Below are positions 1-64,000 of a DNA stretch of 64,000 nucleotides, piece after piece. The notes under the pieces were generated by a model. It ran no database searches. It was not told the DNA's origin and saw only the letters and a list, made by a program, of their open reading frames with translations. The position numbers and the translations under genes were made by a program. This stretch comes from Promethearchaeota archaeon. GTDB taxonomy: Archaea; Asgardarchaeota; Lokiarchaeia; Sigyniarchaeales; SOKP01. The stretch covers positions 160,001-224,000 of the forward strand of contig JAHPZE010000001.1 of assembly GCA_019058365.1 (NCBI GenBank), given 5' to 3'. Within the stretch, counting starts at the first letter, position 1; every line of letters begins with the position of its first letter.

Positions 1-346
1 TAGTGAGCTTGTTAACTTGATATTCAAAAATACCTACAACTAATGGAAGATTAGCATATAATTTCTTACCATTTTCAATCTTATATTTTATTGTACCTTT
101 TTTAATCATATTATTAAGCAAATTTTCTAATGATTCGGTTGAAATATGCTTACCCTCAAGACGATCATAAATATTCTCAAGAGGATCATACATCCAATTT
201 AACTTTGTCGCAATTAAGGCTTCTTTTTCTGAAAAAAGGTGCTTTAATACTTTTAATTCAATACCCATAGTTGTTGCTGGAAACCCTACAGGAAATTGAT
301 CTAGGTGTATTTGCAAATTACGATATATATCAGTATCATCAAGCAT
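1..346 (-). CDS. Partial (runs off window start) 4Fe-4S dicluster-domain protein, N-terminal part; paralogue of 47222..48364
   Basis: Not in the ORF track. Hand translation from ATG at 346 is open to base 1: MLDDTDIYRNLQIHLDQFPVGFPATTMGIELKVLKHLFSEKEA...LENLLNNMIKKG...YANLPLVVGIFEYQ. This matches the N-terminus of 47222 (LAKKG...YRLMPLIMVGAFEY). Confidence 0.8.
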   Translation of the reverse strand, partial: MLDDTDIYRNLQIHLDQFPVGFPATTMGIELKVLKHLFSEKEALIATKLNWMYDPLENIYDRLEGKHISTESLENLLNNMIKKGTIKYKIENGKKLYANLPLVVGIFEYQVNKLT

Positions 347-427
347 TTTTGTATATTATAAGAAAAGGTAATAAGTCTAATATAATGGTTAAATAATATT
401 CATCATATGGTTTTTTAAATGTAATTA

Positions 428-1216
428 ATGAAGGTTGAAAAATTTATGAAAATTGTTTTTCATGAAAAATATTATAATTCTGAATATGCTTGGGATCCTG
501 CAGCTTCTGCAGGACGATTAGAAGGAATTATGGATAAAATTTCCGAAAACAAAGAATTTGAAATAATTACTCCTAATCCAGCGGCAGAAGAAGATATTTT
601 AAGAGCTCATACTCAAAGGCATCTCCAAAATATAAAGAAAGACAAGTTATTATTTGAATTAGCTTCCTTAGCTGCTGGAGGAGCAATTTTAGCTGCTGAA
701 GAAGGGTATAAAGGTAATCCAACATTTGCCGTTATTAGACCTCCAGGTCATCACGCTTCAGCGGATTCTTGTTGGGGATTCTGTTATTTTAATAATATAA
801 GCATAAGTTTATTAAGGCTTTATTCAGAAGGTAAGATAAAATCTGCTTTTATTTTAGATTTTGACTTGCATACGGGAGATGGTAACATAAATATATTAAC
901 AAATAGAAATGATGATTTTAGAGTGAAAATTCTTAACCCTGATTCGAGTGGACGAGCTGGATATCTCAAAGAGGTTGAACAATACATTGAAAATTTAACC
1001 AATATTGATATATTCGTTGCGAGCGCAGGATTCGACCAAGGTATTGAAGATTGGGGTCACCTTTTATACCCAGAAGATTATTATGAATTGGGTAATTTGA
1101 TGAAAATCCATTCTAAAAAGCTATGTAAGGGAAGGCGATATGCTTTATTAGAAGGAGGTTACAATCATAATGTATTACCAAATAATCTTATATCCTTTTG
1201 CGAGGGATTTAAATAG
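428..1216 (+). CDS. Histone deacetylase family (AcuC/AphA-like) Zn-dependent deacylase
   Basis: Motifs RPPGHHA, GFCYFNN, DFDLHTGDG, SAGFD and LEGGY. True start may be the second ATG (MKIVFH). Confidence 0.92.
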   Translation: MKVEKFMKIVFHEKYYNSEYAWDPAASAGRLEGIMDKISENKEFEIITPNPAAEEDILRAHTQRHLQNIKKDKLLFELASLAAGGAILAAEEGYKGNPTFAVIRPPGHHASADSCWGFCYFNNISISLLRLYSEGKIKSAFILDFDLHTGDGNINILTNRNDDFRVKILNPDSSGRAGYLKEVEQYIENLTNIDIFVASAGFDQGIEDWGHLLYPEDYYELGNLMKIHSKKLCKGRRYALLEGGYNHNVLPNNLISFCEGFK

Positions 1217-1267
1217 ATTTAATTTAAAAATGATGAAAATTGATTAACTTTTTATCAATTTACGTGG

Positions 1268-4200
1268 TTAAGAATTTGATTGGTTATTTTTAAAATCGAC
1301 AGGAATTATTATCTTATTATCAATTAAAGAATGCAAACCCCCATAAATTAAATCTGTATTCTCCTCGCCAATTTCTTGAATTATTCTATCTATTGTGAAC
1401 TCTTTATTATATTTGGTTAAAGTTATTATTACATTAAGGACTCGAGACTCCATTGATTCTAATTCGCGACTTTTTTTCATAGATTCTATATAGACTTCTC
1501 CTTGATTTAACTTAAAAGGCTTATTATAAAATAAAAATAAGAACTTGTTCATTAAAATTTCAATATCATCTTCAAATTCGATAGCTTTTCCTTTATAATC
1601 TTCTATTTCTTCTGAAAACTTAGAGCATATTTCAACTGTTAATATATATAACTGATTTTTTAATTTCTCTGAAGATGCATCTTTAAGGATCAGAAGAGTT
1701 CTTAGACATTGATAATCACAAATAAGTAAATGGAAAAATTTAAAATTCAATTCAATAATATGTTCAGCATATTTTTCTATATGTTTTTTTTTCTCTTTTA
1801 ATGACTCAGCTATAATACTTTGTTCACCAAACAAAGTAATTGCCTGAATAAAACCAGAAATAAGAATATTTTCCTCAAAATTAAATTCAGAAACATTGTT
1901 TGTGAAAAATGGCATACCACTGTTTTTTTGAATAAGCATAATTCCTTGAATATTCTTAAGATCTTTAAACTCCTGAATCTTATCTAAAAATAGTCGTTCT
2001 TTTTCTCTTTTCCTCGGTAAGAATATATAACTTCTTGCAATTAAAGCGCTAAAAACCCCTATTACACTTAAAAGCACTATTGCTATTACCCAGATTAAAT
2101 AACTATTATCTGGAGTTTGTTTTTGTAATACTACTAAAAGAAAAGATGATTCTGTTGCTTTATAATATCCTCCCTCAACAGATATTATAAGCTTTACGTT
2201 ATAACTTCCCGAAGCGCTACTTGGAATATTCAATTGAATTTGGTAAGTCCCATTACCTAAATTTTCAAATTCACTTATATCATATTTCCAAGAGAATAAA
2301 ATGTTAGCAGTTGAAATTAAATTTCCAGAATTTTGTTCCGTTAAGTTTATTTTAATTAATTTTGTGCTTCCTGCATACACATCAAGAGAAGCTTCGAAAC
2401 CCATAGTGCCTACAGAAATCTCTACATAATCTACTCTTATTGTAAGTATCTCTGAAATAAAGACGTAGTTTTCTTTTTCAACTGAAACTGTTAAGTAATG
2501 AGTTCCAACAGATAGGGCTCCCGAGCTAAAAATAGTATAATATCGTTGTCCACTTTCATCTAAGACTCTTGAAATCGCTGATCCATTCAAATTCACAATA
2601 GCACCAGAAATAAAAAGATTTGATAAAGAATCTCTATATAGAATAGTAATATTTAAAGCCATATTCCATTGAATTACTATAGTTTTATCAGCAGTTCTAT
2701 CTACTTGATTCAAATAAATTTCCATATAAGTTGGATTTTCCTCTATAATTACATATATACTTTCGAATGCTGTTTGATATCCAGGATGGCTTAATTGAAA
2801 GAATATTGTATAGTAATCTAATGAAAGATTGCTAGTAGAAAAATATACTATAAAACCGTCAGCAACGGGAGAGATCACATAAGATGATGCCCATGTCACA
2901 TTTAAGGTAGCTCCTGTAATTATCTCCCCCATTCCCGCATCTGTATAATTGACTTTTAGATAGAAGCTTTCATTAAATAAAACATTAACTATAGTCTGAT
3001 TTAGATTTACTTCAGTAGCTATAGGTTGTACTTGTAACGAGATAAAACCAGAAGTACTTCCATAACTGGTTTTATTAACAAAAATAGTAATTGTAAAAAC
3101 CTCTATGATACCTTGAGAGGGTATATTATAAGTAGAAAAGTTTAGTTCAAAATTACCATTAGAACCTAAAACTGAATATGGATTTATCCAATTAGTAGTA
3201 ATGTTTGCATCACCAGGTAATAAAGTACCAGAAATCGCTCCAGTAACATTTATCTGGCAAATAGCATAATCATTTGCCATAGCACTAATAATAGTATGTG
3301 GGACCTCTAATGCGATTGGTTGATTTATTATTTTTAACTGAATAAGATTTCTAACAGACTGATTCTCATAGTAATTTTTTGAAGCATTGAATGAAAAGTA
3401 ATAATTTCCCGCTTCTCGTCCACTTGTATCAACATCAATAACATAAATTCCTGATCCAGTATAAATCATAGTTCCAAAAGTCCCAAAAGTAGAGTTATAA
3501 GTTATTGTCGCAAAATCAATGTATTTATTAAAATCTGAATCCATATACTTTACTCTTATTAAAAGTGGCTCTCCAGAAACTCTCTCTATATAAGAATTTA
3601 TAGCAGTTAGATTTGTATGATGCCACACATTAAACAAAAATTGAGAAAATCCTACTTTATCTCTACTTAAAATAGATTGATTATTTGTCCAAATTATACT
3701 TACTTGATATGTACCGACCGACATATTTTCTCCAACAGTAAAATTGCCAAAATCTACATTATTGGATAATGGTTCTTTTTGAAGTTTCTTGAAAATTGTG
3801 CCATTAGGATATTCAATTGTGCAATTTATTTGTGTATTTGTCAAAGAAATTGTATTGTTTAAAGTTGCATTAATATGAAATGTTTCCCCATATGTAATAT
3901 TAAATTGTTCATTAAAGAATGTTCCATTCCAAACAAACACACTCCCTTTAGTAATATAATTTTGCCCACTCGCCTGAAAGGTCCATAAACCAGAACTTAA
4001 TTGTCCCTGGGGGATTTTCATATTTGTTGATCCAAACTCAATTCCCGTACAGCTTCCTATTTTTTCCACATTATATCCATCTAAAATAGAAGTGATATTC
4101 CAGTCGTTGGGCTTATAGATCTCAGCCCAGTTATTAAAATAACTATAAGGAATTGAAAAAGAGCATTCTGTTTGCCAATTTATTTCATTATTAATTACAT

Positions 4201-5308
4201 AAGTGGAACCTATTTGTCCATCAATTGTAGAATTAAAAATTTTAACTGCTTCTGAAGTAATTGTTATATTATAAATTTCTAAATCTTCTGTATATGATGC
4301 ATTTTTTGATATAGTGAATTTAATATCACTTGTTTCAGTTCTACTTCTTTCTACATCTATAAAGGTTTTCCCCTTACCAAAAGTAATATTTTCGTAGGAA
4401 TATTCTTGATCAAATTCAATATCTTTTGTTATTATCAAATTTTGCTGGTTAGGTTTTGTCCAAAGACTAAATTTAATATCATCAAGATACAAAATTTGGT
4501 CTTTAATTGCAGTACTAGTTGCATCATCTACAAATACTCCTGCCTGTATTGTAATATTTTCAGGAATTAGTTGACCAACTTCTGACATATCATAAGTTAA
4601 ACTGATTTGGTGCCAATAGTCTAATCCTATAGATAAATTAGAAAAACTTACAGAAATATTTTTCTCAATACCACCAATATTAATAGAAATAAAAGCACTA
4701 ATGTTGGGAGACGGTGTTGCTGGATTGATTATATTATACATATAATTCATAGATAAAGTTGCTATTGTATTTGAAGATGGTATTTCTGGGATAGAAAAGT
4801 TTTCTTCGAAATAACCAAAATCTCCTTTAGAAAGAGGTTGTTGTTTAATGACTTTTATTGAAACATTTGCGGGTTGCCAAGGGTTTTTACTAATAATTGC
4901 AGGCTTAGAAGTAGTATATTCCCACGGGTTTTCACCAATATCAAAAGAGCCATTTATTACCCAGTCCTTTTTATGAGATACTCCATCATAATAGATTGTA
5001 ACATTTTTAGAAATCCAATCCTCCAATAATGTAAAGCTGACATTTTTAGGTAATGATAAAGGGAGAAAGGTGTTAGAAATAGTAGCATGTTGATATACCA
5101 ACAAAGGTTTCGCATTTGGACCATTCGAATTTATTTTAAGATTTTTAAAATCATTCAAATTATCATTAAATTGCTTTTTTTTATTGAAACGACTAAGAGA
5201 AATTGAAGAGTTAATTGGGTTTATACAGCTTAAAATTACTGAAATTGAAAATAGGAATATTAAAACCTTAGTTCTTTTCCTTTTTGAAATCCTGAGGTTG
5301 AACTCCAT
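1268..5308 (-). CDS. Large membrane-anchored protein: signal/anchor, long beta-rich glycosylated ectodomain, TM helix, cytoplasmic longin-like and winged-helix domains
   Basis: N-terminal basic plus hydrophobic segment; many N-x-S/T sequons; TM YLIWVIAIVLLSVIGVFSALIA followed by RKREKER; then IQGIMLIQKNSGMPFF...LISGFIQAITLFG (longin-like) and a C-terminal wHTH-like segment. Confidence 0.75.
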   Translation of the reverse strand: MEFNLRISKRKRTKVLIFLFSISVILSCINPINSSISLSRFNKKKQFNDNLNDFKNLKINSNGPNAKPLLVYQHATISNTFLPLSLPKNVSFTLLEDWISKNVTIYYDGVSHKKDWVINGSFDIGENPWEYTTSKPAIISKNPWQPANVSIKVIKQQPLSKGDFGYFEENFSIPEIPSSNTIATLSMNYMYNIINPATPSPNISAFISINIGGIEKNISVSFSNLSIGLDYWHQISLTYDMSEVGQLIPENITIQAGVFVDDATSTAIKDQILYLDDIKFSLWTKPNQQNLIITKDIEFDQEYSYENITFGKGKTFIDVERSRTETSDIKFTISKNASYTEDLEIYNITITSEAVKIFNSTIDGQIGSTYVINNEINWQTECSFSIPYSYFNNWAEIYKPNDWNITSILDGYNVEKIGSCTGIEFGSTNMKIPQGQLSSGLWTFQASGQNYITKGSVFVWNGTFFNEQFNITYGETFHINATLNNTISLTNTQINCTIEYPNGTIFKKLQKEPLSNNVDFGNFTVGENMSVGTYQVSIIWTNNQSILSRDKVGFSQFLFNVWHHTNLTAINSYIERVSGEPLLIRVKYMDSDFNKYIDFATITYNSTFGTFGTMIYTGSGIYVIDVDTSGREAGNYYFSFNASKNYYENQSVRNLIQLKIINQPIALEVPHTIISAMANDYAICQINVTGAISGTLLPGDANITTNWINPYSVLGSNGNFELNFSTYNIPSQGIIEVFTITIFVNKTSYGSTSGFISLQVQPIATEVNLNQTIVNVLFNESFYLKVNYTDAGMGEIITGATLNVTWASSYVISPVADGFIVYFSTSNLSLDYYTIFFQLSHPGYQTAFESIYVIIEENPTYMEIYLNQVDRTADKTIVIQWNMALNITILYRDSLSNLFISGAIVNLNGSAISRVLDESGQRYYTIFSSGALSVGTHYLTVSVEKENYVFISEILTIRVDYVEISVGTMGFEASLDVYAGSTKLIKINLTEQNSGNLISTANILFSWKYDISEFENLGNGTYQIQLNIPSSASGSYNVKLIISVEGGYYKATESSFLLVVLQKQTPDNSYLIWVIAIVLLSVIGVFSALIARSYIFLPRKREKERLFLDKIQEFKDLKNIQGIMLIQKNSGMPFFTNNVSEFNFEENILISGFIQAITLFGEQSIIAESLKEKKKHIEKYAEHIIELNFKFFHLLICDYQCLRTLLILKDASSEKLKNQLYILTVEICSKFSEEIEDYKGKAIEFEDDIEILMNKFLFLFYNKPFKLNQGEVYIESMKKSRELESMESRVLNVIITLTKYNKEFTIDRIIQEIGEENTDLIYGGLHSLIDNKIIIPVDFKNNQSNS

Positions 5309-5604
5309 AGGTAAGAATTAATTTTTTTTTAGCTTTTTATGTTAAATATCTCGATTCTCTCTTTTAAATGAATCTTTCTAGTTTATTATGTATCTACTTG
5401 TAAATTGAATTATTAAAATATATAGATAATATTTTATTAGGATTTATAAATATGAATTCGAATATTTGTCTAAAATGTAGGAATTTTTATCTTAAAAATC
5501 AAATTAACGTTGAAATAAAAACATTTCTAAGTTTTATATAATTTTATTTGAAAAAAAGGAATTAAAAAGAATTAGATTTAAAGGAAATATACTGTATCAA
5601 AATT

Positions 5605-6735
5605 TTAGGATTTATTATCTTTAAAATATTGTAATATTTTCTTTATACATCCAAATGAACTTTTTATTTTAGTAATATCGCAATTATAGGTAATATTATA
5701 AAGAACAATATGTTTCAAGCCAGATTTCGCATAATCTTCTATTTTAGATATAATCTCATCTGGTGTGCCATGTAAAAAACTTTCATCGCACAAATTTGCT
5801 GGGATCTTACCAAAAGCTTCAAGCATAGTTTCTCGGTCGTAGTTTGTAGGGATATAGTCAAGAAGGCCGTAAAAATCTTTGCCGAATGGATGTGAAATAC
5901 CAAATTTTTCAAAATATTCATTTGATTGAATTAAACTATAGTTTTTTACATAAGCGGATTCTAATAGTTTATCACATTCACTATGATCTTCATCAATAAT
6001 TAAATTGCACCATAAGCCGGGTGTAATATCTTCTGGATTGCGTCCTGCTTTTTTTGCTGAATTCTGAATAATATCAAGCTTTTCTTTATATGTTTTAGGA
6101 TTAAAGTTGGATGGTATCCAACCATCTCCTAGTCTCCCCGCCAATTCACACATTTTAGGGCCATGTGCCGCGATCCATATAGGAGGATATTTTTTTTCTT
6201 CATAGGGTTTTATAGAAAGAACAGCATTTTTTAATTTCCAAAATTTCCCATTAAAACTGACTTTTCCTTCATTTTCCCAGAGGAGTTTTATTATTTTTAT
6301 TGCTTCTTCCAATCTGCTAACCGGTTTCTCCCATTTTATACCATAAGGAATGATATTTTCCCCTTCACCGGTACCAATGCCAAGAATTGATCGCCCTTTT
6401 GATATATGATCCAACGTTAAAAAGGTTTGGGCTAGCACAGCTGGATGTCTCCTAAAAGTCTCTGTAACACTCGTACCCAATTTAATATTTTTAGTATTCC
6501 ACGCTGCCACTGACATTACAGAATAAACATCGTAAAAATCGTGTGGACTATTCTGAATTGTTGACATTTCAATAAGGTCTGGAGTCCAAATTGATTCTGG
6601 AATCCAACCCATTAAATGATCTGCAAACCATACTGAATCGTAACCACTATTCTCGATTCTCTTTATGGTTTCAATACCTCTATCAAAAGGCGGGATAAAT
6701 GTACCCTCTGTCCCGAATTTTATATCTATATCCAT
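5605..6735 (-). CDS. LLM-class (luciferase-like) flavin/F420-dependent oxidoreductase
   Basis: GYDSVWFADH, RRHPAVLAQTFLTLDHISKGRSILGIG, PPIWIAAHGPK, GRLGDGW. Confidence 0.9.
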   Translation of the reverse strand: MDIDIKFGTEGTFIPPFDRGIETIKRIENSGYDSVWFADHLMGWIPESIWTPDLIEMSTIQNSPHDFYDVYSVMSVAAWNTKNIKLGTSVTETFRRHPAVLAQTFLTLDHISKGRSILGIGTGEGENIIPYGIKWEKPVSRLEEAIKIIKLLWENEGKVSFNGKFWKLKNAVLSIKPYEEKKYPPIWIAAHGPKMCELAGRLGDGWIPSNFNPKTYKEKLDIIQNSAKKAGRNPEDITPGLWCNLIIDEDHSECDKLLESAYVKNYSLIQSNEYFEKFGISHPFGKDFYGLLDYIPTNYDRETMLEAFGKIPANLCDESFLHGTPDEIISKIEDYAKSGLKHIVLYNITYNCDITKIKSSFGCIKKILQYFKDNKS

Positions 6736-6882
6736 TTTATCACTTCTATATATTTTCTTATTATGATAAAGAAATTCTAAAAATTTTATAAATCTCTTGA
6801 ATTTTTACATTTATCAAAAGAATTGAATGAAAATATAAATTTAGATTAAGTTTTTTTAAAATATTAATAATAATAGAGGAGT

Positions 6883-7938
6883 TTGATTAGAATCATGAAG
6901 TTTAGTTTTCATATCCCTGTACCAACGCCTCGTCTTGAATATATGTTCGAAGGAACAAAAAAGGCTGAAGAGTGTGGTTTTTTTGGTGTTTTTTATGCTG
7001 ATCATACAGTAATGTTACCTCCCGGTCCAGGAACATGCTATGATGCATATTGTTTTTTAACATCTTTAGCCATGATAACAAAAAAAATTAAATTATGTAC
7101 TGGTGTTTCTGATTGTCATCGCTTTCATCCAGCACTAATGGCACATAAAGTAGCTACAGTAGATCAAATATCTAATGGGAGAGTTATGATAGGGCTTGGA
7201 GCAGGAGAGGCAATGAATATTGACATGTATGGTTTAGATAGAAACAAATCTGTTTCAAAGTTACGAGAATATATTATCTTATTGAGGGAATTTTGGACCA
7301 AGAAAAAAGTCAATAGAAACAGTGAATTCTGGGGAGAAATAAAAAAAGCTTATATTCAAATAAAACCAATTCAGAAAAGTCCACCCATTTATATTGCTGG
7401 CAATGGACCAAAAACACGTCAAATAACTGGAGAATTAGCAGATGGATGGTATCCACTATATCAACCACCATGGCTCTATAAGGAGAAACAAAAAGAGGTT
7501 TTTGATGCAGCAAAAGCAGCTGGTAGAGATCCTACTAAGATTGATTATGTTTATGATTGTTTTGTAGCTATTGATAACGATGATCCGGAGAATGCTATAA
7601 AAAGATGTGAATTCTTTAAATCTTCGTATTTATTAAATTCCTTTATTACAAACGAGGCATATCCTAACTTAGATTTACCAGAAGATATTAATGTTCATGA
7701 TTTTGAAATGAACAGTATAAATTCAATGGATTATTTAGAGAATTTAGATAGACTCCCCGAAACAATTTTGCAAGATACGAATTGTTTAGGTACAGTTGAT
7801 GATGTTATTTCAAGCATAGAAAAATATAAACACGCAGGAGCTACACATATGAGTTTAATGAATCGAGGGCCTGATACGAATAAAGTTTATGAAATATTTC
7901 GAGATAAAATAATACCATACTTTAAAGAATTAGATTAA
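6883..7938 (+). CDS. LLM-class flavin/F420-dependent oxidoreductase
   Basis: GVFYADH, HPALMAHKVATVDQISNGRVMIGLGAG, PPIYIAGNGPK, GELADGW. Real start is probably the ATG of MKFSFH. Confidence 0.9.
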   Translation: MIRIMKFSFHIPVPTPRLEYMFEGTKKAEECGFFGVFYADHTVMLPPGPGTCYDAYCFLTSLAMITKKIKLCTGVSDCHRFHPALMAHKVATVDQISNGRVMIGLGAGEAMNIDMYGLDRNKSVSKLREYIILLREFWTKKKVNRNSEFWGEIKKAYIQIKPIQKSPPIYIAGNGPKTRQITGELADGWYPLYQPPWLYKEKQKEVFDAAKAAGRDPTKIDYVYDCFVAIDNDDPENAIKRCEFFKSSYLLNSFITNEAYPNLDLPEDINVHDFEMNSINSMDYLENLDRLPETILQDTNCLGTVDDVISSIEKYKHAGATHMSLMNRGPDTNKVYEIFRDKIIPYFKELD

Positions 7939-8480
7939 ACCATTTTTTTCTTTCTCCATTCTTCTGCTAAGATCCCCATTAGTATCGCATCATGGTAACT
8001 GCCATTAATCCAAATAGATTGTCGTTTTCTTCCTTCTTCGATGAATCCAACCTTTTTATAACTCTTTAAAGCACTAATATTGAAATCATAAGTATATAAT
8101 TCAATTCTATTTAAATTTACAGTATCAAATCCATATTCAAGTAATAGTTCCATTGCTTCAGTCCCAAATCCTTTATTTTGAAACTCTTTTTCTCCAATTA
8201 CGATTCCAACTTCCCCAACTCTATTTTTACAGTCAATTTTATGGATTCCACAATTTCCAATTAGCTTTTCTGAACCTTCTTCATTAGGAATGACAATTGA
8301 AAAATGAATACTATCTTCTCGGTTTTTTAGATTTTCCATCCATTCTTCTTCAGCCATTCTAGTCATTGGACGATACGCTATAAGATATTGAGTAATCTCA
8401 GGATCATTAAACCATCTTAGAAATGAATCTACATATTCTCTTTTAATCGGACCTAATTTTACTCTTTCTCCTTTTAACAT
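7935..8480 (-). CDS. GNAT N-acetyltransferase, RimJ/RimL family
   Basis: EVGIVIGEKEFQNKGFGTEA (acetyl-CoA motif A), NISALKSYKKVGFIEEG, YHDAILMGILAEEW. Confidence 0.92.
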   Translation of the reverse strand: MLKGERVKLGPIKREYVDSFLRWFNDPEITQYLIAYRPMTRMAEEEWMENLKNREDSIHFSIVIPNEEGSEKLIGNCGIHKIDCKNRVGEVGIVIGEKEFQNKGFGTEAMELLLEYGFDTVNLNRIELYTYDFNISALKSYKKVGFIEEGRKRQSIWINGSYHDAILMGILAEEWRKKKMV

Positions 8481-8559
8481 GGAATAAAATAATCCAGTTT
8501 ATATTAAAAAATTATCCATTTTCATCAATTTTAAAAATAAAGAAAAGAAAAAGATGATT

Positions 8560-11505
8560 TTAAAATGTAATATTTTTTTTACGTGCAACAAATTTCACGA
8601 TCTCAAATGATACAATACAGATTAAAGAGATTAAGAAGCACACCAACCAATCTAATCCTGTTAAAAACATGAACATAAAATTAAGTCCTGCAGAAGCTAA
8701 GAAAACTTGTACTCCAGGAATATATATCAGAGCAATGAAAACAAAGAATAAAAGCCCAATTAGAACAAACATAAATTTATTTCGATCTTCAATAAGACTC
8801 TTTATCAACGATTTATTTGGCCTTCTAATCTGATATACAAGAATAGATTCACAGAAAAATAGAGTGCACATCATCATTGTTAATGTCTTTCCAATTCTTC
8901 TAATATAAATTAATTGTTCTAATGGATCTACTATTTCAGATGGTATTAACCCATTAATTTGAGATGGTATTAAATCTTTATTAAAATAAAGATAACCTTG
9001 AGGATAATTTTCAGGAAAAACAGGGTATATACCACTAAAAGTTATGAAATAGACTATTATCATACTTAAAGCAAGTAAAATGCCAAATATTAATAAAAGA
9101 ATTAAAATATTTTTTGAAAGGATTTCTTCTGAATCCCGTGGCTTTTCTTTCATTACATCTTTTGAAGTAGTATCAAATGTAAGAATTAGTCCTGGAAACA
9201 TGTGTAAAGTTATTGAGAGAAAAATCCATTGATAATAGAAAGCGTCATCTAAGAAGTAAGGTAAATCCAATATAATAGCTAATATAAATTGAACAATACC
9301 TTCAAAAACATTAATACAAATATAAAAGAATACCACAACACGGACTCTTGCAAATATTCCCCTCCCATGATGAATCCCTGTCACGATTGAGTTGAAGGAA
9401 TCATCTGAAATCACCATATCAGAAGCCTCCTTAGCTACATCAGTTCCTGCAATTCCCATAGCTATCCCTGCGTCTGCTAGGTTTAATGCTAAAGCATCAT
9501 TTACACCATCGCCCGTCATAGCAACAACTTTTTTTTGTTCTTGATATTTTTCAACGATATCTTCTTTATGTTCTGGAGACACTCGAGCAAATACTTTAAT
9601 TTTAGAAAATTCCTCATAAGATTCGATATTTTTAATATCTTTCCCTTCTACAACTATATCGCTATCGTCGGTTACAATAGCGATTTGTGAAGCAATAGCC
9701 CTCGCAGTAGCAGGAGAATCTCCTGTGATCATTACCACATTAACACCTGCTTCATGACATTGTTCTACAGACTCTCTTACACCATCTCTTGGAGGATCTA
9801 AAATTGTAACAAACCCAATAAATGTTAAGTCTGATTCACTTATTTCTCTGCCTTCAACTCCTTCTGGGGGTATCTCATTCATTTCTTTATAACATAAACT
9901 TAAAATTCTATAACCTTGATTTGCATATAAATTTACAATCTCCATAAGTTTCTTCTTTATCTCATCAGAAAATTCGATTTCACTATTATTATAAATTACT
10001 TTTGAACATAAAGGCATTAAAATTTCACTTGCACCCTTTGTGAAAGAAATGTAAATTTGATTTCTTTTGAAGAGTTTTGTCATTCTTTTTAAAGAAGAAT
10101 CAAATGGATATTCTGTAATAAATTCATAATCTTCAAGAATGTAATCACCCATACCCTTCTGGAATAAGACCATTAGTGCTCCCTCAGTAGGAGAGCCAAT
10201 AACATTCCAATTATAAATGGTTTTTCCAGCAATTTCAATTTCATTTTTTACCAATGCTGAATTATTATTTAAAAAGCCAGATGTTAAAAGTAATTTAAGA
10301 TAGGGGTATTCATTGATGTGCTTAACATAAACATGATTCTTAGGGTCATCCATTAACAAAATATCCCCATCGGGGGTGTAACCACTACCCGTTACTCTAA
10401 ATATTGATCCATTTGTCCAAACATATTGAATTGACATCTGGTTTTTAGTTAATGTACCTGTTTTATCAGAACAAACTACACTTACACGTCCTAAACTGTC
10501 AACAGAAGCAAGATTACGTATAATTACACCTTGATGCCCCATTGCTAATACACCAGTTATTAAAACTATCATTGTTAACAATGGTAAATTAATAGGCATT
10601 AAATCGAGAGCAGAATTAAGACTTTTAACAATTTCTAATCGTCGTAGTCCACTTGCGAGCCAAATAATCATTAATGTAATAAACCAAAATATAAAAACTC
10701 CTAATCCCAACCATTTGCCAAAATTATTCATTTTCTGTCGTATTGGAATCTCGCTCGTACCAGCTTCTTCTAATCCATGAGAAATCTTACCAATTTCTGT
10801 ATCTCCACCAGTTTTTACAACTATTGATTTACCATTCCCTGTACTGATATAAGTCCCATAGAAGACCATATTAATCCGTTCTCCTATTGAAATGTCTTTT
10901 TTAATTAAAGACTGACCTCTTTCTGATTTTCGTACGGGTTCTGATTCTCCCGTTAATGAAGCTTCATTTACCAATAAATTGTAAGATTCTATAATTCTAG
11001 AATCTGCAGGAATTTTATCTCCTTGACTTAGCTCTAATACATCACCGATTACTATTTCTTTAGTCGGAATTTCTTTTTTTTGACCATCTCTTATTATGGT
11101 TGACGTCGGTGCTGTTAACTCACGTAAAGCCTTAAGTTTTTTAGTTGCTCTATATTGTTGAATAATAGCGACTAAACAATTTAAAAAAACAATTCCTAAT
11201 GTCAATGCAATAAAAGTTAAATTTCCCTCTCCAATGAAAAACCACGCTAAAAATAAAATTAAAGCCCCAATTAAATATATTACAATTAACCAATTAAACA
11301 ATGGCGCAAGATATATTTTAATAAATCCTTTTGATACTTTGGGAATTTCATTTAAACCGTATTTTTCCAATCGGTTTGTAGCTTCTTTTTCAGATAAACC
11401 ATTCTTAGGATCAGTTTGAAATTTTTTATAGATTTCGTCCAATTCAAGATTATAAAAATTTTCTTCTGTAGATTCCATTGGTGATTCTTCCACAGTTTTT
11501 AACAT
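8560..11505 (-). CDS. P-type ATPase with P2A-like scaffold and atypical PINL TM4 motif (copy 1)
   Basis: TGES, DKTGT, KGASE, DPPR, MITGD and TGDGVNDA motifs, about 10 TM helices. TM4 reads MPINLP instead of IPEGLP. Confidence 0.95.
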   Translation of the reverse strand: MLKTVEESPMESTEENFYNLELDEIYKKFQTDPKNGLSEKEATNRLEKYGLNEIPKVSKGFIKIYLAPLFNWLIVIYLIGALILFLAWFFIGEGNLTFIALTLGIVFLNCLVAIIQQYRATKKLKALRELTAPTSTIIRDGQKKEIPTKEIVIGDVLELSQGDKIPADSRIIESYNLLVNEASLTGESEPVRKSERGQSLIKKDISIGERINMVFYGTYISTGNGKSIVVKTGGDTEIGKISHGLEEAGTSEIPIRQKMNNFGKWLGLGVFIFWFITLMIIWLASGLRRLEIVKSLNSALDLMPINLPLLTMIVLITGVLAMGHQGVIIRNLASVDSLGRVSVVCSDKTGTLTKNQMSIQYVWTNGSIFRVTGSGYTPDGDILLMDDPKNHVYVKHINEYPYLKLLLTSGFLNNNSALVKNEIEIAGKTIYNWNVIGSPTEGALMVLFQKGMGDYILEDYEFITEYPFDSSLKRMTKLFKRNQIYISFTKGASEILMPLCSKVIYNNSEIEFSDEIKKKLMEIVNLYANQGYRILSLCYKEMNEIPPEGVEGREISESDLTFIGFVTILDPPRDGVRESVEQCHEAGVNVVMITGDSPATARAIASQIAIVTDDSDIVVEGKDIKNIESYEEFSKIKVFARVSPEHKEDIVEKYQEQKKVVAMTGDGVNDALALNLADAGIAMGIAGTDVAKEASDMVISDDSFNSIVTGIHHGRGIFARVRVVVFFYICINVFEGIVQFILAIILDLPYFLDDAFYYQWIFLSITLHMFPGLILTFDTTSKDVMKEKPRDSEEILSKNILILLLIFGILLALSMIIVYFITFSGIYPVFPENYPQGYLYFNKDLIPSQINGLIPSEIVDPLEQLIYIRRIGKTLTMMMCTLFFCESILVYQIRRPNKSLIKSLIEDRNKFMFVLIGLLFFVFIALIYIPGVQVFLASAGLNFMFMFLTGLDWLVCFLISLICIVSFEIVKFVARKKNITF

Positions 11506-11623
11506 ATAATTGAATTCAAATTTCTATTCAATATAATAAATAACCTATGATATTCATAACTTTTAATTTATTGCTTTTTTACTAGAATGCATTCAATAGT
11601 AATTTTTCAACATAAAAACAAAA

Positions 11624-14494
11624 TTAAAAATGAATCTTTTTTTCTCGAGCAAAATATTTAAACACTTCAATACCAAATATCCCCGGTAAAGCAAATAAAG
11701 TACAGAGTATCCAATCTGTCCCGCTTAGGAACATGAAATTTATCTGCAACCCTAACCCGAAAACATCATTTATATAGTAATTAACAAGGTATGAAAAACA
11801 AATAAAAAGAATATGCAAACCTAAGGTAAACATACACATAACTAGTAATGAGAGGCTAAATTCTTCTTTTATACTTCTTTTAAGAGATTTATTTGGTCTT
11901 CTAAATGCCCATATGAAATTAGTTTCGAGAATAAATATTGTGGTAATAAACATAGTTCTTGCTTTTTGAGCTATCAATTCAGAAGAAGAAGCGGCAGAAT
12001 TAAAATAACTAATATATGGATTTAAATTCCAATCATTTAAAGGAATAACTTGCCATAATGTTAATTGTAAAATCAAAACTAATCCTAATCCCATGAGAAA
12101 AGCTTGTAGTAATAACATTATCCAGATATTCTTATTTAATATTTGTTCTTCATCTCTAGGAGGTTCTAACATTATATCTTTTGGATGTGTATCTATCACC
12201 AATGCTAATGAAGGAAGAGAGTGTGCAATACCAAAAATATAAATATGTTGCCATTCTGAACTGAAGAGATCAAATGTGGGTATAAATTCATAAGTAAAAA
12301 AGATGATGGCTTCCATTATATTCAAACAAATAAAGAAATATATTATAGTCCTAATTTTTGAAAATAAGCCACGGCCAATCCTAACGCCTTTTTCTATGGA
12401 TGTAAAATTATCGTCTGAGATAACCATATCGGCAATTTCTTTTGCAACATCTGTTCCCGTGATACCCATAGCTATACCCGCATTAGCGAGTTTTAAAGCC
12501 AGTGAATCATTTATTCCATCTCCTGTCATAGCAACTACGTGATCATCTTCCTGATAACGTTTAACAATGATTTCCTTATCGGATGGTTCAACACGAGCAA
12601 AGACAGAAATATTTTCAAAATCTAGCTTTGTAGAACTTCTCAACTGAGAACCTTCGATAACTAAAGCTCCTTCTTTGTGAATTCCCATTTGTGTAGCGAT
12701 TGTTTTGGCTGTTGCGGGGTGATCACCAGTAATCATTGCAACTTTTATACCCCCATTTTGGCATTGTTCAATAGACTCTTTAACTCCTTTTCTTGGAGGG
12801 TCCATAATTGAAACAAATCCTATGAAAATTAGTTCTTTTTCTACATCTTCTCTTTTAGGTTTGTTAACATTAGTAAGCATTTTATAAGATAAAGCAAGCG
12901 TTCTATATCCTTCATTTGCACGATCTGTTATTTTATTCAATATTTCTTTTTTAAAGTTAGAATCTAAAGGTTTTAAATTTCCATTTATATCAATACTAGA
13001 AGAAATCTCAATAATTCTTTCAGGAGCTCCTTTAGTAAAGACAAATATATCATATTTATTATTATCAGATTTACAAATTGAGCTCATTCGTTTTAATTCA
13101 GAAGTAAAAGAAAATTCGGTAATGAATTCATATTTCTTTTTAATATCGTAGGGGATATATCCTGCCTTTTCAACTAATACTAATAAAGCTGCTTCAGTTG
13201 GAGAACCTAGGGCTCGCCTTACCGCCATTTCTCTTTTTTCCTTTAATCTAATTTTCACATCTTCATATGCTAATTGAGCATTATTATTTAAGACCATTGA
13301 ATCTATAAATTTAATAAACGTAGGATTATCTTTCAAACTTATAGGAATACTATTTTTAAATATTTCTCCTTCAGAATCATAACCAGACCCTGTAACGTCA
13401 TATTCTTCCTCGTTAATCCAAAATTTTTCAACAGTCATCTCATTTTTTGTAATAGTGCCTGTTTTATCTGAACAGATTACAGAAACCCTACCAAGTGACT
13501 CTATGGAAGAGAGATTTTTAATTATTACCCCACTTTGAGCCATATTGAGTACACCTGTAATTAAAACCAATGTTGACAAAATGGGAAGATTAATAGGTAA
13601 GACATTGATAGCTCTTAGTATAGAACTGACAAGAGCGCCACTTATTTCTGATTGAATGAAATTTCCTTCAATTAACAATAAAGAAAATTTATAAATGATT
13701 AAAATGATTAAATTTATTACCACGATCGTCCCTAAAATATACCCTAATCTATTTAATTTTCTTGTTAGTGGGATATCTTCAATACTCCCCATTTCATTAA
13801 GGGTTTCAGATATCTTTCCAATCTCAGTATTAATACCTGTTCCTGTAATCAATGCTTTTGCTCTCCCAGTATAAACATATGTTCCCATAAATACCATATT
13901 AATTTGCTTTTGTATTGAAACATCATTCTCTTCGATAATATTATTGGTTTTTTCTACTGGTTCACTTTCACCAGTTAAAGGAGCTTCATCAATGGTAAGA
14001 TTTACATAATTTATGATTCTCCCATCTGCGGGGATTTTATCTCCTTGTTCCAAAACCACAACATCTCCGGGTAATAATTCTCTATTTAGTACTTCGAATT
14101 GATTCCCGTCTCTAATTACTGTGGCTTTTAATGCAGAAATTTTCCGTAGGGATTCTAAAGCCTTCTGTGCTCTATATTGTTGAATTACTACTGTGGCAGA
14201 GTTTAAAATTACAACGGTAAATGTTATAACTGTGTCTTTTGCAGAACCCAAAATTACAATCACTACGCCTGTTATAATAAGAATCATAATCAAAAAGTTG
14301 AAAATTGGAGCAAGATAAATCTTCCAAATTGATTTTTTTATTTTTGGTAATTCATTAAATCCAAATTTTAGATATCTATCATTTAATTCTGATGATTTCA
14401 ATCCATGATCTATATCAGTATTGAAAATGCTGATTAGATCTTCAATGGATTGACTGTAATATTTGATTTCATTAGGTTTTTCTGATGATGACAT
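11624..14494 (-). CDS. P-type ATPase with P2A-like scaffold and atypical PINL TM4 motif (copy 2)
   Basis: TGES, DKTGT, KGAPE, DPPR, MITGD and TGDGINDS motifs. TM4 reads LPINLP. Confidence 0.95.
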   Translation of the reverse strand: MSSSEKPNEIKYYSQSIEDLISIFNTDIDHGLKSSELNDRYLKFGFNELPKIKKSIWKIYLAPIFNFLIMILIITGVVIVILGSAKDTVITFTVVILNSATVVIQQYRAQKALESLRKISALKATVIRDGNQFEVLNRELLPGDVVVLEQGDKIPADGRIINYVNLTIDEAPLTGESEPVEKTNNIIEENDVSIQKQINMVFMGTYVYTGRAKALITGTGINTEIGKISETLNEMGSIEDIPLTRKLNRLGYILGTIVVINLIILIIYKFSLLLIEGNFIQSEISGALVSSILRAINVLPINLPILSTLVLITGVLNMAQSGVIIKNLSSIESLGRVSVICSDKTGTITKNEMTVEKFWINEEEYDVTGSGYDSEGEIFKNSIPISLKDNPTFIKFIDSMVLNNNAQLAYEDVKIRLKEKREMAVRRALGSPTEAALLVLVEKAGYIPYDIKKKYEFITEFSFTSELKRMSSICKSDNNKYDIFVFTKGAPERIIEISSSIDINGNLKPLDSNFKKEILNKITDRANEGYRTLALSYKMLTNVNKPKREDVEKELIFIGFVSIMDPPRKGVKESIEQCQNGGIKVAMITGDHPATAKTIATQMGIHKEGALVIEGSQLRSSTKLDFENISVFARVEPSDKEIIVKRYQEDDHVVAMTGDGINDSLALKLANAGIAMGITGTDVAKEIADMVISDDNFTSIEKGVRIGRGLFSKIRTIIYFFICLNIMEAIIFFTYEFIPTFDLFSSEWQHIYIFGIAHSLPSLALVIDTHPKDIMLEPPRDEEQILNKNIWIMLLLQAFLMGLGLVLILQLTLWQVIPLNDWNLNPYISYFNSAASSSELIAQKARTMFITTIFILETNFIWAFRRPNKSLKRSIKEEFSLSLLVMCMFTLGLHILFICFSYLVNYYINDVFGLGLQINFMFLSGTDWILCTLFALPGIFGIEVFKYFAREKKIHF

Positions 14495-14586
14495 CTTAAT
14501 TATTTAAACTGTAAGTTTAATTTAAATATTATTTAATAAGGTTTTGAAGTATATTAATGATTTAGACTTAGGATACTCCTAAAAAA

Positions 14587-15552
14587 TCATAATTTAAGAT
14601 TTTGCGGATTTCCTAATAATTCTTTTAAAAAATGATACTTCTTTCTAATAGTAGTACTTGAAAATTTGCTCGTGCGTTCTATAAGGCTTTGAGTAAATAT
14701 TTTTCGATTGTCAAGTGTTTGTCCTATATAATAAATCAATCCCGCTGTAAATGCTTTATAATTTAGGTTCTGAATTTGGCTATATGAGATTATTTTTAAA
14801 ACTTTATCAGCTAATAATAGCATTTCAATTTTAATTTTTTCATATTCAACCTTATCTGTAAAAAACTCTTGAATTCCTTGGTATGAGATATTGTTCAAAT
14901 CTTTTTGAAAAACAATTTTTATTTTATTTTTAATCTCATATTCTATTTCTAAAGCACTTTTTTTCTCTTTAAATATCTTTTCAGTTCTTTTAACTTTTAG
15001 CATAGCGTTATTGATCATCTTTTTATTGATTTTATGCCCTAATTCTCTGGAAGCTTTAATGAATTCTTCGATTCGTATATTTGTGGTATCTTTTATTTTT
15101 AACCATACAATTGCGAGAAAAATAATAACCATATTTTGATAATTATGGCGATGGTATTTGTTATAGTTCAAATACCTGTCCTTAATTTCTTGGTATTTTA
15201 CATTATCAATGTTTAATCCTATCCCATGGCTTTTTAATAATTCAATTGTCTTTTTTTGTTCAGTAAAATCAGATTCATAGTCTCGGAACCATTTTTCAAG
15301 TGTTTTAATTCGATCGTATTTCTCTTTTATTACGGGATCTTGAAGAGCCTTCGAATTACTTATATTGATTTTTCTTTCATAGTCTCTCTGCGAATCTGTA
15401 TAAAGGTCGCTAGTTGATGCTGTGGATTCAAAAGCTAAATTATCTTCCATAATTAATCCACAATCTTGACAGACTATGAATCCACTGTCTTGTTTGATAT
15501 TTTTATGCGGACACGTAAAAATTTCCGATTTGGAGTTTTTCTTATTATTCAA
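14587..15552 (-). CDS. Divergent TFB/TFIIB-like protein (Zn ribbon plus cyclin-like repeats)
   Basis: N-terminal CPH...VCQDCG ribbon; C-terminal AFTAGLIYYIG...FTQSLIERTSKFSSTTIRKKY resembles the TFB repeat-2 HTH. Confidence 0.7.
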   Translation of the reverse strand: MNNKKNSKSEIFTCPHKNIKQDSGFIVCQDCGLIMEDNLAFESTASTSDLYTDSQRDYERKINISNSKALQDPVIKEKYDRIKTLEKWFRDYESDFTEQKKTIELLKSHGIGLNIDNVKYQEIKDRYLNYNKYHRHNYQNMVIIFLAIVWLKIKDTTNIRIEEFIKASRELGHKINKKMINNAMLKVKRTEKIFKEKKSALEIEYEIKNKIKIVFQKDLNNISYQGIQEFFTDKVEYEKIKIEMLLLADKVLKIISYSQIQNLNYKAFTAGLIYYIGQTLDNRKIFTQSLIERTSKFSSTTIRKKYHFLKELLGNPQNLKL

Positions 15553-15704
15553 TCAAAAATCAATTTAAAATATTTAATTACTATTAAATAGAATTTGTGT
15601 TAAAAACAATAATATTAAAAATTTTTATTAATTTCAAAAACAATAATAAGTATAATTGCATAAAAAATTTTCTTGGTTTTTTAAAAAAATTAAGGTGAAT
15701 TAAA

Positions 15705-16262
15705 ATGGAATATAAAAAAGTTCTAAAATTTCTTCAAATCATCGGTTCTATATTTATCATTCTTTCATTAATCGAGATTGCTTATATCATTTTATTCAAT
15801 TTTACCCCATTTATTCTTGATGGAAATTCACTTTTATTATCGGAATTTTTATACTCATCAACAATTTTCCCATTTTCAGGGACTATATTATATCTATTTC
15901 TATTAATCGCTATGTTTTGTTATTTAATCATAGGAATTTTCTTGTTTAGAATATCTTTAAAAAATAACATCGAAAGCATTCCATTAGCAAAGTTCATAGT
16001 CGTTATTGGTATGGTAATTTTATTAGGAGCTTTTATTAAAATGAACTATTTAGTATTATTAGGTAAAACTGCTATTACAACACCCTTTACTACTATCCAT
16101 TTTCAAACTGCTCTTTATGATATGGATATTACTTCAATTGCACCAGCAATCTTTTGGGTTTTCTTTATGACTGTAAATACTTACTATTTACTTATTGGAT
16201 TAACTATTACTGCTGTTGGAATAAAATATACTCTGCAACAAGAACAAGCGAAAAAATCTTAA
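15705..16262 (+). CDS. Hypothetical membrane protein (about 4 TM)
   Basis: 185-aa ORF with four hydrophobic segments; AGGTGA SD-like motif upstream. Confidence 0.75.
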   Translation: MEYKKVLKFLQIIGSIFIILSLIEIAYIILFNFTPFILDGNSLLLSEFLYSSTIFPFSGTILYLFLLIAMFCYLIIGIFLFRISLKNNIESIPLAKFIVVIGMVILLGAFIKMNYLVLLGKTAITTPFTTIHFQTALYDMDITSIAPAIFWVFFMTVNTYYLLIGLTITAVGIKYTLQQEQAKKS

Positions 16263-16381
16263 ATTTTTATTAAAAATGATAAAAAAGAAGTTAAGAATAT
16301 TTATTTTTAATCTCTATTAAACGAGATAATAACAAAAAATAAATTGAATTTGATTTAATTTTGCAAAGTTATAAAAGTGTC

Positions 16382-17308
16382 TTATGTCAACTTACTTTTA
16401 ATCTGTTTGGCTCGACTTCGCAAAGTTACCTCTGTAATCTTCGCAATCTCAGCCACACGGGACTGAGTTTTGCGAATACATCCGTTTTTCGCAGCAATGT
16501 AAATACATGCTGCAGCTAATCCTTTTGGGTCTTTTCCCGTTCTTTTAAGACCATTTTTTGAAGCATCTTTCAACATATTAATTGCATTTTTTTGTATTTT
16601 TATTGGTAGATCTAGTTCATTACCAAATCGAAATACCAAACTCTCAGCAGTTATGGGCTGATACCTTAAATTAAGCTCAGGTAATACCTCACGGATAATC
16701 ATAGCTAAACTTCTATGAACTGTACGCCTTGGTGTTAATGATGCTTCGCATATCTCATCTAATAATCGTGGAAAATCATGAACACGTATAGCAGCATATA
16801 AGGAACCTGAAATAAACCCATTAATTGATCTACCCATAGTTAATTTCTTTTTTGCCACAATACTATATATTTTCCACGCTGTTTCAGCAATGTATTCTGG
16901 TATATTTAATTTAGAAGTCAACATTTTTAATTTCGGTTTTGCTTCCCAAAAATTCCTCTCAATACTAGAGATTAAAGAATTTTGAATTTTTGAGAGTCGA
17001 GAGAAGAGAGCTTGCTCCTTGGCACCAATAGATTTACCTTTACTGTCAGTTTTCGTATTTGGTAACATAGTACGTGGTCCAAAATCTCTCCATCGAGGTT
17101 CTGTTCTACGACGATTTTGAATCTCTTCAATTGTATAAGCTCTCCTTTCATTTCCAACAAATGTTCGTTCAAAAATAATGCCACAATTTAAGCAAACTTT
17201 ATTCCCATCTCGAGATTCAATAATAGGATTTTCACAACATATTGATTGGGGTAATTGATCTTCATCGATTTTATTATTAAAAATTCGGTCACGATACTGC
17301 TCATTCAT
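16382..17308 (-). CDS. tfb: Transcription initiation factor IIB (TFB)
   Basis: CC...VCLNCG ribbon, B-reader-like ERRAY...RRRTEP, SSIERNF, GRSINGFISGSLYAAIR, GKDPKGLAAACIYIA, TQSRVAEIAKITEVTLRSR. Confidence 0.93.
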   Translation of the reverse strand: MNEQYRDRIFNNKIDEDQLPQSICCENPIIESRDGNKVCLNCGIIFERTFVGNERRAYTIEEIQNRRRTEPRWRDFGPRTMLPNTKTDSKGKSIGAKEQALFSRLSKIQNSLISSIERNFWEAKPKLKMLTSKLNIPEYIAETAWKIYSIVAKKKLTMGRSINGFISGSLYAAIRVHDFPRLLDEICEASLTPRRTVHRSLAMIIREVLPELNLRYQPITAESLVFRFGNELDLPIKIQKNAINMLKDASKNGLKRTGKDPKGLAAACIYIAAKNGCIRKTQSRVAEIAKITEVTLRSRAKQIKSKLT

Positions 17309-17543
17309 GATGATTCACAATAAAATAAATTGTTAAAAAAGCGCTAATTACTTCATATCACGGCTATTAAATTATTAATAGTAGGTGATATGCTTATTGA
17401 TCAAAGTTACATATTTAAACATTTTGAAAAAAAGTTGTTGAAGACAATTTTTTCTGAATTTTTTTTTACCAAATTAAAAAAGGATGGGTAAATTTTCCCA
17501 ATTTTTAAAAAACTAAGTGAACACATTTAACTAAATATTGAAT

Positions 17544-17819
17544 TTATTGTCTTCTAACATATTTTATAAGTTTTAAAAGTAAGATTGTTCCAATTATAGC
17601 CATTGTGAATAAAATCAATGTACTGTATGGTGTAAATGAGCAATGTGCGTAGTATCCTAGATAACATGGTTTACTCGCATTATCCGGAATTAGAGTCATA
17701 ATCCCTGAAACTATTCCACCTATTATTAATGCTCCTACGAAAATTGTATATAATAAAATTAGGATTGATTTTATTATCTTTCTCGATATGTTTTTTACTG
17801 AGTTTTTATTTATTTCCAT
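17544..17819 (-). CDS. Small 2-TM membrane protein with Cys-containing loop
   Basis: Two TM segments flanking ASKPCYLGYYAHCSFTP; GAGGTGA SD upstream. Confidence 0.75.
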   Translation of the reverse strand: MEINKNSVKNISRKIIKSILILLYTIFVGALIIGGIVSGIMTLIPDNASKPCYLGYYAHCSFTPYSTLILFTMAIIGTILLLKLIKYVRRQ

Positions 17820-17981
17820 TAATTTTCACCTCATATAGTTTTGAGTTAAGATAATAGACTCCATTCTCCTCATATATTTCCATGTAAACTGAAACCTGTA
17901 TAAAACAATCATAATAAATTATGGAAAGTATTGGATTTTCAATTAAAATATAAAAAAATTATGGATTTAATAATTCATTTA

Positions 17982-17997
17982 TCAACCAAATAGTTGA
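17982..17997. promoter_or_regulatory. Possible operator (TCAAC-N6-GTTGA) in divergent promoter region
   Basis: Short inverted repeat with degenerate copies nearby; an Lrp/AsnC regulator is encoded two genes away. Arms are only 5 bp. Confidence 0.25.
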
Positions 17998-18101
17998 AAA
18001 TTTAACTATATTTGATACTGAAATAGGTTGACTCATTAGCTCTTATCTGAACTTAGAATTATATCTAGAAGGATTCTATACATAAATTAAAAAACAATGA
18101 G

Positions 18102-18299
18102 GTGATAATAATTAATTTTAATTACCCATGCCCTAAAACAGGATGTTCAAATCATGGAAATTGCGAGGAATGTGAAAAATATCATTCTACTTTAAATAGT
18201 TTGCCCTTTTGCAAACGTGAACATGGCTTTTTCACAAAAGTCTTTTATCGTAAAAATTATCAAATGTTTCAAACGTTAAAAAAGGAGGGAAAAGTATGA
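18102..18299 (+). CDS. Small Cys/His-rich putative metal-binding protein
   Basis: CPKTGCSNHGNCEECEKYH...LPFC; ATGA overlap with the next gene. Confidence 0.65.
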   Translation: MIIINFNYPCPKTGCSNHGNCEECEKYHSTLNSLPFCKREHGFFTKVFYRKNYQMFQTLKKEGKV

Positions 18300-19138
18300 A
18301 AAAAGCTATTATACTCTATGATTCTGTATATGGAAATACTAAAAAAGTTGCAATGTCATTGAGCCGTGGATTAGAAGCAGGAGGACTTTATGTAGATAGT
18401 AGTTCTATTCAAAATTTTGATATAGTAAAATTAGAAAACTATGATATTATTGGAATTGGTGGTCCAACACATTTTCACGGAGCTTCGAAACAAATGAAAT
18501 TATTCTTAAACAGGATTAGACATGTCAAAATAGGGAATAAATATGGGTTTGCTTTTGAGACAAAAACAGATTTTAGATTAGCAGGATCTGCTGCCAAACG
18601 GATTATGAGATATTTAAAAAAGATGAAGTTAAAAATTATCCATTCCATCATAACTGGAATAGTTTTCGATAAAGAAGGTCCCTTACAAGAATCTACTTCA
18701 GATATGATGGAGCAAGTTGGATTAAATATCTCAGACAAAATAAATAATAGCAATACTCAAAAAGACATTAATCAAAAGATTAAAAATCTTAAAAATTCAA
18801 ATATTAATTTGTATTTAAATCGATTAAAATGGGTCCTTTTAGGAGGAGGTCCAATTTTTTTCTTTGTTCGAGCATTCTACCTTGCAAGTACAGGTGGGGA
18901 TTGTTTTGGTACAATAAATCCGATTTTCTCTTGGTTTCTTCTCTCATCAGAAATTAGTTTATCAGGAATGGTGGGGGTTGCAGGGATATCAGGTTTAATA
19001 CTATGGAAAAGAAAGGCAAATCAGATGGAGACGTTAAAAAAATTAAATTTACGAAAGATTGTCTTGTTTGGGGGTAGTACTACATATATGGTACATTTTA
19101 TAAGGGTTGTTATTTGGATAATGCTATGTGTAATATAA
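18296..19138 (+). CDS. Flavodoxin-domain protein with C-terminal membrane domain
   Basis: YDSVYGNTKKVA FMN-binding loop, IGIGGPTH, FAFETK; about three C-terminal hydrophobic segments. Confidence 0.85.
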   Translation: MKKAIILYDSVYGNTKKVAMSLSRGLEAGGLYVDSSSIQNFDIVKLENYDIIGIGGPTHFHGASKQMKLFLNRIRHVKIGNKYGFAFETKTDFRLAGSAAKRIMRYLKKMKLKIIHSIITGIVFDKEGPLQESTSDMMEQVGLNISDKINNSNTQKDINQKIKNLKNSNINLYLNRLKWVLLGGGPIFFFVRAFYLASTGGDCFGTINPIFSWFLLSSEISLSGMVGVAGISGLILWKRKANQMETLKKLNLRKIVLFGGSTTYMVHFIRVVIWIMLCVI

Positions 19139-19171
19139 GCTGGTAACTTTAAAATTAAATTAATATTTTTT

Positions 19172-20083
19172 TTATTTATATAAAATTTTTTCTTTCCAAG
19201 TATCGAAATAATATACTTTATACATAATATCAAAAATGAGTGAATCAATATTTTCTTTTTTTATATTCTCAACTAGTTCAGTAAGTTCTTTCATAGTATC
19301 CGCCCAAACCCAGCATAAAATTACATTGGGGAGATTACTAAAGGTCCAGCAATAAAAGAGGTTTGGATGATATTTTTCATTTAACAATTGAGCAGCTTCG
19401 TTTTTATCAACCGAAGGTTTTACAATTATCTGGAAGGTGGCAAAAATATCATTTGAAGCTTCGGGATTGAAATCAATAGATAGTTCAATTATACCTTCCT
19501 TAATCATTCTGGTTAAACGTCGACGAATAGTATTTGAGGTGCTATTAACTTCATCTGCAACTTCTGATATAGGTTTTCTTGAATCGTTATGGAGTGATCG
19601 AATAATCTCTAAATCAAGTTTATCATAATTCATTGCTCTTGATTTTGGAACTATGTATGGGATTGGTGCGATATATTGTACTCCTGAAAGTAATCCTATT
19701 TTTGGAGATTGAATTTTAGCAGCTTTGGAGATAAAGGAAGAATACTCATCTAATTGATGAATATTTTCTAACATTGCTCCTATATACATATAATTTCTAC
19801 TTGACAATGCAATCTGCCAAGTATTATCATTGTTTTTTAATTCAGTTATTGCTTTATCCATATCTTGAGTTTCACTTTGTCCAAAAATGAAAGTATAAAT
19901 AGCATTTATAGCATATGGTTTCAATCTTGCTGCGAATCTTTCTATAATTCTTAGATCTACGAGTGTTTGTACTCTTTTATATACCGCATTAATAGACACC
20001 CCTAGATAGTCTGAAATTTCTCTATATGTTAATCTTGAATTATTCATTAAAAGAAGAATAATTTTGAGATCGAGCTCATCCAT
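19172..20083 (-). CDS. Tandem (double) Lrp/AsnC-family transcriptional regulator
   Basis: Two Lrp HTH units: MDELDLKIILLLMNNSRLTYREIS...VYKRV and DKLDLEIIRSLHNDSRKPISEVA...IRRRL. Confidence 0.9.
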   Translation of the reverse strand: MDELDLKIILLLMNNSRLTYREISDYLGVSINAVYKRVQTLVDLRIIERFAARLKPYAINAIYTFIFGQSETQDMDKAITELKNNDNTWQIALSSRNYMYIGAMLENIHQLDEYSSFISKAAKIQSPKIGLLSGVQYIAPIPYIVPKSRAMNYDKLDLEIIRSLHNDSRKPISEVADEVNSTSNTIRRRLTRMIKEGIIELSIDFNPEASNDIFATFQIIVKPSVDKNEAAQLLNEKYHPNLFYCWTFSNLPNVILCWVWADTMKELTELVENIKKENIDSLIFDIMYKVYYFDTWKEKILYK

Positions 20084-20177
20084 ATGCTATATATATTTAG
20101 AAGAAATTTAATTTTTTTAGATATTTCTATTCCGTAAACATTTTAAACCTTAAGAATTTGATATTTTTTATAAAATA

Positions 20178-20414
20178 TTATTTTTTATAAGTTCCGAATT
20201 GAGGAAAGTTCTTTAATTGCTTGGAAGTGAACACTGGGTCATCTTTACAGACAGTAATGTTGATATTACCGCCAATAGAACATGACCCACATAATCACAC
20301 TCCACATTTCATTTTTCGTTCTAAACTTGCTTGAAGTTCAATTCTTCTTGAATTAGCTATTTCTAGAACTCGTTTCATCATCATTTCGGGACCACAGGTA
20401 ATAATAAGGTCACA
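20178..20414 (-). pseudogene. pyrK: 3' remnant of a dihydroorotate dehydrogenase electron-transfer subunit (PyrK-like)
   Basis: Hand translation: CDLIITCGPEMMMKRVLE...QASLERKMKCGV*LCGSCSIG...VCKDDPVF...YKK*. In-frame TGA at 20295-20297 sits where Gly is expected; the 5' part is missing. Confidence 0.8.
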
Positions 20415-20612
20415 ATGGAATTGAAGCTACTGTGAAAGATGGATTATTTCTTTGCACAGGTTGTGAAAATTGTTATTATTGGTGCCCATTTCATTAAATT
20501 TAGGTGAAATTATTAAGGCTTTAAAAAAGGAAGCTACAAAAAAGGATTGTCTCCTCCTCCTTTAAAGGAATATCAGGATAAAATCTTAAAGGAAAAAAAT
20601 CCTTTTAAATAA
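20414..20612 (+). pseudogene. 3' remnant of a 4Fe-4S (LutB/LUD-like) oxidoreductase gene
   Basis: NGIEATVKDGLFLCTGCENCYYWCPF (CxxCxxCxxxCP), then via two frameshifts LNLGEIIKALKKEATK / GLSPPPLKEYQDKILKEKNPFK*. No start. Confidence 0.65.
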
Positions 20613-20661
20613 TTCAAAATAAGAGAAAAAATAAAATATTTTCAGTTATTATAGTTAAACT

Positions 20662-22392
20662 ATGAAAATCGTAAGAATAAACGTAGAGAAGGAAGATATT
20701 CGATTTGACGAAATAGCTTCAGATTCAAAATATTTCCTGCGTGGTGCTAGAGGACTAAGTTCTCAAATTATTCATGATGAAGTCCCTCCATTATGTAATC
20801 CTTTAGGAAAACAAAATAAATTAGTTATTGCCAATGGTCTTCTTGGTGGTAGTCCATTTCCTTGTTCTGCCCGTACATCAATAGGAGCAAAAAGTCCCTT
20901 GACTAATGGGATAAAAGAGGCTAATGTGGGTGGTAGACCTGCTATGATGCTAGCCAGGCATGGTATAAGAGCATTAGTTTTAGAAGATATATCACCAATA
21001 TTAAAACTTATTCTAATTGATCAAGATGATATCAAGATTTTACCAGCAGAACGATATAAAGGTTTAGGTAATTATAATCTTCATTCGAAATTAAAACAAA
21101 AATATGGAGAAAATATCGGTATTTACTCGATTGGTCCTGCGGGTGAATATATAATGAACTCAGCAACTGTAGGGGCAAATGATTTAGAAGGTTATCCAAG
21201 TAGACATGCGGCCAGAGGCGGATTAGGAGCTATAATGGGTTCTAAAGGAATTAAAGCAATAGTGATAATTCCTTCAAAAAAATCTAAAGCAATTATGCAT
21301 GATATTAAAAAATTTAGAGAAGTATCGAGACCTTTTGCGAAAAAATTGGCCCAAACTAGAGAGAAATTCTCGATATTCGGTACAGCTATGATGATGGCGG
21401 CTATGAGCGGATATGGAGGTATCCCAACAAAAAATTTTCATATGGGTTCTTATGATAAAATTGATAATATTTCAGGAGAAAAACTTCATGAGCTTGTTAC
21501 TGCGAGAGGTGGTAAAAAAAGATTAGCTTGCTCTCCAACCTGTGTAATAAAATGTTCAAATTTGGTGGTTGATGAATCGGGGAATCATATTACATCAAGT
21601 CTAGAATATGAAACAATGGCTTTAAATGGCAGTAACTTGATGATTGATGATTTAGATAGTTTAGCTAAAATTGATCATCTTTGTGATGATTTAGGGCTCG
21701 ATACAATTGAGTTTGGTGGAACAGTAGGAGTTGCGATGGATTGTGGAAAGGTAGAATGGGGTGATGCTAATAAAGTGTTTGAAATTCTAGATCATGAAAT
21801 AAGAGATAACACAGAAGATGGGCAATTATATGGTAATGGAGTCAAAAAGATAGGAGAGAGATTTAATGCGAAACGAGTTCCCCACGTAAAAGGGCAAGGA
21901 ATTTCGGCTTATGATAGCAGAGTCTTTAAAGCAATGGGAGTAACTTATGCAACTTCACCTATGGGGGCAGACCATACTTCAGGCGCTGCAATTGCTGGAA
22001 GAGTGCCAAGTCAGCATAAAGACTATGGAGAATTGACGAAAAATGAAAATAAACTTGATTTATCTTTCGAATTACAGATTTATACAGCAATAATGGATTC
22101 AATGGGATGTTGCTATTTTATAGGTCCAAGCTATGAAAACATGGAAATATTAGCAAATGCGATTAATGCTATGTATGATTTAACTCTAACAAGAGAGGAT
22201 ATAATTAATATTGGGATTGATATCATAAGAATGGAACTTCAATTTAATGAGAAAGCAGGAATTACTCAAGAAATGAATGATGTTCCAGAATTTTTCAGAA
22301 ATGAACCTTCAGAACCTTTAGGTTTAAAATATACTTTTGAAAAAGTGGAATTAAAAAATTTTTGGAAAAAATTAGATGAGCATAAATTTTAG
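20662..22392 (+). CDS. aor: Aldehyde:ferredoxin oxidoreductase (tungstopterin AOR family)
   Basis: AKSPLTNGIKEANVGG, IGPAGE, AARGGLGAIMGSKGIKAI, CSPTCVIKC, EYET, CDDLGLDTIE, GADHT. Confidence 0.95.
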   Translation: MKIVRINVEKEDIRFDEIASDSKYFLRGARGLSSQIIHDEVPPLCNPLGKQNKLVIANGLLGGSPFPCSARTSIGAKSPLTNGIKEANVGGRPAMMLARHGIRALVLEDISPILKLILIDQDDIKILPAERYKGLGNYNLHSKLKQKYGENIGIYSIGPAGEYIMNSATVGANDLEGYPSRHAARGGLGAIMGSKGIKAIVIIPSKKSKAIMHDIKKFREVSRPFAKKLAQTREKFSIFGTAMMMAAMSGYGGIPTKNFHMGSYDKIDNISGEKLHELVTARGGKKRLACSPTCVIKCSNLVVDESGNHITSSLEYETMALNGSNLMIDDLDSLAKIDHLCDDLGLDTIEFGGTVGVAMDCGKVEWGDANKVFEILDHEIRDNTEDGQLYGNGVKKIGERFNAKRVPHVKGQGISAYDSRVFKAMGVTYATSPMGADHTSGAAIAGRVPSQHKDYGELTKNENKLDLSFELQIYTAIMDSMGCCYFIGPSYENMEILANAINAMYDLTLTREDIINIGIDIIRMELQFNEKAGITQEMNDVPEFFRNEPSEPLGLKYTFEKVELKNFWKKLDEHKF

Positions 22393-22447
22393 TTTCTTTT
22401 CTTAAACATTATAAAAAAAATAAATTGAAAAAAAAAATTATTTTTTT

Positions 22448-22654
22448 TTATAGGGCTCTTGAAACCGTATTTAATGCATATCCAACTGAAAAAATTAATA
22501 TCCAAGGTATAAAATCAGTGAAAAGATCCTCGAAGAGTATGGATCTAACTGGTAAGAAGATTATTTCATAAGCAATTATAAAACCACCACATATCATAAA
22601 CATTAGTCCTAAAAATTTTATTGCGCTTTTTACTAATTGTTGGTCAATTTCCAA
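22448..22654 (-). CDS. Small hypothetical membrane protein
   Basis: Two TM segments; strong GGAGGTG SD before a TTG start. Confidence 0.65.
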   Translation of the reverse strand: MEIDQQLVKSAIKFLGLMFMICGGFIIAYEIIFLPVRSILFEDLFTDFIPWILIFSVGYALNTVSRAL

Positions 22655-22930
22655 AATTTCAACACCTCCTTAAATGAGAAAATTGCTAAAGATAATACTA
22701 GATTTAAACTTTATAAAAAAAATGTAGTCCATTTTTTATAGAGTATTTAATATTATTTTTATCATATTTTGGGAGGCTATCTATAGCAATTATGTTTCTT
22801 AAAATTTATAGAATCTGAAAATATGTAGTTTTTCAATTTAGATAAAATTGGGATAATTGAATAAAATTATTCAATAAAAAAGAAATTATAATATATAATA
22901 GATATTTATCAAAATACAATTATTGGTTAG

Positions 22931-23806
22931 GTGTATTTATTGAGAATTGGGGCACACATGAGTGTTTCTGGCGGTAAACATATGGCTTTTGAAATGGGTA
23001 AAGAATTAGGATGCGAAGCAATTCAAGTTTTTGTTAGAAATGTGCGCGGTTGGACGTCTGGACCTCTTAAAAAAAAGGAAATTGATGATTTTTTAGAGAA
23101 AAAAGAGGAATTTAAAAATGAAATTTGGCCAATAATTTCTCATAATAGTTACTTGGTAAATTTAGCAAGTTTAAACAAGGAAAAATTAGAAAAATCATAT
23201 AATGCTATGATTGATGAGCTTACCAAGGTTGATCAATTATCAATAGATTATGAAAATATGCATCCCGGAGTTATTCCTATAGAGGATAAAGATAAAATTA
23301 GTAAAAAAGAAGCATTAATTCAAATTGCTGATCATTTAAATAAATTAATAGATGCAACAAAATCTTCGAAAGTCATTATATTACTTGAAACTACAGCAGG
23401 CCAAGGTAAAGGATTAGGCAATAAGTTTCACCATTTTAAAGAATTAATCAATAAAATGCAAGATAAAAATAGAATAGGTATCTGTTTTGACACAGCTCAT
23501 TCCTTTGCTGCGGGATATGATTTTACCACTAAAAAGAAATATGATGAAATGTGGAATGAATTCGATGATGTCATTGGTTTAAAGTATCTCTTTGCATTCC
23601 ATTTAAATGATACAGATAAGGAATGTGGTTCGAGAGTGGATAGACATACTCATATTGGTCAAGGTAAAATAGGGAAAGAACCTTTTAGGTTTTTTATTAA
23701 TGATGAAAGATTTAAAGATATGCCAGGAATATTAGAAACCCCAAAAAGTGATAATTTAAAAGAAGATGTAATGAATTTAAAAACTCTTAAATCTTTAAGA
23801 AAATAA
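22931..23806 (+). CDS. nfo: Endonuclease IV (AP endonuclease)
   Basis: IGAHMSVSGG, HNSYLVNLAS, HPG, LLETTAGQG, CFDTAH, HLND, DRHTHIG, ILETP. Confidence 0.95.
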   Translation: MYLLRIGAHMSVSGGKHMAFEMGKELGCEAIQVFVRNVRGWTSGPLKKKEIDDFLEKKEEFKNEIWPIISHNSYLVNLASLNKEKLEKSYNAMIDELTKVDQLSIDYENMHPGVIPIEDKDKISKKEALIQIADHLNKLIDATKSSKVIILLETTAGQGKGLGNKFHHFKELINKMQDKNRIGICFDTAHSFAAGYDFTTKKKYDEMWNEFDDVIGLKYLFAFHLNDTDKECGSRVDRHTHIGQGKIGKEPFRFFINDERFKDMPGILETPKSDNLKEDVMNLKTLKSLRK

Positions 23807-23810
23807 GATA

Positions 23811-24206
23811 TTACTCCACTTCGAACCATACAGGATCTTTACTTGTCACCAAACCTCCATAGTTTATTGTTAATTCTTCGCCTTTCTGAATACTTCTTAT
23901 AGTTTTAAATTTAATTGTGTCATTTCTATAATTATACTCATATTTAACATTTGGACTATAAGAGTGATTTATAAATTGACAGATAGTCATAGCGAGGGCC
24001 ATTTTATTTTCTAATTTATATTTTGGATTTTTCCATTCAAAACAATAATTCGAGAGAAGAGTTTTATCAATTTGTTTATATTCGTTATTCGGAATTAAAA
24101 CCACATGTGCAACATCAATTATGCTACCTTTCAGAATATCTTTTTCGGCAAAAACTCCTTTTCCTTTTTTTGATGATATAAATTTTACTTTTAGAAGATC
24201 ATTCAT
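23811..24206 (-). CDS. SET-domain lysine methyltransferase (copy 1)
   Basis: KGKGVFA, QFINHSYSPN, IQKGEELTINYG. Confidence 0.92.
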   Translation of the reverse strand: MNDLLKVKFISSKKGKGVFAEKDILKGSIIDVAHVVLIPNNEYKQIDKTLLSNYCFEWKNPKYKLENKMALAMTICQFINHSYSPNVKYEYNYRNDTIKFKTIRSIQKGEELTINYGGLVTSKDPVWFEVE

Positions 24207-24306
24207 TACTCTCTCAATTTAAAATAAAATACAACTTCAATATTAAATAATGTGAAATGTGATATAGAAAGAAATTTCTTAAAAAATTCTTTAAGAAAGA
24301 ATTATA

Positions 24307-24711
24307 TTACTCAACTTCAAACCACATAGGACTTTTATCATCAACAAATGCATTATAATTTACTAAAATTTCTTCTCCTTTCGAAATATCTTTTATGGCA
24401 GAAAATTCAATTGCTTTACTTTCATAATCGTACAGATATTTTACATTTGGTTCAAATGAATGATTAATGAATTGGCTTACACTAAGAGTTATAGCGTTTC
24501 TAAATGCAGGCATATACTCCGGATCTTCCCAAATATAGCAATAATTATACAAAATTGTTTTATAAATTTTTTTATAATCTTTATTAGGAATAGGAACTAC
24601 GTAGGCAATGTCAATAATTGTCCCATTTTTAATCGGTTTTTTAGCAAAAGCCCCTCTACCTTTTTTTTCAGAAATATGTTTTACTTCAATATATTCATGC
24701 ATAAATATCAC
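24307..24711 (-). CDS. SET-domain lysine methyltransferase (copy 2)
   Basis: KGRGAFA, QFINHSFEPN, ISKGEEILVNYN. Confidence 0.92.
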   Translation of the reverse strand: MIFMHEYIEVKHISEKKGRGAFAKKPIKNGTIIDIAYVVPIPNKDYKKIYKTILYNYCYIWEDPEYMPAFRNAITLSVSQFINHSFEPNVKYLYDYESKAIEFSAIKDISKGEEILVNYNAFVDDKSPMWFEVE

Positions 24712-24769
24712 TCAATAATTACCAATTATAATATTTATATGAATTAAAAGCTAGTAAAATTCAATACAT

Positions 24770-25198
24770 ATGATAGATAGAAATTATGTTCAAGTATTTA
24801 TATTTACAAGAAATCCATTATTTAAAGTCTTAATATTAAAAAGAACAGTAGAACGAGGAGGATTTTGGCAACCTTTATCTGGAGGCATTGAGAAAGGGGA
24901 AGATTATAATGATACGATAAAACGAGAAGTTTATGAAGAAACGGGAATAAAAGAGATAAAAAGAATAATTGATCTAAATTACAATTTTACTTACAAAACT
25001 AATAAGAATAAGAAATTAAAAAAAAAAATGAAAGACTTCTGTTTTGCTGTTGAAATTGACAAAGAAAAAGACATACAGTTAAGCTATGAACATGAAGAAT
25101 TTTTATGGTGTTCACAAAATGAAGTAAAGAATATATTAAAATGGAAATATAATCTCATTGCTTTTACTAAATTATTAAAAATACTGAATATTAAATAG
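24770..25198 (+). CDS. NUDIX hydrolase (NudB-like)
   Basis: FWQPLSGGIEKGEDYNDTIKREVYEETGI Nudix box; LSYEHEEFLW. Confidence 0.9.
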   Translation: MIDRNYVQVFIFTRNPLFKVLILKRTVERGGFWQPLSGGIEKGEDYNDTIKREVYEETGIKEIKRIIDLNYNFTYKTNKNKKLKKKMKDFCFAVEIDKEKDIQLSYEHEEFLWCSQNEVKNILKWKYNLIAFTKLLKILNIK

Positions 25199-25202
25199 TA
25201 GT

Positions 25203-25790
25203 TTATTCTACTGATGCATGCCTTTTGTCAATATCTTCTTCTGTGATATTTAATTTTACCATCAATATACTTCCTATTGAATCTAAAACTGCTAAAGCTG
25301 AAATATCAAATAAACTAGTGTAAGGTGCAAGAGTTTTATGAGTTAAAGCGACATCCTTACTTTTTCCTTTTATTTCAATTACATAATCAGATAGTCTACC
25401 TATTGTACTTTTAGGATTATTACTGAGAGAGACAATTTTTCCTCCAATTTCTTTTGCTTTTTTTGAAATTGCGACTGTGGAAGTAGTCTCTCCACTTCCA
25501 CTTACTATAATCAATAGATCTTTACTTGTATATTGATAAGTAACAGCATCCGATATAAAACATGATTTTATACCTAAATGCATTAATCTTTGAGCAAAAC
25601 ATCTTCCAATAAATCCTGATCGTCCAGCACCATAGATAAAAATTCTGTTCTTATTATTATAAATTTGTAAAATTGAATCAATTGTATTTAAAACATTGCG
25701 ACTTTTAATGGTTTCAGCATTAATTTTTATTTGACTTGCTAATTCTAGCATTGTATTATAAAATCTTTCTTGATTATTTTCAGAAGTCAT
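25203..25790 (-). CDS. hxlB: 6-phospho-3-hexuloisomerase (SIS domain)
   Basis: IFIYGAGRSG, FAQRLMHLG, SGSGET, LAPYTSLFD, KRHASVE. Confidence 0.88.
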   Translation of the reverse strand: MTSENNQERFYNTMLELASQIKINAETIKSRNVLNTIDSILQIYNNKNRIFIYGAGRSGFIGRCFAQRLMHLGIKSCFISDAVTYQYTSKDLLIIVSGSGETTSTVAISKKAKEIGGKIVSLSNNPKSTIGRLSDYVIEIKGKSKDVALTHKTLAPYTSLFDISALAVLDSIGSILMVKLNITEEDIDKRHASVE

Positions 25791-25805
25791 AGTTTTGATT
25801 TTTTT

Positions 25806-27056
25806 TTATTCTTCTTTATATTTTTCTGGATTCACACATTTCCGCCATTGCATAACAGTTTCTAACGGACCTAATCCAATTAGGAGATCTCCCTCTTCGA
25901 AAACAAAATCAGATTTAAAACTATAAATCCATTTATCTTCTCTTTTTAAAGCTATAATATGAAAACCTCGCTTATAGCGTTTATCTTGTAATTCATTATA
26001 TGTTTTGCCTTTAAAGTATGAATCTTCAGATAATGTTTCTCTAACTACGATCTCCCCAGTTTCTCTGATAGCTTGCTGTAAAATTCCATGTGGCTCAAAA
26101 CCTTTAAGAATATTTTCTGCAATATGCGCAGCAGCATCAGATATTAATTCACAACTAAACACAATTCTCATTATTCCTGTAAGATCTCGTGGTGATTCGA
26201 TTAATTTTGCTAAATCAAGAAGATCTTTTTCAAGAGCTAGATTTAAACCGTCCATTAATTCCTCCATTTCTAATACATCTTCCGAAACTTCCTCATTACT
26301 GAAGAATAGCGCTGCCAGTGCCAACTCTATCATAGTTTCTGAAATATCAGTTATTAGAATATAATTTCTTTGGATTTCTTCAACTTTTTCACAAATATCT
26401 GGATTACCAAGATCAAGGATTTGTTCTTTCTCCTCTTCTTCAATTTCAAAAGAAAAAGGTTCTTGATCATAACATAGTTTTTTTAATTCTATAATTGGTT
26501 GAATTTCTCCCTTAACAATTAAAACATCATCTATTAATATTATATCATCTCTCTCAAAAAGCCATTTTCCTTCTCTACGAATAGCAATTAAATCGACTCC
26601 ATATTTAGATCTGAAGTGTATTTCTTTCCTCGGTTGTCCGATAAATTCACACCTTTTATTAACATTTATTTTGACTATAGGTTCGGGTACATAACTAATA
26701 TCTCTAAATAATTGAGTAAAATATGAGATATCATTATTGATATATACTACTCTGGCAATATCAGATAAAGCATCAGATATTTTATCGATAGAATATCCCA
26801 TAACAACGATGGGTTCTAAACTTTTAGCTTCATCCAAACCTCCTGGTGATGCTTGAATAATTTGGAGATTAAGTAAGAATGTAAGTTCATGAATTCTTTG
26901 TTCCATTTTATAAGTTTCATCTGCTAATTCTTTATCTCCAAATTTAATCGCACTATAAGCCAAATCTATCATTAAATCGATATTTTGTTTCATTTCTCTA
27001 ATAATCTCTTTTAGAGAGAGTGGTTTGTACTTAAATTTTTTACTAGGTTTAGTCAT
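25806..27056 (-). CDS. Internally duplicated PhoU-like plus TrkA-C (RCK-C) protein
   Basis: Two units: LMIDLAYSA...DKISDA...VDLIAIRREGKW and TMIELALAA...ELISDA...FHIIALKREDKW. Confidence 0.82.
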   Translation of the reverse strand: MTKPSKKFKYKPLSLKEIIREMKQNIDLMIDLAYSAIKFGDKELADETYKMEQRIHELTFLLNLQIIQASPGGLDEAKSLEPIVVMGYSIDKISDALSDIARVVYINNDISYFTQLFRDISYVPEPIVKINVNKRCEFIGQPRKEIHFRSKYGVDLIAIRREGKWLFERDDIILIDDVLIVKGEIQPIIELKKLCYDQEPFSFEIEEEEKEQILDLGNPDICEKVEEIQRNYILITDISETMIELALAALFFSNEEVSEDVLEMEELMDGLNLALEKDLLDLAKLIESPRDLTGIMRIVFSCELISDAAAHIAENILKGFEPHGILQQAIRETGEIVVRETLSEDSYFKGKTYNELQDKRYKRGFHIIALKREDKWIYSFKSDFVFEEGDLLIGLGPLETVMQWRKCVNPEKYKEE

Positions 27057-27093
27057 ATTGTTTTATTCACTCATTTTTCATATAAATTTGTTT

Positions 27094-27645
27094 TTATATA
27101 AATATTATTATAAATACGATTAAGAATAGGGGCGTCAGAAAATCAGCTAGAGATGTAACAAATGGAATTAAAAAATTATTGGGGTCTCTCCCTCGCTTAA
27201 ATAGAAAAATAGCACCAAGAAATAATGCTATAAACATAATAGAAAAAAGCAATAAAACTGTAATTGACATAATAAAAATCATTAATAATGGGTTTACAAT
27301 TCTTATTCCTGAGATAATTCCTACTAAATAGCCTAAAAATAATAGAGAAACTAAGCTCAACAATGTAGTTATGAGTAATCCATAAAAATCTTCTTTTAAT
27401 CGATCTGATATCTGAATTTTAGGCGATAATGTTCCAATATAGAGATGTGTTGTTAATCTTGATACAAGAACCGTGGACATGTCGCCAATTAATGAATTTA
27501 ATGCAGGGATTATTAGAAGCAATATAGGAATAGCAGATAAGATCTCTTTGTTTGAAGATAAAACCGAACCTGAAATCATTCCCATAAGTGAAGATAAAAT
27601 TACAATAATTATTGATTCTTTTAAGATTTTCATATAATATTTCAT
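27094..27645 (-). CDS. MgtE/SLC41 integral-membrane half transporter
   Basis: IPALNSLIGD...SRLTTHLYIG, GRDPNNFLIPFVTSLAD. Confidence 0.85.
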   Translation of the reverse strand: MKYYMKILKESIIIVILSSLMGMISGSVLSSNKEILSAIPILLLIIPALNSLIGDMSTVLVSRLTTHLYIGTLSPKIQISDRLKEDFYGLLITTLLSLVSLLFLGYLVGIISGIRIVNPLLMIFIMSITVLLLFSIMFIALFLGAIFLFKRGRDPNNFLIPFVTSLADFLTPLFLIVFIIIFI

Positions 27646-28200
27646 TTAAGGCACCCCCAGAATTATTATAGTTAAAAGAAAGCAAAAAACTGTAGAAAAA
27701 TCGTCAACGGCTGTCATCACAGGATTTACTACATTATTTGGAGTTAATCCTTTTTTGAAAGCTAAATAATTTAACCCTGTGGAACAAGGAATGGAAATAG
27801 AAAGTGCTAAAATGATTGAAATAATTGGAATAAGAATGAAATACCCCATTGGAAGAATAGTTAATTTGAAAAAGGCTAAATTTAAGATCATTGAGAAAAT
27901 GCCTATAAAAAATGCAGTGATAATTGAGAGGGTATATGTAGCAAGAGCATTTTCGAGCCATGATCTCCTAGATAATGTTCCAATAACTAAATCTCGAGAA
28001 GTTCTAGCTATAAAAGGACCACTTAAATTACCTCTTAGAGATAAAAGCGCAGGAATCATTAATATTAAGACTAAAAAACTATCAAAATGTATAATAAAAA
28101 GGGATAAAATAATTCCAGCTAGGAGATCGCCAATGATCGAAACAATTTCTGATGGGAAGGTTTCTTTGATAATTTTACTTTTAGAATCTTGAGACTCCAT
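27646..28200 (-). CDS. MgtE/SLC41 integral-membrane half transporter
   Basis: IPALLSLRGNLSG...ARTSRDL, GLTPNNVVNPVMTAVDD. Confidence 0.85.
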   Translation of the reverse strand: MESQDSKSKIIKETFPSEIVSIIGDLLAGIILSLFIIHFDSFLVLILMIPALLSLRGNLSGPFIARTSRDLVIGTLSRRSWLENALATYTLSIITAFFIGIFSMILNLAFFKLTILPMGYFILIPIISIILALSISIPCSTGLNYLAFKKGLTPNNVVNPVMTAVDDFSTVFCFLLTIIILGVP

Positions 28201-28563
28201 ATGCCTTCCTCATCAGATTCGTTTGAGTTTAATTTATCTTTTTCGAACATTTTTTATACTAGTTTATGGTGAATTTCATTAAAAATTTATTAATAGTTTT
28301 CTTCTTATATTTTAATTAGAATCCATTATATTTAAAAATTTAGATACACCTAATTTATACAAATTAAAATTGAAAATCTGATTCTTTATTTCTGAATAGA
28401 ATTATCTTATAAAATATAACATAAATTTATTAAAAATCAATTGATATTTCTTTAATTATTTTAAATTTGACAAATAATTTTCTTATGTTAACTTACTTTT
28501 TTACTTTTAATAATTAATATTTTCAAAACCTAAACATTCATAGGAATCTAAAAAAATTTTATT

Positions 28564-30285
28564 TTGGAAAAACAATTCATTATATTTGTTTCTGTAAATT
28601 TAGAGTCTTTTACAAATTTAAAGAGTAAATATTTATTGAATCTGTGGAAAACAATAGCAAAAAATGAAATTCGCATCAAGACAAGTCGATTTAGAAAATA
28701 TAGACGATTATTCTTTATTTTAATTTTTTCAATCTCATTATACTGGGGACTTTTTATTGGTCCGTTTTTCATGGATGCAATTATTCCTGAAGTTGTTAAA
28801 GAGTATTCTTATCAATTTGAAGCCCTTATTATTCAATTAATTGAATTTACCTTTATTTCGTTATTTTTGATAGCAATGATGTATCCACTCTTTGTTTTGT
28901 TTAGAAAATCTGAAGTTCTCGAAAAAGAGATTATTTTAGCGACTCCAGTTAAACCCGCTGATATTATCTTTGGAGAATTTTTAGGCCATATACCCTTCTA
29001 TTTTTTATTTGTTTTGATAATTGGTCCTTTTGGATTAACATTAATACTACAAATTAATCCAAGTATGAATATAATTCATTACCTAATTTACTACACATGT
29101 ATTTTTACACTCTATATGTTTGGGTCATTAATTGGAACATTTTTATCTAATTGGATTGAAAAGGTTTTAGGACGTAAAAAATGGAAGGATTATAGTAATT
29201 TTTTTTTACTTTTAATATCAATCTTAGTAATTACAGTCTATTATTCATTTCAATTCATGTTTAATTTCATTAAGATTCATCCAGAATTAAAAGGGATTTT
29301 TTTATTTTACCCCTCTTTTTGGTTTTCAAATATTATTTTATATTTTGTTAGTTTTCCATTGATAGAATCATATGTTCTTAACATTTGGGTTAATGTTCTA
29401 TTAGCAATTCTTATTCCTATTTCAATTTCCTATATTTTTTATAAAAAAGCTAGTTATTTTTATGATTTGAAGATTGTAGCTGAAAAAGAATCTAAAACAT
29501 ACTCTAAAGAAAATGTTTTTCACACTTTTATTAAAAAAATTACTCTCAGAGATTTTAAAGGTTTAATAATCATTCAATTCAAAACATTTTTAAGAAAGAA
29601 AGAAAATATAATGAAATTGATTTATATGATTGGAACTATAAGTGTCCTAGGGGTGCTAATTTATATTTCCTTTGAAGCTAAAGTTTTTTCAATAATAATA
29701 GAACCATTAAATATACCAATAATATTGGAAACACGATTTGACAAAAATGCGATAATATTTATACTGTCTTGGATGGGCGGTTTGATTTTTGGAATATTTA
29801 TGGGTATGTATGATTTTATTGACTCAAAAGAATTATTATATACATATAAGAAATCTCCAAAAGGAACAAAAGCACTTATTTATTCATTTATCTATGAATC
29901 ATTATATATTCTAATTTTTTATGATATTTTCTTAACAATTTTTTTCTCTTTTATATTCCAAATAGACTTTTTAATCTCGTTGTTATTTTTCCTAACATAT
30001 ATAATAAATAGTGAAATAATATTTCTTCAATCAATTGGAATTCAATGTTTTAGACCGCTGTTCGGGGAACGTCGTAAAAACTTGTTTGTTAATAATTATT
30101 TAATTTTATTTATTCAGATAATTTCTTTTTTATTATCGCTCTTTATTTTCATTTATTCTCTAGCAATAATAATAAGTCCTTATTTAGTGCTCATATTGAC
30201 TATATTTACTTATCTTGGAGTTTCAGGATCAATTGCAATTTCTACGTTATATTTTGGTATAAGAAAACTAGATTTAATAGAATGA
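28564..30285 (+). CDS. Multi-pass membrane protein, ABC-2/ABC exporter permease-like
   Basis: Two halves with IAKNEIRI / IIIQFKTFLR amphipathic starts and ILATPVKPADIIFGEF; about 12 TM. True start is probably ~20 codons downstream. Confidence 0.7.
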   Translation: MEKQFIIFVSVNLESFTNLKSKYLLNLWKTIAKNEIRIKTSRFRKYRRLFFILIFSISLYWGLFIGPFFMDAIIPEVVKEYSYQFEALIIQLIEFTFISLFLIAMMYPLFVLFRKSEVLEKEIILATPVKPADIIFGEFLGHIPFYFLFVLIIGPFGLTLILQINPSMNIIHYLIYYTCIFTLYMFGSLIGTFLSNWIEKVLGRKKWKDYSNFFLLLISILVITVYYSFQFMFNFIKIHPELKGIFLFYPSFWFSNIILYFVSFPLIESYVLNIWVNVLLAILIPISISYIFYKKASYFYDLKIVAEKESKTYSKENVFHTFIKKITLRDFKGLIIIQFKTFLRKKENIMKLIYMIGTISVLGVLIYISFEAKVFSIIIEPLNIPIILETRFDKNAIIFILSWMGGLIFGIFMGMYDFIDSKELLYTYKKSPKGTKALIYSFIYESLYILIFYDIFLTIFFSFIFQIDFLISLLFFLTYIINSEIIFLQSIGIQCFRPLFGERRKNLFVNNYLILFIQIISFLLSLFIFIYSLAIIISPYLVLILTIFTYLGVSGSIAISTLYFGIRKLDLIE

Positions 30286-30297
30286 AATTTTCTAAAA

Positions 30298-30564
30298 TTA
30301 TTTCTTATAGCGCTTTATTTTTTTTATAACTCTAATAATTGTATCAAAAATTATAGGAATAGATAAAATAAAGAATCCAATTGGATTAAATATAATATAT
30401 TGAATAACTATAGTAAGGATTTCTATAGTATTAAAAGAAAATAAATGGAAAATAAAAAACATAAAAAGTGCTGATCCAAATATTATTAAAAAGAAATTTG
30501 ATTTTACGCTTGATATAAAAAGGATTATAATAAATAATAAAATAATAGATTCTGCAAATTTCAT
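30298..30564 (-). CDS. Small hypothetical membrane protein
   Basis: 88 aa, highly hydrophobic, basic C-terminus, co-oriented after the surface protein. Confidence 0.5.
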   Translation of the reverse strand: MKFAESIILLFIIILFISSVKSNFFLIIFGSALFMFFIFHLFSFNTIEILTIVIQYIIFNPIGFFILSIPIIFDTIIRVIKKIKRYKK

Positions 30565-30632
30565 ATCATAACTATTAATAATTAATATCTATTAAATTTT
30601 AAAATAAAAAAAAAATTATAATTAGTATAACA

Positions 30633-32339
30633 TTACTTATCTCGTTTTCGAATATAATAGATTATACCTATTACGGTTAATGGAAACACTACTAAAAGAG
30701 TTGCAATTTCATATCCCGGAATCTCTCCTCCTGCAGTTACCAGATTAATGCTTACTGCTACGACACCATCACTAGACAAACTAGCTTGATTAAGAAGTCC
30801 AATAGTATTCCAATTTGCCGATACTTCAATGGCTTCTGGATGTCCAGTTGTAGCAATTGTGGCTTCAGTCGTGATAGTTTCCCAATTGTAATTATTAGCA
30901 ACGATTAAACCTTGAGTAAATACAACTTGATCTAATAACGCTATTTTCTGATCTGAATATGTTGATGGATCTACAATATAACCATTAGTTGTGAAATTAA
31001 GAAGAGTCTGCATTATTATTGTCGTAGTTGAATTTGAGTCTGATAAGGAAAGAGAGCCTGATCCCGAGAATAAATCATCTAATGAAGTCCAGGTTTCCAT
31101 ATCGACACTAATAAAGAGTGTCATATCTATAGGGGTTGCTCTTTGGCCTCCTAAGGTTGATTCTATTTCTGGATTGATTTGATCTATAGCAATTTTTACC
31201 CCAATGGTTGAAGGAAACCCTCCCATTGTCTCTACCGTTGACATCAACGACTCCCACTCTGGTAAAACCATTGTTGTCCATAGAGTTTTAGCTTGTTCTA
31301 ATTCGTAATTGAGTAATTCTTGTATAGTCATAGTCATCCAATCAGTGGGAAACATACCTGTAGGCATAGATTGATTCATATAATAAAGCCCCATATCAAT
31401 TCCCCACTCAAGTATTTCTAATGCTGTTGCTCCCTCCAAAGATGGATCAATTGAAGTAAGACTATAATTCAAATAATCTGCTAAAGTATCTATATAATTT
31501 GAAATTGGCAGAGAGTCCCATCCAGAAGGAGATGTACTGTTAATCATATACCATAATCCGTCTAACATATAACTAAGATTAGCATTCCATATTTCAGATG
31601 GAATCATAAGGGGAAGGAATTCACCAATTGTATATGTATCAGCTCCAGGAGGTAACATCATATAAGCCGTTGATAATAGTTGATCCATCATTAAGTAAGT
31701 CAAAAAGCTTTCTGTCGCTGAAGGAAAAGATTCTATTAGAAGAGTCTCAAAGAATTCCTGCAAAGTCATATCATACCATCCACTAGGTAAAATACCCATT
31801 AATAATGTATCATTTAATTCACTTAGGGCAAGATTTAGCATAAAGGGAATGGGTTGATCTTCCCAACCAACAGGAAGTGTCTCATTAAGCCCATTAATCA
31901 TTGCATCGACGAAAGTAGAATAATTTAAAGATTGCCAATTATCAGGGATTTCTCCAGAAAGAAATGTTGAATTAAAGTTCGTTATAAAATGGTCAAGAGT
32001 CTCATCTAATAACTCAGAAATATTTAAAGTCTCCCATCCTGAAGGTAAAAGAGATGATAAAAGTGTATAAGAGATATTTTCCATTACTTCAGGAATTGTC
32101 ATGGTTCCAAATCCGAAAAAGTCATAATCTGATATTCTTGATTGTATTTCAGTTAATAAGCCTTCAACATTTTGGACTACATTATCAAGCCCATCAATGT
32201 TTATATTAATCCTCCATTCATATTCACTTCCTTCTTGTACACCAACATATCCATTTGACTGTGCTACTGAAAATCTTCCAAAAGGAAGAAAAAATAATGT
32301 ACATACCATAAATAAGGTCAGCAATGTAACTTTTTTCAT
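30633..32339 (-). CDS. Secreted/cell-surface protein with internal helical repeats and IPGY (Loki-CTERM/PGF-CTERM-like) C-terminal anchor
   Basis: Signal peptide MKKVTLL...SVAQ; C-terminal EIPGYE + TM + RKRDK. Confidence 0.85.
   Translation of the reverse strand: MKKVTLLTLFMVCTLFFLPFGRFSVAQSNGYVGVQEGSEYEWRININIDGLDNVVQNVEGLLTEIQSRISDYDFFGFGTMTIPEVMENISYTLLSSLLPSGWETLNISELLDETLDHFITNFNSTFLSGEIPDNWQSLNYSTFVDAMINGLNETLPVGWEDQPIPFMLNLALSELNDTLLMGILPSGWYDMTLQEFFETLLIESFPSATESFLTYLMMDQLLSTAYMMLPPGADTYTIGEFLPLMIPSEIWNANLSYMLDGLWYMINSTSPSGWDSLPISNYIDTLADYLNYSLTSIDPSLEGATALEILEWGIDMGLYYMNQSMPTGMFPTDWMTMTIQELLNYELEQAKTLWTTMVLPEWESLMSTVETMGGFPSTIGVKIAIDQINPEIESTLGGQRATPIDMTLFISVDMETWTSLDDLFSGSGSLSLSDSNSTTTIIMQTLLNFTTNGYIVDPSTYSDQKIALLDQVVFTQGLIVANNYNWETITTEATIATTGHPEAIEVSANWNTIGLLNQASLSSDGVVAVSINLVTAGGEIPGYEIATLLVVFPLTVIGIIYYIRKRDK
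31310..32052 (-). repeat. About 9 degenerate ~20-35 aa repeats, consensus (L/I)PxGWxxxx(I/L)xE(L/F)(L/F)
   Basis: LPSGWETLNISELL, IPDNWQSLNYSTFV, LPVGWEDQPIPFML, LPSGWYDMTLQEFF, LPPGADTYTIGEFL, IPSEIWNANLSYML, SPSGWDSLPISNYI, DPSLEGATALEIL, FPTDWMTMTIQELL. Confidence 0.75.
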
Positions 32340-32521
32340 GATTTCTTCATTTTTTTTTTAAATCTTTTATTAGATTTTATAATAAATATCCTAATTCATT
32401 TATTTAAATTTATATTAATTTACTTTTGTGTGTAACAACTCTAATTAGTTTTCAATATTAGCGGGCAAGAATGCTAAAACTATAATTATTATAATAATAA
32501 TTATCCTAATTATTCATAATA

Positions 32522-33232
32522 ATGAAATTTGTTAGATATGAATCTAGACTTAAAGCAGGAGAATTGTTAGTAGAATTTATTGAAAATAGAATAAAAGTTC
32601 TTAAAGATCAGCTTTTTAATAACAAAACTCTATTTTTCTGTTTTGCCATTCCTAATGGTGGTGTACCAGTTACAGAAGGATTTTGTTCTAAATATAATTT
32701 GACTTATGACATATTAATTGTTCGAAAAATCAAAATTCCTTATAACACAGAAGCAGGTTTTGGGGCTATAACGACTGATGGAACAATATTGATTAATAAA
32801 TCTTTATTGAGTCAACTTAACTTATCAGAGAAACAAATACAAGATTCAATCAGTTTGACGAAAAATGAAATTTCCGAAAGATTGAAGCTTTACAATAAAG
32901 AATCAAGTTTAAAAAAATTTTATAGTGATCATATCAAGAATAAATATATCTTTCTTCTCGATGATGGATTAGCTTCAGGATTCACTATGTTAGCAGCAAT
33001 AAGTATGATAAAAAAATATCACCCACTTAAAATTTATGTTGCAGTACCCACAGCACCATTAAGAACAATTAATAGAATCAAAGCTGAAGTTGATGAAATT
33101 ATTTGTCCAAATATTAGAGATGTACTATGGTTTGCTGTTGCTGATGCCTATAAGAATTGGTACGATATTCCAGAAACAGAAGTATTGGAAATTATAGAAA
33201 AATCAAATAATTACATAACAGCAATAAAATGA
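32522..33232 (+). CDS. Type I phosphoribosyltransferase family protein
   Basis: AIPNGGVPV, VRKIKIP, EAGFGA, PRPP-binding FLLDDGLASGFT, AVPTAP. Confidence 0.9.
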   Translation: MKFVRYESRLKAGELLVEFIENRIKVLKDQLFNNKTLFFCFAIPNGGVPVTEGFCSKYNLTYDILIVRKIKIPYNTEAGFGAITTDGTILINKSLLSQLNLSEKQIQDSISLTKNEISERLKLYNKESSLKKFYSDHIKNKYIFLLDDGLASGFTMLAAISMIKKYHPLKIYVAVPTAPLRTINRIKAEVDEIICPNIRDVLWFAVADAYKNWYDIPETEVLEIIEKSNNYITAIK

Positions 33233-33278
33233 TGTAAAGAGCTATAATATTAAAAGAAAAGTAAAAAAAATATTTTAT

Positions 33279-33554
33279 TTAAGCGCTAATCAAACGGAAT
33301 AATATAGAAGCATGAGGAATAAAGAATTCATCTTTACGTTTGATGACCACAGTGTGAAAATATTCTGCCAATCCTAAAAAACCACGGATAACCGATTCAT
33401 CTTCCTCAAATCTAAAAATTACTGTTGCAATAGCAGCTCCTGTATTAAAATTAACCTTATCATACACTCTTTCGTCAATTAAGGGTATCTTTAGCTCATT
33501 AACAATTTCATAAACCCGTTTAATGAATAGTTCTCGCTTAGGCATTTTGTACAA
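33279..33554 (-). CDS. Hypothetical protein
   Basis: Clean 88-91 aa ORF with globular composition; likely starts at MPKREL. Confidence 0.65.
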   Translation of the reverse strand: MYKMPKRELFIKRVYEIVNELKIPLIDERVYDKVNFNTGAAIATVIFRFEEDESVIRGFLGLAEYFHTVVIKRKDEFFIPHASILFRLISA

Positions 33555-33818
33555 ACCTTTTTAATTAATTCCAATCTAAAAATTGAATTTTTAATAATTT
33601 TTAAACTTACTAATGAAATATGTTATATAATATTAATAGGTCTAGGTTTTTTAATAATTAACGTTTTTTTGGATTTACGTATTAATCCAATATATAGAGT
33701 CAACTAAGAATGGAATAAAAATATAAATATATATTAATATAATTAAAATATAAAGATTATAACTAGTAATTTTAATTTTAATCAAATTTTCAATGATAAT
33801 AGAGGAATTGAGTAAAAC

Positions 33819-34538
33819 GTGGTTTCAAAAGAACAGAAGAAAATTGAACGAGTTATTAATTTTATGAAAAAGGGTTTAACATCATTAGCAGACGATCTAG
33901 AGGAAACTGTTAAGGGGATAAATGACTTTATTAAATCATTAGCTAAAGCTCAGAAAGATTTGAAAGAAGTATCTGTGGTTGAAGAAGTTCAAACAATAAG
34001 CACTTCCTCTAAAAAAATAGTAGCCACCACAAGTGAGGGTGCTAAAACTGCCGCTGCTAGCACTTTATTTAGTCTTTTAAGTAGTAGTGGAGGTGCTCCC
34101 GTTGCAGCACCTGGTTCAACGCCAGTACCTACTGCAGCCTTGACACCAGGTATTCCTTCAGCTCCTGTCCCTCCTTCTGGTGGGGGACCTCCAAAAGCAC
34201 CTAGTTCTGGCCCCCCTAAAGCTCCTAGTGGAGGTCCTCCTAAACGACCTGGGTTACCACCAGCTCCAAAATTACCCCCTACTAGTGGAGGACCACCTAA
34301 GGCTCCTAGTTCAGCCCCTCAGGCACCTTCAGGAACAGGACCTCCAAAACCTCCAAGTACAGGGCCACCTTCTGCGCCCGCATTCGCAAAAAGACCTGTA
34401 GCACCTCCTGGTGGGATCACCCCTGCCGCTCCCTCTGCTCCAGCTGTTGCACCTAAGCCTGGTGGAGGGTTAGGTTCATTACGTGACGAAATGCTTGATG
34501 AATTGAATCGACTTAAGAAAATTATGAGAGGAGAATAG
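33819..34538 (+). CDS. Coiled-coil / proline-rich protein with C-terminal WH2- or VASP-like amphipathic helix
   Basis: N-terminal heptad helix, Pro/Gly/Ala-rich middle, C-terminal GSLRDEMLDELNRLKKIMRGE. Confidence 0.8.
   Translation: MVSKEQKKIERVINFMKKGLTSLADDLEETVKGINDFIKSLAKAQKDLKEVSVVEEVQTISTSSKKIVATTSEGAKTAAASTLFSLLSSSGGAPVAAPGSTPVPTAALTPGIPSAPVPPSGGGPPKAPSSGPPKAPSGGPPKRPGLPPAPKLPPTSGGPPKAPSSAPQAPSGTGPPKPPSTGPPSAPAFAKRPVAPPGGITPAAPSAPAVAPKPGGGLGSLRDEMLDELNRLKKIMRGE
34177..34380 (+). repeat. GPPK(A/R/P)P(S/G) peptide repeats (about 6 copies)
   Basis: GGPPKAPSS, GPPKAPSG, GPPKRPG, GGPPKAPSS, GPPKPPST, GPPSAP; locally GC-rich. Confidence 0.8.
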
Positions 34539-34568
34539 TCTTTTATTAATAAGAGACTATATTTTTTT
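34535..34568 (+). terminator. Hairpin plus T-tract terminator after the Pro-rich gene
   Basis: ATAGTCTTTTATT/AATAAGAGACTAT near-perfect palindrome (one G-U pair) followed by T7. Confidence 0.6.
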
Positions 34569-34814
34569 CTAATAGTAATATTATACTATTTTTATGTTTT
34601 TTAAAAGAGATTTTGTTTTTAATTTAAAAAACGATTATATCCCAATTCTTTGTGGTTTCATAAATCGTAGTGGTTTTGCCTTTTATTCAGCTCTATGCTT
34701 TAATTTTTCAAGATTTTTTTCTTTTTTCTTTCATTTTTATCCATTCTTTGAATTATTCATAATAGAGATTAAATTCAATAAAGTTTTTTTAGGGTTTAGT
34801 AAAAATTATATATA

Positions 34815-35561
34815 ATGTTTGAACATAGCTATTTTATATGTGAGGAAGAAATCCCTATTATTGTACCTAAAAGGATTATGGTTTTTGCTGGCCATCCCGA
34901 TGATGAGTTAATATCTTGTGGGGGTACGCTATTAAAATATCAAAAACTCGGTTCAGAAATCATAATTGTAATAGCTACTTTTGGCTTAGGAGGCTATGCT
35001 AAGGAAAAACATAAAGATAATATAGCTGAAAGAAGGGAAAAAGAATTAGAGTTAGTAAAGAAGGTTTTAAAAAGTGACATTATTGAGTTAGGGTATTCAG
35101 ATTTACAAATTGAAAGAGAAAAAATCTCTCAGATTACTAATCTCATCCGAGATTATAAACCTCAAGTAATTTTGTTACCTCATTACTCAGATTTTCACCG
35201 TGTGCATCGAAATTTATCTTTAATCACACGTGAAGCAATATATCACTGTACTACAGGTAAAGCATACGGCGGACATCTAAGGAGTTGGGTTCCTCATGGT
35301 GCCTATTATTATGAATCACCATCATGTAAATTCGAATACATACAAGGATCTGTATTTGTTATAGTGAATATAGAAGATTACTGGGAAAAGAAAAAAGATA
35401 TTTTTAACCAAATATATACATCTCAAAAAGAAGTTTTAGAGCGTGTTATAGATTGGGCGGAGGATACTGCAATTCTGAGGGGAAATGAAATAAATGCTGC
35501 TTTTGGTGAAGCTTTTATGCCTGAGACTACATATACTCCATTAAAAATTTTATTACAATAA
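34815..35561 (+). CDS. PIG-L/LmbE family de-N-acetylase
   Basis: VFAGHPDDE, RREKE, IRDYKPQVI, HRVH (canonical HxDH is degenerate), GEAF. Confidence 0.88.
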   Translation: MFEHSYFICEEEIPIIVPKRIMVFAGHPDDELISCGGTLLKYQKLGSEIIIVIATFGLGGYAKEKHKDNIAERREKELELVKKVLKSDIIELGYSDLQIEREKISQITNLIRDYKPQVILLPHYSDFHRVHRNLSLITREAIYHCTTGKAYGGHLRSWVPHGAYYYESPSCKFEYIQGSVFVIVNIEDYWEKKKDIFNQIYTSQKEVLERVIDWAEDTAILRGNEINAAFGEAFMPETTYTPLKILLQ

Positions 35562-35654
35562 AAGTACGGAGATTTTTTTAATAATTAAAATATTATATTA
35601 GATATACTAGTTTAGGCTTAATATCTTAAAATTAAATTCAGAACCTATTAAGGC

Positions 35655-36776
35655 ATGGGAAATCTAACAATAGTTCTTGATATTGGTCAGTTCAGCACTA
35701 AAATTGGATTTGCAGGAGAGGATACACCATCTCAAGTTTTCCTAACAATGGTTGGAAAACCTAAATATCAAAGTGTAGATGTCAGTTATAAATCTAAGCA
35801 ATCTCATGAAGATGAAATATATGTAGGAGATGAAATTCAATCAATTGGATTATATAAGATTTTTCATCCTATTGAAAAAGGAATTGTTGTGGATTGGACT
35901 CATTTTGAGAATATTATTGATTATATTTTTTACAATTTGAGAGTAGATCCAACTCTTGTTAATGTATTATTTGCTGTACATCCATTATTTCCATATAATG
36001 ACTTAGAGAAAATATTTAAGTTATTTTTAGAAAGATATCAATGTATGGCATTTTATCCAGTATTAGATTCAATGCTAACTCTATACTCCGGTGGTTTCCA
36101 AACAGGATTAATCGTAGAAATAGGTGATAGCAATACACGAATTGTCCCGATTTATGAAGGATATAAGTTAGAGCATGCAGTAAGAATCTTAGATATTGGT
36201 GGAAGAGTATTAACTCACCAAATGGAACAGATTTTAGAATCTATTGGATGGTCAGTCGATTCTTCTATACGCAGAGAGTTAGTAAGAGTTTTAAAGGAAA
36301 AAGCCTGTTTTGTATCTTTAGATTATAAAGAAGATTTGAAGCGAAGTGAACAGTATGAGAAAGAATATTCGCTTCCTGATGGTTCTACAATTTCTCTCAA
36401 TAAAGAAAGATTTATTATTCCAGAATTATTATTTAAGCCTACTTCAGAATTAGAAGAAGATGCATTACATATAGCCATTATGGATGTAATTGAAGCCTGT
36501 GATTTAGACATACGTCCGGAGTTATTAAATAATATTTTTCTTTCGGGTGGTTCATCTATGTTTCCTAATTTAAAATCACGTATCTATCAAGAATTAGAAT
36601 TAGAGTTAGTAAGACGAAAGAAAAAAAATTTAGGAATTAGAATTATCGCTCCAATGGAACGAACATTTTCTGTATGGATTGGAGGATCAATTTTGGCAAT
36701 GATTCCCGAATTTTCTCAAAATTGGATTACACGGTTAAAATATTTTGATGAAGGAATACCACCTAATTTACTTTAA
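35655..36776 (+). CDS. Actin-family protein (divergent Asgard actin-related protein)
   Basis: IVLDIG..TKIGFAGEDTP, YVGDE, PIEKG, LYSGGFQTGLIVEIGD, VPIYEGY, DIGGRVLT, KEKACFV, YSLPDG, ERFIIPELLF, LSGGSSMFP, FSVWIGGSILA; colinear with eukaryotic actin. Confidence 0.95.
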   Translation: MGNLTIVLDIGQFSTKIGFAGEDTPSQVFLTMVGKPKYQSVDVSYKSKQSHEDEIYVGDEIQSIGLYKIFHPIEKGIVVDWTHFENIIDYIFYNLRVDPTLVNVLFAVHPLFPYNDLEKIFKLFLERYQCMAFYPVLDSMLTLYSGGFQTGLIVEIGDSNTRIVPIYEGYKLEHAVRILDIGGRVLTHQMEQILESIGWSVDSSIRRELVRVLKEKACFVSLDYKEDLKRSEQYEKEYSLPDGSTISLNKERFIIPELLFKPTSELEEDALHIAIMDVIEACDLDIRPELLNNIFLSGGSSMFPNLKSRIYQELELELVRRKKKNLGIRIIAPMERTFSVWIGGSILAMIPEFSQNWITRLKYFDEGIPPNLL

Positions 36777-36889
36777 TATAACTTAACCTATCCTTTGTAA
36801 ATATCCTAATAACATTGAGATAATACATTTTGTTAAATAAGAAATTTTAATATTAAATTATATTATAACTACTACTTTTAAAGGTATAA

Positions 36890-37234
36890 ATGAATATGGA
36901 TGATTTAGCAGAAAATAAGTTTTACAAACCAAGTTATTCCCATTTGTTCAATAGAATTAAGGATATTAAAACACCAATAAAAAATGAAATATTAATTGCC
37001 CTTCTTGATGGTCATTGGCATTCTGAATTAGAACTAATAAGAGTTACTAAAAGACAGCATGGATTCATCGGAAGTGTTACTTTGGGTACAATGGTAACTT
37101 CATTGAATCATTACATTAAAAATAACTATCTGCAGAAGAAGATAGTAAATAGTAAGCTTTATTATAAGATATCAGATAATTACGTTGGACTTACGAGAGC
37201 AGCGTATAGGTTTGACGCAAACGATTTCCTTTAA
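36890..37234 (+). CDS. Hypothetical winged-helix-like protein
   Basis: EILIALLDGHWHSELELIR...helix...YLQKKIVNSKLYYKIS beta-wing pattern. Confidence 0.6.
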   Translation: MNMDDLAENKFYKPSYSHLFNRIKDIKTPIKNEILIALLDGHWHSELELIRVTKRQHGFIGSVTLGTMVTSLNHYIKNNYLQKKIVNSKLYYKISDNYVGLTRAAYRFDANDFL

Positions 37235-37534
37235 GAAGAAGGAATTGAAAACGTAGAATTTCTTTAGAGAAAACCTATTATTTCTTTAAATTCTTCAACA
37301 CTATTACATTTGCTAAAAAGATAAAGATGATGTTATTATGCTGTGTGCTTAATTGAATAGGAATCCTTATATAACACTTAATAAATGGGTTTTAAAATTG
37401 AAAATAAAAATCTACTGGTATAAATTGTAGAAAAAATAAAATAAATTTCAGAATTATAAAAAGAAATTCAAACTTGTGCATATTATTAAAGCAAAATCGA
37501 ATATTCTTTAGTTTTTATAATAATATATAATATT

Positions 37535-39679
37535 TCATTTTTTTATACATCTTCCTTTAAAAATTCTATATTCCTCACAATTGGAACAGAAACCCTTTCC
37601 TGAATTTTCTTTAAAACTATCATTCCAACATTTAGGACATAAATAGTAGGTAAGAGATTTATTGCTTTTTCTTAGTATCACTTTAAAAACATTAAAATTA
37701 CAAATAGAACAAACACAATCTAGCAACTCTAATTTTCCGTTCTTGGGTAAGGATAAATACTGTTTGCAATTTTCATTAGAACAAACTAAAAATCTTTTAT
37801 TTTTACTATCAATGAATTTCATAGGAAATGTATTACAAAAAGGACAATTTGAAGTGGTGAGTGGGATAGTATAATCCATCTTATAGGTATTAATTTTAGA
37901 GGTTAATTTATGTTTATTTACTAAGAATTTATCAAACAACTGTAAAAACTCATTTCTTACCTCATCTACAACATCATTCATTTTTTTTTTATTATTTTTA
38001 ATTTCTTCTAGTTTTTCCTCTACTCTTCTTGTAAACTCTGGCTTTAAAAATGGTAACCATATTTCAATTAAATTTTCTATAATAAATTTACCTAAATCTG
38101 TTATAAAATAATGGTGTTTCAATCTTTTTGTTAAACTACGAGTTTGTAATAATTTTATAATGACAGGTCTAGTTGATTTCGTACCTAAATGATTTTTTTC
38201 CATTATTTTAAGCAATGATGTATCATTATATCTAGGAGGGGGTTTTGTTTCATTTTGGACAAATAAAATTTCCTTTATTGGGATGTCATTACTAATAATT
38301 TGAATCACAGTATCATATTTTGGTTTAAGAAAAGGAGCAATTTCTAGAAATCCTGGAGAGATTAATGTTACAAACTGAGCGTGAAAAGGCTCTTCTTTTA
38401 TAAGGATTTTTAAAAATTGTTTTGATTCCAAGGCTTCTTCTCCAAAAAGTGCTAGATAATGACGTGCGAGTATATCATAAACTTTTTTTTGTAGATTGTT
38501 TTCAAATCTTGAACTATTAAGCTCTAAACTTTCAAGAGGTGTTATAGGTGGGTGGTCCCCCATATCTTTCTTTCCGTATGTTGGTTTTATTCTATTATTG
38601 TCCAAAAGGTTTATAGTATAATTTTTAAACTGCGAATGTAAAGTGAATTTCTGTAGGATTTCATTGTGATTAAAATCTGACTTGTAAACATCACTATCGG
38701 TTCTCGGATATGAGATAAGCTTATTTAGATATAAAGCATTCATAATTTGCATAGCCATGATTGCTGAAATTTTTAAATTTTTTGTTAATAGCACTAAAGC
38801 TTTAGACGTATTCAATGGGATAGGTGGGGCTCTCCTTGTTACATTTTTAGAATTATCAATAATCTTGCCAATTTTCTCATTTTTAATCTTTTGAAAAATT
38901 TCTCCAGCCATAACCTCACTATCCTTCAAGAAAGGATTAAGTTGGTGATGTACTCGAAAAGTTCCACTTACATGAAATAAATCAGCATCAATTAGAAAAT
39001 AGGGTTCTGGAATAAAATTCAGAATTTCTTGTTCTCTTATATATATTAAATAAAGAAGACTAGTCTGAACGCGCCCAATTGAAGTAAATCTAACTCTAAA
39101 TTTATTTAATAAGGGACGTAGAGTATTTGTAACTTCTCTTGTAGCTGAAAAACCAATGAGTGCATCGATAATAGCTCTAGCCTCTCCTGATTCACCCCAA
39201 TTATATTTTGGAGATATAAGATTATTAAATTTTCTTAAAATTTCATTTTCTTGAAGAGAACTAAGCCATAATTGCGAAATCTTGATACTAGGATTGACAT
39301 GCTTTACAAATGGAAGTGCATCGAATAAACCTATCGCGCAGCCTTCGATATCAGCATCAGTTCCAATAATACAATGATCAGAAATCTTTGAGTATTCTTT
39401 TAAAGAATTTATATAAGGATAAGCATAATTTGCAGGTACTTTTTCAATTGCATTAGGATTGGTAATGATTTCTCGGGGGTTTGTATTTGTCCAACTTTTA
39501 TAAACGTCTGTATTTCTATATTCAAGGATATGTCCACGTAAAGGAACTACATAAATATCTTTTGAAGCAACTAAGTAAATATTTAACATTTTTGCTTTCT
39601 TTATTATTTTAACTGAACCTAACGCTTTTGCTATAGCTTCTGCGGCTTTATTTTTTTCTGCGATTATTAAGGTTGTCAT
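37535..39679 (-). CDS. topA: Type IA DNA topoisomerase (archaeal TopA/Topo III) with C-terminal Zn ribbons
   Basis: TOPRIM IAEK and DADIEG, SIGRVQT, active-site ISYPRTDS, GTKSTR, several C-terminal CxxC pairs. Confidence 0.93.
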   Translation of the reverse strand: MTTLIIAEKNKAAEAIAKALGSVKIIKKAKMLNIYLVASKDIYVVPLRGHILEYRNTDVYKSWTNTNPREIITNPNAIEKVPANYAYPYINSLKEYSKISDHCIIGTDADIEGCAIGLFDALPFVKHVNPSIKISQLWLSSLQENEILRKFNNLISPKYNWGESGEARAIIDALIGFSATREVTNTLRPLLNKFRVRFTSIGRVQTSLLYLIYIREQEILNFIPEPYFLIDADLFHVSGTFRVHHQLNPFLKDSEVMAGEIFQKIKNEKIGKIIDNSKNVTRRAPPIPLNTSKALVLLTKNLKISAIMAMQIMNALYLNKLISYPRTDSDVYKSDFNHNEILQKFTLHSQFKNYTINLLDNNRIKPTYGKKDMGDHPPITPLESLELNSSRFENNLQKKVYDILARHYLALFGEEALESKQFLKILIKEEPFHAQFVTLISPGFLEIAPFLKPKYDTVIQIISNDIPIKEILFVQNETKPPPRYNDTSLLKIMEKNHLGTKSTRPVIIKLLQTRSLTKRLKHHYFITDLGKFIIENLIEIWLPFLKPEFTRRVEEKLEEIKNNKKKMNDVVDEVRNEFLQLFDKFLVNKHKLTSKINTYKMDYTIPLTTSNCPFCNTFPMKFIDSKNKRFLVCSNENCKQYLSLPKNGKLELLDCVCSICNFNVFKVILRKSNKSLTYYLCPKCWNDSFKENSGKGFCSNCEEYRIFKGRCIKK

Positions 39680-39870
39680 TATGACTTTTCAAATATGTAA
39701 TAGAATACTTAATTTTAAATTTTGAAAAAGCAATAATATTTCATAACTGTTGAATAAATTTCTGGTTATTATTAAAGAAAAATTAATTCATTAAGAATTT
39801 TAATTTGTGTAATATAATTCAAGACATAAATGATATGTAATGAATTAAAATTCCAAAGATATCCTAAAAT

Positions 39871-42800
39871 TTAGAACGGTAGAGTAAATGAAAAAGCTGA
39901 ACCTTGATTTTCTCCATCTGAATTTGCCCAAATTTTACCTCCATGAGCTTTAATAATCCCTTTAGTAATATATAATCCCAGTCCTGTACCAGAATCTTTA
40001 ATATTGATATGATCACTTATAAATGGAGGTTTAATCCTTTCAAATTTTTTGAATAAGCGTTCTATTTCGTCTTGAGCTAAACCAATTCCATTATCTTTGA
40101 TTTCAAAGATATAGTGATTTTCTTCTTTTTTAGATAAAATTTTTATCCATCCATAATCAGGAGTGAATTTAATCGCATTTGAAAGTAAATTAGTGAAAAC
40201 TGTGAAAATCCGCATCTGATCTACATTTAACATGATTTCATGGTCAATATTTAATATTATCTCAAGATTCTTTTCATTGATCAGATAGCTTAATTCATCA
40301 AGGCAATCATTTATGATATTAGTGACATTTATCAAAGCTTTTTGCAGTTTCAATTTATTTTCATCAATTTTTAAGACGTCTAAAAGCTGATCCATTAGAA
40401 TTTCTAATCGATTAACATTTCTTTGTACTGTTAATAAGTCCGTTGTGATTTCTGGATTAAGATGATTTCTGTGTTTCATCAAAATATAATCTGTATAACC
40501 AGAAATTGAAATTAATGGTGTTTTTAATTCATGAGCAGCCATAGTTATAAAGTCATTCTTAACTTTATCAATTTTTCTCAATTCAATATTCTGTCGTCTT
40601 AACTTCTTCTCAGACTCTAATAATTCCTGTTCCAATCTAAATTTCTCAGTAATATCATTAAATGTTCCTTCAATAGCTATTGGTTTTCCATTGTCATCTT
40701 TTATTAGATGCGCATTTATTTGTACAATAATATGATCTCCATTGTTTCTTTTAACAGGTACGATATAATTTCTAATAAATCCATTTTTTAGTAACTGGTT
40801 TATATAATTTTCCCTGTCATTTGTGTTTTCCCATAAATGTGTTATTTTTTTCTCTATTAGATTTTTCTTATATTCAAATCCGCTGATTTCATTGAATGCT
40901 GGATTATGATATAGTATAACTCCATCCAAATCCGTTTTATAATATCCTTCATCTAGATCAGTTATCATATTTCTGAAATTCTTTTCCGATTCTTTTAATT
41001 GGTTTTCTATTTTTATGCGTTCACTAATATCTCTAATAATTGTGATTATTTGACTAACTTTACCTTCAATAAATATTGGAATTTTACGAGTTTCAGTTAT
41101 AACATCAAGACCTGACAGTATAGTAGTTTCAATCGTAATAAAAGGTTTTCCCGTTTCGAAAACTTCGCGATATTCTTCATAAACTTGATCTGGTAAAAAA
41201 GTAAATGCTTCAGAAAGCATTAGACCTAAGATATCTGCTCTAAGATCTAATTCATAAAGCCATTTTTTCATTTCCTTATTTACTAATATAATTCTTAATT
41301 CTTTATTGACTACATGCAAGGGATCATTTAATGAATCAATCGTAGTTCGATATTGCTGTTCAGATTCTATTAGATCTTTAGTCCGCTCTAATACTTTTTG
41401 TTCTAGTTCTCTATTTAAAATTTTTAATTCTTCTTGAGACTTCTTTAATTTTTGTTCAGCTATTTTTTTCTCTGTTATATCTTGTATAATAACTTGAAAA
41501 AATGTTTCATCTCCAATTTCTACGAGAGAGTCATCAATACTAATCCACATTAAATTTCCATTTTTCGATCTTGAAATTTGAACTTCAAGTGATCCTGGAA
41601 CATTATCTTTCAAGATAGATTGATATCTATCTTTAAATACAGGTAAAATATTTTCAGGTTTTATGTCTACCTCTAAAAAATTTCTATTTATTATACTTTC
41701 AATTTTTCTATTAAATATTTTCTCGGTAACAGGGTTACAATCAATAATTTTTCCCTTTCTGTTAATTAAAATAATTGAATAGGGAGAACGTTGAAATAGG
41801 TGTCGATATTTTGTTTCTGATTCCTTTAACTTTTGTTCAAGATGGAATTTATCTGTAATATCTCTCGCTAGACCGTTAAATCCTATTTTATTACCACCTG
41901 AATCATATCTTAAATATACAGAAGATTCACATATCACTAAACCTTCACTTTTGTTTCGAAATTGAAATTGAAAATCTGATTTTGGTTGCCCCGTTTGATA
42001 AACGTTACTATATACATTAAAAATCTTTTTTTTATTTTCTTTATCAAAAAAATTTCGATAATTTATACCTAATAATTCATTTTTAGAATATCCTATAAGT
42101 TCAATAAATGCATCATTGAAAAAAGTAAAATTTCCCTCTAAATCGACTTCAAAATAAATTTCTTTTATATTTTCAAGGATTCCACGATACTTTTCTTCTG
42201 ATTCCTTTAATTTTTGTTCTGCCATTTCACGTATCGTAATATCTTCATAGGTTACTAATATTCCAACTACTTCTCCTTTTGGATTATGTAGAGGAATTCT
42301 ATTAATCTCAAACCAATTTTGCCAACCATTAATCGTAATTAATGATTCTATAGTGTTATATTCAGCAGTATCATTTTTCATTACTTCACTTTCCTTGTTT
42401 TTAATAGATTCCACGTTATCTTTGATCCAAATGAGATCTTCATCTGTACTTCCAATAATACTTGTTGGTTCCATTATTTTATTTAGGAGGGCAAAATTCT
42501 TATTACATCCCATATAAACCAAGTTTGTATCTTTCCAATAAATGAATTGAGGAATATTGTCCAATACTAATTCTAACATCTCTCTGGTCTTCTCTACAAC
42601 ATTTTTTCCTTCTCTTGTTTGAAGAAGTTTCCAAAATTGTATCTCCGGAACATATTCTGCTAATTCACCGAATCGAGCTTGGCTTTTTTTAATCTCAAAC
42701 TCGAGATTTTTAAACTTGGTTATATCTCTGCAGATTAAAAGGGCTTTTTTTTTATTATCTTCGTTATCTATGAAACTTTTTCCCTTTATTTCAAACCATT

Positions 42801-43053
42801 TAAATGGATTACCTTTATATTTAATTTGAACATCTTCAACTCCATAACCAGTCCTAAAGATGGCTTTTAATAGTTTCGTTACTCGTTTGAAATCATCTTG
42901 ATGAATAAATTCGTTCAATTTTTTCTTTATAGTAAAATCTTCAAAATTAGTATATTCGCATTGATACTTACTATTAAGTATAAATATAAGGTCATCAATA
43001 TTTTCAGAAAAAATCTGACCTATTTTACTGTAACTTCTGAAAGTACTTGTCAT
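39871..43053 (-). CDS. Cytoplasmic multi-PAS sensor histidine kinase
   Basis: About six PAS/PAC units (RDIT/EDIT/QDIT/RDIS/NDIT ends), H-box AAHELKTPL, NLLSNAIKFT, DNGIG, GTGLGL. Confidence 0.95.
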   Translation of the reverse strand: MTSTFRSYSKIGQIFSENIDDLIFILNSKYQCEYTNFEDFTIKKKLNEFIHQDDFKRVTKLLKAIFRTGYGVEDVQIKYKGNPFKWFEIKGKSFIDNEDNKKKALLICRDITKFKNLEFEIKKSQARFGELAEYVPEIQFWKLLQTREGKNVVEKTREMLELVLDNIPQFIYWKDTNLVYMGCNKNFALLNKIMEPTSIIGSTDEDLIWIKDNVESIKNKESEVMKNDTAEYNTIESLITINGWQNWFEINRIPLHNPKGEVVGILVTYEDITIREMAEQKLKESEEKYRGILENIKEIYFEVDLEGNFTFFNDAFIELIGYSKNELLGINYRNFFDKENKKKIFNVYSNVYQTGQPKSDFQFQFRNKSEGLVICESSVYLRYDSGGNKIGFNGLARDITDKFHLEQKLKESETKYRHLFQRSPYSIILINRKGKIIDCNPVTEKIFNRKIESIINRNFLEVDIKPENILPVFKDRYQSILKDNVPGSLEVQISRSKNGNLMWISIDDSLVEIGDETFFQVIIQDITEKKIAEQKLKKSQEELKILNRELEQKVLERTKDLIESEQQYRTTIDSLNDPLHVVNKELRIILVNKEMKKWLYELDLRADILGLMLSEAFTFLPDQVYEEYREVFETGKPFITIETTILSGLDVITETRKIPIFIEGKVSQIITIIRDISERIKIENQLKESEKNFRNMITDLDEGYYKTDLDGVILYHNPAFNEISGFEYKKNLIEKKITHLWENTNDRENYINQLLKNGFIRNYIVPVKRNNGDHIIVQINAHLIKDDNGKPIAIEGTFNDITEKFRLEQELLESEKKLRRQNIELRKIDKVKNDFITMAAHELKTPLISISGYTDYILMKHRNHLNPEITTDLLTVQRNVNRLEILMDQLLDVLKIDENKLKLQKALINVTNIINDCLDELSYLINEKNLEIILNIDHEIMLNVDQMRIFTVFTNLLSNAIKFTPDYGWIKILSKKEENHYIFEIKDNGIGLAQDEIERLFKKFERIKPPFISDHINIKDSGTGLGLYITKGIIKAHGGKIWANSDGENQGSAFSFTLPF

Positions 43054-43231
43054 CTCTTATAGTTACCCCATTTAACATTTTAGGATTTAATTATCAAACA
43101 AAATAACAGAAAATTAATCTTTTCTTATAAAAAAATTATATAAATTAGAATATATTTTTTATCTATTTAGAATTCATTAAAACTAATATCTACAACGTAA
43201 ATTATTAGGGCTATAATTTTTTCAATTAACA

Positions 43232-44332
43232 TTAGCCTAATTTGCTTGCCCATCCTTTCATGAATTTCCTCATTTTTTCTTGTTTTGAGATTATTTCTTT
43301 TATTTGTTCTTTTGATTTATTTGTTAGATTTACAATCTCTGGTATAAAGTTGTATTTTATGAAGAAATCTTTACATTGCTGTGAGATTAAATCATTTGGG
43401 ATGTTGATAGGATCCTTCTGAAGACTTTTAAAATTGAATTCCCAATGTTCTAAGAAATTTTTTATGCTTTTATTTGCTTGGAAAATTGGTAAAACTCCAA
43501 TACAATTTGATGTGGTAAGAGCTACATTAGCGTGTTCAACACTAAATCTATTTCCATTAAATGATATAGCGATACCACCATCATCACTTAATCTTTGGAG
43601 CATATTAATATCAGTAATTGAATCTCCTAAAGCTATCATTTCTGAAATTGGTATATTTGTTCTTTTAGATATATCTTCAACGGCTAACTCTTTTCTTTTT
43701 CCCCCTCGAACTATCACTTCATTCATAATCCTTATATAATCAGAATCTGGGCTTATCCAAAAAAAATCATTCAAATCATCAATAATACTATTAAGATCTT
43801 TATTATTAGTAAGATATTTTTTAAATATCTCTCTTATCAATACATTTACTGCATCTTCAATATTCGATAAACTCTTTTTCAAATTTTGGATATTCAAATC
43901 TGTACAATATACATGATCTTTTGGAATTTCCAGAGCAGCTGTTACAATATGAGCAAAATGTGTGTAACTGGTAGAAATTACAAATATATCCCAATCTTTT
44001 TTTAAGATTTTCATTAACTCTCTACATCCTGGTAACAAACCTAAGTTACTTTTAGCTAAACTTATTAATTCTTCATCTGTAAAGCAAGAAACGTACAACG
44101 GAGCCATTAATCTAAGAGTGTCTCCTGGTTGATATCCAGGGATATTCAATTTTTCTTTAACTCCTGGTACATCAATAATATAATCATCATAATTAGAAAT
44201 CATCGTAAAAAATTCACCCATATTATATTTGTTTAAATTCAACTCTGACTTATTATTTAATTTTTTTCCTAGCTCAGCAGCAAAATCGATAACACTAATA
44301 GGACCCTCTAGGTCCCAACACGCAACATTCAT
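43232..44332 (-). CDS. HAD-superfamily hydrolase (archaeal COG4030-like)
   Basis: WDLEGPIS motif I, ISTSY motif II, GDSITD motif IV, SFNGN. Confidence 0.8.
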   Translation of the reverse strand: MNVACWDLEGPISVIDFAAELGKKLNNKSELNLNKYNMGEFFTMISNYDDYIIDVPGVKEKLNIPGYQPGDTLRLMAPLYVSCFTDEELISLAKSNLGLLPGCRELMKILKKDWDIFVISTSYTHFAHIVTAALEIPKDHVYCTDLNIQNLKKSLSNIEDAVNVLIREIFKKYLTNNKDLNSIIDDLNDFFWISPDSDYIRIMNEVIVRGGKRKELAVEDISKRTNIPISEMIALGDSITDINMLQRLSDDGGIAISFNGNRFSVEHANVALTTSNCIGVLPIFQANKSIKNFLEHWEFNFKSLQKDPINIPNDLISQQCKDFFIKYNFIPEIVNLTNKSKEQIKEIISKQEKMRKFMKGWASKLG

Positions 44333-44420
44333 ATTATAAAAAGAGGATAATAATCTTAAATAATCTTCTATTAATTAACTACTTATTAAGGATTTATTAT
44401 TTAAGAGAAGTTTATTTGCT

Positions 44421-44903
44421 TTAGTCTTTTATTTTAAAAATTTCTTGAATTGACTTATTTCTTTCTCGTTTAATTATTTCTTTCCAATTTGGTTCTATTA
44501 TATTAAAGGCGTTTAAAGCTAGATTTTTAATATCATCATCAGATGAATCTAATAATGGCCCTAAATATGCTAATGCTCTCTTATCTTTTATCTTAGTTAA
44601 ACTCTCTATAATGTAAATAATTCTATACTTATCTGGTTCGTATTTTTTTTGTTCTTCTTTGAGTTGTTCTATGATCCTTAGTGTCGCTCTTCCATCTCTA
44701 ATTCGTCCTAATGCTTCTATTATTTTATTAATAACAGTATGATCTTTCTCAGATCTAAGAGCTCTGCACATTAGATTTGTAGCTCTTCCATCCTTTAATA
44801 ACCCGAGTTGTCTCGCAGCTTCAGCTCTTTTCTGCCAATCATCTTCATGAAAGAGTTGTTTTATAAAAGCATTGAATTCTGCATTTTTTTCATGCCAGGT
44901 CAT
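44421..44903 (-). CDS. HEAT/PBS-lyase repeat protein
   Basis: DWQKRAEAARQLGLLKDGRA, IIEALGRIRDGRA, IIESLTKIKDKRA repeats. Confidence 0.85.
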   Translation of the reverse strand: MTWHEKNAEFNAFIKQLFHEDDWQKRAEAARQLGLLKDGRATNLMCRALRSEKDHTVINKIIEALGRIRDGRATLRIIEQLKEEQKKYEPDKYRIIYIIESLTKIKDKRALAYLGPLLDSSDDDIKNLALNAFNIIEPNWKEIIKRERNKSIQEIFKIKD

Positions 44904-44995
44904 AATTCAAAAAAGATCAAATAGGGGCAATATTATAATTTGATGATTATAGAATATAATACTTTATTTAGATGATAAATTATAAAAAATAGCAT

Positions 44996-46318
44996 TTATT
45001 TTTTATTTAAAATAGAATTCATGTGTACAATTCGTTTTTGTAATAGTTTTCGCGTACCTACATCTTTTCTATGAAAAAGGTTTCCTTTAATACAACTTAC
45101 TCCCGTCTCAGCAATCTTTTCAGCTTCTTCTAGGGATTCTGCGATTCCTAATACTCCCATTGCCCTTGAAGTTGTAGTATATATGTTTTCACCTTCTCGA
45201 TAAACTGAAGCATAGTAATATTTTGCTTTAGATTTAATAATTTCCTCTATATTTATTTTAATGACGACATCCTTCTTAGGATTAACGGGGTATCCTTCAG
45301 GAGCTAGATATTTACATACAGTGGCCTTCTTTTCAAATTCATAATTTTGATGCAAATTTCCATTTATAATTGACCAACAAATATCTATAAAGTTATTTTT
45401 TAGGAGAGGCAATATATTCATTGCCTCTGGATCACCCAAACGAGAATTATATTCTATCAATTTTATACCACTTGCTGTTTTCATAAATTGTCCATATAAA
45501 AATCCTTTATATTCTACACCAGTCTCTTCTTTTACAGCTGCTACAGTCTTTTTCATATCTCTCAGTGCTTCATTGACATCATTTTGATTGAAGAACGGCA
45601 TGAGATGGTCCTCCATACTATATGAACCCATTCCTCCTGTATTTGGACCTCTATCATCCTCAAAAGCTCTTTTATGGTCTTGTACTAAAGGAGACCCTAT
45701 TACATTTTTTCCATCAACGAATGTCTGTAGCGTAAATTCCTCCCCATCACATTTCTCCTCTAATAGGAATCTATTCTTTTTATCTACCAGTTCACTACAA
45801 TAATCCAAAATATCTTTTTTAGAGAAGAGGTGATCACCATAAACTTTCACCCCCTTACCCCCAGTTAGGCCCTCTGGTTTTACAACGATATTTTCTTCCC
45901 CCATATCTTTAATATAACTTTCAACTCCATCAATAGAATCAAATATTTTACTCTTTACATTTGATTGAATTTTATACTTATCAAGTAATTCTCTAGTAAA
46001 AATTTTTGAGCCTTCTAACTGTGCTGCTTCAATTTTTGGCCCTACGCATGGAAATCCTCCTTTTTCTAAAGCATCAACAATTCCCACTATTAAGGGTGCC
46101 TCAGGCCCAATAACAACAAAATCAATATTTTTTTCTTTACAAAATTCAATGATTTTTTTAAAATCACTTTCAGAGTGAATCTTTATATCTTTACTTAGAT
46201 CTTCTAGTCCAGCATTTTTATAACTCATGAATGCAAATAGATTCGCACCTCCATTAACAAGTGTTTCACCAATAACATGTTCTCTTGCACCATGCCCAAT
46301 AATCAAACAATTTACCAT
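44996..46318 (-). CDS. purD: Phosphoribosylamine--glycine ligase
   Basis: IGHGAREH, IGPEAPL, AAQLEGSK, VVKPEGLTGGKGV, QDHKRA, GPNTGGMGSYS, EYNSRLGDPE. Confidence 0.97.
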   Translation of the reverse strand: MVNCLIIGHGAREHVIGETLVNGGANLFAFMSYKNAGLEDLSKDIKIHSESDFKKIIEFCKEKNIDFVVIGPEAPLIVGIVDALEKGGFPCVGPKIEAAQLEGSKIFTRELLDKYKIQSNVKSKIFDSIDGVESYIKDMGEENIVVKPEGLTGGKGVKVYGDHLFSKKDILDYCSELVDKKNRFLLEEKCDGEEFTLQTFVDGKNVIGSPLVQDHKRAFEDDRGPNTGGMGSYSMEDHLMPFFNQNDVNEALRDMKKTVAAVKEETGVEYKGFLYGQFMKTASGIKLIEYNSRLGDPEAMNILPLLKNNFIDICWSIINGNLHQNYEFEKKATVCKYLAPEGYPVNPKKDVVIKINIEEIIKSKAKYYYASVYREGENIYTTTSRAMGVLGIAESLEEAEKIAETGVSCIKGNLFHRKDVGTRKLLQKRIVHMNSILNKK

Positions 46319-46466
46319 TTTAAACCAACATAAAGTATCAAGTTTAATTCTTAATATAAACTAATTAGGTTAATATATAATTTTAACATTAATTATTAAC
46401 CAAGTAATTAACAGTAAGAGGAATTTGAGAGGAAATTTTATATTCCTAAGTTAAATTTGAAAAAAA

Positions 46467-47036
46467 TTATATTAATTTTTCCCCACATTTAGCACAAAAC
46501 TTAGCTTCAATAGGCAATTCGTGACCACAATTATAACATGTTTTGGTTATCTTCTTATGATCTTCTTTTTCAGTTAAATTAGACCCACAATTAGAGCAAA
46601 ACTTGGCATCATCATCAATTTTTTCATGGCAAAAGGGGCAATTTATTTGGTTTATTGATTTTTTTACTTCTGGTACAACCTTTTGTATTATTGGTCTAGG
46701 TTGTACTTGGACATTTCCCACTCTGACTTCAATAGGTAATGTTAACATTTCATAATTTCCAGAGTGAAGAAATGCTGTTATTGTAAAAATTCCTTCGGAT
46801 TTAGGAATGAATTTAAAAAGTCGTCTTTTTTTTCCTCCATGGGAAATTCCCCCATACCTTTCTGCTTTAATTAAAAGTTTAATTTCAGGAGGTCCTGATA
46901 AAACTACCCTTACTTGGGGTAGGTATCGAGATTCAAAATTTTGAACTACTAAATAAAATTCCGTTTGTCTGTTTAAAGAAGTGTATATCATTTTTGCATC
47001 ATTTTTTAAAGCAAATTTAATATTTGTAGGACTCAT
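46467..47036 (-). CDS. Beta-sandwich domain plus double zinc-ribbon protein
   Basis: CPFC...FCSNCG...CYNCG...FCAKCG; beta-rich N-terminus. Confidence 0.8.
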   Translation of the reverse strand: MSPTNIKFALKNDAKMIYTSLNRQTEFYLVVQNFESRYLPQVRVVLSGPPEIKLLIKAERYGGISHGGKKRRLFKFIPKSEGIFTITAFLHSGNYEMLTLPIEVRVGNVQVQPRPIIQKVVPEVKKSINQINCPFCHEKIDDDAKFCSNCGSNLTEKEDHKKITKTCYNCGHELPIEAKFCAKCGEKLI

Positions 47037-47221
47037 TTTTATAACTCCTTTCTCAAAATCTATTGAAATTCAAATTTAAATTGGTTCTTATAATTTTTTT
47101 CTTATTGATTATAAAATTGAACTATAATTTAAATCATTATTAATTATTTTTTATTATTCCAAAATAGATATGGACATTCTTAGATTGTGTTTTATTCAAA
47201 AAAAAATAAGATTCAGAAAAA

Positions 47222-48364
47222 ATGTCAGAACTAAAATATCAGAAAATAGCAAGAACTATAGTAAAAGCAGGTTTTCTTCCATTTCCTATAAATAATACAA
47301 TGTTAAAACTATTAAAATTATTGATTGATGAAGAGCAATTAGATTTTATCTTGGCTTTTAAAAATAAATCTTCTCAAACAATGGAAGAATTAATAAAAAA
47401 TAGTAAAATGGCTGAGGATGAGATAAAGATTCATATTAAAAAACTAGCTAAGAAAGGATTTTTATTTGATCAACCTAACTCCAAAGGTGTAATGGTGTAT
47501 AGATTAATGCCATTAATTATGGTTGGGGCATTTGAGTATACTTTTATGAAAAAGATCAGTTTTAATGAGGAAGAGAAAGAAATTGCTCAATTATTTGCTC
47601 AATTATTTAATGAGGTAGCCAAATTTATTCAAAAGAATTATGAAACAGTTCTACCTTTATTTCAAAGAATGCCTCCTTTTGATCGGACTGTTCCTTTATT
47701 AGATAAAAACATAAACGGAAAAGAAATTCAGATAATGGTTAATAAAGAGATAGAAGTTCCCGAAGATAAAATAATGACAACCCAAAAAGTCGAGGAAATA
47801 ATAGAAAAGTTTGATGATATTGCTGTAGGGCATTGTTTTTGTCGACATCATCAAGATTTATTATTAAATCCATGTAAACAGACAGATTTAAGAGAAAATT
47901 GCTTTACTTTTGGCAAATCTGCAAGATTTGTCGTTGAACAAGGTTTTGGAAGAATCATATCAAAGGATGAAGCATTATCAATATTAAAACTTTCTGAAAA
48001 TGACGGGTTAGTTCATAAAGCTTGGCATCCACATTCTGATATCTCTAAACATGAAACTAGTATATGTAATTGCTGTAAATGTTGCTGTGGAATATTTGAT
48101 TGGTGGAGAAGGGGTACCACAGCTATGATAAATTCAACTAATTTCATATCTGTAATTGATAAGAGTAAATGTATTGGATGTGGTACTTGTATGGAAAAAT
48201 GCCCTGTAGATGCAATTGAGGGAGATGATAATAATAAAGCAGAGCGGAACGCAGAGTGGTGCATAGGGTGTGGTGTTTGTGCTCATTATTGTCCCGAGAA
48301 TGCAATATCTTTATTAGAAAGCCCAAGAAAAGTATTTATCCCTCCTCCTAGATTAAGAACCTAA
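47222..48364 (+). CDS. wHTH plus 4Fe-4S dicluster ferredoxin-like protein
   Basis: CFCRH, ICNCCKCCC, CIGCGTCMEKCP, CIGCGVCAHYCP. Confidence 0.88.
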   Translation: MSELKYQKIARTIVKAGFLPFPINNTMLKLLKLLIDEEQLDFILAFKNKSSQTMEELIKNSKMAEDEIKIHIKKLAKKGFLFDQPNSKGVMVYRLMPLIMVGAFEYTFMKKISFNEEEKEIAQLFAQLFNEVAKFIQKNYETVLPLFQRMPPFDRTVPLLDKNINGKEIQIMVNKEIEVPEDKIMTTQKVEEIIEKFDDIAVGHCFCRHHQDLLLNPCKQTDLRENCFTFGKSARFVVEQGFGRIISKDEALSILKLSENDGLVHKAWHPHSDISKHETSICNCCKCCCGIFDWWRRGTTAMINSTNFISVIDKSKCIGCGTCMEKCPVDAIEGDDNNKAERNAEWCIGCGVCAHYCPENAISLLESPRKVFIPPPRLRT

Positions 48365-48483
48365 AGCAAATACTAATATTATTCATTTTTTTATATTTAC
48401 ATCTTAAATTTGTAAGGATAATAAATTAATTATTAAATCAATGATTTTTTTGTTTAATAATAACAATTAGATGAAATTAAACC

Positions 48484-49434
48484 ATGAGTAATAATACTTG
48501 CATTGAATTTCGAAAAGTTTCTAAAAGTTATAAAGAACTCCTTGCTTTAGATAATATTTCTCTTAATATTCAAAAAGGAGAGGTTTTTGGGTATATTGGT
48601 CCCAATGGAGCAGGAAAAACAACAACAATTAAGATTCTAGTTGGCCTAATAAGAGATTTTAGTGGAGAAGTTTTTATAAATGGAAATGATATTATTATTA
48701 ATAAAAAAGAATTACACAATATTATTGGATACCATCCACAAGAAGCTGGTTTCCAAGAATGGCGTACTTTAGATCATGCTTTTAAAACATTTGGTCGTCT
48801 ATCGGGACTTAGTTCAGATCAACTTGAAAATAGAATTCAAGAAGTCTTAAATTTACTTAATCTTTCTGAAGAGCGTTATAAAAAAATTATTCATTTATCT
48901 GGAGGTATGTTTCAAAAATTAAGATTAGGTCAAGCCCTTCTTCATAAACCTCAAATCCTAGTTTTGGATGAGCCATTATCTGGGTTAGATCCGCAAATGA
49001 GGTATCAATTTAAGAATATAATTAAAGAATTAGCTAAAAGTGGTATAACAATCTTGTTTTCTTCCCATATTTTAAGTGATGTGCAGGATATTGCTGATAT
49101 AATTGGTATTTTAAATCAAGGTCAAATTAAAGATATTGGTTCTCCTGAAGATCTTCAAAATAAGTTTCATATTGGTAATATCATTGAAGTTGTAGTAGCT
49201 GAAAATACTCCTTTATGCGAAGGTTTAGATGATTTATCAGAAATTGAATACGTTAACAAAATAAAGTCAAACAAACAATTAATTCATCTGAAATCTGAAA
49301 TTAATATAGATTTAGTGATTTATCAAATAATTGAAATGTTGAGAGAACAAAAATGTAAAATACGTAATTTTAATCTAGTAAAACCCAGTTTGGAAGAAGT
49401 ATATTTAAAATATGTCAGAGGTGAAAACAAATGA
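48484..49434 (+). CDS. ABC transporter ATP-binding protein (ABC-2/DrrA type)
   Basis: GPNGAGKTT, LSGGM, LVLDEP, SSHIL, SLEEVYL. Confidence 0.95.
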   Translation: MSNNTCIEFRKVSKSYKELLALDNISLNIQKGEVFGYIGPNGAGKTTTIKILVGLIRDFSGEVFINGNDIIINKKELHNIIGYHPQEAGFQEWRTLDHAFKTFGRLSGLSSDQLENRIQEVLNLLNLSEERYKKIIHLSGGMFQKLRLGQALLHKPQILVLDEPLSGLDPQMRYQFKNIIKELAKSGITILFSSHILSDVQDIADIIGILNQGQIKDIGSPEDLQNKFHIGNIIEVVVAENTPLCEGLDDLSEIEYVNKIKSNKQLIHLKSEINIDLVIYQIIEMLREQKCKIRNFNLVKPSLEEVYLKYVRGENK

Positions 49435-50093
49435 GTCTAAGATTGCTCTTTTTAGATGAATTAAAAGGATATGCAAAATCAAAGGTAATGCTTGTTCTTT
49501 GGTTCGGTTTACCTCTATTGTCTTTCTTAATTCAATTTTTTAATCCTGCTGAATTAGAAGGAATGCCCATTTCATTTTTGGTTGCTCTTGTGGTTTCAAG
49601 TATTGGGGGAACGCTTTCTGTAATAATGCTGAGTACTACAATAGTTAGTGAAAAAAATCGACATGTTTATGAATTATTTTTAATCCGACCAGTAAGGAGA
49701 AGTAGCTTAATTTTAGCAAAATTTTTAGCTGTGTATCTCTGTTTAGTTATTGCTGTATCAATTTCTCTTATTATTGGACTTATATTTGATGCTTTTACTG
49801 GTGATTTGATAGAAAACTACCTAAAGATAACATTTGAATCTTTAATTATTGGGATTTCTTCGATGGCAATTACGTGTTCAATAGGCATACTATTTGGTGT
49901 TTTAGTCTCATCTGTACCAGTTGCAGCAATTTTATCAGTTTATTTAGGAAGTCAATTATCTTCCCTTATAATTTTACCTACCTTCTTTATCCCTGGTTTA
50001 GACACTCAAACGTTAGCGTTAACCTTAGGAATAACTCTTACTACTATAATTATGGGAATAAACATAATCTTATTTAACCGAATGCAATTTTAG
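49431..50093 (+). CDS. ABC-2 transporter permease
   Basis: Six TM, SEKN...LIRPVRRSSLILAKF; ATGA overlap with the ATPase gene. Confidence 0.88.
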   Translation: MSLRLLFLDELKGYAKSKVMLVLWFGLPLLSFLIQFFNPAELEGMPISFLVALVVSSIGGTLSVIMLSTTIVSEKNRHVYELFLIRPVRRSSLILAKFLAVYLCLVIAVSISLIIGLIFDAFTGDLIENYLKITFESLIIGISSMAITCSIGILFGVLVSSVPVAAILSVYLGSQLSSLIILPTFFIPGLDTQTLALTLGITLTTIIMGINIILFNRMQF

Positions 50094-50138
50094 TATAAAT
50101 GACTTATAGAAAGATATATCTTTATAAATAGGAAAAAA

Positions 50139-50735
50139 TTATTCACTTTTTTGTGTTTCTTTCTTTTTAGAAAACTTACGAAAAGCAAATATAATTCTTT
50201 GAAGTACCGTTATATTAGTTCCAACAGCTAAAACTATCATCGCCCACCATAAAGCAGATGTAAACCAAATTTGAAGTATAGCTCCTAATAACAGAATTGG
50301 GACACGATCAGTCCTTTCTATAAGCCCAACACCATATAAATTTTCTTCACCTAAAGCTTCTATCTTAGCTCTAGTATATGAAGTTAAAAAAGCTCCAATA
50401 AGAACTATTAGCCCGATTTCTATTGATGTATATCCACTAAGAATCACTCCAATAAACAAGAAAAAATCTCCAATTCTATCCAAGGTAGAATCTAAAAATC
50501 CTCCTAATATTGTAGGACCTTGAAGTCGAGCTACAACTCCATCTAATTGATCAAAAAATTCAGTAATAAATAGAAAAACTATTATAATTATTAATAAATT
50601 AAACATAAATCCAAAAAACGTTATAATTGCTGAGATTAAACCAAATAAGGTAAAATAATTAGCTGGGATTTTTACTAACTTTTTCCCCAAAGGAAGTAAT
50701 AGTTTTTCAGAAAATCTTTTTATTTGTAATAGCAT
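50139..50735 (-). CDS. CDP-alcohol phosphatidyltransferase (archaetidylinositol-phosphate synthase-like)
   Basis: PANYFT, DQLDGVVAR...GGFLDSTLDRIGD, SYTRAK, GLIERTDR. Confidence 0.9.
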   Translation of the reverse strand: MLLQIKRFSEKLLLPLGKKLVKIPANYFTLFGLISAIITFFGFMFNLLIIIIVFLFITEFFDQLDGVVARLQGPTILGGFLDSTLDRIGDFFLFIGVILSGYTSIEIGLIVLIGAFLTSYTRAKIEALGEENLYGVGLIERTDRVPILLLGAILQIWFTSALWWAMIVLAVGTNITVLQRIIFAFRKFSKKKETQKSE

Positions 50736-50827
50736 AAAATAATGATTACAACTTCTTTGTTGTTAGTCTTTTTTTAAAATTAAAATTATATAAAAATAAA
50801 GTTTTACTTATTTGGTAAAAAAAAAAT

Positions 50828-52321
50828 CTAAATTCCATAAATAGGATAGTATTTATCTTCAACATATTTAATAAAATAATCAGGTTCCAAATCTTCTCCA
50901 GTAATCTTTTGAATTAATTCGGGAGCTCTGTAAATTTTACCATATTGATGCACATTTTCCTTTAAGTAATTTAAAAGGTTAGAGAATTCTCCTTTCTCAT
51001 AATCTTGAGGTATATTTGGGTTTTCTTTTAAAGTTTGTTTATATATTTGAGCAGCATAAAGATTTCCTAAAGAATAACTAGGAAAATAACCAAATCCCCC
51101 ACCAGACCAATGTACATCTTGTAATACACCAAGAGCATCATTCGGCGGTATAATTCCTAATAATTCTTCCATTTTTGCATTCCATATTTCTGGCAATTCA
51201 CTTGCTTGAAGTTGATCTTCTATTATCATTTTCTCTAGTTCAAATCGTAGTATAATATGTAATCCATAAGTCACCTCATCAGCATCTACTCGGATAAACG
51301 ATGGTTGTACTACATTTATAGAACGATGAAATTCTTCCATTGGATAATTTTTCAAATTTTCTGGAAAAACTTTTTGAAAGATAGGATACCAATATGTCCA
51401 AAATTCCTTACTACGCCCAACTACATTTTCCCACATTCGAGATTGAGATTCATGAATACCCATAGAACACCCCTCAGCTAATAACGTATCATGAATTTCT
51501 TCTTTAAATCCCATTTGGTAAAGAGCATGTCCACATTCATGGATTGTGGAGAATAAGCAATCAGGAAGAAAATCTTCACGTATTCTAGTTGTTATTCTAG
51601 TATCTATGGATGATAATGAAGTAGTAAAAGGATGTGTTGCTTTGTCTTGCCGTCCGGTATTAAAATCAAAATTAAGTTTTTTAATTATATCAAGACTTAA
51701 TTGCCATTGTTTTTCAGCATCATAATGTTTTTTTAGGATTGATTGATTAGGTTTATCAGAGACATTATTTAGCTTATTGACAATCTTTACTAATTTTGGT
51801 TTTAATCCATTAAAGATTTTTAAAATCCAATCATAAGTTGAACCAGGTTCGTACAAATCTAACAAAGTTGAGTATAAAGTCGGACCTGTATCAAGTTTCT
51901 CGGCAAATTCTATTTTTAATTTAATAATTTTCTCGAGATAAGGCTTGAATATTGAAAAATCACTTTTTTCTCTTGCTTTTTCCCATTCCATATGCCCTAA
52001 TGATGAAGTTTTAGCAATTTCAGATACTAATTCATCAGGAATTTTGATTGCTTGATCATATTCTCTTTTTGCTTCTCGTATCATCGCTAAATCAATTTCA
52101 CTAAGATTGTGTAATTCTTCAGCTTCTTTTATCAATTTACCAGTTTTATCTGATTTTATCCTTGAATGAATTAAATTTTGTATTAATGCCAATTGCTCAG
52201 CTCTTCCTTTCACTGAACCTTTAGGCATATTGACTTGTTGATCCCAGCTTAAAAGAGCTCCAATGTAAGACAGTCTCATTATTTCATTAAAATGTTCCCA
52301 AAGTTCTTTCATTACATTCAT
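50828..52321 (-). CDS. Carboxypeptidase M32 (carboxypeptidase Taq family), copy 1
   Basis: HPF, HECGH, HESQS, IRVDADE, LQDVHWS, GYFPSY. Confidence 0.95.
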   Translation of the reverse strand: MNVMKELWEHFNEIMRLSYIGALLSWDQQVNMPKGSVKGRAEQLALIQNLIHSRIKSDKTGKLIKEAEELHNLSEIDLAMIREAKREYDQAIKIPDELVSEIAKTSSLGHMEWEKAREKSDFSIFKPYLEKIIKLKIEFAEKLDTGPTLYSTLLDLYEPGSTYDWILKIFNGLKPKLVKIVNKLNNVSDKPNQSILKKHYDAEKQWQLSLDIIKKLNFDFNTGRQDKATHPFTTSLSSIDTRITTRIREDFLPDCLFSTIHECGHALYQMGFKEEIHDTLLAEGCSMGIHESQSRMWENVVGRSKEFWTYWYPIFQKVFPENLKNYPMEEFHRSINVVQPSFIRVDADEVTYGLHIILRFELEKMIIEDQLQASELPEIWNAKMEELLGIIPPNDALGVLQDVHWSGGGFGYFPSYSLGNLYAAQIYKQTLKENPNIPQDYEKGEFSNLLNYLKENVHQYGKIYRAPELIQKITGEDLEPDYFIKYVEDKYYPIYGI

Positions 52322-52450
52322 AATTTACTTATTTTTTAGTAATTATTTTTAAAATTATATGAAAATGTTAGTTAATTTTTAACAAAAAAGTTTTGGTTTT
52401 CCAATTGATAATTTCAGTATATATAAGGTGAAATTAATAAAAAAAAGAAT

Positions 52451-53947
52451 TTAGAGTTTGTAGATTGGATAAAATTTCTTCTCTACATATTTAAAAAAGT
52501 AGTCTGGGTTTAAACTTTCTCCAGTTACCCTTTTGATCAAATCATTAGCTCGATAAACACTTCCGTGCTGATGTATTTTTTCTCGTAAGTATTTCAATAA
52601 ATTAGAAAATTCACCTTTTTTATAATCTTCAGGTAAATTTGGCATCGCTTCCTGCGCTTTTGAATAAATCTGAGCTGAATATAAACTCCCCAGAAAGTAA
52701 GTAGGGAAGTATCCTATGGCTCCACCGCTCCAATGCATATCTTGTAATACTCCTTCTTTATCATTAGGAGGAGTAATTCCTAAGTATTCTTCCATCTTAG
52801 AGTTCCATAATTCTGGTAATTCATTTACTCGGACTTTGCCTTCAATTAAGTCTTTTTCAATCTCAAATCTTAGAATAACATGTAGACCATAAGTTACTTC
52901 ATCAGCATTTACCCTGATAAATGAGGGTTGAACGCAATTTATCGCTCGATAAAATTCTTCCATTGGATAATTCTTTAAATTCTCAGGGAAATATCTTTGG
53001 AAGGTTGGATACCAATAAATCCAAAATTCTTTACTTCGACCAACAATATTTTCCAACAACCTTGATTGAGATTCATGAATTCCCATTGAAGTACCAGTGC
53101 ATAATATTGTATCATGTAATTCTTTTTTAATGCCCATTTCATAAAGGGCATGGCCGCACTCATGTATAGTCCCAAAAATACACTCGTTAAGAAAATCATC
53201 TTTTGTTCTTGTAGTTATGCGAACATCTTCAGAAGCAAGTGAAGTTGTAAAGGGATGAGTTGATCTATCTTGTCGACCGTATCCTAAATCATAATTGAAT
53301 TTTTTAATGATCTCAAAACTAAGTTCAAATTGTTTATCAATATTATAATTTTTATGTACAATAGAATCATCTGGTTTATCTGAGGATGAATTCAACTTCT
53401 TTACAACATTGACAATCTTAGGTTTTATTGGATTGAATATATTGGCAATCCAATCATAAGTGGCACCAGGTTCATATAGATCTATTAAAGTGGAATAAAT
53501 GTCGGAGTGTGTTGCTAACTTATTTGCCTTTTCTTTTTGTAATTCAACTGTTTTTTCCAATATTTCTTTAAAGATTGAAAAATCGCTTTTTGTATAAGCC
53601 TCTCTCCAAACACCCGAAGCTTTTACACTAATTTCTGCTATCTCAGTAACTAATTGCTCAGGTAATTTAGTCGCAAGATCATATTCTCTTTTAATCTCTC
53701 GTAACATAGCACTGTCGATCTCATTAAGGGCAGGAATTTTTTCTGCTTCTTTAATTAGTTTTCCAACTTTTTCCGAAGTAATTCTTTGATGTAATAATTT
53801 TTGGAGGAGAGAAATTTGTTTAGCCTTACCATCCAAAGATTTATAATTCCGCATGTTGACTTCTTGATCCCAATTCAAAGCTGCGGAAATATAGTGTAAT
53901 CTCATTATTTCGGCAAAATATTCACGAAATTCATTAATAGCACTCAT
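52451..53947 (-). CDS. Carboxypeptidase M32, copy 2
   Basis: HPF, DVRITTR, HECGH, HESQS, IRVNADE, LQDMHWS, GYFPTY. Confidence 0.95.
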   Translation of the reverse strand: MSAINEFREYFAEIMRLHYISAALNWDQEVNMRNYKSLDGKAKQISLLQKLLHQRITSEKVGKLIKEAEKIPALNEIDSAMLREIKREYDLATKLPEQLVTEIAEISVKASGVWREAYTKSDFSIFKEILEKTVELQKEKANKLATHSDIYSTLIDLYEPGATYDWIANIFNPIKPKIVNVVKKLNSSSDKPDDSIVHKNYNIDKQFELSFEIIKKFNYDLGYGRQDRSTHPFTTSLASEDVRITTRTKDDFLNECIFGTIHECGHALYEMGIKKELHDTILCTGTSMGIHESQSRLLENIVGRSKEFWIYWYPTFQRYFPENLKNYPMEEFYRAINCVQPSFIRVNADEVTYGLHVILRFEIEKDLIEGKVRVNELPELWNSKMEEYLGITPPNDKEGVLQDMHWSGGAIGYFPTYFLGSLYSAQIYSKAQEAMPNLPEDYKKGEFSNLLKYLREKIHQHGSVYRANDLIKRVTGESLNPDYFFKYVEKKFYPIYKL

Positions 53948-54120
53948 TTTTTAGACCTTAGATGTTTCTTTAAATTGTTTTTTGATAAATTTAGTCATGT
54001 TTTAACAAAAAAATTTAATTATCACATAATTGAATATAGAATAATTTTAAAAGAAGTGTGTTGTGAACTATTGAACTAATTATACGAAATAAAAAAAAAA
54101 CAATTTTAAAATTTTTCGGT

Positions 54121-55710
54121 TTAGGTTAATTGTTCTTGTTTAACAAAAAAATCTGCAGCTAATTCCACATCTTGAATTGTTACAGGTCTCCCTAAAGATT
54201 TTTCTAATTCTATTATTAAATTGTTACATAAATTTAAGCTTAAAGAACTACCTTTACTTATAATAATTTTTTGTAATTCCTTAGTAAAATCGATAACTAG
54301 GGGTCTTTCTACCTCTTTTTTGATATCTTCATGAGGGCTGAATATCTCTATTGGCATTTTTGCTTTGGGTTTTACATTACTATCCGTTTTATCGATCTGG
54401 GGTTCTTTACTTATTTCTTGAGGCACAGAAGCTTTTTTTTTTGTTTTTTGCGGTGCTTTTGGAATTTTAAGTGGTTTTATATCAATTTCTTTATCTAATT
54501 TTCGAAAAGAAACTAATCCTTTAGCAGGTTTTGAAGGAACAGCTTGAACTTCTTCTTTTAAGGTCTCTTGATCTTGAGATTGAATTGATGTATCTGTATC
54601 TATGCTAGGAAGTGGTTTTACAGTTACTTTCCTCGAAAACATTAATGGTTTCGAAATTTCAAAATCCATCTTTTTTTCTGATTCCTTTCTTTTCTCAGTT
54701 TGTTCGTGAATTTTTTTGTTAAGTACCTTAATTTTCTGTTCAATTGCTTTTGTAAATATGATATTTTGATATGATTCACTAATAGTAATCAATTCTTTAT
54801 ACTTAGCTAGAGCTTGTACTTTTTTACCCTCTAAAACTAAATTATCTACTTCTCTTATTAATTCTCCAAAATTTTCTGGTATTTTCTGTTTTAGTCCAAG
54901 ACTTTCCATTATAAAATTATGAATTTGAGATTTCGCATCAATATCAGTTAGAGAAATTTCTTTAAAATCAGTAATATTTAATTCATTTTTTATTCTTCGT
55001 ATATCCGCATCCTCTACTAAATCTCTTTTATTTCCAATGATAAGTAATTTGGAATAATTACTTTCCGTTTGATGGAGTTTTATAAAACGGTTGAGCATTT
55101 TTAAATTATAATTTGCTAAGTTAAAAAGGAGAATAACTAAATCTGAACCTTTTATGAATTTTGACCAAAGAAGTGAGAAATTATCCTTTAATTGAAAATC
55201 CCATAAATCAAAAGATATACCATCTATCTCGAAAGATGATGATTTTGCGACTTCCATAATGGTTTTTTCTTCGCCACTTTTTAACATATTATAGAGGGTA
55301 GTCTTGCCCGCATTTGTAGGACCTACGAGCACTATTTTTGAATGAAGCTCTTTTTGGATTTCATCCAAGAAAGTATTAAATTCATTCGTTACTAGACTAG
55401 ATTCATTAATTTCTTGAGGATTAGGAAATAATTCTTTGAATTTTTTAATTGTTTTAATCATTATCGTGTCAATATATTGAAGTGAATCGACTATGTCTGT
55501 AATAAATAGAAAATATAGATTCTCAGAGGCTCTATGAAAAATTTGAAAATTCGAAACTTGTCGTTGAAACGTTTTCCCAGGCATAGGCATATCAATATAT
55601 TTCTGGATTATACTTTTTACATTGGTTAATTCATCAGTACCAAGAGCTATTGCATAATCCTTAACAAATAATAATTCTGATCTTAGAAAAATATGTAGTT
55701 GTCTCAACAT
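54121..55710 (-). CDS. Longin-like domain fused to a degenerate Arf/Rab-like small GTPase, helical bundle and low-complexity tail
   Basis: N-terminal MLRQLHIF... longin-like pattern; G1 GPTNAGKTT, G3 degenerate WDFQL, G4 NKRD, G5 EISL. Confidence 0.8.
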   Translation of the reverse strand: MLRQLHIFLRSELLFVKDYAIALGTDELTNVKSIIQKYIDMPMPGKTFQRQVSNFQIFHRASENLYFLFITDIVDSLQYIDTIMIKTIKKFKELFPNPQEINESSLVTNEFNTFLDEIQKELHSKIVLVGPTNAGKTTLYNMLKSGEEKTIMEVAKSSSFEIDGISFDLWDFQLKDNFSLLWSKFIKGSDLVILLFNLANYNLKMLNRFIKLHQTESNYSKLLIIGNKRDLVEDADIRRIKNELNITDFKEISLTDIDAKSQIHNFIMESLGLKQKIPENFGELIREVDNLVLEGKKVQALAKYKELITISESYQNIIFTKAIEQKIKVLNKKIHEQTEKRKESEKKMDFEISKPLMFSRKVTVKPLPSIDTDTSIQSQDQETLKEEVQAVPSKPAKGLVSFRKLDKEIDIKPLKIPKAPQKTKKKASVPQEISKEPQIDKTDSNVKPKAKMPIEIFSPHEDIKKEVERPLVIDFTKELQKIIISKGSSLSLNLCNNLIIELEKSLGRPVTIQDVELAADFFVKQEQLT

Positions 55711-55908
55711 ATTCTATTGAACCTAATTGGAAATGTTTATATTTATAAAAAAAGAAGCAATCCTAATTAATAATTTTTTATAATTAAACAAAAGTTAATT
55801 TTACTTATCTTTTATACTTGTTTAGTTGAATAAAAAATAATATTAGGTTTTAATTATTTTTATTTCTTAGAATAAGGAAAATAAAATTATAATTTTTAAC
55901 TTCATGAT

Positions 55909-56862
55909 ATGCCCCTCCAACCAGACCACATTCTAAAGTATATAAACAATGAATCAGATACCAAGAATAAATCAGAATTAATTGAACTACTACGGAATAC
56001 TATTGATAAACTTTGTTTTGAGGACTGCCAGCTAGATAGGATTGCATGTACTTTACAACCAAAATGTTCAAGAAGGCATTTATTGAAACTCCGTATAAAA
56101 AGTAGACTTACCATTGATGATTTGCCAAAATTTTGTTATAGTGTCCATAAGGGGGTTGTAGAAAGGTATTTTAGAAATAAAACGGTAATATACCGTCCAT
56201 ACGATAGTTATTTATACTTAATTGATTTTTTAGATATTTTTTTCCATGGAGATTATCGGAAATTAAATAAGTTCATTTCTCTTAATAAATGGGAAGATAC
56301 ATTTAAGATATTTGATGATAGAATACATAATAGGGAAGAAAAATTTGAATATTTAAAAACAGACAATTATTTATTATTCAAATTTGAAGATCGCATTCAT
56401 ATTGTTTTTTTGAATGAAAAATATGTTCTCTGTAATGCTAATCGTGAAAACATTGTCAATCTTGAATTATTAAATGGAATATGTAACCTTTATGCAGACA
56501 TTTATTTTCCTGAAGTAAAAATGAAATATGTTCCCTCAAAACATGTAGAAATAACTCTTAAAGTTCCGTACGAGGTCTTAACAAAAGTTTCGAAAGAACC
56601 TTCTATTAATAATTCTAAAGCAGACACATATTTTTGGAATACTTTCTGGGAAGATCTCAATGCTCTAACGCAATATTGTGATCAAATTAATTTGTATGAA
56701 GATAAAAATCAAAATTTAGAAATTATTTTATATGTAAGTCTCTTATCTAATACTTACACTGAAGAAGGAAATAAATCAGCGCTGAGATTTAGAGATTTAC
56801 GATTAATATTTAATTTTATAACTCGAATTTATACAGAATATTATATAATATGGGTAGAGTAA
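55909..56862 (+). CDS. Hypothetical protein with N-terminal Cys cluster
   Basis: 317-aa ORF; CFEDCQLDRIACTLQPKC...FCY. Confidence 0.7.
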   Translation: MPLQPDHILKYINNESDTKNKSELIELLRNTIDKLCFEDCQLDRIACTLQPKCSRRHLLKLRIKSRLTIDDLPKFCYSVHKGVVERYFRNKTVIYRPYDSYLYLIDFLDIFFHGDYRKLNKFISLNKWEDTFKIFDDRIHNREEKFEYLKTDNYLLFKFEDRIHIVFLNEKYVLCNANRENIVNLELLNGICNLYADIYFPEVKMKYVPSKHVEITLKVPYEVLTKVSKEPSINNSKADTYFWNTFWEDLNALTQYCDQINLYEDKNQNLEIILYVSLLSNTYTEEGNKSALRFRDLRLIFNFITRIYTEYYIIWVE

Positions 56863-56890
56863 ATAAAAAATCATAATATGGGCAGTAATT

Positions 56891-58168
56891 ATGAATGATA
56901 CTGAGAAATTTGAAGTAGAAATCAACCAAATCAAAGATTTTGTGAATGATGGAAGATTTGATGATGCTGTGAAGATTATAGCACTTTATATTGGAGATTC
57001 TACTGAAGATGATTATTTAGATAGACTTGAAGAAATAATAGAAACTCTTTTAACCCTACATGGTGGTCAGACAGTACTACGTTTTTTAATTGAGAATCTT
57101 GTTATTGATATTCCATCCTTATTAGAAAATCTCTCAAAGAAAGATTCTGTATTACGTTACACTTTTTTGTTACTATTAAGAACAATCTGTGAGAAGGAAT
57201 GCGAACTTTTTCTTCCATATAGTGAAAATTTAGTGAATTCAGAAGATCCCAATGTTAGAGAAGCTGCTTTACAATTATTAATTTATATGGCTGGTGGGGA
57301 TACTATTATTGAAGATGAATCTCTTATTAAAGCAATATTATTAAAATTATCTGATGAAAAAGATTTTGTGGTCGAAAAAGCTATTCAAACTTTGAAATCA
57401 ATTGGAGAAAAAGCTCCTAAATTGATGACAAGAATTTTAACAGAATACGCTAAAGTAATTTCTGATATCCCTAATAATGAAGAAATTAAAAATTATATCG
57501 ATCAAATCTTGAAATCTATTGTTTCTGTTGATAAAATTGAGGAGATTGTAGAGGAGAAAAAAACGCAAAAAGAACTATTAAAAGATGAAGTTGAGGCTTC
57601 TGAGTCTATAGTCAGTGAGAAAAAGGAAGATTATTTAGGAAAGAAAGAATCAGACATTTTGGATAAAGAATTTGAATTAAAAAAGAAAGAATTAGAAATT
57701 AAACAAAAAAAATTAGAGTTAAAAGAAAAAGAAAGGAATATTGAGGAAAAAGTAATCCAAAAAAAAGAAGAAGTCCTCAAACTTAAAGAAGAAATCTTAG
57801 AAAAGAAAAGTGATCTTGGAGAACCAATTGAAACAAAAATCCCTAAAAAACTTAAGAGAAAGGAAGAAGAAATCATTGATAAAGAAATTCAATTGAAAAA
57901 GAAAGATTTAGAAATCAAGAAAAAAAAGATTGAATTAGAAGAAAAGGAAAAGGAATTAGAGGAAAAAGAGATTTTAGAGAGAGAAAAAGCTTTAAAGATA
58001 AAAGAAAAATTATTAAAAAGAGAAAATGAGTTATCTCAAGTTGAATTAGAATTAAAACAAAAATCCATTGAGCAGAAAGAGCAAAAAATCCAAGAAGAAG
58101 AAATGAAAAGAGTTGAAGAAGAACTTAAAAAGTCTCTACACAAAGAGGAAAAAACTAAAGAAAATTAA
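56891..58168 (+). CDS. HEAT/ARM-repeat protein with long E/K-rich coiled-coil tail
   Basis: LSKKDSVLR, LVNSEDPNVREAALQLL, LSDEKDFVVEKAIQTL; C-terminal half is mostly E/K/L/I. Confidence 0.8.
   Translation: MNDTEKFEVEINQIKDFVNDGRFDDAVKIIALYIGDSTEDDYLDRLEEIIETLLTLHGGQTVLRFLIENLVIDIPSLLENLSKKDSVLRYTFLLLLRTICEKECELFLPYSENLVNSEDPNVREAALQLLIYMAGGDTIIEDESLIKAILLKLSDEKDFVVEKAIQTLKSIGEKAPKLMTRILTEYAKVISDIPNNEEIKNYIDQILKSIVSVDKIEEIVEEKKTQKELLKDEVEASESIVSEKKEDYLGKKESDILDKEFELKKKELEIKQKKLELKEKERNIEEKVIQKKEEVLKLKEEILEKKSDLGEPIETKIPKKLKRKEEEIIDKEIQLKKKDLEIKKKKIELEEKEKELEEKEILEREKALKIKEKLLKRENELSQVELELKQKSIEQKEQKIQEEEMKRVEEELKKSLHKEEKTKEN
57644..58022 (+). repeat. Tandem duplication of a ~54-aa charged helix (72-aa period)
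   Basis: KESDILDKEFELKKKELEIKQKKLELKEKE... versus KEEEIIDKEIQLKKKDLEIKKKKIELEEKE... Confidence 0.7.
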
Positions 58169-59208
58169 TTACTTTCTTCATCTTCTTCAAATTCCATGCT
58201 TGATTCAGGTTTATTCTCACTTATAGGAGTAATATGTAGCCTTCTAACTATTTTTCTTACTTCTTCAATTTTCATACTCTCTGGAGGCAAATTTAGTTGA
58301 ATTTTTTTAGCTAAATCATAGGCCAGCTCAATATATTTGAGATCCTCTAAGAATTCAATTATTTGGATTTTATAATCAACATCTTCAGATCCTTTGCCGT
58401 ACTCCATTAATTTTTCTTTAAGTAAGATATCAATTTTATCTGATCTTTCCGACCGTTTAACTGCCTTTACAAGCATTTTAAAAGAATTCATAATGTTATA
58501 CATTTCAGATTTAGCATAACTATCTATGTTTTTCAATACATAGAAAATATATATTTCTGCTTTCTCCCACCTTTTAAATTTTAAACTAGTTTCAACCAAT
58601 TCTAACAATGCTAGTTCATAGAGAAATTTACTCTCAATGTTGGGAATTATCTTTTCAAAAATCCAATCCAGTAAATTTGGTTGATCAAATTTATCAATTA
58701 TATCGATTAAGAATTTTTCAACAGCAAAATACAATTTTGCATTTTCAGTTTTAGTTGAGGAAAGAAAAGATACTAAAGCATATTTAACGCGTCCCATAGC
58801 ATCCTCTAAATTAAGAGGTGTTTCTGCAAACTTATAAAATGCAGATTCTAAAATAGGAATTAGTTTGTCTTTAGCATCAAAATCATAAACAAAATATTCT
58901 CCCCACGCGGGACTTGAACCCATAGTTTTTTCAACTATTTTTTTCTCGCCCGGAGCTCGTGGAGGTTTTGTCACTTTAGTTTTTCTCGCTTTTAATTCAT
59001 CAGAAAGCTGTTTAACTTGGTCATCAGATAAAAATTCTAAAATTATTTTATCTTTTTCATTAGGAACAACTAATCTGAAATATACTTCAGCATCTTCTTT
59101 AAATAATAAGTCTCTTAAATCTTTTGGGAATGTGATTCCTGTTTTTGTTTTCTTTACAATCTCTTCAAAAAAAACCTGTTGATCATCAGAATTCTGATTT
59201 TCTTCCAT
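58165..59208 (-). CDS. Hypothetical protein: AbrB/MazE-like N-terminal domain plus helical (TPR-like) domain
   Basis: TKTGITFPKDLRDLL...YFRLVV...KIILEF resembles AbrB; the remainder is all-helical. Confidence 0.6.
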   Translation of the reverse strand: MEENQNSDDQQVFFEEIVKKTKTGITFPKDLRDLLFKEDAEVYFRLVVPNEKDKIILEFLSDDQVKQLSDELKARKTKVTKPPRAPGEKKIVEKTMGSSPAWGEYFVYDFDAKDKLIPILESAFYKFAETPLNLEDAMGRVKYALVSFLSSTKTENAKLYFAVEKFLIDIIDKFDQPNLLDWIFEKIIPNIESKFLYELALLELVETSLKFKRWEKAEIYIFYVLKNIDSYAKSEMYNIMNSFKMLVKAVKRSERSDKIDILLKEKLMEYGKGSEDVDYKIQIIEFLEDLKYIELAYDLAKKIQLNLPPESMKIEEVRKIVRRLHITPISENKPESSMEFEEDEESN

Positions 59209-59292
59209 ATGTATATTATTTTAATTATACTTTTAAAATATTTTATTGAGGATTTAAGAATAGCTATTTGACAAGATAGGATTGGATTTATA

Positions 59293-59895
59293 TTAACCAG
59301 TAATATTTACTAATTCAATACCTCTGTGTTGGAAATTACGGTCAATAAAACAAAGAATGGCGTGCCCTTTATGGACATACACAATTGGGACAGGATGAGA
59401 CTCTGCATTCTCAATGACACTTCTTTTTACAAATAGTGGGAGAACTTTATTACATACTCTACATTCTACTTGAATTCTTTTAACTAAATCTAAATTTGCA
59501 AAATTTTTTATGATATCTTCTATATTTTGTTTAAATCCATTAAAAAGACCGGGAGAAAAATTGCCATATGATAATATTACATTTACGTCATATACTTCGT
59601 TAAATTTCAAATCTACATATTCTAATAATGCTTCCAGTAATTGATATTGGACCTTTGGACTTGCTCCTACTGTATATATGAGATTATGCTTTCTTATATA
59701 TACAATTTTCATATTCCCCTTATCTTTATGAAAGAAAATGTCACTAATAGGGTTTTCTTTTACAATATTTAAATCTAAATCGAATCTCCTCATAGAACTT
59801 GGGGGTTTCCATTCAAAAAGAGTGAAATTCTCGTTACTAATATTGATAAATTCAAGGAATTCTGCGATATTTTTATATACAGACATATATTCCAT
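59293..59895 (-). CDS. Hypothetical protein: longin-like domain plus CxxC/His metal-binding domain
   Basis: N-terminal alpha/beta longin-like pattern; C-terminal CRVC...IVYVHKGHAILCFIDRNF. Confidence 0.6.
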   Translation of the reverse strand: MEYMSVYKNIAEFLEFINISNENFTLFEWKPPSSMRRFDLDLNIVKENPISDIFFHKDKGNMKIVYIRKHNLIYTVGASPKVQYQLLEALLEYVDLKFNEVYDVNVILSYGNFSPGLFNGFKQNIEDIIKNFANLDLVKRIQVECRVCNKVLPLFVKRSVIENAESHPVPIVYVHKGHAILCFIDRNFQHRGIELVNITG

Positions 59896-60052
59896 CCAAC
59901 CTAATTTAAGTTCTTAAACTATGAATTTTATTCCATATAAATTAAACTTCTTAAGATAGTAAAAATGTTGCTTTAACTAACTAATGAGACTTCTAATATT
60001 TATATTTTTCATTTAGATTAGCTATTAGAAAGTTAAATAGTAAACAAGATTT

Positions 60053-60293
60053 TTATTGATTGATTGAATATTTCTCCACTGTTTTTGTAGCATGTAAAAT
60101 CAAATAATTTAGGATATCTGTATTTAGATGAAATTCTTGACCAAATAGCGATTTGTAAACATCTAAAATTAAGTCGTATTCATATCTTTTCATTTGATAA
60201 TATGACCTTAGAAATTGATAAATGGCTTGAAAATATCTTAAATATAAAATCAAAACCACCTCTTTTATTTTCATCAGGAAGATTTGGATTCAT
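60053..60293 (-). other. Possible small or frameshifted ORF
   Basis: 73-aa ORF; an upstream ATG at 60293 in another frame (MNPNLPDENKRGGFDFIFK...) stops midway. Confidence 0.25.
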
Positions 60294-60392
60294 ATATTAT
60301 ATTTATGAAAAATTACTTTTTAGAAGAAAACTATCTAATTTTTCGTGAACATCTAGAAAACCTAATTATTCATAACATAATTATATTCTATT

Positions 60393-61223
60393 ATGAGTTT
60401 TGCTTATGTCAATGGAATAAATTTATCTTATGAAGTTAAAGGAACTGGTTTTCCAGTAATATTTATTCATGGTTTTGGCTCGAAACAAGAAATTTGGAAA
60501 CCTCAAATAAAAGAATTAAGTGAAAAATTTAAAACAATTACATTTGACCTAAGGGGAACTGGAAAAACTGACAGACCGAATTATTTCTACTCTATGAAAA
60601 TGTTTGTAGTTGATATAATTAATTTAATGAATTTTCTTCAAATTCAAAAGGCTCACTTAATAGGACGAAGTTTTGGAGGTATGATTGCCCAGCATTTCGC
60701 TTTGTCTTACCCTGAACGTTTAGATAAATTAATATTAATTGCAACAAATTATGGAAAACCTGATACCGAATGGGTTGAAATATTGAAAAATAATCGTCTT
60801 GAAGAGATTAAATTACTTGAAATAAGTCCTGAAAAAGCCTTTTGGAATAAATCGAGATGGGTTTTTCACCAGAATTTTCAGAAAGAATTAAAAAACAATC
60901 CAAAAAAGAAATATTTCAATCTATTTTCTGTTGAAGATTTAATTAAAGAAAGCACCATCAATCCTTCAAGGCCTCAGGATATCATAAATCAAGCTGAAGC
61001 CTTGAAGAAACACTATACTTTAGAAAAGTTAGAGCAAATTAAAAATAAAACATTATTAATTGCTGCTTCTCATGATAGATTAACTCCAAAATCAGTGATG
61101 ATTGAAATGCATAAGAAATTACCAAATTGTACATTAAAGATTATTGAAAATGCAGGACATTTTATGACACTATCAAGAGCTCCCGAAGTTAATAAAATTA
61201 TTTTAGATTTTTTAGAAAATTAA
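60393..61223 (+). CDS. Alpha/beta hydrolase
   Basis: FIHGFG, FDLRGTGKT, nucleophile GRSFGG, D(RLTP), AGH. Confidence 0.92.
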   Translation: MSFAYVNGINLSYEVKGTGFPVIFIHGFGSKQEIWKPQIKELSEKFKTITFDLRGTGKTDRPNYFYSMKMFVVDIINLMNFLQIQKAHLIGRSFGGMIAQHFALSYPERLDKLILIATNYGKPDTEWVEILKNNRLEEIKLLEISPEKAFWNKSRWVFHQNFQKELKNNPKKKYFNLFSVEDLIKESTINPSRPQDIINQAEALKKHYTLEKLEQIKNKTLLIAASHDRLTPKSVMIEMHKKLPNCTLKIIENAGHFMTLSRAPEVNKIILDFLEN

Positions 61224-61229
61224 TGAGGA

Positions 61230-62075
61230 ATGATAAGATTGGATGAAAAAAAGAAAAAAAGAGAACTTGATTCTTTCCAAGAGACTCATAAAATGAAGGA
61301 GTATGAAGATTTATCATTTACCGTGGTTTTAGTCAAACCTGAGCATTCTGGGAATATTGGTTCAATAGCTCGTGTTATGGAAAATTTCGATTTTGAAAAT
61401 CTTGTAATTTTTAATCCAATTGAGAGTGTCGATAAAATTTTAAGTTATAAAACTCAAGGATTTGCCATGCATGGAAAAAATATCCTTTTTAACGCAAAAA
61501 TTATTGAGATAAAGAACCAAGAAGACCATATACCGGAATTTAAACAATTTATGAAAAAATTCGATTATATTATAGCAACTACAGCTCAAGGAAAAAAACA
61601 CTCAAATATTAGGAGATTAGCAATCTTTCCAGAAGATTTGAATTTACCAGTTTCAGAAACACCATTAAAAATTGCGATATTATTTGGAAAGGAATCAAGA
61701 GGTTTGACCAATGAAGAGATTAGTCTTGCTGATATACTCTTGCGAATTCCTACAAGTAATAATTATTCTGCATTAAATTTATCTCATGCTTGCGGAATTA
61801 TTTTATATGAAATATTTAAAAAAATTAACATACTAAACATAGGGAGAGGAATAAGTCCCGTTTTAATTGCTGATAAAGAAGATCGTTCAACATTACTTAA
61901 TATAATAGAAGAAATAATAGAAAAACTGAAAATCAGGTCCCACAAAAAAGAAAATGTATTTTTTGCCTTTAGAAACATTTTTGGACGGAGCTTAATGTCA
62001 AAAAAGGAATTAAGTCTAATTTTAGGTCTCTTTTCTAAAGTTAATAGCATATTGGAAGATATAAATCTATATTAA
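61230..62075 (+). CDS. trmJ: SPOUT RNA methyltransferase, TrmJ/TrmH family
   Basis: VLVKPEHSGNIGSIARVMENF, IATTA, FGKESRGLTNEE, IPT, ALNLSHA. Confidence 0.88.
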   Translation: MIRLDEKKKKRELDSFQETHKMKEYEDLSFTVVLVKPEHSGNIGSIARVMENFDFENLVIFNPIESVDKILSYKTQGFAMHGKNILFNAKIIEIKNQEDHIPEFKQFMKKFDYIIATTAQGKKHSNIRRLAIFPEDLNLPVSETPLKIAILFGKESRGLTNEEISLADILLRIPTSNNYSALNLSHACGIILYEIFKKINILNIGRGISPVLIADKEDRSTLLNIIEEIIEKLKIRSHKKENVFFAFRNIFGRSLMSKKELSLILGLFSKVNSILEDINLY

Positions 62076-62125
62076 AAAAAATTATAGCTGAATTATTTAA
62101 TATGAACCCTAAGAGCGAACATTTT

Positions 62126-62395
62126 TTATGAATCACTTTTCTTCATTCTTTTTATTAATGTGTAAATCCCAGCAATAATACCCATTAAGGCAAACGCAAT
62201 CAATGAAGGCAGAATCAAAACGCCTATCCAACCAGTTATTATATCTCTTTCTCCTGTATCTGTCTCTATAGCATTATTTAAAATAAATTGAATAACCGGT
62301 TGAAAAAAAACAAACCAAACAACATAAGTCCCTATTATGAATACTATGATAAACAAATTAGACTTGGATATTCCCATTTTTTTTCCCCTCAGCAA
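62126..62395 (-). CDS. Small 2-TM hypothetical protein
   Basis: Two hydrophobic segments; probable start at MGISKS after a GAGGGG SD. Confidence 0.65.
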   Translation of the reverse strand: MLRGKKMGISKSNLFIIVFIIGTYVVWFVFFQPVIQFILNNAIETDTGERDIITGWIGVLILPSLIAFALMGIIAGIYTLIKRMKKSDS

Positions 62396-62486
62396 GTTTA
62401 CTGAGATTACTTTAGTTAAAAATTATCTATAATATTTAACACTTATTAATCAGAAATGGCGGTTTTTCTTTAAAAAAAAGGAGAAT

Positions 62487-63137
62487 TTATATAAAATATT
62501 TTTGTTGCAATTTTACATATTCTTTATAATCCAAGAACTCGTTTTCGACATATTCAAAAGCAATTTCGAATAACTGCCTTAATAATTCCTCAGGAAACGC
62601 ATTTTGCTCAAAAATTACCTCGTTTACTAATTCTTCAGTTAGGATTTGCGAATTAATTGGTTTATGCCACACCAAAAAACTCATCATTGCCTTTTCTACC
62701 TTAGATTTAATTAGATTTTTTATAAATTTTAAACTAATATCTCGCTTTGGATCTATAAAGTAAGGAAAATTCATATCATCTAAGATTCTGATGTAGTTTA
62801 AGGAATTTGTCATTTTTTCTACACAATAATCTAAGGAACTTACTGGAAGACCAAATTTTTGACAAAATCCTTTCTTACTTTCATGGGCAGGAAACGCAAA
62901 TGGATGCCTTGAGATTATATAATATGCTGCTATAAAAAATTTATATAAATTATGAGGTATTTTTCCGTTGTTTCTTAGATATTTATAGATAATTGAAACT
63001 GTGTCTAACAAATATTCATCTTTGATATCAAATTGTTGTAAAAAATCTTGACCATCTTTTATTAAATCGATGGTAATACGTTCTTTGGTGTTAATTACTT
63101 CATAATCAGGAGTATAAAGTTCTAACATTTCACACAC
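62487..63137 (-). CDS. Cyclin-fold (TFB repeat-like) protein lacking a Zn ribbon
   Basis: FLQQFDIKDEYLLDTVSIIYKY...NLYKFFIAAYYIISRH...FCQKFGLPVSSL aligns by eye with repeat 1 of the TFB at 16382. Confidence 0.55.
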   Translation of the reverse strand: MCEMLELYTPDYEVINTKERITIDLIKDGQDFLQQFDIKDEYLLDTVSIIYKYLRNNGKIPHNLYKFFIAAYYIISRHPFAFPAHESKKGFCQKFGLPVSSLDYCVEKMTNSLNYIRILDDMNFPYFIDPKRDISLKFIKNLIKSKVEKAMMSFLVWHKPINSQILTEELVNEVIFEQNAFPEELLRQLFEIAFEYVENEFLDYKEYVKLQQKYFI

Positions 63138-63144
63138 ACGACCG

Positions 63145-63186
63145 TATAATATTCATATGATATACTAATGGTATATGAATATTATA
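63145..63186. promoter_or_regulatory. Perfect 14-bp inverted repeat (14-nt spacer), putative operator
   Basis: TATAATATTCATAT-N14-ATATGAATATTATA immediately upstream of 62487..63137; TTTATAAA TATA-like box at ~63199. Confidence 0.55.
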
Positions 63187-63209
63187 TGATCCTCTTCATT
63201 TATAAATCT

Positions 63210-63229
63210 ATGCATCCTCAGTGATGCAT
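63210..63229. promoter_or_regulatory. 7-bp inverted repeat, putative operator
   Basis: ATGCATC-CTCAGT-GATGCAT in the same divergent intergenic region. Confidence 0.45.
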
Positions 63230-63313
63230 TAAATGATCATAAAAGACGAACATTTAAATATGCGAAAAAAAATGTAAATTATAACTAAAAGAATTTTTGG
63301 CGAATAATTTAAA

Positions 63314-63742
63314 ATGCCATCTGAATCTTCTAAATCAACTGGTCTACCAAGAACTACCGTAAGTTTAGATCCATTTGATAATGAGGTTATTCAAAAGATG
63401 GCTGATGAAATAAATAAGTCTAAGTCCGAAATATTACGTAATATTATTAATGAATGGATTATTTCAAATCCGGATACGTTACAAGCGAAATATGGAATTA
63501 ATTTTAAAGATATTAAACGCGAAATTCAAATAAAGAATGATGAGAGAACAATTGAAGATGATATTAATGAAATCGTTGGATTTTTCAAACGCACAAAAAG
63601 CATAGAAATTGACAGATTAGCAGAGAAGCTTGAAATGAGTCCTAAGACATTAACCGATTTACTTGATAAATACGGAGATCAAATTGAAGAGAAAGGTTTA
63701 AATTTTAGATTTGAAGGCGATTTGATTATAAAAATTGATTAA
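63314..63742 (+). CDS. Ribbon-helix-helix (CopG-like) plus winged-helix DNA-binding protein
   Basis: RTTVSLDPFDNEVIQKMADEINKSKSEILRNII (RHH); C-terminal SIEIDRLAEKLEMSPKTL...FRFEGDLII (wHTH). Confidence 0.78.
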   Translation: MPSESSKSTGLPRTTVSLDPFDNEVIQKMADEINKSKSEILRNIINEWIISNPDTLQAKYGINFKDIKREIQIKNDERTIEDDINEIVGFFKRTKSIEIDRLAEKLEMSPKTLTDLLDKYGDQIEEKGLNFRFEGDLIIKID

Positions 63743-63754
63743 ATTAGGATATAA

Positions 63755-64000
63755 ATGAGTACAGAAAAATTAAAACTAAATAAAATGTATTTTAAAAATT
63801 CTTATAAGAGAATCTCTGATAAAGACTTTAATATTTCTCAGTTAGTAATTCCTTTTTCTAAGATGTTTAGTTCCCAAAAATCAATTGATGTTTATTCAGG
63901 AAAAGAGAAAATTCCATTCAAGGAAAGAGATCCTGAATATAAAATGATTTTAAGGGAAGAGTTTGATAATAACTTAAATTGTGAATTTAAAATTTTTAAA
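63755..64000 (+). CDS. Partial hypothetical protein (runs off window end)
   Basis: ATG 12 nt after the RHH gene stop, open for 82 codons: MSTEKLKLNKMYFKNSYKRISDKDFNISQLVIPFSK... Confidence 0.6.
   Translation, partial: MSTEKLKLNKMYFKNSYKRISDKDFNISQLVIPFSKMFSSQKSIDVYSGKEKIPFKERDPEYKMILREEFDNNLNCEFKIFK

Follow-up and report, generated by a model that had tools for sequence, protein, structure and literature searches.

The question raised by this locus is what two adjacent P-type ATPases of an Asgard archaeon transport. Their genes lie on the reverse strand of the window, by which we mean the whole stretch of 64,000 nucleotides of Promethearchaeota DNA that was analyzed. A sequence-only reading had concluded from the PINLP motif in TM4 and the altered TM6 residues that the proteins are not Ca2+ pumps and are possibly related to P4 lipid flippases. 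The features of the locus are listed in Table 1. Both open reading frames are open and complete, and the two proteins share 42% identity. The catalytic motifs that had been claimed as intact (TGES, DKTGT and GDGxND) were located in both. Pfam analysis of copy 1 returned Cation_ATPase_N, E1-E2_ATPase, Cation_ATPase, Hydrolase and Cation_ATPase_C, and in the AF2 model of this protein (pLDDT 82.7) the TM4 helix is unwound at residues 302-306, at the motif. Everything that the E1/E2 cycle requires for catalysis is intact, namely the phospho-Asp, the TGES loop, the N and P domains, a ten-helix membrane domain and the unwound TM4. We infer that both proteins work as ordinary ATP-driven pumps.

Table 1. 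Position, strand and assignment of the features of the pump locus in the window.
Feature	Position	Strand	Assignment
GNAT acetyltransferase	7935-8480		directly downstream of the pumps; synteny shared by 6 loci from the same Asgard family
Copy 1 (P0001)	8560..11505	-	981-aa P-type ATPase of the P-x-N-x-P / TM6-His clade; ORF and translation
Copy 1 TM8 FCES	8845..8856	-	E886 = SERCA E908, kept
Copy 1 TM6 TLHMFP	9193..9210	-	H768 for SERCA D800, L767 for T799
Copy 1 TM6 S764	9214..9216	-	stands for SERCA N796
Copy 1 TM5 NVFE	9301..9312	-	N732-x-x-E735 = SERCA N768/E771, kept
Copy 1 GDGVND	9496..9513	-	motif location recomputed
Copy 1 DKTGT	10453..10467	-	phospho-Asp D347; motif invariant in alignment A1
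Copy 1 TM4 PINLP	10582..10596	-	I305 = SERCA E309 position, N306 = G310
Copy 1 A-domain TGES	10942..10953	-	phosphatase motif, not P4-type DGET
Copy 2 (P0002)	11624..14494	-	956-aa paralogue that belongs to another old sub-clade within the same family; ORF and trees
Copy 2 TM8 ILET	11921..11932	-	Glu kept; alignment
Copy 2 TM6 IAHSLP	12212..12229	-	His at D800 position; alignment
Copy 2 TM5 NIME	12311..12322	-	N-x-x-E; alignment
Copy 2 DKTGT	13454..13468	-	phospho-Asp D343
Copy 2 TM4 PINLP	13583..13597	-	motif location and alignment
Copy 2 A-domain TGES	13964..13975	-	motif location

The register of the two proteins against canonical pumps was determined in three ways. They were aligned by MAFFT with 97 PEGLP pumps carrying N..E, N..TD and E-or-Q. 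With HMMER, the TM4 segment aligned gap-free onto the PEGLP of SPCA1. An HMMER alignment of TM5-TM6 with ATP12A placed N732/E735 on N/E, and S764 and H768 each on an Asp. The three tests agree, and the assignment of S/L/H (copy 1) and F/A/H (copy 2) to SERCA N796/T799/D800 is therefore right. The distance from the first Pro of PINLP to the phospho-Asp is 43 residues in both copies (P304/D347 and P300/D343). Spacing and alignments thus agree on the exact register of PINLP with PEGLP that the sequence-only reading had proposed, and its further statement that the TM5 N/E and the TM8 E are kept was borne out by the alignments. The TM6 sequence N-x-x-T-D (SERCA N796, T799, D800) is absent from both copies; where these have His, Asp is present in 92% of the PEGLP pumps. 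The site I ligands N768, E771 and E908 are present as TM5 N-x-x-E and TM8 E, and of the five side chains of site I three are thus retained.

Conservation was counted in 153 full-length members of the family. H768 and E886 were found in every member, E735 and N732 in 152 of 153. Family representatives share only 34-55% identity, and a His, Glu and Asn that are near-invariant at such distances show that the pattern is not due to chance; the proposal that the substitutions are under selection was supported. The position of E309 is filled by Ile (98 members), Leu (30), Trp (20), Phe (3) or Val (2), and Glu occurs in no member. The earlier reading had named a lack of conservation of PINL/His in orthologues as a refutation; the His proved invariant, and the Ile did not. 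A second TM4 Pro is present in 149/153 and LTGES in 148/153, while DGET does not occur (0/153). In the branch formed by Thermoplasmatota, the TM4 motif is PWSFP and contains Ser. Across the family the changes are coupled: E309 is replaced by a hydrophobic residue, G310 by Asn, N796 and T799 by variable residues and D800 by His, and N768, E771 and E908 are kept. As read from the aligned sequences, the family signature is P-[hydrophobic]-[N/S]-[hydrophobic]-P in TM4, N..E in TM5, a hydrophobic residue at SERCA N796, His at D800 in TM6 and Glu in TM8. The residue at N796 can also be described as variable and mostly non-ligand.

Phylogenies were calculated with FastTree and IQ-TREE C20-PMSF. In these trees, which hold no eukaryotic P2B-D, P3, P4 or P5 references, the family split from 97-100 PEGLP pumps with a support of 100. 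The clade is sister to all sampled PEGLP-type P2A-like pumps, not nested inside them, in the tree without eukaryotic references, and it groups with P2 and not with the P3A pump of the same genome. Copies 1 and 2 fall into separate orthologous clades. A census with the family profile at E<=1e-290, in a sample drawn outside the Thermoproteota, located the family in 13 of 23 Asgard families, with 155 of the 189 near-complete Asgard genomes carrying it; among the Thermoplasmatota sampled, about 7% had it. The family is thus neither universal in Asgard archaea nor confined to them. Its retention in so many Asgard genomes, together with the separate orthologous clades, argues for a function. An earlier tally of 382/400 at E<=1e-100 was discarded as over-inclusive, because ordinary PEGLP pumps score 865-903 bits on the family profile. 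Scanning contigs for C[ST]DKTGT and GDG[VI]ND, which are generic motifs, as an estimate of range yielded 80 loci, all PEGLP-type, and was therefore uninformative on the range of the family.

Curated profiles gave a consistent picture. The only one passed by both proteins was the generic P-type superfamily model TIGR01494 (HAD-IC; 279 and 285 bits, cut-off 62.3). For copies 1 and 2, the SERCA-type model TIGR01116 gave 425 and 460 bits (cut-off 703.4) and the PMR1-type model TIGR01522 gave 474 and 462 bits (cut-off 798.3), so that the Ca2+ models were missed by 240-330 bits in both. Sampled PEGLP pumps, two from the same genome among them, reached 595-750 bits and are likewise under the strict Ca2+ cut-offs. 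The best PDB sequence matches were the P2-type pumps LMCA1 and SPCA1 (E 1e-121 to 1e-98), with Pma1 and MgtA lower among the matches of the TM4 segment. All of the best 50 fold matches of the predicted structure were P2-type as well (SPCA1, SERCA, H/K- and Na/K-ATPases; TM-score of the best 0.69-0.75). No P4 pump appeared among these 50, nor did one appear in the top 60 PDB sequence matches, those of TM4 alone included. In the ESM Atlas the family's own cluster came first, followed by bacterial P2 pumps. Undescribed prokaryotic P-type families are expected (PMC10654040), and for Asgard proteomes "a putative Ca2+ ATPase" has merely been listed (PMC7997004). No published description of the family came up in searches with the motifs PINIP, PINLP and PLNIP, or in searches that paired Asgard with P-type ATPase or with flippase. 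The clade of its own, the passing of TIGR01494 alone and the outcome of the literature search all speak for the undescribed subclass that had been suggested. On sequence grounds, the two genes are apparently old paralogues of a previously uncharacterized, monophyletic P2-like branch of the P-type ATPases.

Genes for a canonical PEGLP pump with N..TD, for a PEGLI pump and for two CPC metal pumps are found in the same genome, which also has a true P3A proton pump. With other P2 pumps present, the PINLP pair is an addition and not the organism's only P2 pump. The names of the organisms from which close homologues come, and the kinship of the genome at the level of the phylum, agree with an Asgard source.

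As every Ca2+ site II ligand is lost (E309, N796 and D800 are all replaced), SERCA-style Ca2+ pumping is unlikely, and to this extent the verdict "not Ca2+ pumps" was upheld. In place of the three site II side chains there are a bulky hydrophobic residue, a variable and mostly non-ligand residue and a His. N768, E771 and E908 of site I stay in place, and the invariant TM6 His and the new TM4 Asn/Ser are added to them. With site II replaced and site I kept and extended, a single-site cation pump is the likeliest mechanism. We consider it probable that the two proteins belong to a new P2-like subfamily that pumps cations other than Ca2+ by way of a single site. The one cation would sit between TM4, TM5, TM6 and TM8, where its ligands would be two carboxylates, an imidazole and one or two amide groups. 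Phosphorylation of D347 or D343 would occlude the cation, which would then leave on the opposite side and would probably be exchanged for protons carried by the Glu and His. The geometry given for this site is taken from homology with SERCA. Ligand chemistry suggests a divalent metal that tolerates nitrogen ligands (Mn2+, Fe2+, Zn2+, Co2+, Ni2+), for which two Glu, a His and an Asn are better suited than for Ca2+, and, by the same chemistry, the proton as the next candidate cargo. At the cytoplasmic entry, acidic or polar residues have been lost, with Q for E in TM2 and P for Q in TM1; this fits a divalent cation less well. A more specific proposal, of a new P-type subfamily with a rank comparable to P6 in which a P2 scaffold serves to pump a transition metal liganded by His, is tentative and may well be wrong.

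Among the other readings, a proton pump fares best, although we regard it as unlikely. Here His768 would take the protonatable role that the TM6 Asp has in P3A pumps, beside the conserved TM2 Asn (N109, kept in 133/153). The pKa of His is suitable and acidic residues are lost at the ion entry. P3A pumps likewise have a P-x-x-x-P TM4 in which the E309 position is hydrophobic, as in the PVALP of the genome's own P3A pump (G000:C47:68851-71310), which has Val there. However, with this pump, which scores 988 bits on TIGR01647, a true P3A pump is already at hand, the two proteins score only 346 and 337 bits on the same model (cut-off 615.5), and two invariant buried Glu would be superfluous to the P3A mechanism. 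The proton reading overlaps with the single-site cation pump, for which the proton is one candidate cation.

That the proteins still pump Ca2+ (or Ca2+/Mn2+), as annotated, by a modified site I only and with 1:1 stoichiometry, is less probable again. Single-site Ca2+ pumps exist (SPCA, PMCA, LMCA1), Ca2+ pumps provide the nearest curated models and structures (the PMR1- and SERCA-type models, LMCA1 and SPCA1), and three of five site I side chains remain. To our knowledge, however, site II (E309, N796, D800) is retained in every single-site Ca2+ pump so far known, and it is precisely this site that is missing here. His, a poor Ca2+ ligand, stands at the position of D800, the residue that bridges both sites, and T799 is gone. 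The wide margin to the curated Ca2+ cut-offs and the separate canonical PEGLP / N..TD pump in the genome also stand against this reading.

Transport of an organic cation, for example a polyamine, in the manner of P5B seems improbable. Two Glu and a His could bind amines, the buried carboxylates occur together with a hydrophobic TM4 position, and a GNAT acetyltransferase gene is the direct downstream neighbor. We compared the neighborhoods of 15 loci from other genomes and the window. The order GNAT, pump, pump, TFB-like, membrane ORF, TFB was shared by close relatives only, and the GNAT gene is missing in other Asgard families. Neighbors vary by family, with GNAT and TFB-like genes in one (f1) and a subtilase, a UFM1-ligase-like gene and PanB in another (f31). 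No conserved partner, regulator or membrane-protein neighbor was found among the 15 loci and the window, and the 321-aa ORF upstream of the pumps is without a membrane helix. Furthermore, TM4 lacks the PPALP / PP[E/A]LP motif, and the P5 model TIGR01657 gave 245 and 253 bits (cut-off 618), within the 210-268 bits of ordinary P2A pumps.

P4 pumps have PISL in TM4, with a conserved Ile and without a second TM4 proline. A lipid flippase or P2-to-P4 intermediate, in which the hydrophobic TM4 residue gates a lipid head group, is suggested by P-I-[N/S]-L (PWSFP, with Ser, in Thermoplasmatota), the loss of Ca2+ site II and the Asgard host, but it is hardly tenable in view of TGES and never DGET, the second Pro, the variable Ile, the invariant buried Glu/Glu/His, the P2 pumps as best sequence and structure neighbors and the P4 model TIGR01652, on which family members score 112, 110, 114 and 147 bits, four PEGLP pumps 95-109 and the cut-off is 431.25. 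The CDC50 domain (PF03381), which marks the beta subunit of P4A and P4C pumps only, had no match in the genome, although the same profile was silent in every control genome too. Since the genome's P3A pump has Val at the E309 position, a hydrophobic residue there is no P4 hallmark, and the sequence-only reading of the Ile as such, present in less than the whole family, was not supported. Equally remote is the idea that the clade handles an amphipathic or non-metal substrate (lipid head group or polyamine) as a functional forerunner or independent invention of eukaryotic P4/P5 pump use. No archaeal origin for eukaryotic lipid flippases follows from the PINLP clade.

Residues of TM4, TM5, TM6 and TM8 are the basis for P-type ATPase classes and for cargo prediction, and the combination of an abolished site II with a site I rebuilt around His is found in no characterized subfamily. 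The PINLP-type clade is among the commonest Asgard pumps and carries the database label "Ca2+-transporting ATPase". Identifying its ion would correct the annotation in Asgard and Thermoplasmatota genomes and add a new specificity class; it also bears on statements about Asgard Ca2+ signaling that build on such annotations, e.g. PMC7997004.

In comparison with known systems, the family shares with the P2A Ca2+/Mn2+-ATPases (LMCA1, 9euq/6zhf; SPCA1/PMR1, 8iwt; SERCA) the domain order, TGES, DKTGT, GDGVNDA, P-x-x-x-P, the TM5 N..E and the TM8 E. It differs from them in I/L/W/F/V for the Glu and Asn/Ser for the Gly of PEGLP, in TM6 x..xH for N..TD, in GDGVNDALAL for GDGVNDAPAL and in TM2 QQ for QE. 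With the P3A H+-ATPases (TIGR01647; Pma1, 1mhs/7nxf) it has in common the hydrophobic E309 position in P-x-x-x-P, a protonatable residue at D800 in TM6 and the conserved TM2 Asn, whereas its TM6 residue is His and not Asp and the buried TM5 and TM8 Glu are kept. Likeness to the P4 flippases (TIGR01652; Drs2, ATP8A1, Neo1) is limited to P-[I]-[S/N]-[L] in TM4, and unlike them the family has no DGET, which is the P4 A-domain motif (PMC10654040), and does have the second TM4 Pro and buried carboxylates. The P6 ATPases, proposed in the same paper for the CtpE family of Mycobacterium, are likewise a prokaryotic Ca-pump-like offshoot without the TM6 Asp and are a precedent for a changed transport mode (PMC10654040). 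By its description there, CtpE has PEGL in TM4 and Ile at the TM6 Asp, whereas the family described here is without PEGL and has His.

The tandem P-type ATPases (copy 1 and copy 2, together the PINLP pair) are separated by 118 bp and share 42% identity across their whole length. Pfam placed all five domains of P2/P3-type pumps in both, and each contains the catalytic motifs TGES, DKTGT and GDGxND. In TM4 both read PINLP, with the first proline 43 residues ahead of the phospho-Asp; upon recomputation, the PINLP coordinates of the sequence-only reading matched exactly. The register was controlled in three ways. Aligned by MAFFT to 97 neighbouring pumps reading PEGLP / N..E / N..TD / E-or-Q, the pair reads P-I-N-L-P / N..E / S..LH or F..AH / E. 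The isolated TM4 segment aligned without gaps onto PEGLP of human SPCA1. On the solved ATP12A chain, N732/E735 (copy 1 numbering) fell onto N/E, S764 onto the first TM6 Asp and H768 onto the second. Thus, the residue pattern described earlier was correct in every detail.

Coordinates of the pump genes and associated features (window positions, unless preceded by a handle: G000, the window's own genome; L097, a locus of Asgard family f31)
Feature	Position	Strand	Remarks
Copy 1	8560-11505	minus	complete ORF, 981 aa
Copy 2	11624-14494	minus	complete ORF, 956 aa
TFIIB-like gene, just upstream of the pair	14587-15552	minus	321 aa
TFIIB-like gene, just upstream of the pair	16382-17308	minus
Luciferase-like monooxygenase (PF00296), divergent pair	5605-6735	minus
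Luciferase-like monooxygenase (PF00296), divergent pair	6883-7938	plus
GNAT acetyltransferase, next after monooxygenase pair	7935-8480	minus
ORF	1268-5308	minus	1346 aa
P3A plasma-membrane-type H+-ATPase (L093)	G000:C47:68851-71310		TM4 PVALP; 988 bits on TIGR01647 (cut-off 615)
P2 pump with PEGLI in TM4 (L095)	G000:C12:24607-27492		below all curated cut-offs
ORF following f31 pump	L097:10886-12871	plus	start overlaps pump's stop codon by 4 nt

For both copies, the sole NCBIfam model above its cut-off was the generic P-type model. The best subfamily scores were those of P2A (PMR1-type 474/462 bits, cut-off 798; SERCA-type 425/460, cut-off 703), followed by P3A (~340 bits), P5 (~250) and P4 (~110). 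The best solved relatives by sequence were Listeria LMCA1, SPCA1, Na/K-ATPase and SERCA. An exhaustive HMMER search over 1.84 billion representatives revealed a step in the match list: about 35 of the matches listed, 31 of them full-length, read P-[ILVFWM]-[NS]-[ILF]-[PV] in TM4, and nearly all remaining listed matches read PE[GAS]LP. The 31 representatives all lie on one side of a single branch with support 100, both in FastTree (134 rows, rooted on P1B pumps of the own genome) and in IQ-TREE (C20 PMSF mixture, 57 rows). In both trees this clade is sister to all PEGLP pumps sampled and is not nested among them.

Next to the TM4 change, the alignment revealed coupled changes in TM6: D800 (SERCA numbering) is replaced by His, N796 by a non-ligand residue, and T799 is lost. 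The equivalents of N768, E771 and E908 are retained. Further family-specific residues are P68 in TM1 and Q117 in TM2, where P2A has Gln and Glu, respectively, and GDGVNDALAL, where P2A reads APAL. Conservation was counted over 153 full-length sequences of the family. None of them lacks H768 or E886; E735 and N732 occur in 152 each, and the N306 position holds Asn (134) or Ser (19). The second TM4 proline is kept in 149/153 and LTGES in 148/153; DGET was found in 0/153. The E309 position varies (I98 / L30 / W20 / F3 / V2), and therefore isoleucine as such is not what selection holds. Rather, the counts argue that selection keeps a putative buried Glu-Glu-His-Asn constellation and a bulky hydrophobic plug at the former site II, in line with the earlier proposal that the substitutions are selected. 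In one family representative, P0150, the site is degenerate, with PVSIP in TM4, Phe in place of the His and Gln in place of the TM8 Glu; this copy may be in decay or have acquired another use.

Close homologues carry the source names of Promethearchaeota, Loki-, Thor-, Hod-, Heimdall-, Hermod- and Odinarchaeota MAGs. With the family profile, true members scored 966-1345 bits and ordinary PEGLP pumps 805-903 bits. At E<=1e-290, the family was present in 155 of 189 Asgard genomes at least 90% complete; the same tally gave 69/90 high-quality genomes, 45/57 genera and 13/23 families, with no member in the remaining 10 families. For one of these, a 100%-complete single-contig genome was inspected: none of its 23 candidates, all scored, was a member, and the five loci examined read PE[GSE]L or PDLL in TM4. 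A pair of copies, as a rule in tandem, characterises the window's own family alone; a single copy is found in most of the others, and 3-4 copies in each of four genomes (G135, G137, G138, G143) of the sister family f3. The most basal clade branch, with PWSFP in TM4 and the same TM6 His, carries the NCBI name Thermoplasmatota and turned up in 10 of the 151 genomes sampled evenly from that phylum. Across the systematic sampling of Asgard and Thermoplasmatota, the family is thus not confined to Asgard.

Copy 1 and copy 2 fall into different, well-supported sub-clades, and when eight tandem loci from the family of the window were compared, either copy clustered with its positional counterpart. Therefore, the duplication is old and both copies have been maintained. 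A consistent difference between them lies at the N796/T799 positions (S/T..L versus F/Y..A/V), which may reflect different ions or affinities. The own genome also encodes a canonical PEGLP pump, the PEGLI pump, the P3A pump and two CPC pumps. Since these types are already present, the PINLP pair probably fills a different role.

Loci were compared across Asgard families and the gene neighbourhood gave no clue to function. The nearer TFIIB-like gene has only a weak Zn-ribbon match and lacks a membrane helix; its synteny with the pumps extends to 7/16 loci, all from close relatives. Synteny of the monooxygenase pair and GNAT gene is likewise limited to close relatives. A hydrophobicity scan of the 1346-aa ORF gave two segments, near the N-terminus and near residue 1070. 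Behind the single-copy pump of f31 (L097, L098, L099, L109) lies an ORF of 651-666 aa that matches the E3 UFM1-protein ligase 1 family over a short stretch (PF09743, E 1.5e-10) and may be an Asgard UFL1-like gene; a subtilase lies divergent upstream and PanB downstream.

An AF2 model of copy 1, with the family alignment as input, was confident (pLDDT 82.7, pTM 0.76). Its TM4 shows a break at residues 302-306 (M-P-I-N-L) and resembles the canonical binding site in this respect. The best 50 Foldseek matches in the PDB were SPCA1, SERCA, H/K- and Na/K-ATPases (TM-score up to 0.75), showing that copy 1 is P2-like in its predicted fold. At the sequence level, the features needed for an E1/E2 cycle were shown to be intact and under selection. 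SERCA site II consists of E309, N796 and D800, and site I of N768, E771, T799, D800 and E908. Mapped onto these sites, the family would have lost site II and retained a modified site I with two Glu, one His and one or two Asn, which points to one cation being bound per cycle. No characterised single-site P2 Ca2+ pump is known to lack site II, so that the arrangement deduced here is the reverse of theirs, and undescribed. For Co2+/Fe2+, P1B-4 pumps rely on a His in TM6. As candidate cargo, a divalent metal accepting an imidazole ligand fits the ligand set; next in line is a proton, which His/Glu would carry. Acidic residues are lost where ions enter from the cytoplasm, which speaks mildly for a monovalent ion or proton.

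The suggestion that the pair could be P4-like flippases or P2-P4 intermediates was not supported, as the proteins failed on each P4 feature open to testing. In contrast to P4 pumps, the family has TGES instead of DGET, keeps the second TM4 proline, does not conserve the Ile and has invariant buried carboxylates. Against the P4 HMM (cut-off 431), four members scored 110-147 bits versus 95-109 for four ordinary PEGLP pumps, and the P5 HMM gave no excess over such pumps. In the own genome, it is the canonical PEGLP pump that holds the best P4-HMM fragments, rather than the PINLP pair. The best 60 PDB matches of the TM4 segment alone included SPCA1, SERCA, H/K, LMCA1, Pma1 and MgtA and no P4 pump. 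A search of the own genome for a CDC50 domain, which had no positive control, found none. The notion that P4 pumps are marked by a hydrophobic residue at the E309 position is contradicted by the P3A pump of the same genome, which reads PVALP. According to a review (PMC10654040), only eukaryotes have P4 and P5 pumps, and nothing in the present data challenges this range.

Of the known families, the P2A Ca2+/Mn2+ pumps come closest; the clade is set apart from them by the defining site II residues, by scores below the curated cut-offs and by its position in the trees. We found no description of it in the literature, and databases name close homologues 'Ca2+-transporting' or 'cation-translocating' ATPase. 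These findings support the earlier view of an undescribed subclass that is not a SERCA-like Ca2+ pump: a widespread, mis-annotated family with a new site architecture. The case of CtpE is similar: once its TM6 Asp had been shown to be missing and its transport to be different, PMC10654040 gave it a family of its own, P6.

Follow-up and report, generated by a model that had tools for sequence, protein, structure and literature searches.

The locus considered here raises the question of whether a small protein encoded next to an actin-family gene in a lokiarchaeial genome acts on actin and, if so, whether it does so in the manner of the eukaryotic WASP and VASP proteins, as was originally predicted from the DNA letters. 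We know of no nucleator, elongator or membrane-actin linker in Asgard archaea. These archaea build dynamic actin-filled protrusions, and the Asgard actin regulators named in the literature to late 2025 are profilins and gelsolins only (bioRxiv 10.1101/2025.11.30.690169).

The target gene and its neighbours

The window, i.e., the whole stretch of 64,000 nucleotides that was analysed, contains the target gene and the following associated features:

33279..33554, minus strand: alpha/beta protein of 88-91 aa, a neighbour conserved to greater depth and a companion of the soluble form in phyletic distribution
33819..34538, plus strand: target gene for a head-spacer-hook protein (GTG start, 239 aa, approx. 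300 homologues, one copy in its own genome)
33828..33971, plus strand: long N-terminal helix, residues 4-51 (AF2 pLDDT >90, invariant surface residues)
34041..34082, plus strand: short helix AKTAAASTLFSLLS with an LFxLLxG motif, residues 75-88 (AF2, conservation)
34101..34460, plus strand: Pro-rich disordered spacer with GPPxAP units (sequence, AF2, GC island)
34470..34526, plus strand: putative C-terminal docking helix, residues 218-236 (AF2 pLDDT ~90; portable module)
34536..34568, plus strand: terminator-like hairpin overlapping the target stop codon, and T7 run (sequence read directly)
34815..35561, plus strand: PIG-L family deacetylase gene (Pfam, 83.5 bits)
35655..36776, plus strand: divergent actin paralogue of an ARP-like clade (Pfam Actin, 300 bits)
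36890..37234, plus strand: ORF of 114 aa, next after the actin paralogue in loci of GTDB family f1 (ORF read)

The target reading frame is far beyond chance because it has approx. 300 homologues, 206-247 aa in length, and its last 25 residues are essentially invariant. The original description of a 239-aa protein with a Pro-rich spacer and a terminal helix is borne out by the ORF, the AF2 model and these homologues, and so is that of a co-oriented actin-family gene approx. 1.1 kb downstream (1,116 bp). The two elements that had been said to lie in between are also present: the hairpin has a 6-bp stem (TAGTCT/AGACTA, 34536-34541 and 34554-34559) followed by the T7 run at 34562-34568, and the PIG-L gene, which a sizeable minority of f1 loci lack, is probably an optional and unrelated insert.

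On the other side of the target, the gene for the 88-aa protein co-occurs with the soluble form of the target and is a deeper genomic neighbour than the actin paralogue. This protein has no Pfam match, its best Foldseek E value of 0.3 and its best VIA-wide Z score of 4.4 assign it to no fold, and a search of the ESM Atlas returned its own cluster only. It was considered as a general receptor of the end helix and was excluded because it is absent where membrane-anchored carriers of that helix occur.

Predicted architecture of the product

The AF2 model, built on an alignment of 32 sequences, predicts helices at residues 4-51 (pLDDT >90), 75-88, and 218-236 (pLDDT ~90), with disordered regions between them. 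The first of these, confidently predicted over 48 residues, contains twelve invariant family positions (R11, F15, K18, G19, L20, D36, F37, S40, L41, K43, D47, and L48) and is a probable oligomerisation or partner-binding head; its heptad-like pattern and single long predicted helix suggest a coiled coil. The LFxLLxG motif of the short helix is retained in distant family members. The spacer comprises approx. 120 aa (approx. residues 95-214) with five GPPK units, the invariant elements LPPAPKLPP (34254-34280) and FAKRP, and a local GC content of 0.54 vs. ~0.30. Its longest proline run consists of two consecutive residues, which does not bear out a polyproline of the profilin-binding type. The C-terminus carries the tail GSLRDEMLDELNRLKKIMRGE, which forms a nearly invariant amphipathic helix of 18-20 residues with the pattern LRDEMLxELxRLKKIM.

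Pfam and NCBIfam scans assigned the target to no family, Pfam returning only two sub-threshold matches of coiled-coil type; the family profile had no match among PDB sequences, and the ESM Atlas yielded the target's own cluster only. A cryptic ESCRT-III core was also tried and rejected (no Pfam match to Snf7, PF03357; hhalign probability of 4% against 15 Asgard ESCRT-III proteins).

The end helix as a portable module of Asgard archaea

The end helix was found in 340 of 400 Asgard genomes, mostly in one copy each, and in 83 of the 90 of high quality. The target belongs to an undescribed family that is present in most Asgard archaea. Throughout the phylum, the L, M, E, R, and K positions of the helix are invariant. 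Its conserved face covers approx. two-thirds of the circumference, charged positions included, which is more in keeping with a docking helix that is buried than with a plain coiled coil.

Besides the architecture of the target, the carriers include proteins with two or three tandem modules, membrane-anchored proteins, and Ras/Roc-type GTPase domains fused to one or two modules, all of them labelled as Asgard. In most Asgard lineages, the module resides on a protein with an N-terminal transmembrane anchor, and outside the soluble form it is usually such membrane-anchored proteins, with the same coil-spacer-helix layout, that carry it; their neighbours are housekeeping genes. Carriers in two lineages have an Arf-family GTPase gene as a direct or close neighbour. 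An exhaustive search gave 116 matches and no eukaryotic relative, every origin-checked match being from Asgard archaea. One class lacks the module; it retains actin in 12 of 14 genomes and ESCRT-III in part, namely in seven of seven f24 genomes and none of five f25 genomes, and a co-loss test across this class is uninformative.

Relation to WH2, WASP and VASP proteins

The terminal element had been described as WH2-like, and this description did not hold. No WH2 domain was detected in the target by a Pfam hmmscan at E<=1, and a search of the whole genome with PF02205 at E<=10 gave two chance matches elsewhere and none on the target. In the AF2 model, residues 218-236 form one continuous helix that runs through LKK without a linker. 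The target helix, with approx. five turns, is also longer than that of WH2 and lacks the helix-linker-LKKV geometry. Of the LKK motif itself, R-[LI]-K is kept across the family, whereas distant members have E, S, G or R in place of the second K. Neither EVH1 nor tetramerisation nor VCA elements were found in the target by the Pfam scan; in this, and in its lack of polyproline runs, it differs from WH2 and Ena/VASP proteins.

What likeness there is concerns the F-actin-binding element FAB of VASP (sequence from PMC10340426). With hhalign, the end helix and the FAB 20-mer align in one register (44% identity over 16 columns, P 0.013, probability 3%), and the module profile gives P 0.023 with a probability of 2%; BLASTP against the FAB motif had no match, and no solved structures containing FAB were found. 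The common register is L-x-[DE]-E-M-x3-L-x-[RK]-x-[RK]-K, and the shared pattern, which was defined post hoc, occurs just once in the 1.35 million ORF residues of the genome. In both WH2/FAB proteins and the target, a basic-ended amphipathic helix follows a Gly-rich stretch and a Pro-rich region, and the family appears to share with them an oligomerisation element (predicted in the target) and, depending on the carrier, tandem copies or an extreme C-terminal helix.

Judged from its sequence, the target is not a recognisable WH2, WASP or VASP protein. The architecture behind the original WASP/VASP-like assignment is real and conserved, and it is compatible with an actin-groove binder, whereas the specific claims are less well borne out. 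It is highly improbable that the target is a true nucleation-promoting or elongation factor of WASP/VASP type, with WH2, a profilin-recruiting polyproline and a functional pairing with the neighbouring ARP. The order of its modules resembles that of eukaryotic nucleation-promoting factors and Ena/VASP, in f1 its gene adjoins the ARP gene in the same orientation, and there is the weak FAB-like register. However, besides the negative WH2 profile, the missing EVH1, tetramerisation and VCA elements and the short proline runs, profilins of Loki type reportedly do not bind polyproline (PMC8410842), the ARP belongs to a clade confined to one order and shows no linkage in the sister family, target and ARP are set apart in this genome by a terminator-like element and a gene with no relation to them, and the exhaustive search turned up no eukaryotic relative, those of its 116 matches whose origin was checked being Asgard throughout.

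Linkage to the actin paralogue

Within f1, the target directly or nearly adjoins the actin paralogue in practically every locus that reaches far enough, and the linkage, which represents one inherited gene order, is confined to this family. In the sister family, the orthologous actin gene lies 44 and 273 kb away from the target homologue; in f3 the two genes are unlinked, and actin was not found as a neighbour of carriers in f5, f7, f9, f13, f16, f18, f19, f27, and f31. The clade of the actin paralogue is order-specific, whereas the target family is far wider, and some lineages hold the target protein without this actin clade, including one genome with a single actin. Because of this last case, the paralogue cannot be the general partner. 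The proposed pairing with an ARP is upheld inside f1 only. In Lokiarchaeum ossiferum (L. ossiferum), where the target homologue lies at genome position 729,373-730,167, the 88-aa companion is encoded nine genes from the orthologous actin. A mass look-up in the covered part of the L. ossiferum Lokiactin co-IP table revealed no protein of the expected mass, a weak negative.

Candidate partners of the end helix

The reading that we prefer, with a probability of roughly 0.4, is that the target is an anchor-spacer-hook adaptor with an end helix for docking on an actin-family protein in the manner of arcadin-2. In such an adaptor, the head would oligomerise and/or bind the co-inherited 88-aa protein, the Pro-rich spacer would provide flexible reach, and the end helix would dock helix-in-groove on a conserved cytosolic partner. 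The likeliest partner would be an actin-family protein, generally the main Lokiactin, encoded at C39:111971-113083 in this genome, and possibly the neighbouring paralogue too in f1, and the docking mode may be like that of the C-terminal helix of arcadin-2 on crenactin or of the WH2 and VASP FAB helices on actin. The task of the family would be to hold actin at an oligomeric or membrane anchor, or else to enrich it, sequester it or bring it there, and the family would resemble arcadin-2, WH2, and VASP proteins in working mode, whatever its descent. The conserved architecture, the near-universal and portable module, the position of the target beside an actin paralogue in f1 and of its companion near the orthologous actin in L. 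ossiferum, the FAB register (P 0.013), and the archaeal precedent of arcadin-2 (PMC5173319) all point in this direction. Several results speak against it, i.e., the missing WH2 and VASP Pfam matches, the only partly conserved LKK, the FAB probability of 2-3%, the lack of actin linkage in f3, f5, f7, f19, and f27 and for membrane-anchored forms, the single-actin genome that holds the target, the co-IP look-up in part of the table, and the module-less class, which keeps actin. Moreover, the end helix is closer to the MIM1-like tails of Asgard ESCRT-III than to FAB. A bolder version of the adaptor reading is distinctly unlikely; according to it, the end helix would be a genuine actin-groove ligand and the family the missing Asgard coupler of Lokiactin to membranes or oligomeric hubs, ancestrally membrane-anchored and turned soluble with the 88-aa partner in Lokiarchaeia and some other lineages, which would make it an archaeal counterpart of WH2/VASP-type assembly factors, ancestral or of independent origin, that works with single helices clustered on Pro-rich arms.

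That the helix might be MIM1-like had been raised as a caveat in the original prediction, and at the sequence level this is at least as well supported as WH2 or VASP, although the reciprocal test failed. The end helix would then dock on Vps4 MIT as a MIM1-type motif, the invariant LPPAP would be a MIM2-like helper, and the family would either bring Vps4 to an oligomeric or membrane anchor or itself serve as a Vps4 substrate, without involvement of ESCRT-III; we consider this unlikely. Rank 4 in a search of the 29,347 ORFs of the genome with the module HMM is the extreme C-terminus of an ESCRT-III protein whose gene adjoins vps4 and which shares E-[LM]-x-x-E-L-N-R-L-K with the target, whereas the reciprocal HMM of ESCRT-III tails misses the target and places the ESCRT-III tail of this genome no higher than 9th. 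Among the ESCRT-III proteins of six genomes, 14 of 15 end in E-[ILV]-x-[KR]-[LM]-[KR] in the MIM1 register, and LPx[VAT]P precedes the core in most tails. Asgard ESCRT-III tails, including the MIM1 helices of the Vps2/24/46 class, have been described as MIM1-like ligands of Vps4 MIT (PMC7240154). With these helices, the module shares the E-[IL]-x-[KR]-L-K core and the i, i+4, i+7 hydrophobic register, and the target shares an upstream LPx[VA]P-type element and the extreme C-terminal position past a flexible linker; the receptor is present in the same genome, where the only clear MIT domain is that of Vps4, encoded from C46:188165 onward. In hhalign, the module matches the tail profile with a probability of 68% (P 5e-5), compared with 2% (P 0.023) for VASP FAB, and this score is inflated because both alignments were anchored on the same core pattern. 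However, the module exceeds the tails in length and, by far, in conservation; the tails lack its invariants L-7, R-6, M-3, I+7, and M+8, and the likeness is partly that of coiled coils in general. Searched against the whole PDB, the module retrieved generic coiled coils with ELxRLK and no MIM1 peptide. Tandem internal copies are unusual for MIMs, the target has no ESCRT-III core, ESCRT synteny is absent in the lineages examined, and the seven f24 genomes have ESCRT-III and no module. No visible pattern of co-variation between module and ESCRT-III tails emerged in the six genomes.

A somewhat unlikely, broader alternative is that the end helix binds a different Asgard partner, e.g., a small GTPase-linked factor, or self-associates in a helical bundle, so that the protein would be a scaffold unrelated to actin and Vps4. 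None of the likenesses to known motifs is strong, the hydrophobic residues are spaced in a heptad-like way, and coiled coils are the closest look-alikes in the PDB; the Ras/Roc-type fusions and the Arf-family genes near carriers would fit a GTPase link, proteins with two or three tandem modules could self-fold, and neighbourhoods outside f1 give no functional hint. However, near-invariant charged positions throughout the phylum argue for a specific, conserved receptor rather than a generic coiled coil, the 88-aa neighbour is excluded as a general receptor, and the genomic context yields no candidate.

Comparison with known systems and significance

ZipA-type tethers of cytoskeletal polymers consist of an anchor, a long P/Q-rich linker and a polymer-binding end. 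The module carriers share this logic by analogy only, the binding end of ZipA-type tethers being a globular domain and that of the target a single helix. A like architecture is seen in arcadin-2, the crenactin regulator of Pyrobaculum (PDB 5LY3), which comprises a core, an unstructured and non-conserved linker, and a conserved C-terminal helix of 17 residues that is active alone and docks in the hydrophobic groove of an actin-family protein; its gene adjoins the actin gene (PMC5173319), as that of the target does, directly or nearly, in f1. The likeness is one of architecture, with no demonstrated sequence relation: the arcadin-2 helix depends on tryptophan, and arcadin-2 lacks the Pro-rich repeat spacer and the long N-terminal helix of the target. 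In addition, arcadin-2 is restricted to Thermoproteales and generally linked to crenactin, whereas the target is linked to actin in one family only.

The target family is nearly phylum-wide and strongly conserved, has approximately one copy per genome, and is built like eukaryotic tethers and assembly factors. If its helix binds Lokiactin, the missing link would be in place, and the origin of regulated actin assembly could be tested directly with a peptide of 20 residues; if it binds Vps4 MIT, archaea would have their first MIM carrier other than ESCRT-III, and the ESCRT machinery would extend to further proteins. Both outcomes would be informative.

Among the longer fused forms that were sought, a single 549-aa TIR-containing protein was found; it is encoded on a 2-kb contig and is probably a gene-calling artefact.

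The target gene and its family

The gene studied here (the target) is single-copy in its own genome, and its product matched no family in Pfam or NCBIfam. Its proline-rich part forms a GC island in surroundings of approx. 30% GC, and the locus is arranged as follows.

33279-33554, minus strand: 88-91-aa gene adjoining the target (88-aa protein here)
33819-34538, plus strand: target, open frame of 239 codons with a GTG start
Directly 3' of the target: hairpin with a 6-bp stem, overlapping the target stop codon, then a T7 run
34815-35561, plus strand: PIG-L family gene (PIG-L/BshB-like deacetylase), between the target and the actin paralogue
35655-36776, plus strand: actin-family gene (the actin paralogue), Pfam Actin 300 bits
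36890-37234, plus strand: 114-aa ORF, following the actin paralogue in loci of the window's own GTDB family (f1); no Pfam match

The observation with which the original prediction began, a coiled-coil-like, proline-rich protein with a terminal helix near an actin-family gene, holds: the frame is open, AF2 predicts the helices, and the actin start lies 1,116 bp downstream of the target stop, with the target, PIG-L and actin genes all on the plus strand. The PIG-L gene, which some f1 loci have and others lack, looks like an unrelated gene inserted between the target and the actin gene. The 114-aa ORF shows 51-78% identity in relatives.

A word-indexed search retrieved 298 related proteins of 206-247 aa, none of them named, and all labelled homologues came from Asgard (Promethearchaeota) assemblies; a literature search found no paper describing the family. 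In an alignment of 32 members, the invariant blocks are, from the N-terminus, the N-terminal helix, TVSTSSKK, and AKTAAASTLFSLLS, followed by variable GPPxAP units and then by LPPAPKLPP, FAKRP, and the tail GGGL-S-SLRDEMLxELxRLKKIMRGE, which is essentially invariant. With this alignment, AF2 models the target as helical over residues 4-51 (one long helix, pLDDT above 90) and 75-88 (short), with a confident terminal helix at 218-236 and disorder between the helices. The full-length profile matches 182 of 400 sampled Asgard genomes. The target is nearly universal in its own family (118/134 in f1) and order, and it extends to more distant families (f19, 14/19; f27, 4/4). Distant members retain the head helix, an LFxLLxG-type motif, the proline-rich spacer, and the end helix, for which the consensus becomes [GS]-L-[RK]-x-E-M-[LM]-x-E-[LI]-x-R-[LI]-K-x-[ILM]-[MFI]; at the second K of 'LKK', these proteins carry E, S, G, or R instead.

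A portable end-helix module

When 1.84 billion representatives were searched exhaustively with HMMER for the end helix, 116 hits were obtained, and all named carriers belong to Asgard archaea. The module is portable: it occurs not only in the target family but also at the C-terminal end of multi-pass membrane proteins (509-631 aa) and of proteins that combine a single N-terminal transmembrane segment with a coiled coil and a proline-rich spacer. In proteins with a Cys-rich C-terminal domain, it lies near the N-terminus in two or three tandem copies, and in some proteins it stands downstream of Ras/Roc-type GTPase domains. A helix-only profile matches 340/400 genomes, 83/90 high-quality genomes, and 73/85 genera, mostly with one copy per genome. 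Membrane-anchored forms predominate among carriers. In well-assembled genomes, the sole carrier is the one-transmembrane form in f9, f13, f18, and f31 and the multi-pass form in f16. Anchored carriers adjoin housekeeping genes, namely those for ribose-5-phosphate isomerase (four loci), a PIN-ATPase-KH protein, eRF1, and ribosomal proteins. Ribose-5-phosphate isomerase A lies beside them in three families, f9, f13, and f31 (L105, L107, L108, and L110), and synteny this deep, involving a housekeeping gene, suggests that the anchored form is old.

The 88-aa companion protein

The 88-91-aa gene often adjoins the soluble target in at least four families, f1, f5, f7, and f19, in differing orientation. 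Its product has 389 homologues in Asgard and no match in Pfam. The AF2 model is a confident alpha/beta fold (pLDDT 88.6, pTM 0.80) in the order helix, three-residue strand, strand, helix, three strands; a PDB search with it returned no convincing match. The protein occurs in every family with a soluble full-length target (f1-f7, f19, f26, and f27) and is missing from families with membrane-anchored carriers only (f9, f11, f13, f16, f28, and f29), a pattern and not a statistic, as related genomes are not independent. The 88-aa protein therefore goes with the target head, not with the end helix.

Possible receptors of the end helix

The target is best described as an adaptor of anchor-spacer-hook type that carries a portable docking helix. 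The most likely receptor would be an actin-family protein (probability approx. 0.4), a tentative reading that draws on gene order in f1, on the nearness, in L. ossiferum, of the 88-aa companion gene to the orthologous actin, on a weak register on the VASP FAB motif, and on the precedent of arcadin-2, whose helix binds an actin-family protein (PMC5173319). The original prediction, a WASP/VASP-like WH2 protein paired with an ARP, is supported only in part. The WH2 assignment did not survive, since Pfam WH2 matched nothing on the target, either in a scan of the protein or in a search of its own genome. In hhalign, the end helix aligns in a single register with the FAB motif of human VASP (sequence from PMC10340426), at P 0.013-0.023 and probability 2-3%. 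The pattern common to both is unique in the genome, although it was defined post hoc.

The proposed pairing with the actin paralogue stands for f1 but not beyond it. In five public-assembly loci and about 30 loci of GTDB f1 genomes, the order is small gene (minus), target, optional PIG-L, actin paralogue, ~115-aa ORF, and topoisomerase (minus). The paralogue ranks fourth by Pfam score among six actin-family genes of the genome and shares ~40% identity with the main Lokiactin-type copies. In a maximum-likelihood tree, a clade supported at 100/100 unites it with the second actins found in two genomes from sister family f3, one being UYP44126.1 of Ca. Lokiarchaeum ossiferum B-35. Within the sample, this clade (L063, L064) is limited to the window's order, i.e., f1 plus f3. 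In these two sister-family genomes, the target and the orthologous paralogue are 44 and 273 kb apart. Three more distant families include genomes that encode the target but no actin of the paralogue clade, one of these genomes having a single actin gene. The linkage is thus one inherited gene order, and the target family is older and wider than the actin paralogue.

Binding to the MIT domain of Vps4, for which Asgard ESCRT-III tails are proposed MIM1 ligands (PMC7240154), is a less likely alternative. Within the genome, the module HMM's fourth-best match falls at the very C-terminal end of an ESCRT-III gene (C46:187317-188021, minus) divergently adjacent to vps4 (C46:188165 onward, plus). In six Asgard genomes, both classes of ESCRT-III terminate in helices with the core E-[ILV]-x-[KR]-[LM]-[KR], mostly after LPx[VAT]P; this core, which the end helix shares, closes 14/15 of these proteins. 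Profile-profile comparison gave 68% probability (P 5e-5), but both alignments were anchored on this same core; moreover, a reciprocal HMM of the tails did not retrieve the target, and a PDB-wide search with the module returned only generic coiled coils with ELxRLK. An ESCRT-III core was also sought in the target and rejected, as none is present. Another partner, or self-association, is somewhat doubtful but more plausible than Vps4. The module-less class retains actin, and ESCRT-III in part, so phyletic tests discriminate no receptor. Among the entries listed in the L. ossiferum Lokiactin co-IP table, no protein has the expected masses.

Additional observations on module carriers

The L. ossiferum Lokiactin co-IP was reported to contain an Arf GTPase. 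An Arf-family small GTPase gene lies directly downstream of one anchored carrier in f18 (L106:8763-9713, plus), and another lies ~2 kb upstream of a soluble target in f1 (L003:3381-3908, plus). A second module family carries one to three helix copies followed by the Cys-rich domain CPxCG ... GIPCCxC[FY]K (P0293, P0298, P0351, P0307, and P0354), in some cases with a Ras/Roc-type GTPase domain at the N-terminus. It includes a further, weak carrier in the genome of the target (C7:125034-125525, plus); a gelsolin-domain gene (C7:128300-129436, minus) is 3.6 kb away from this carrier.
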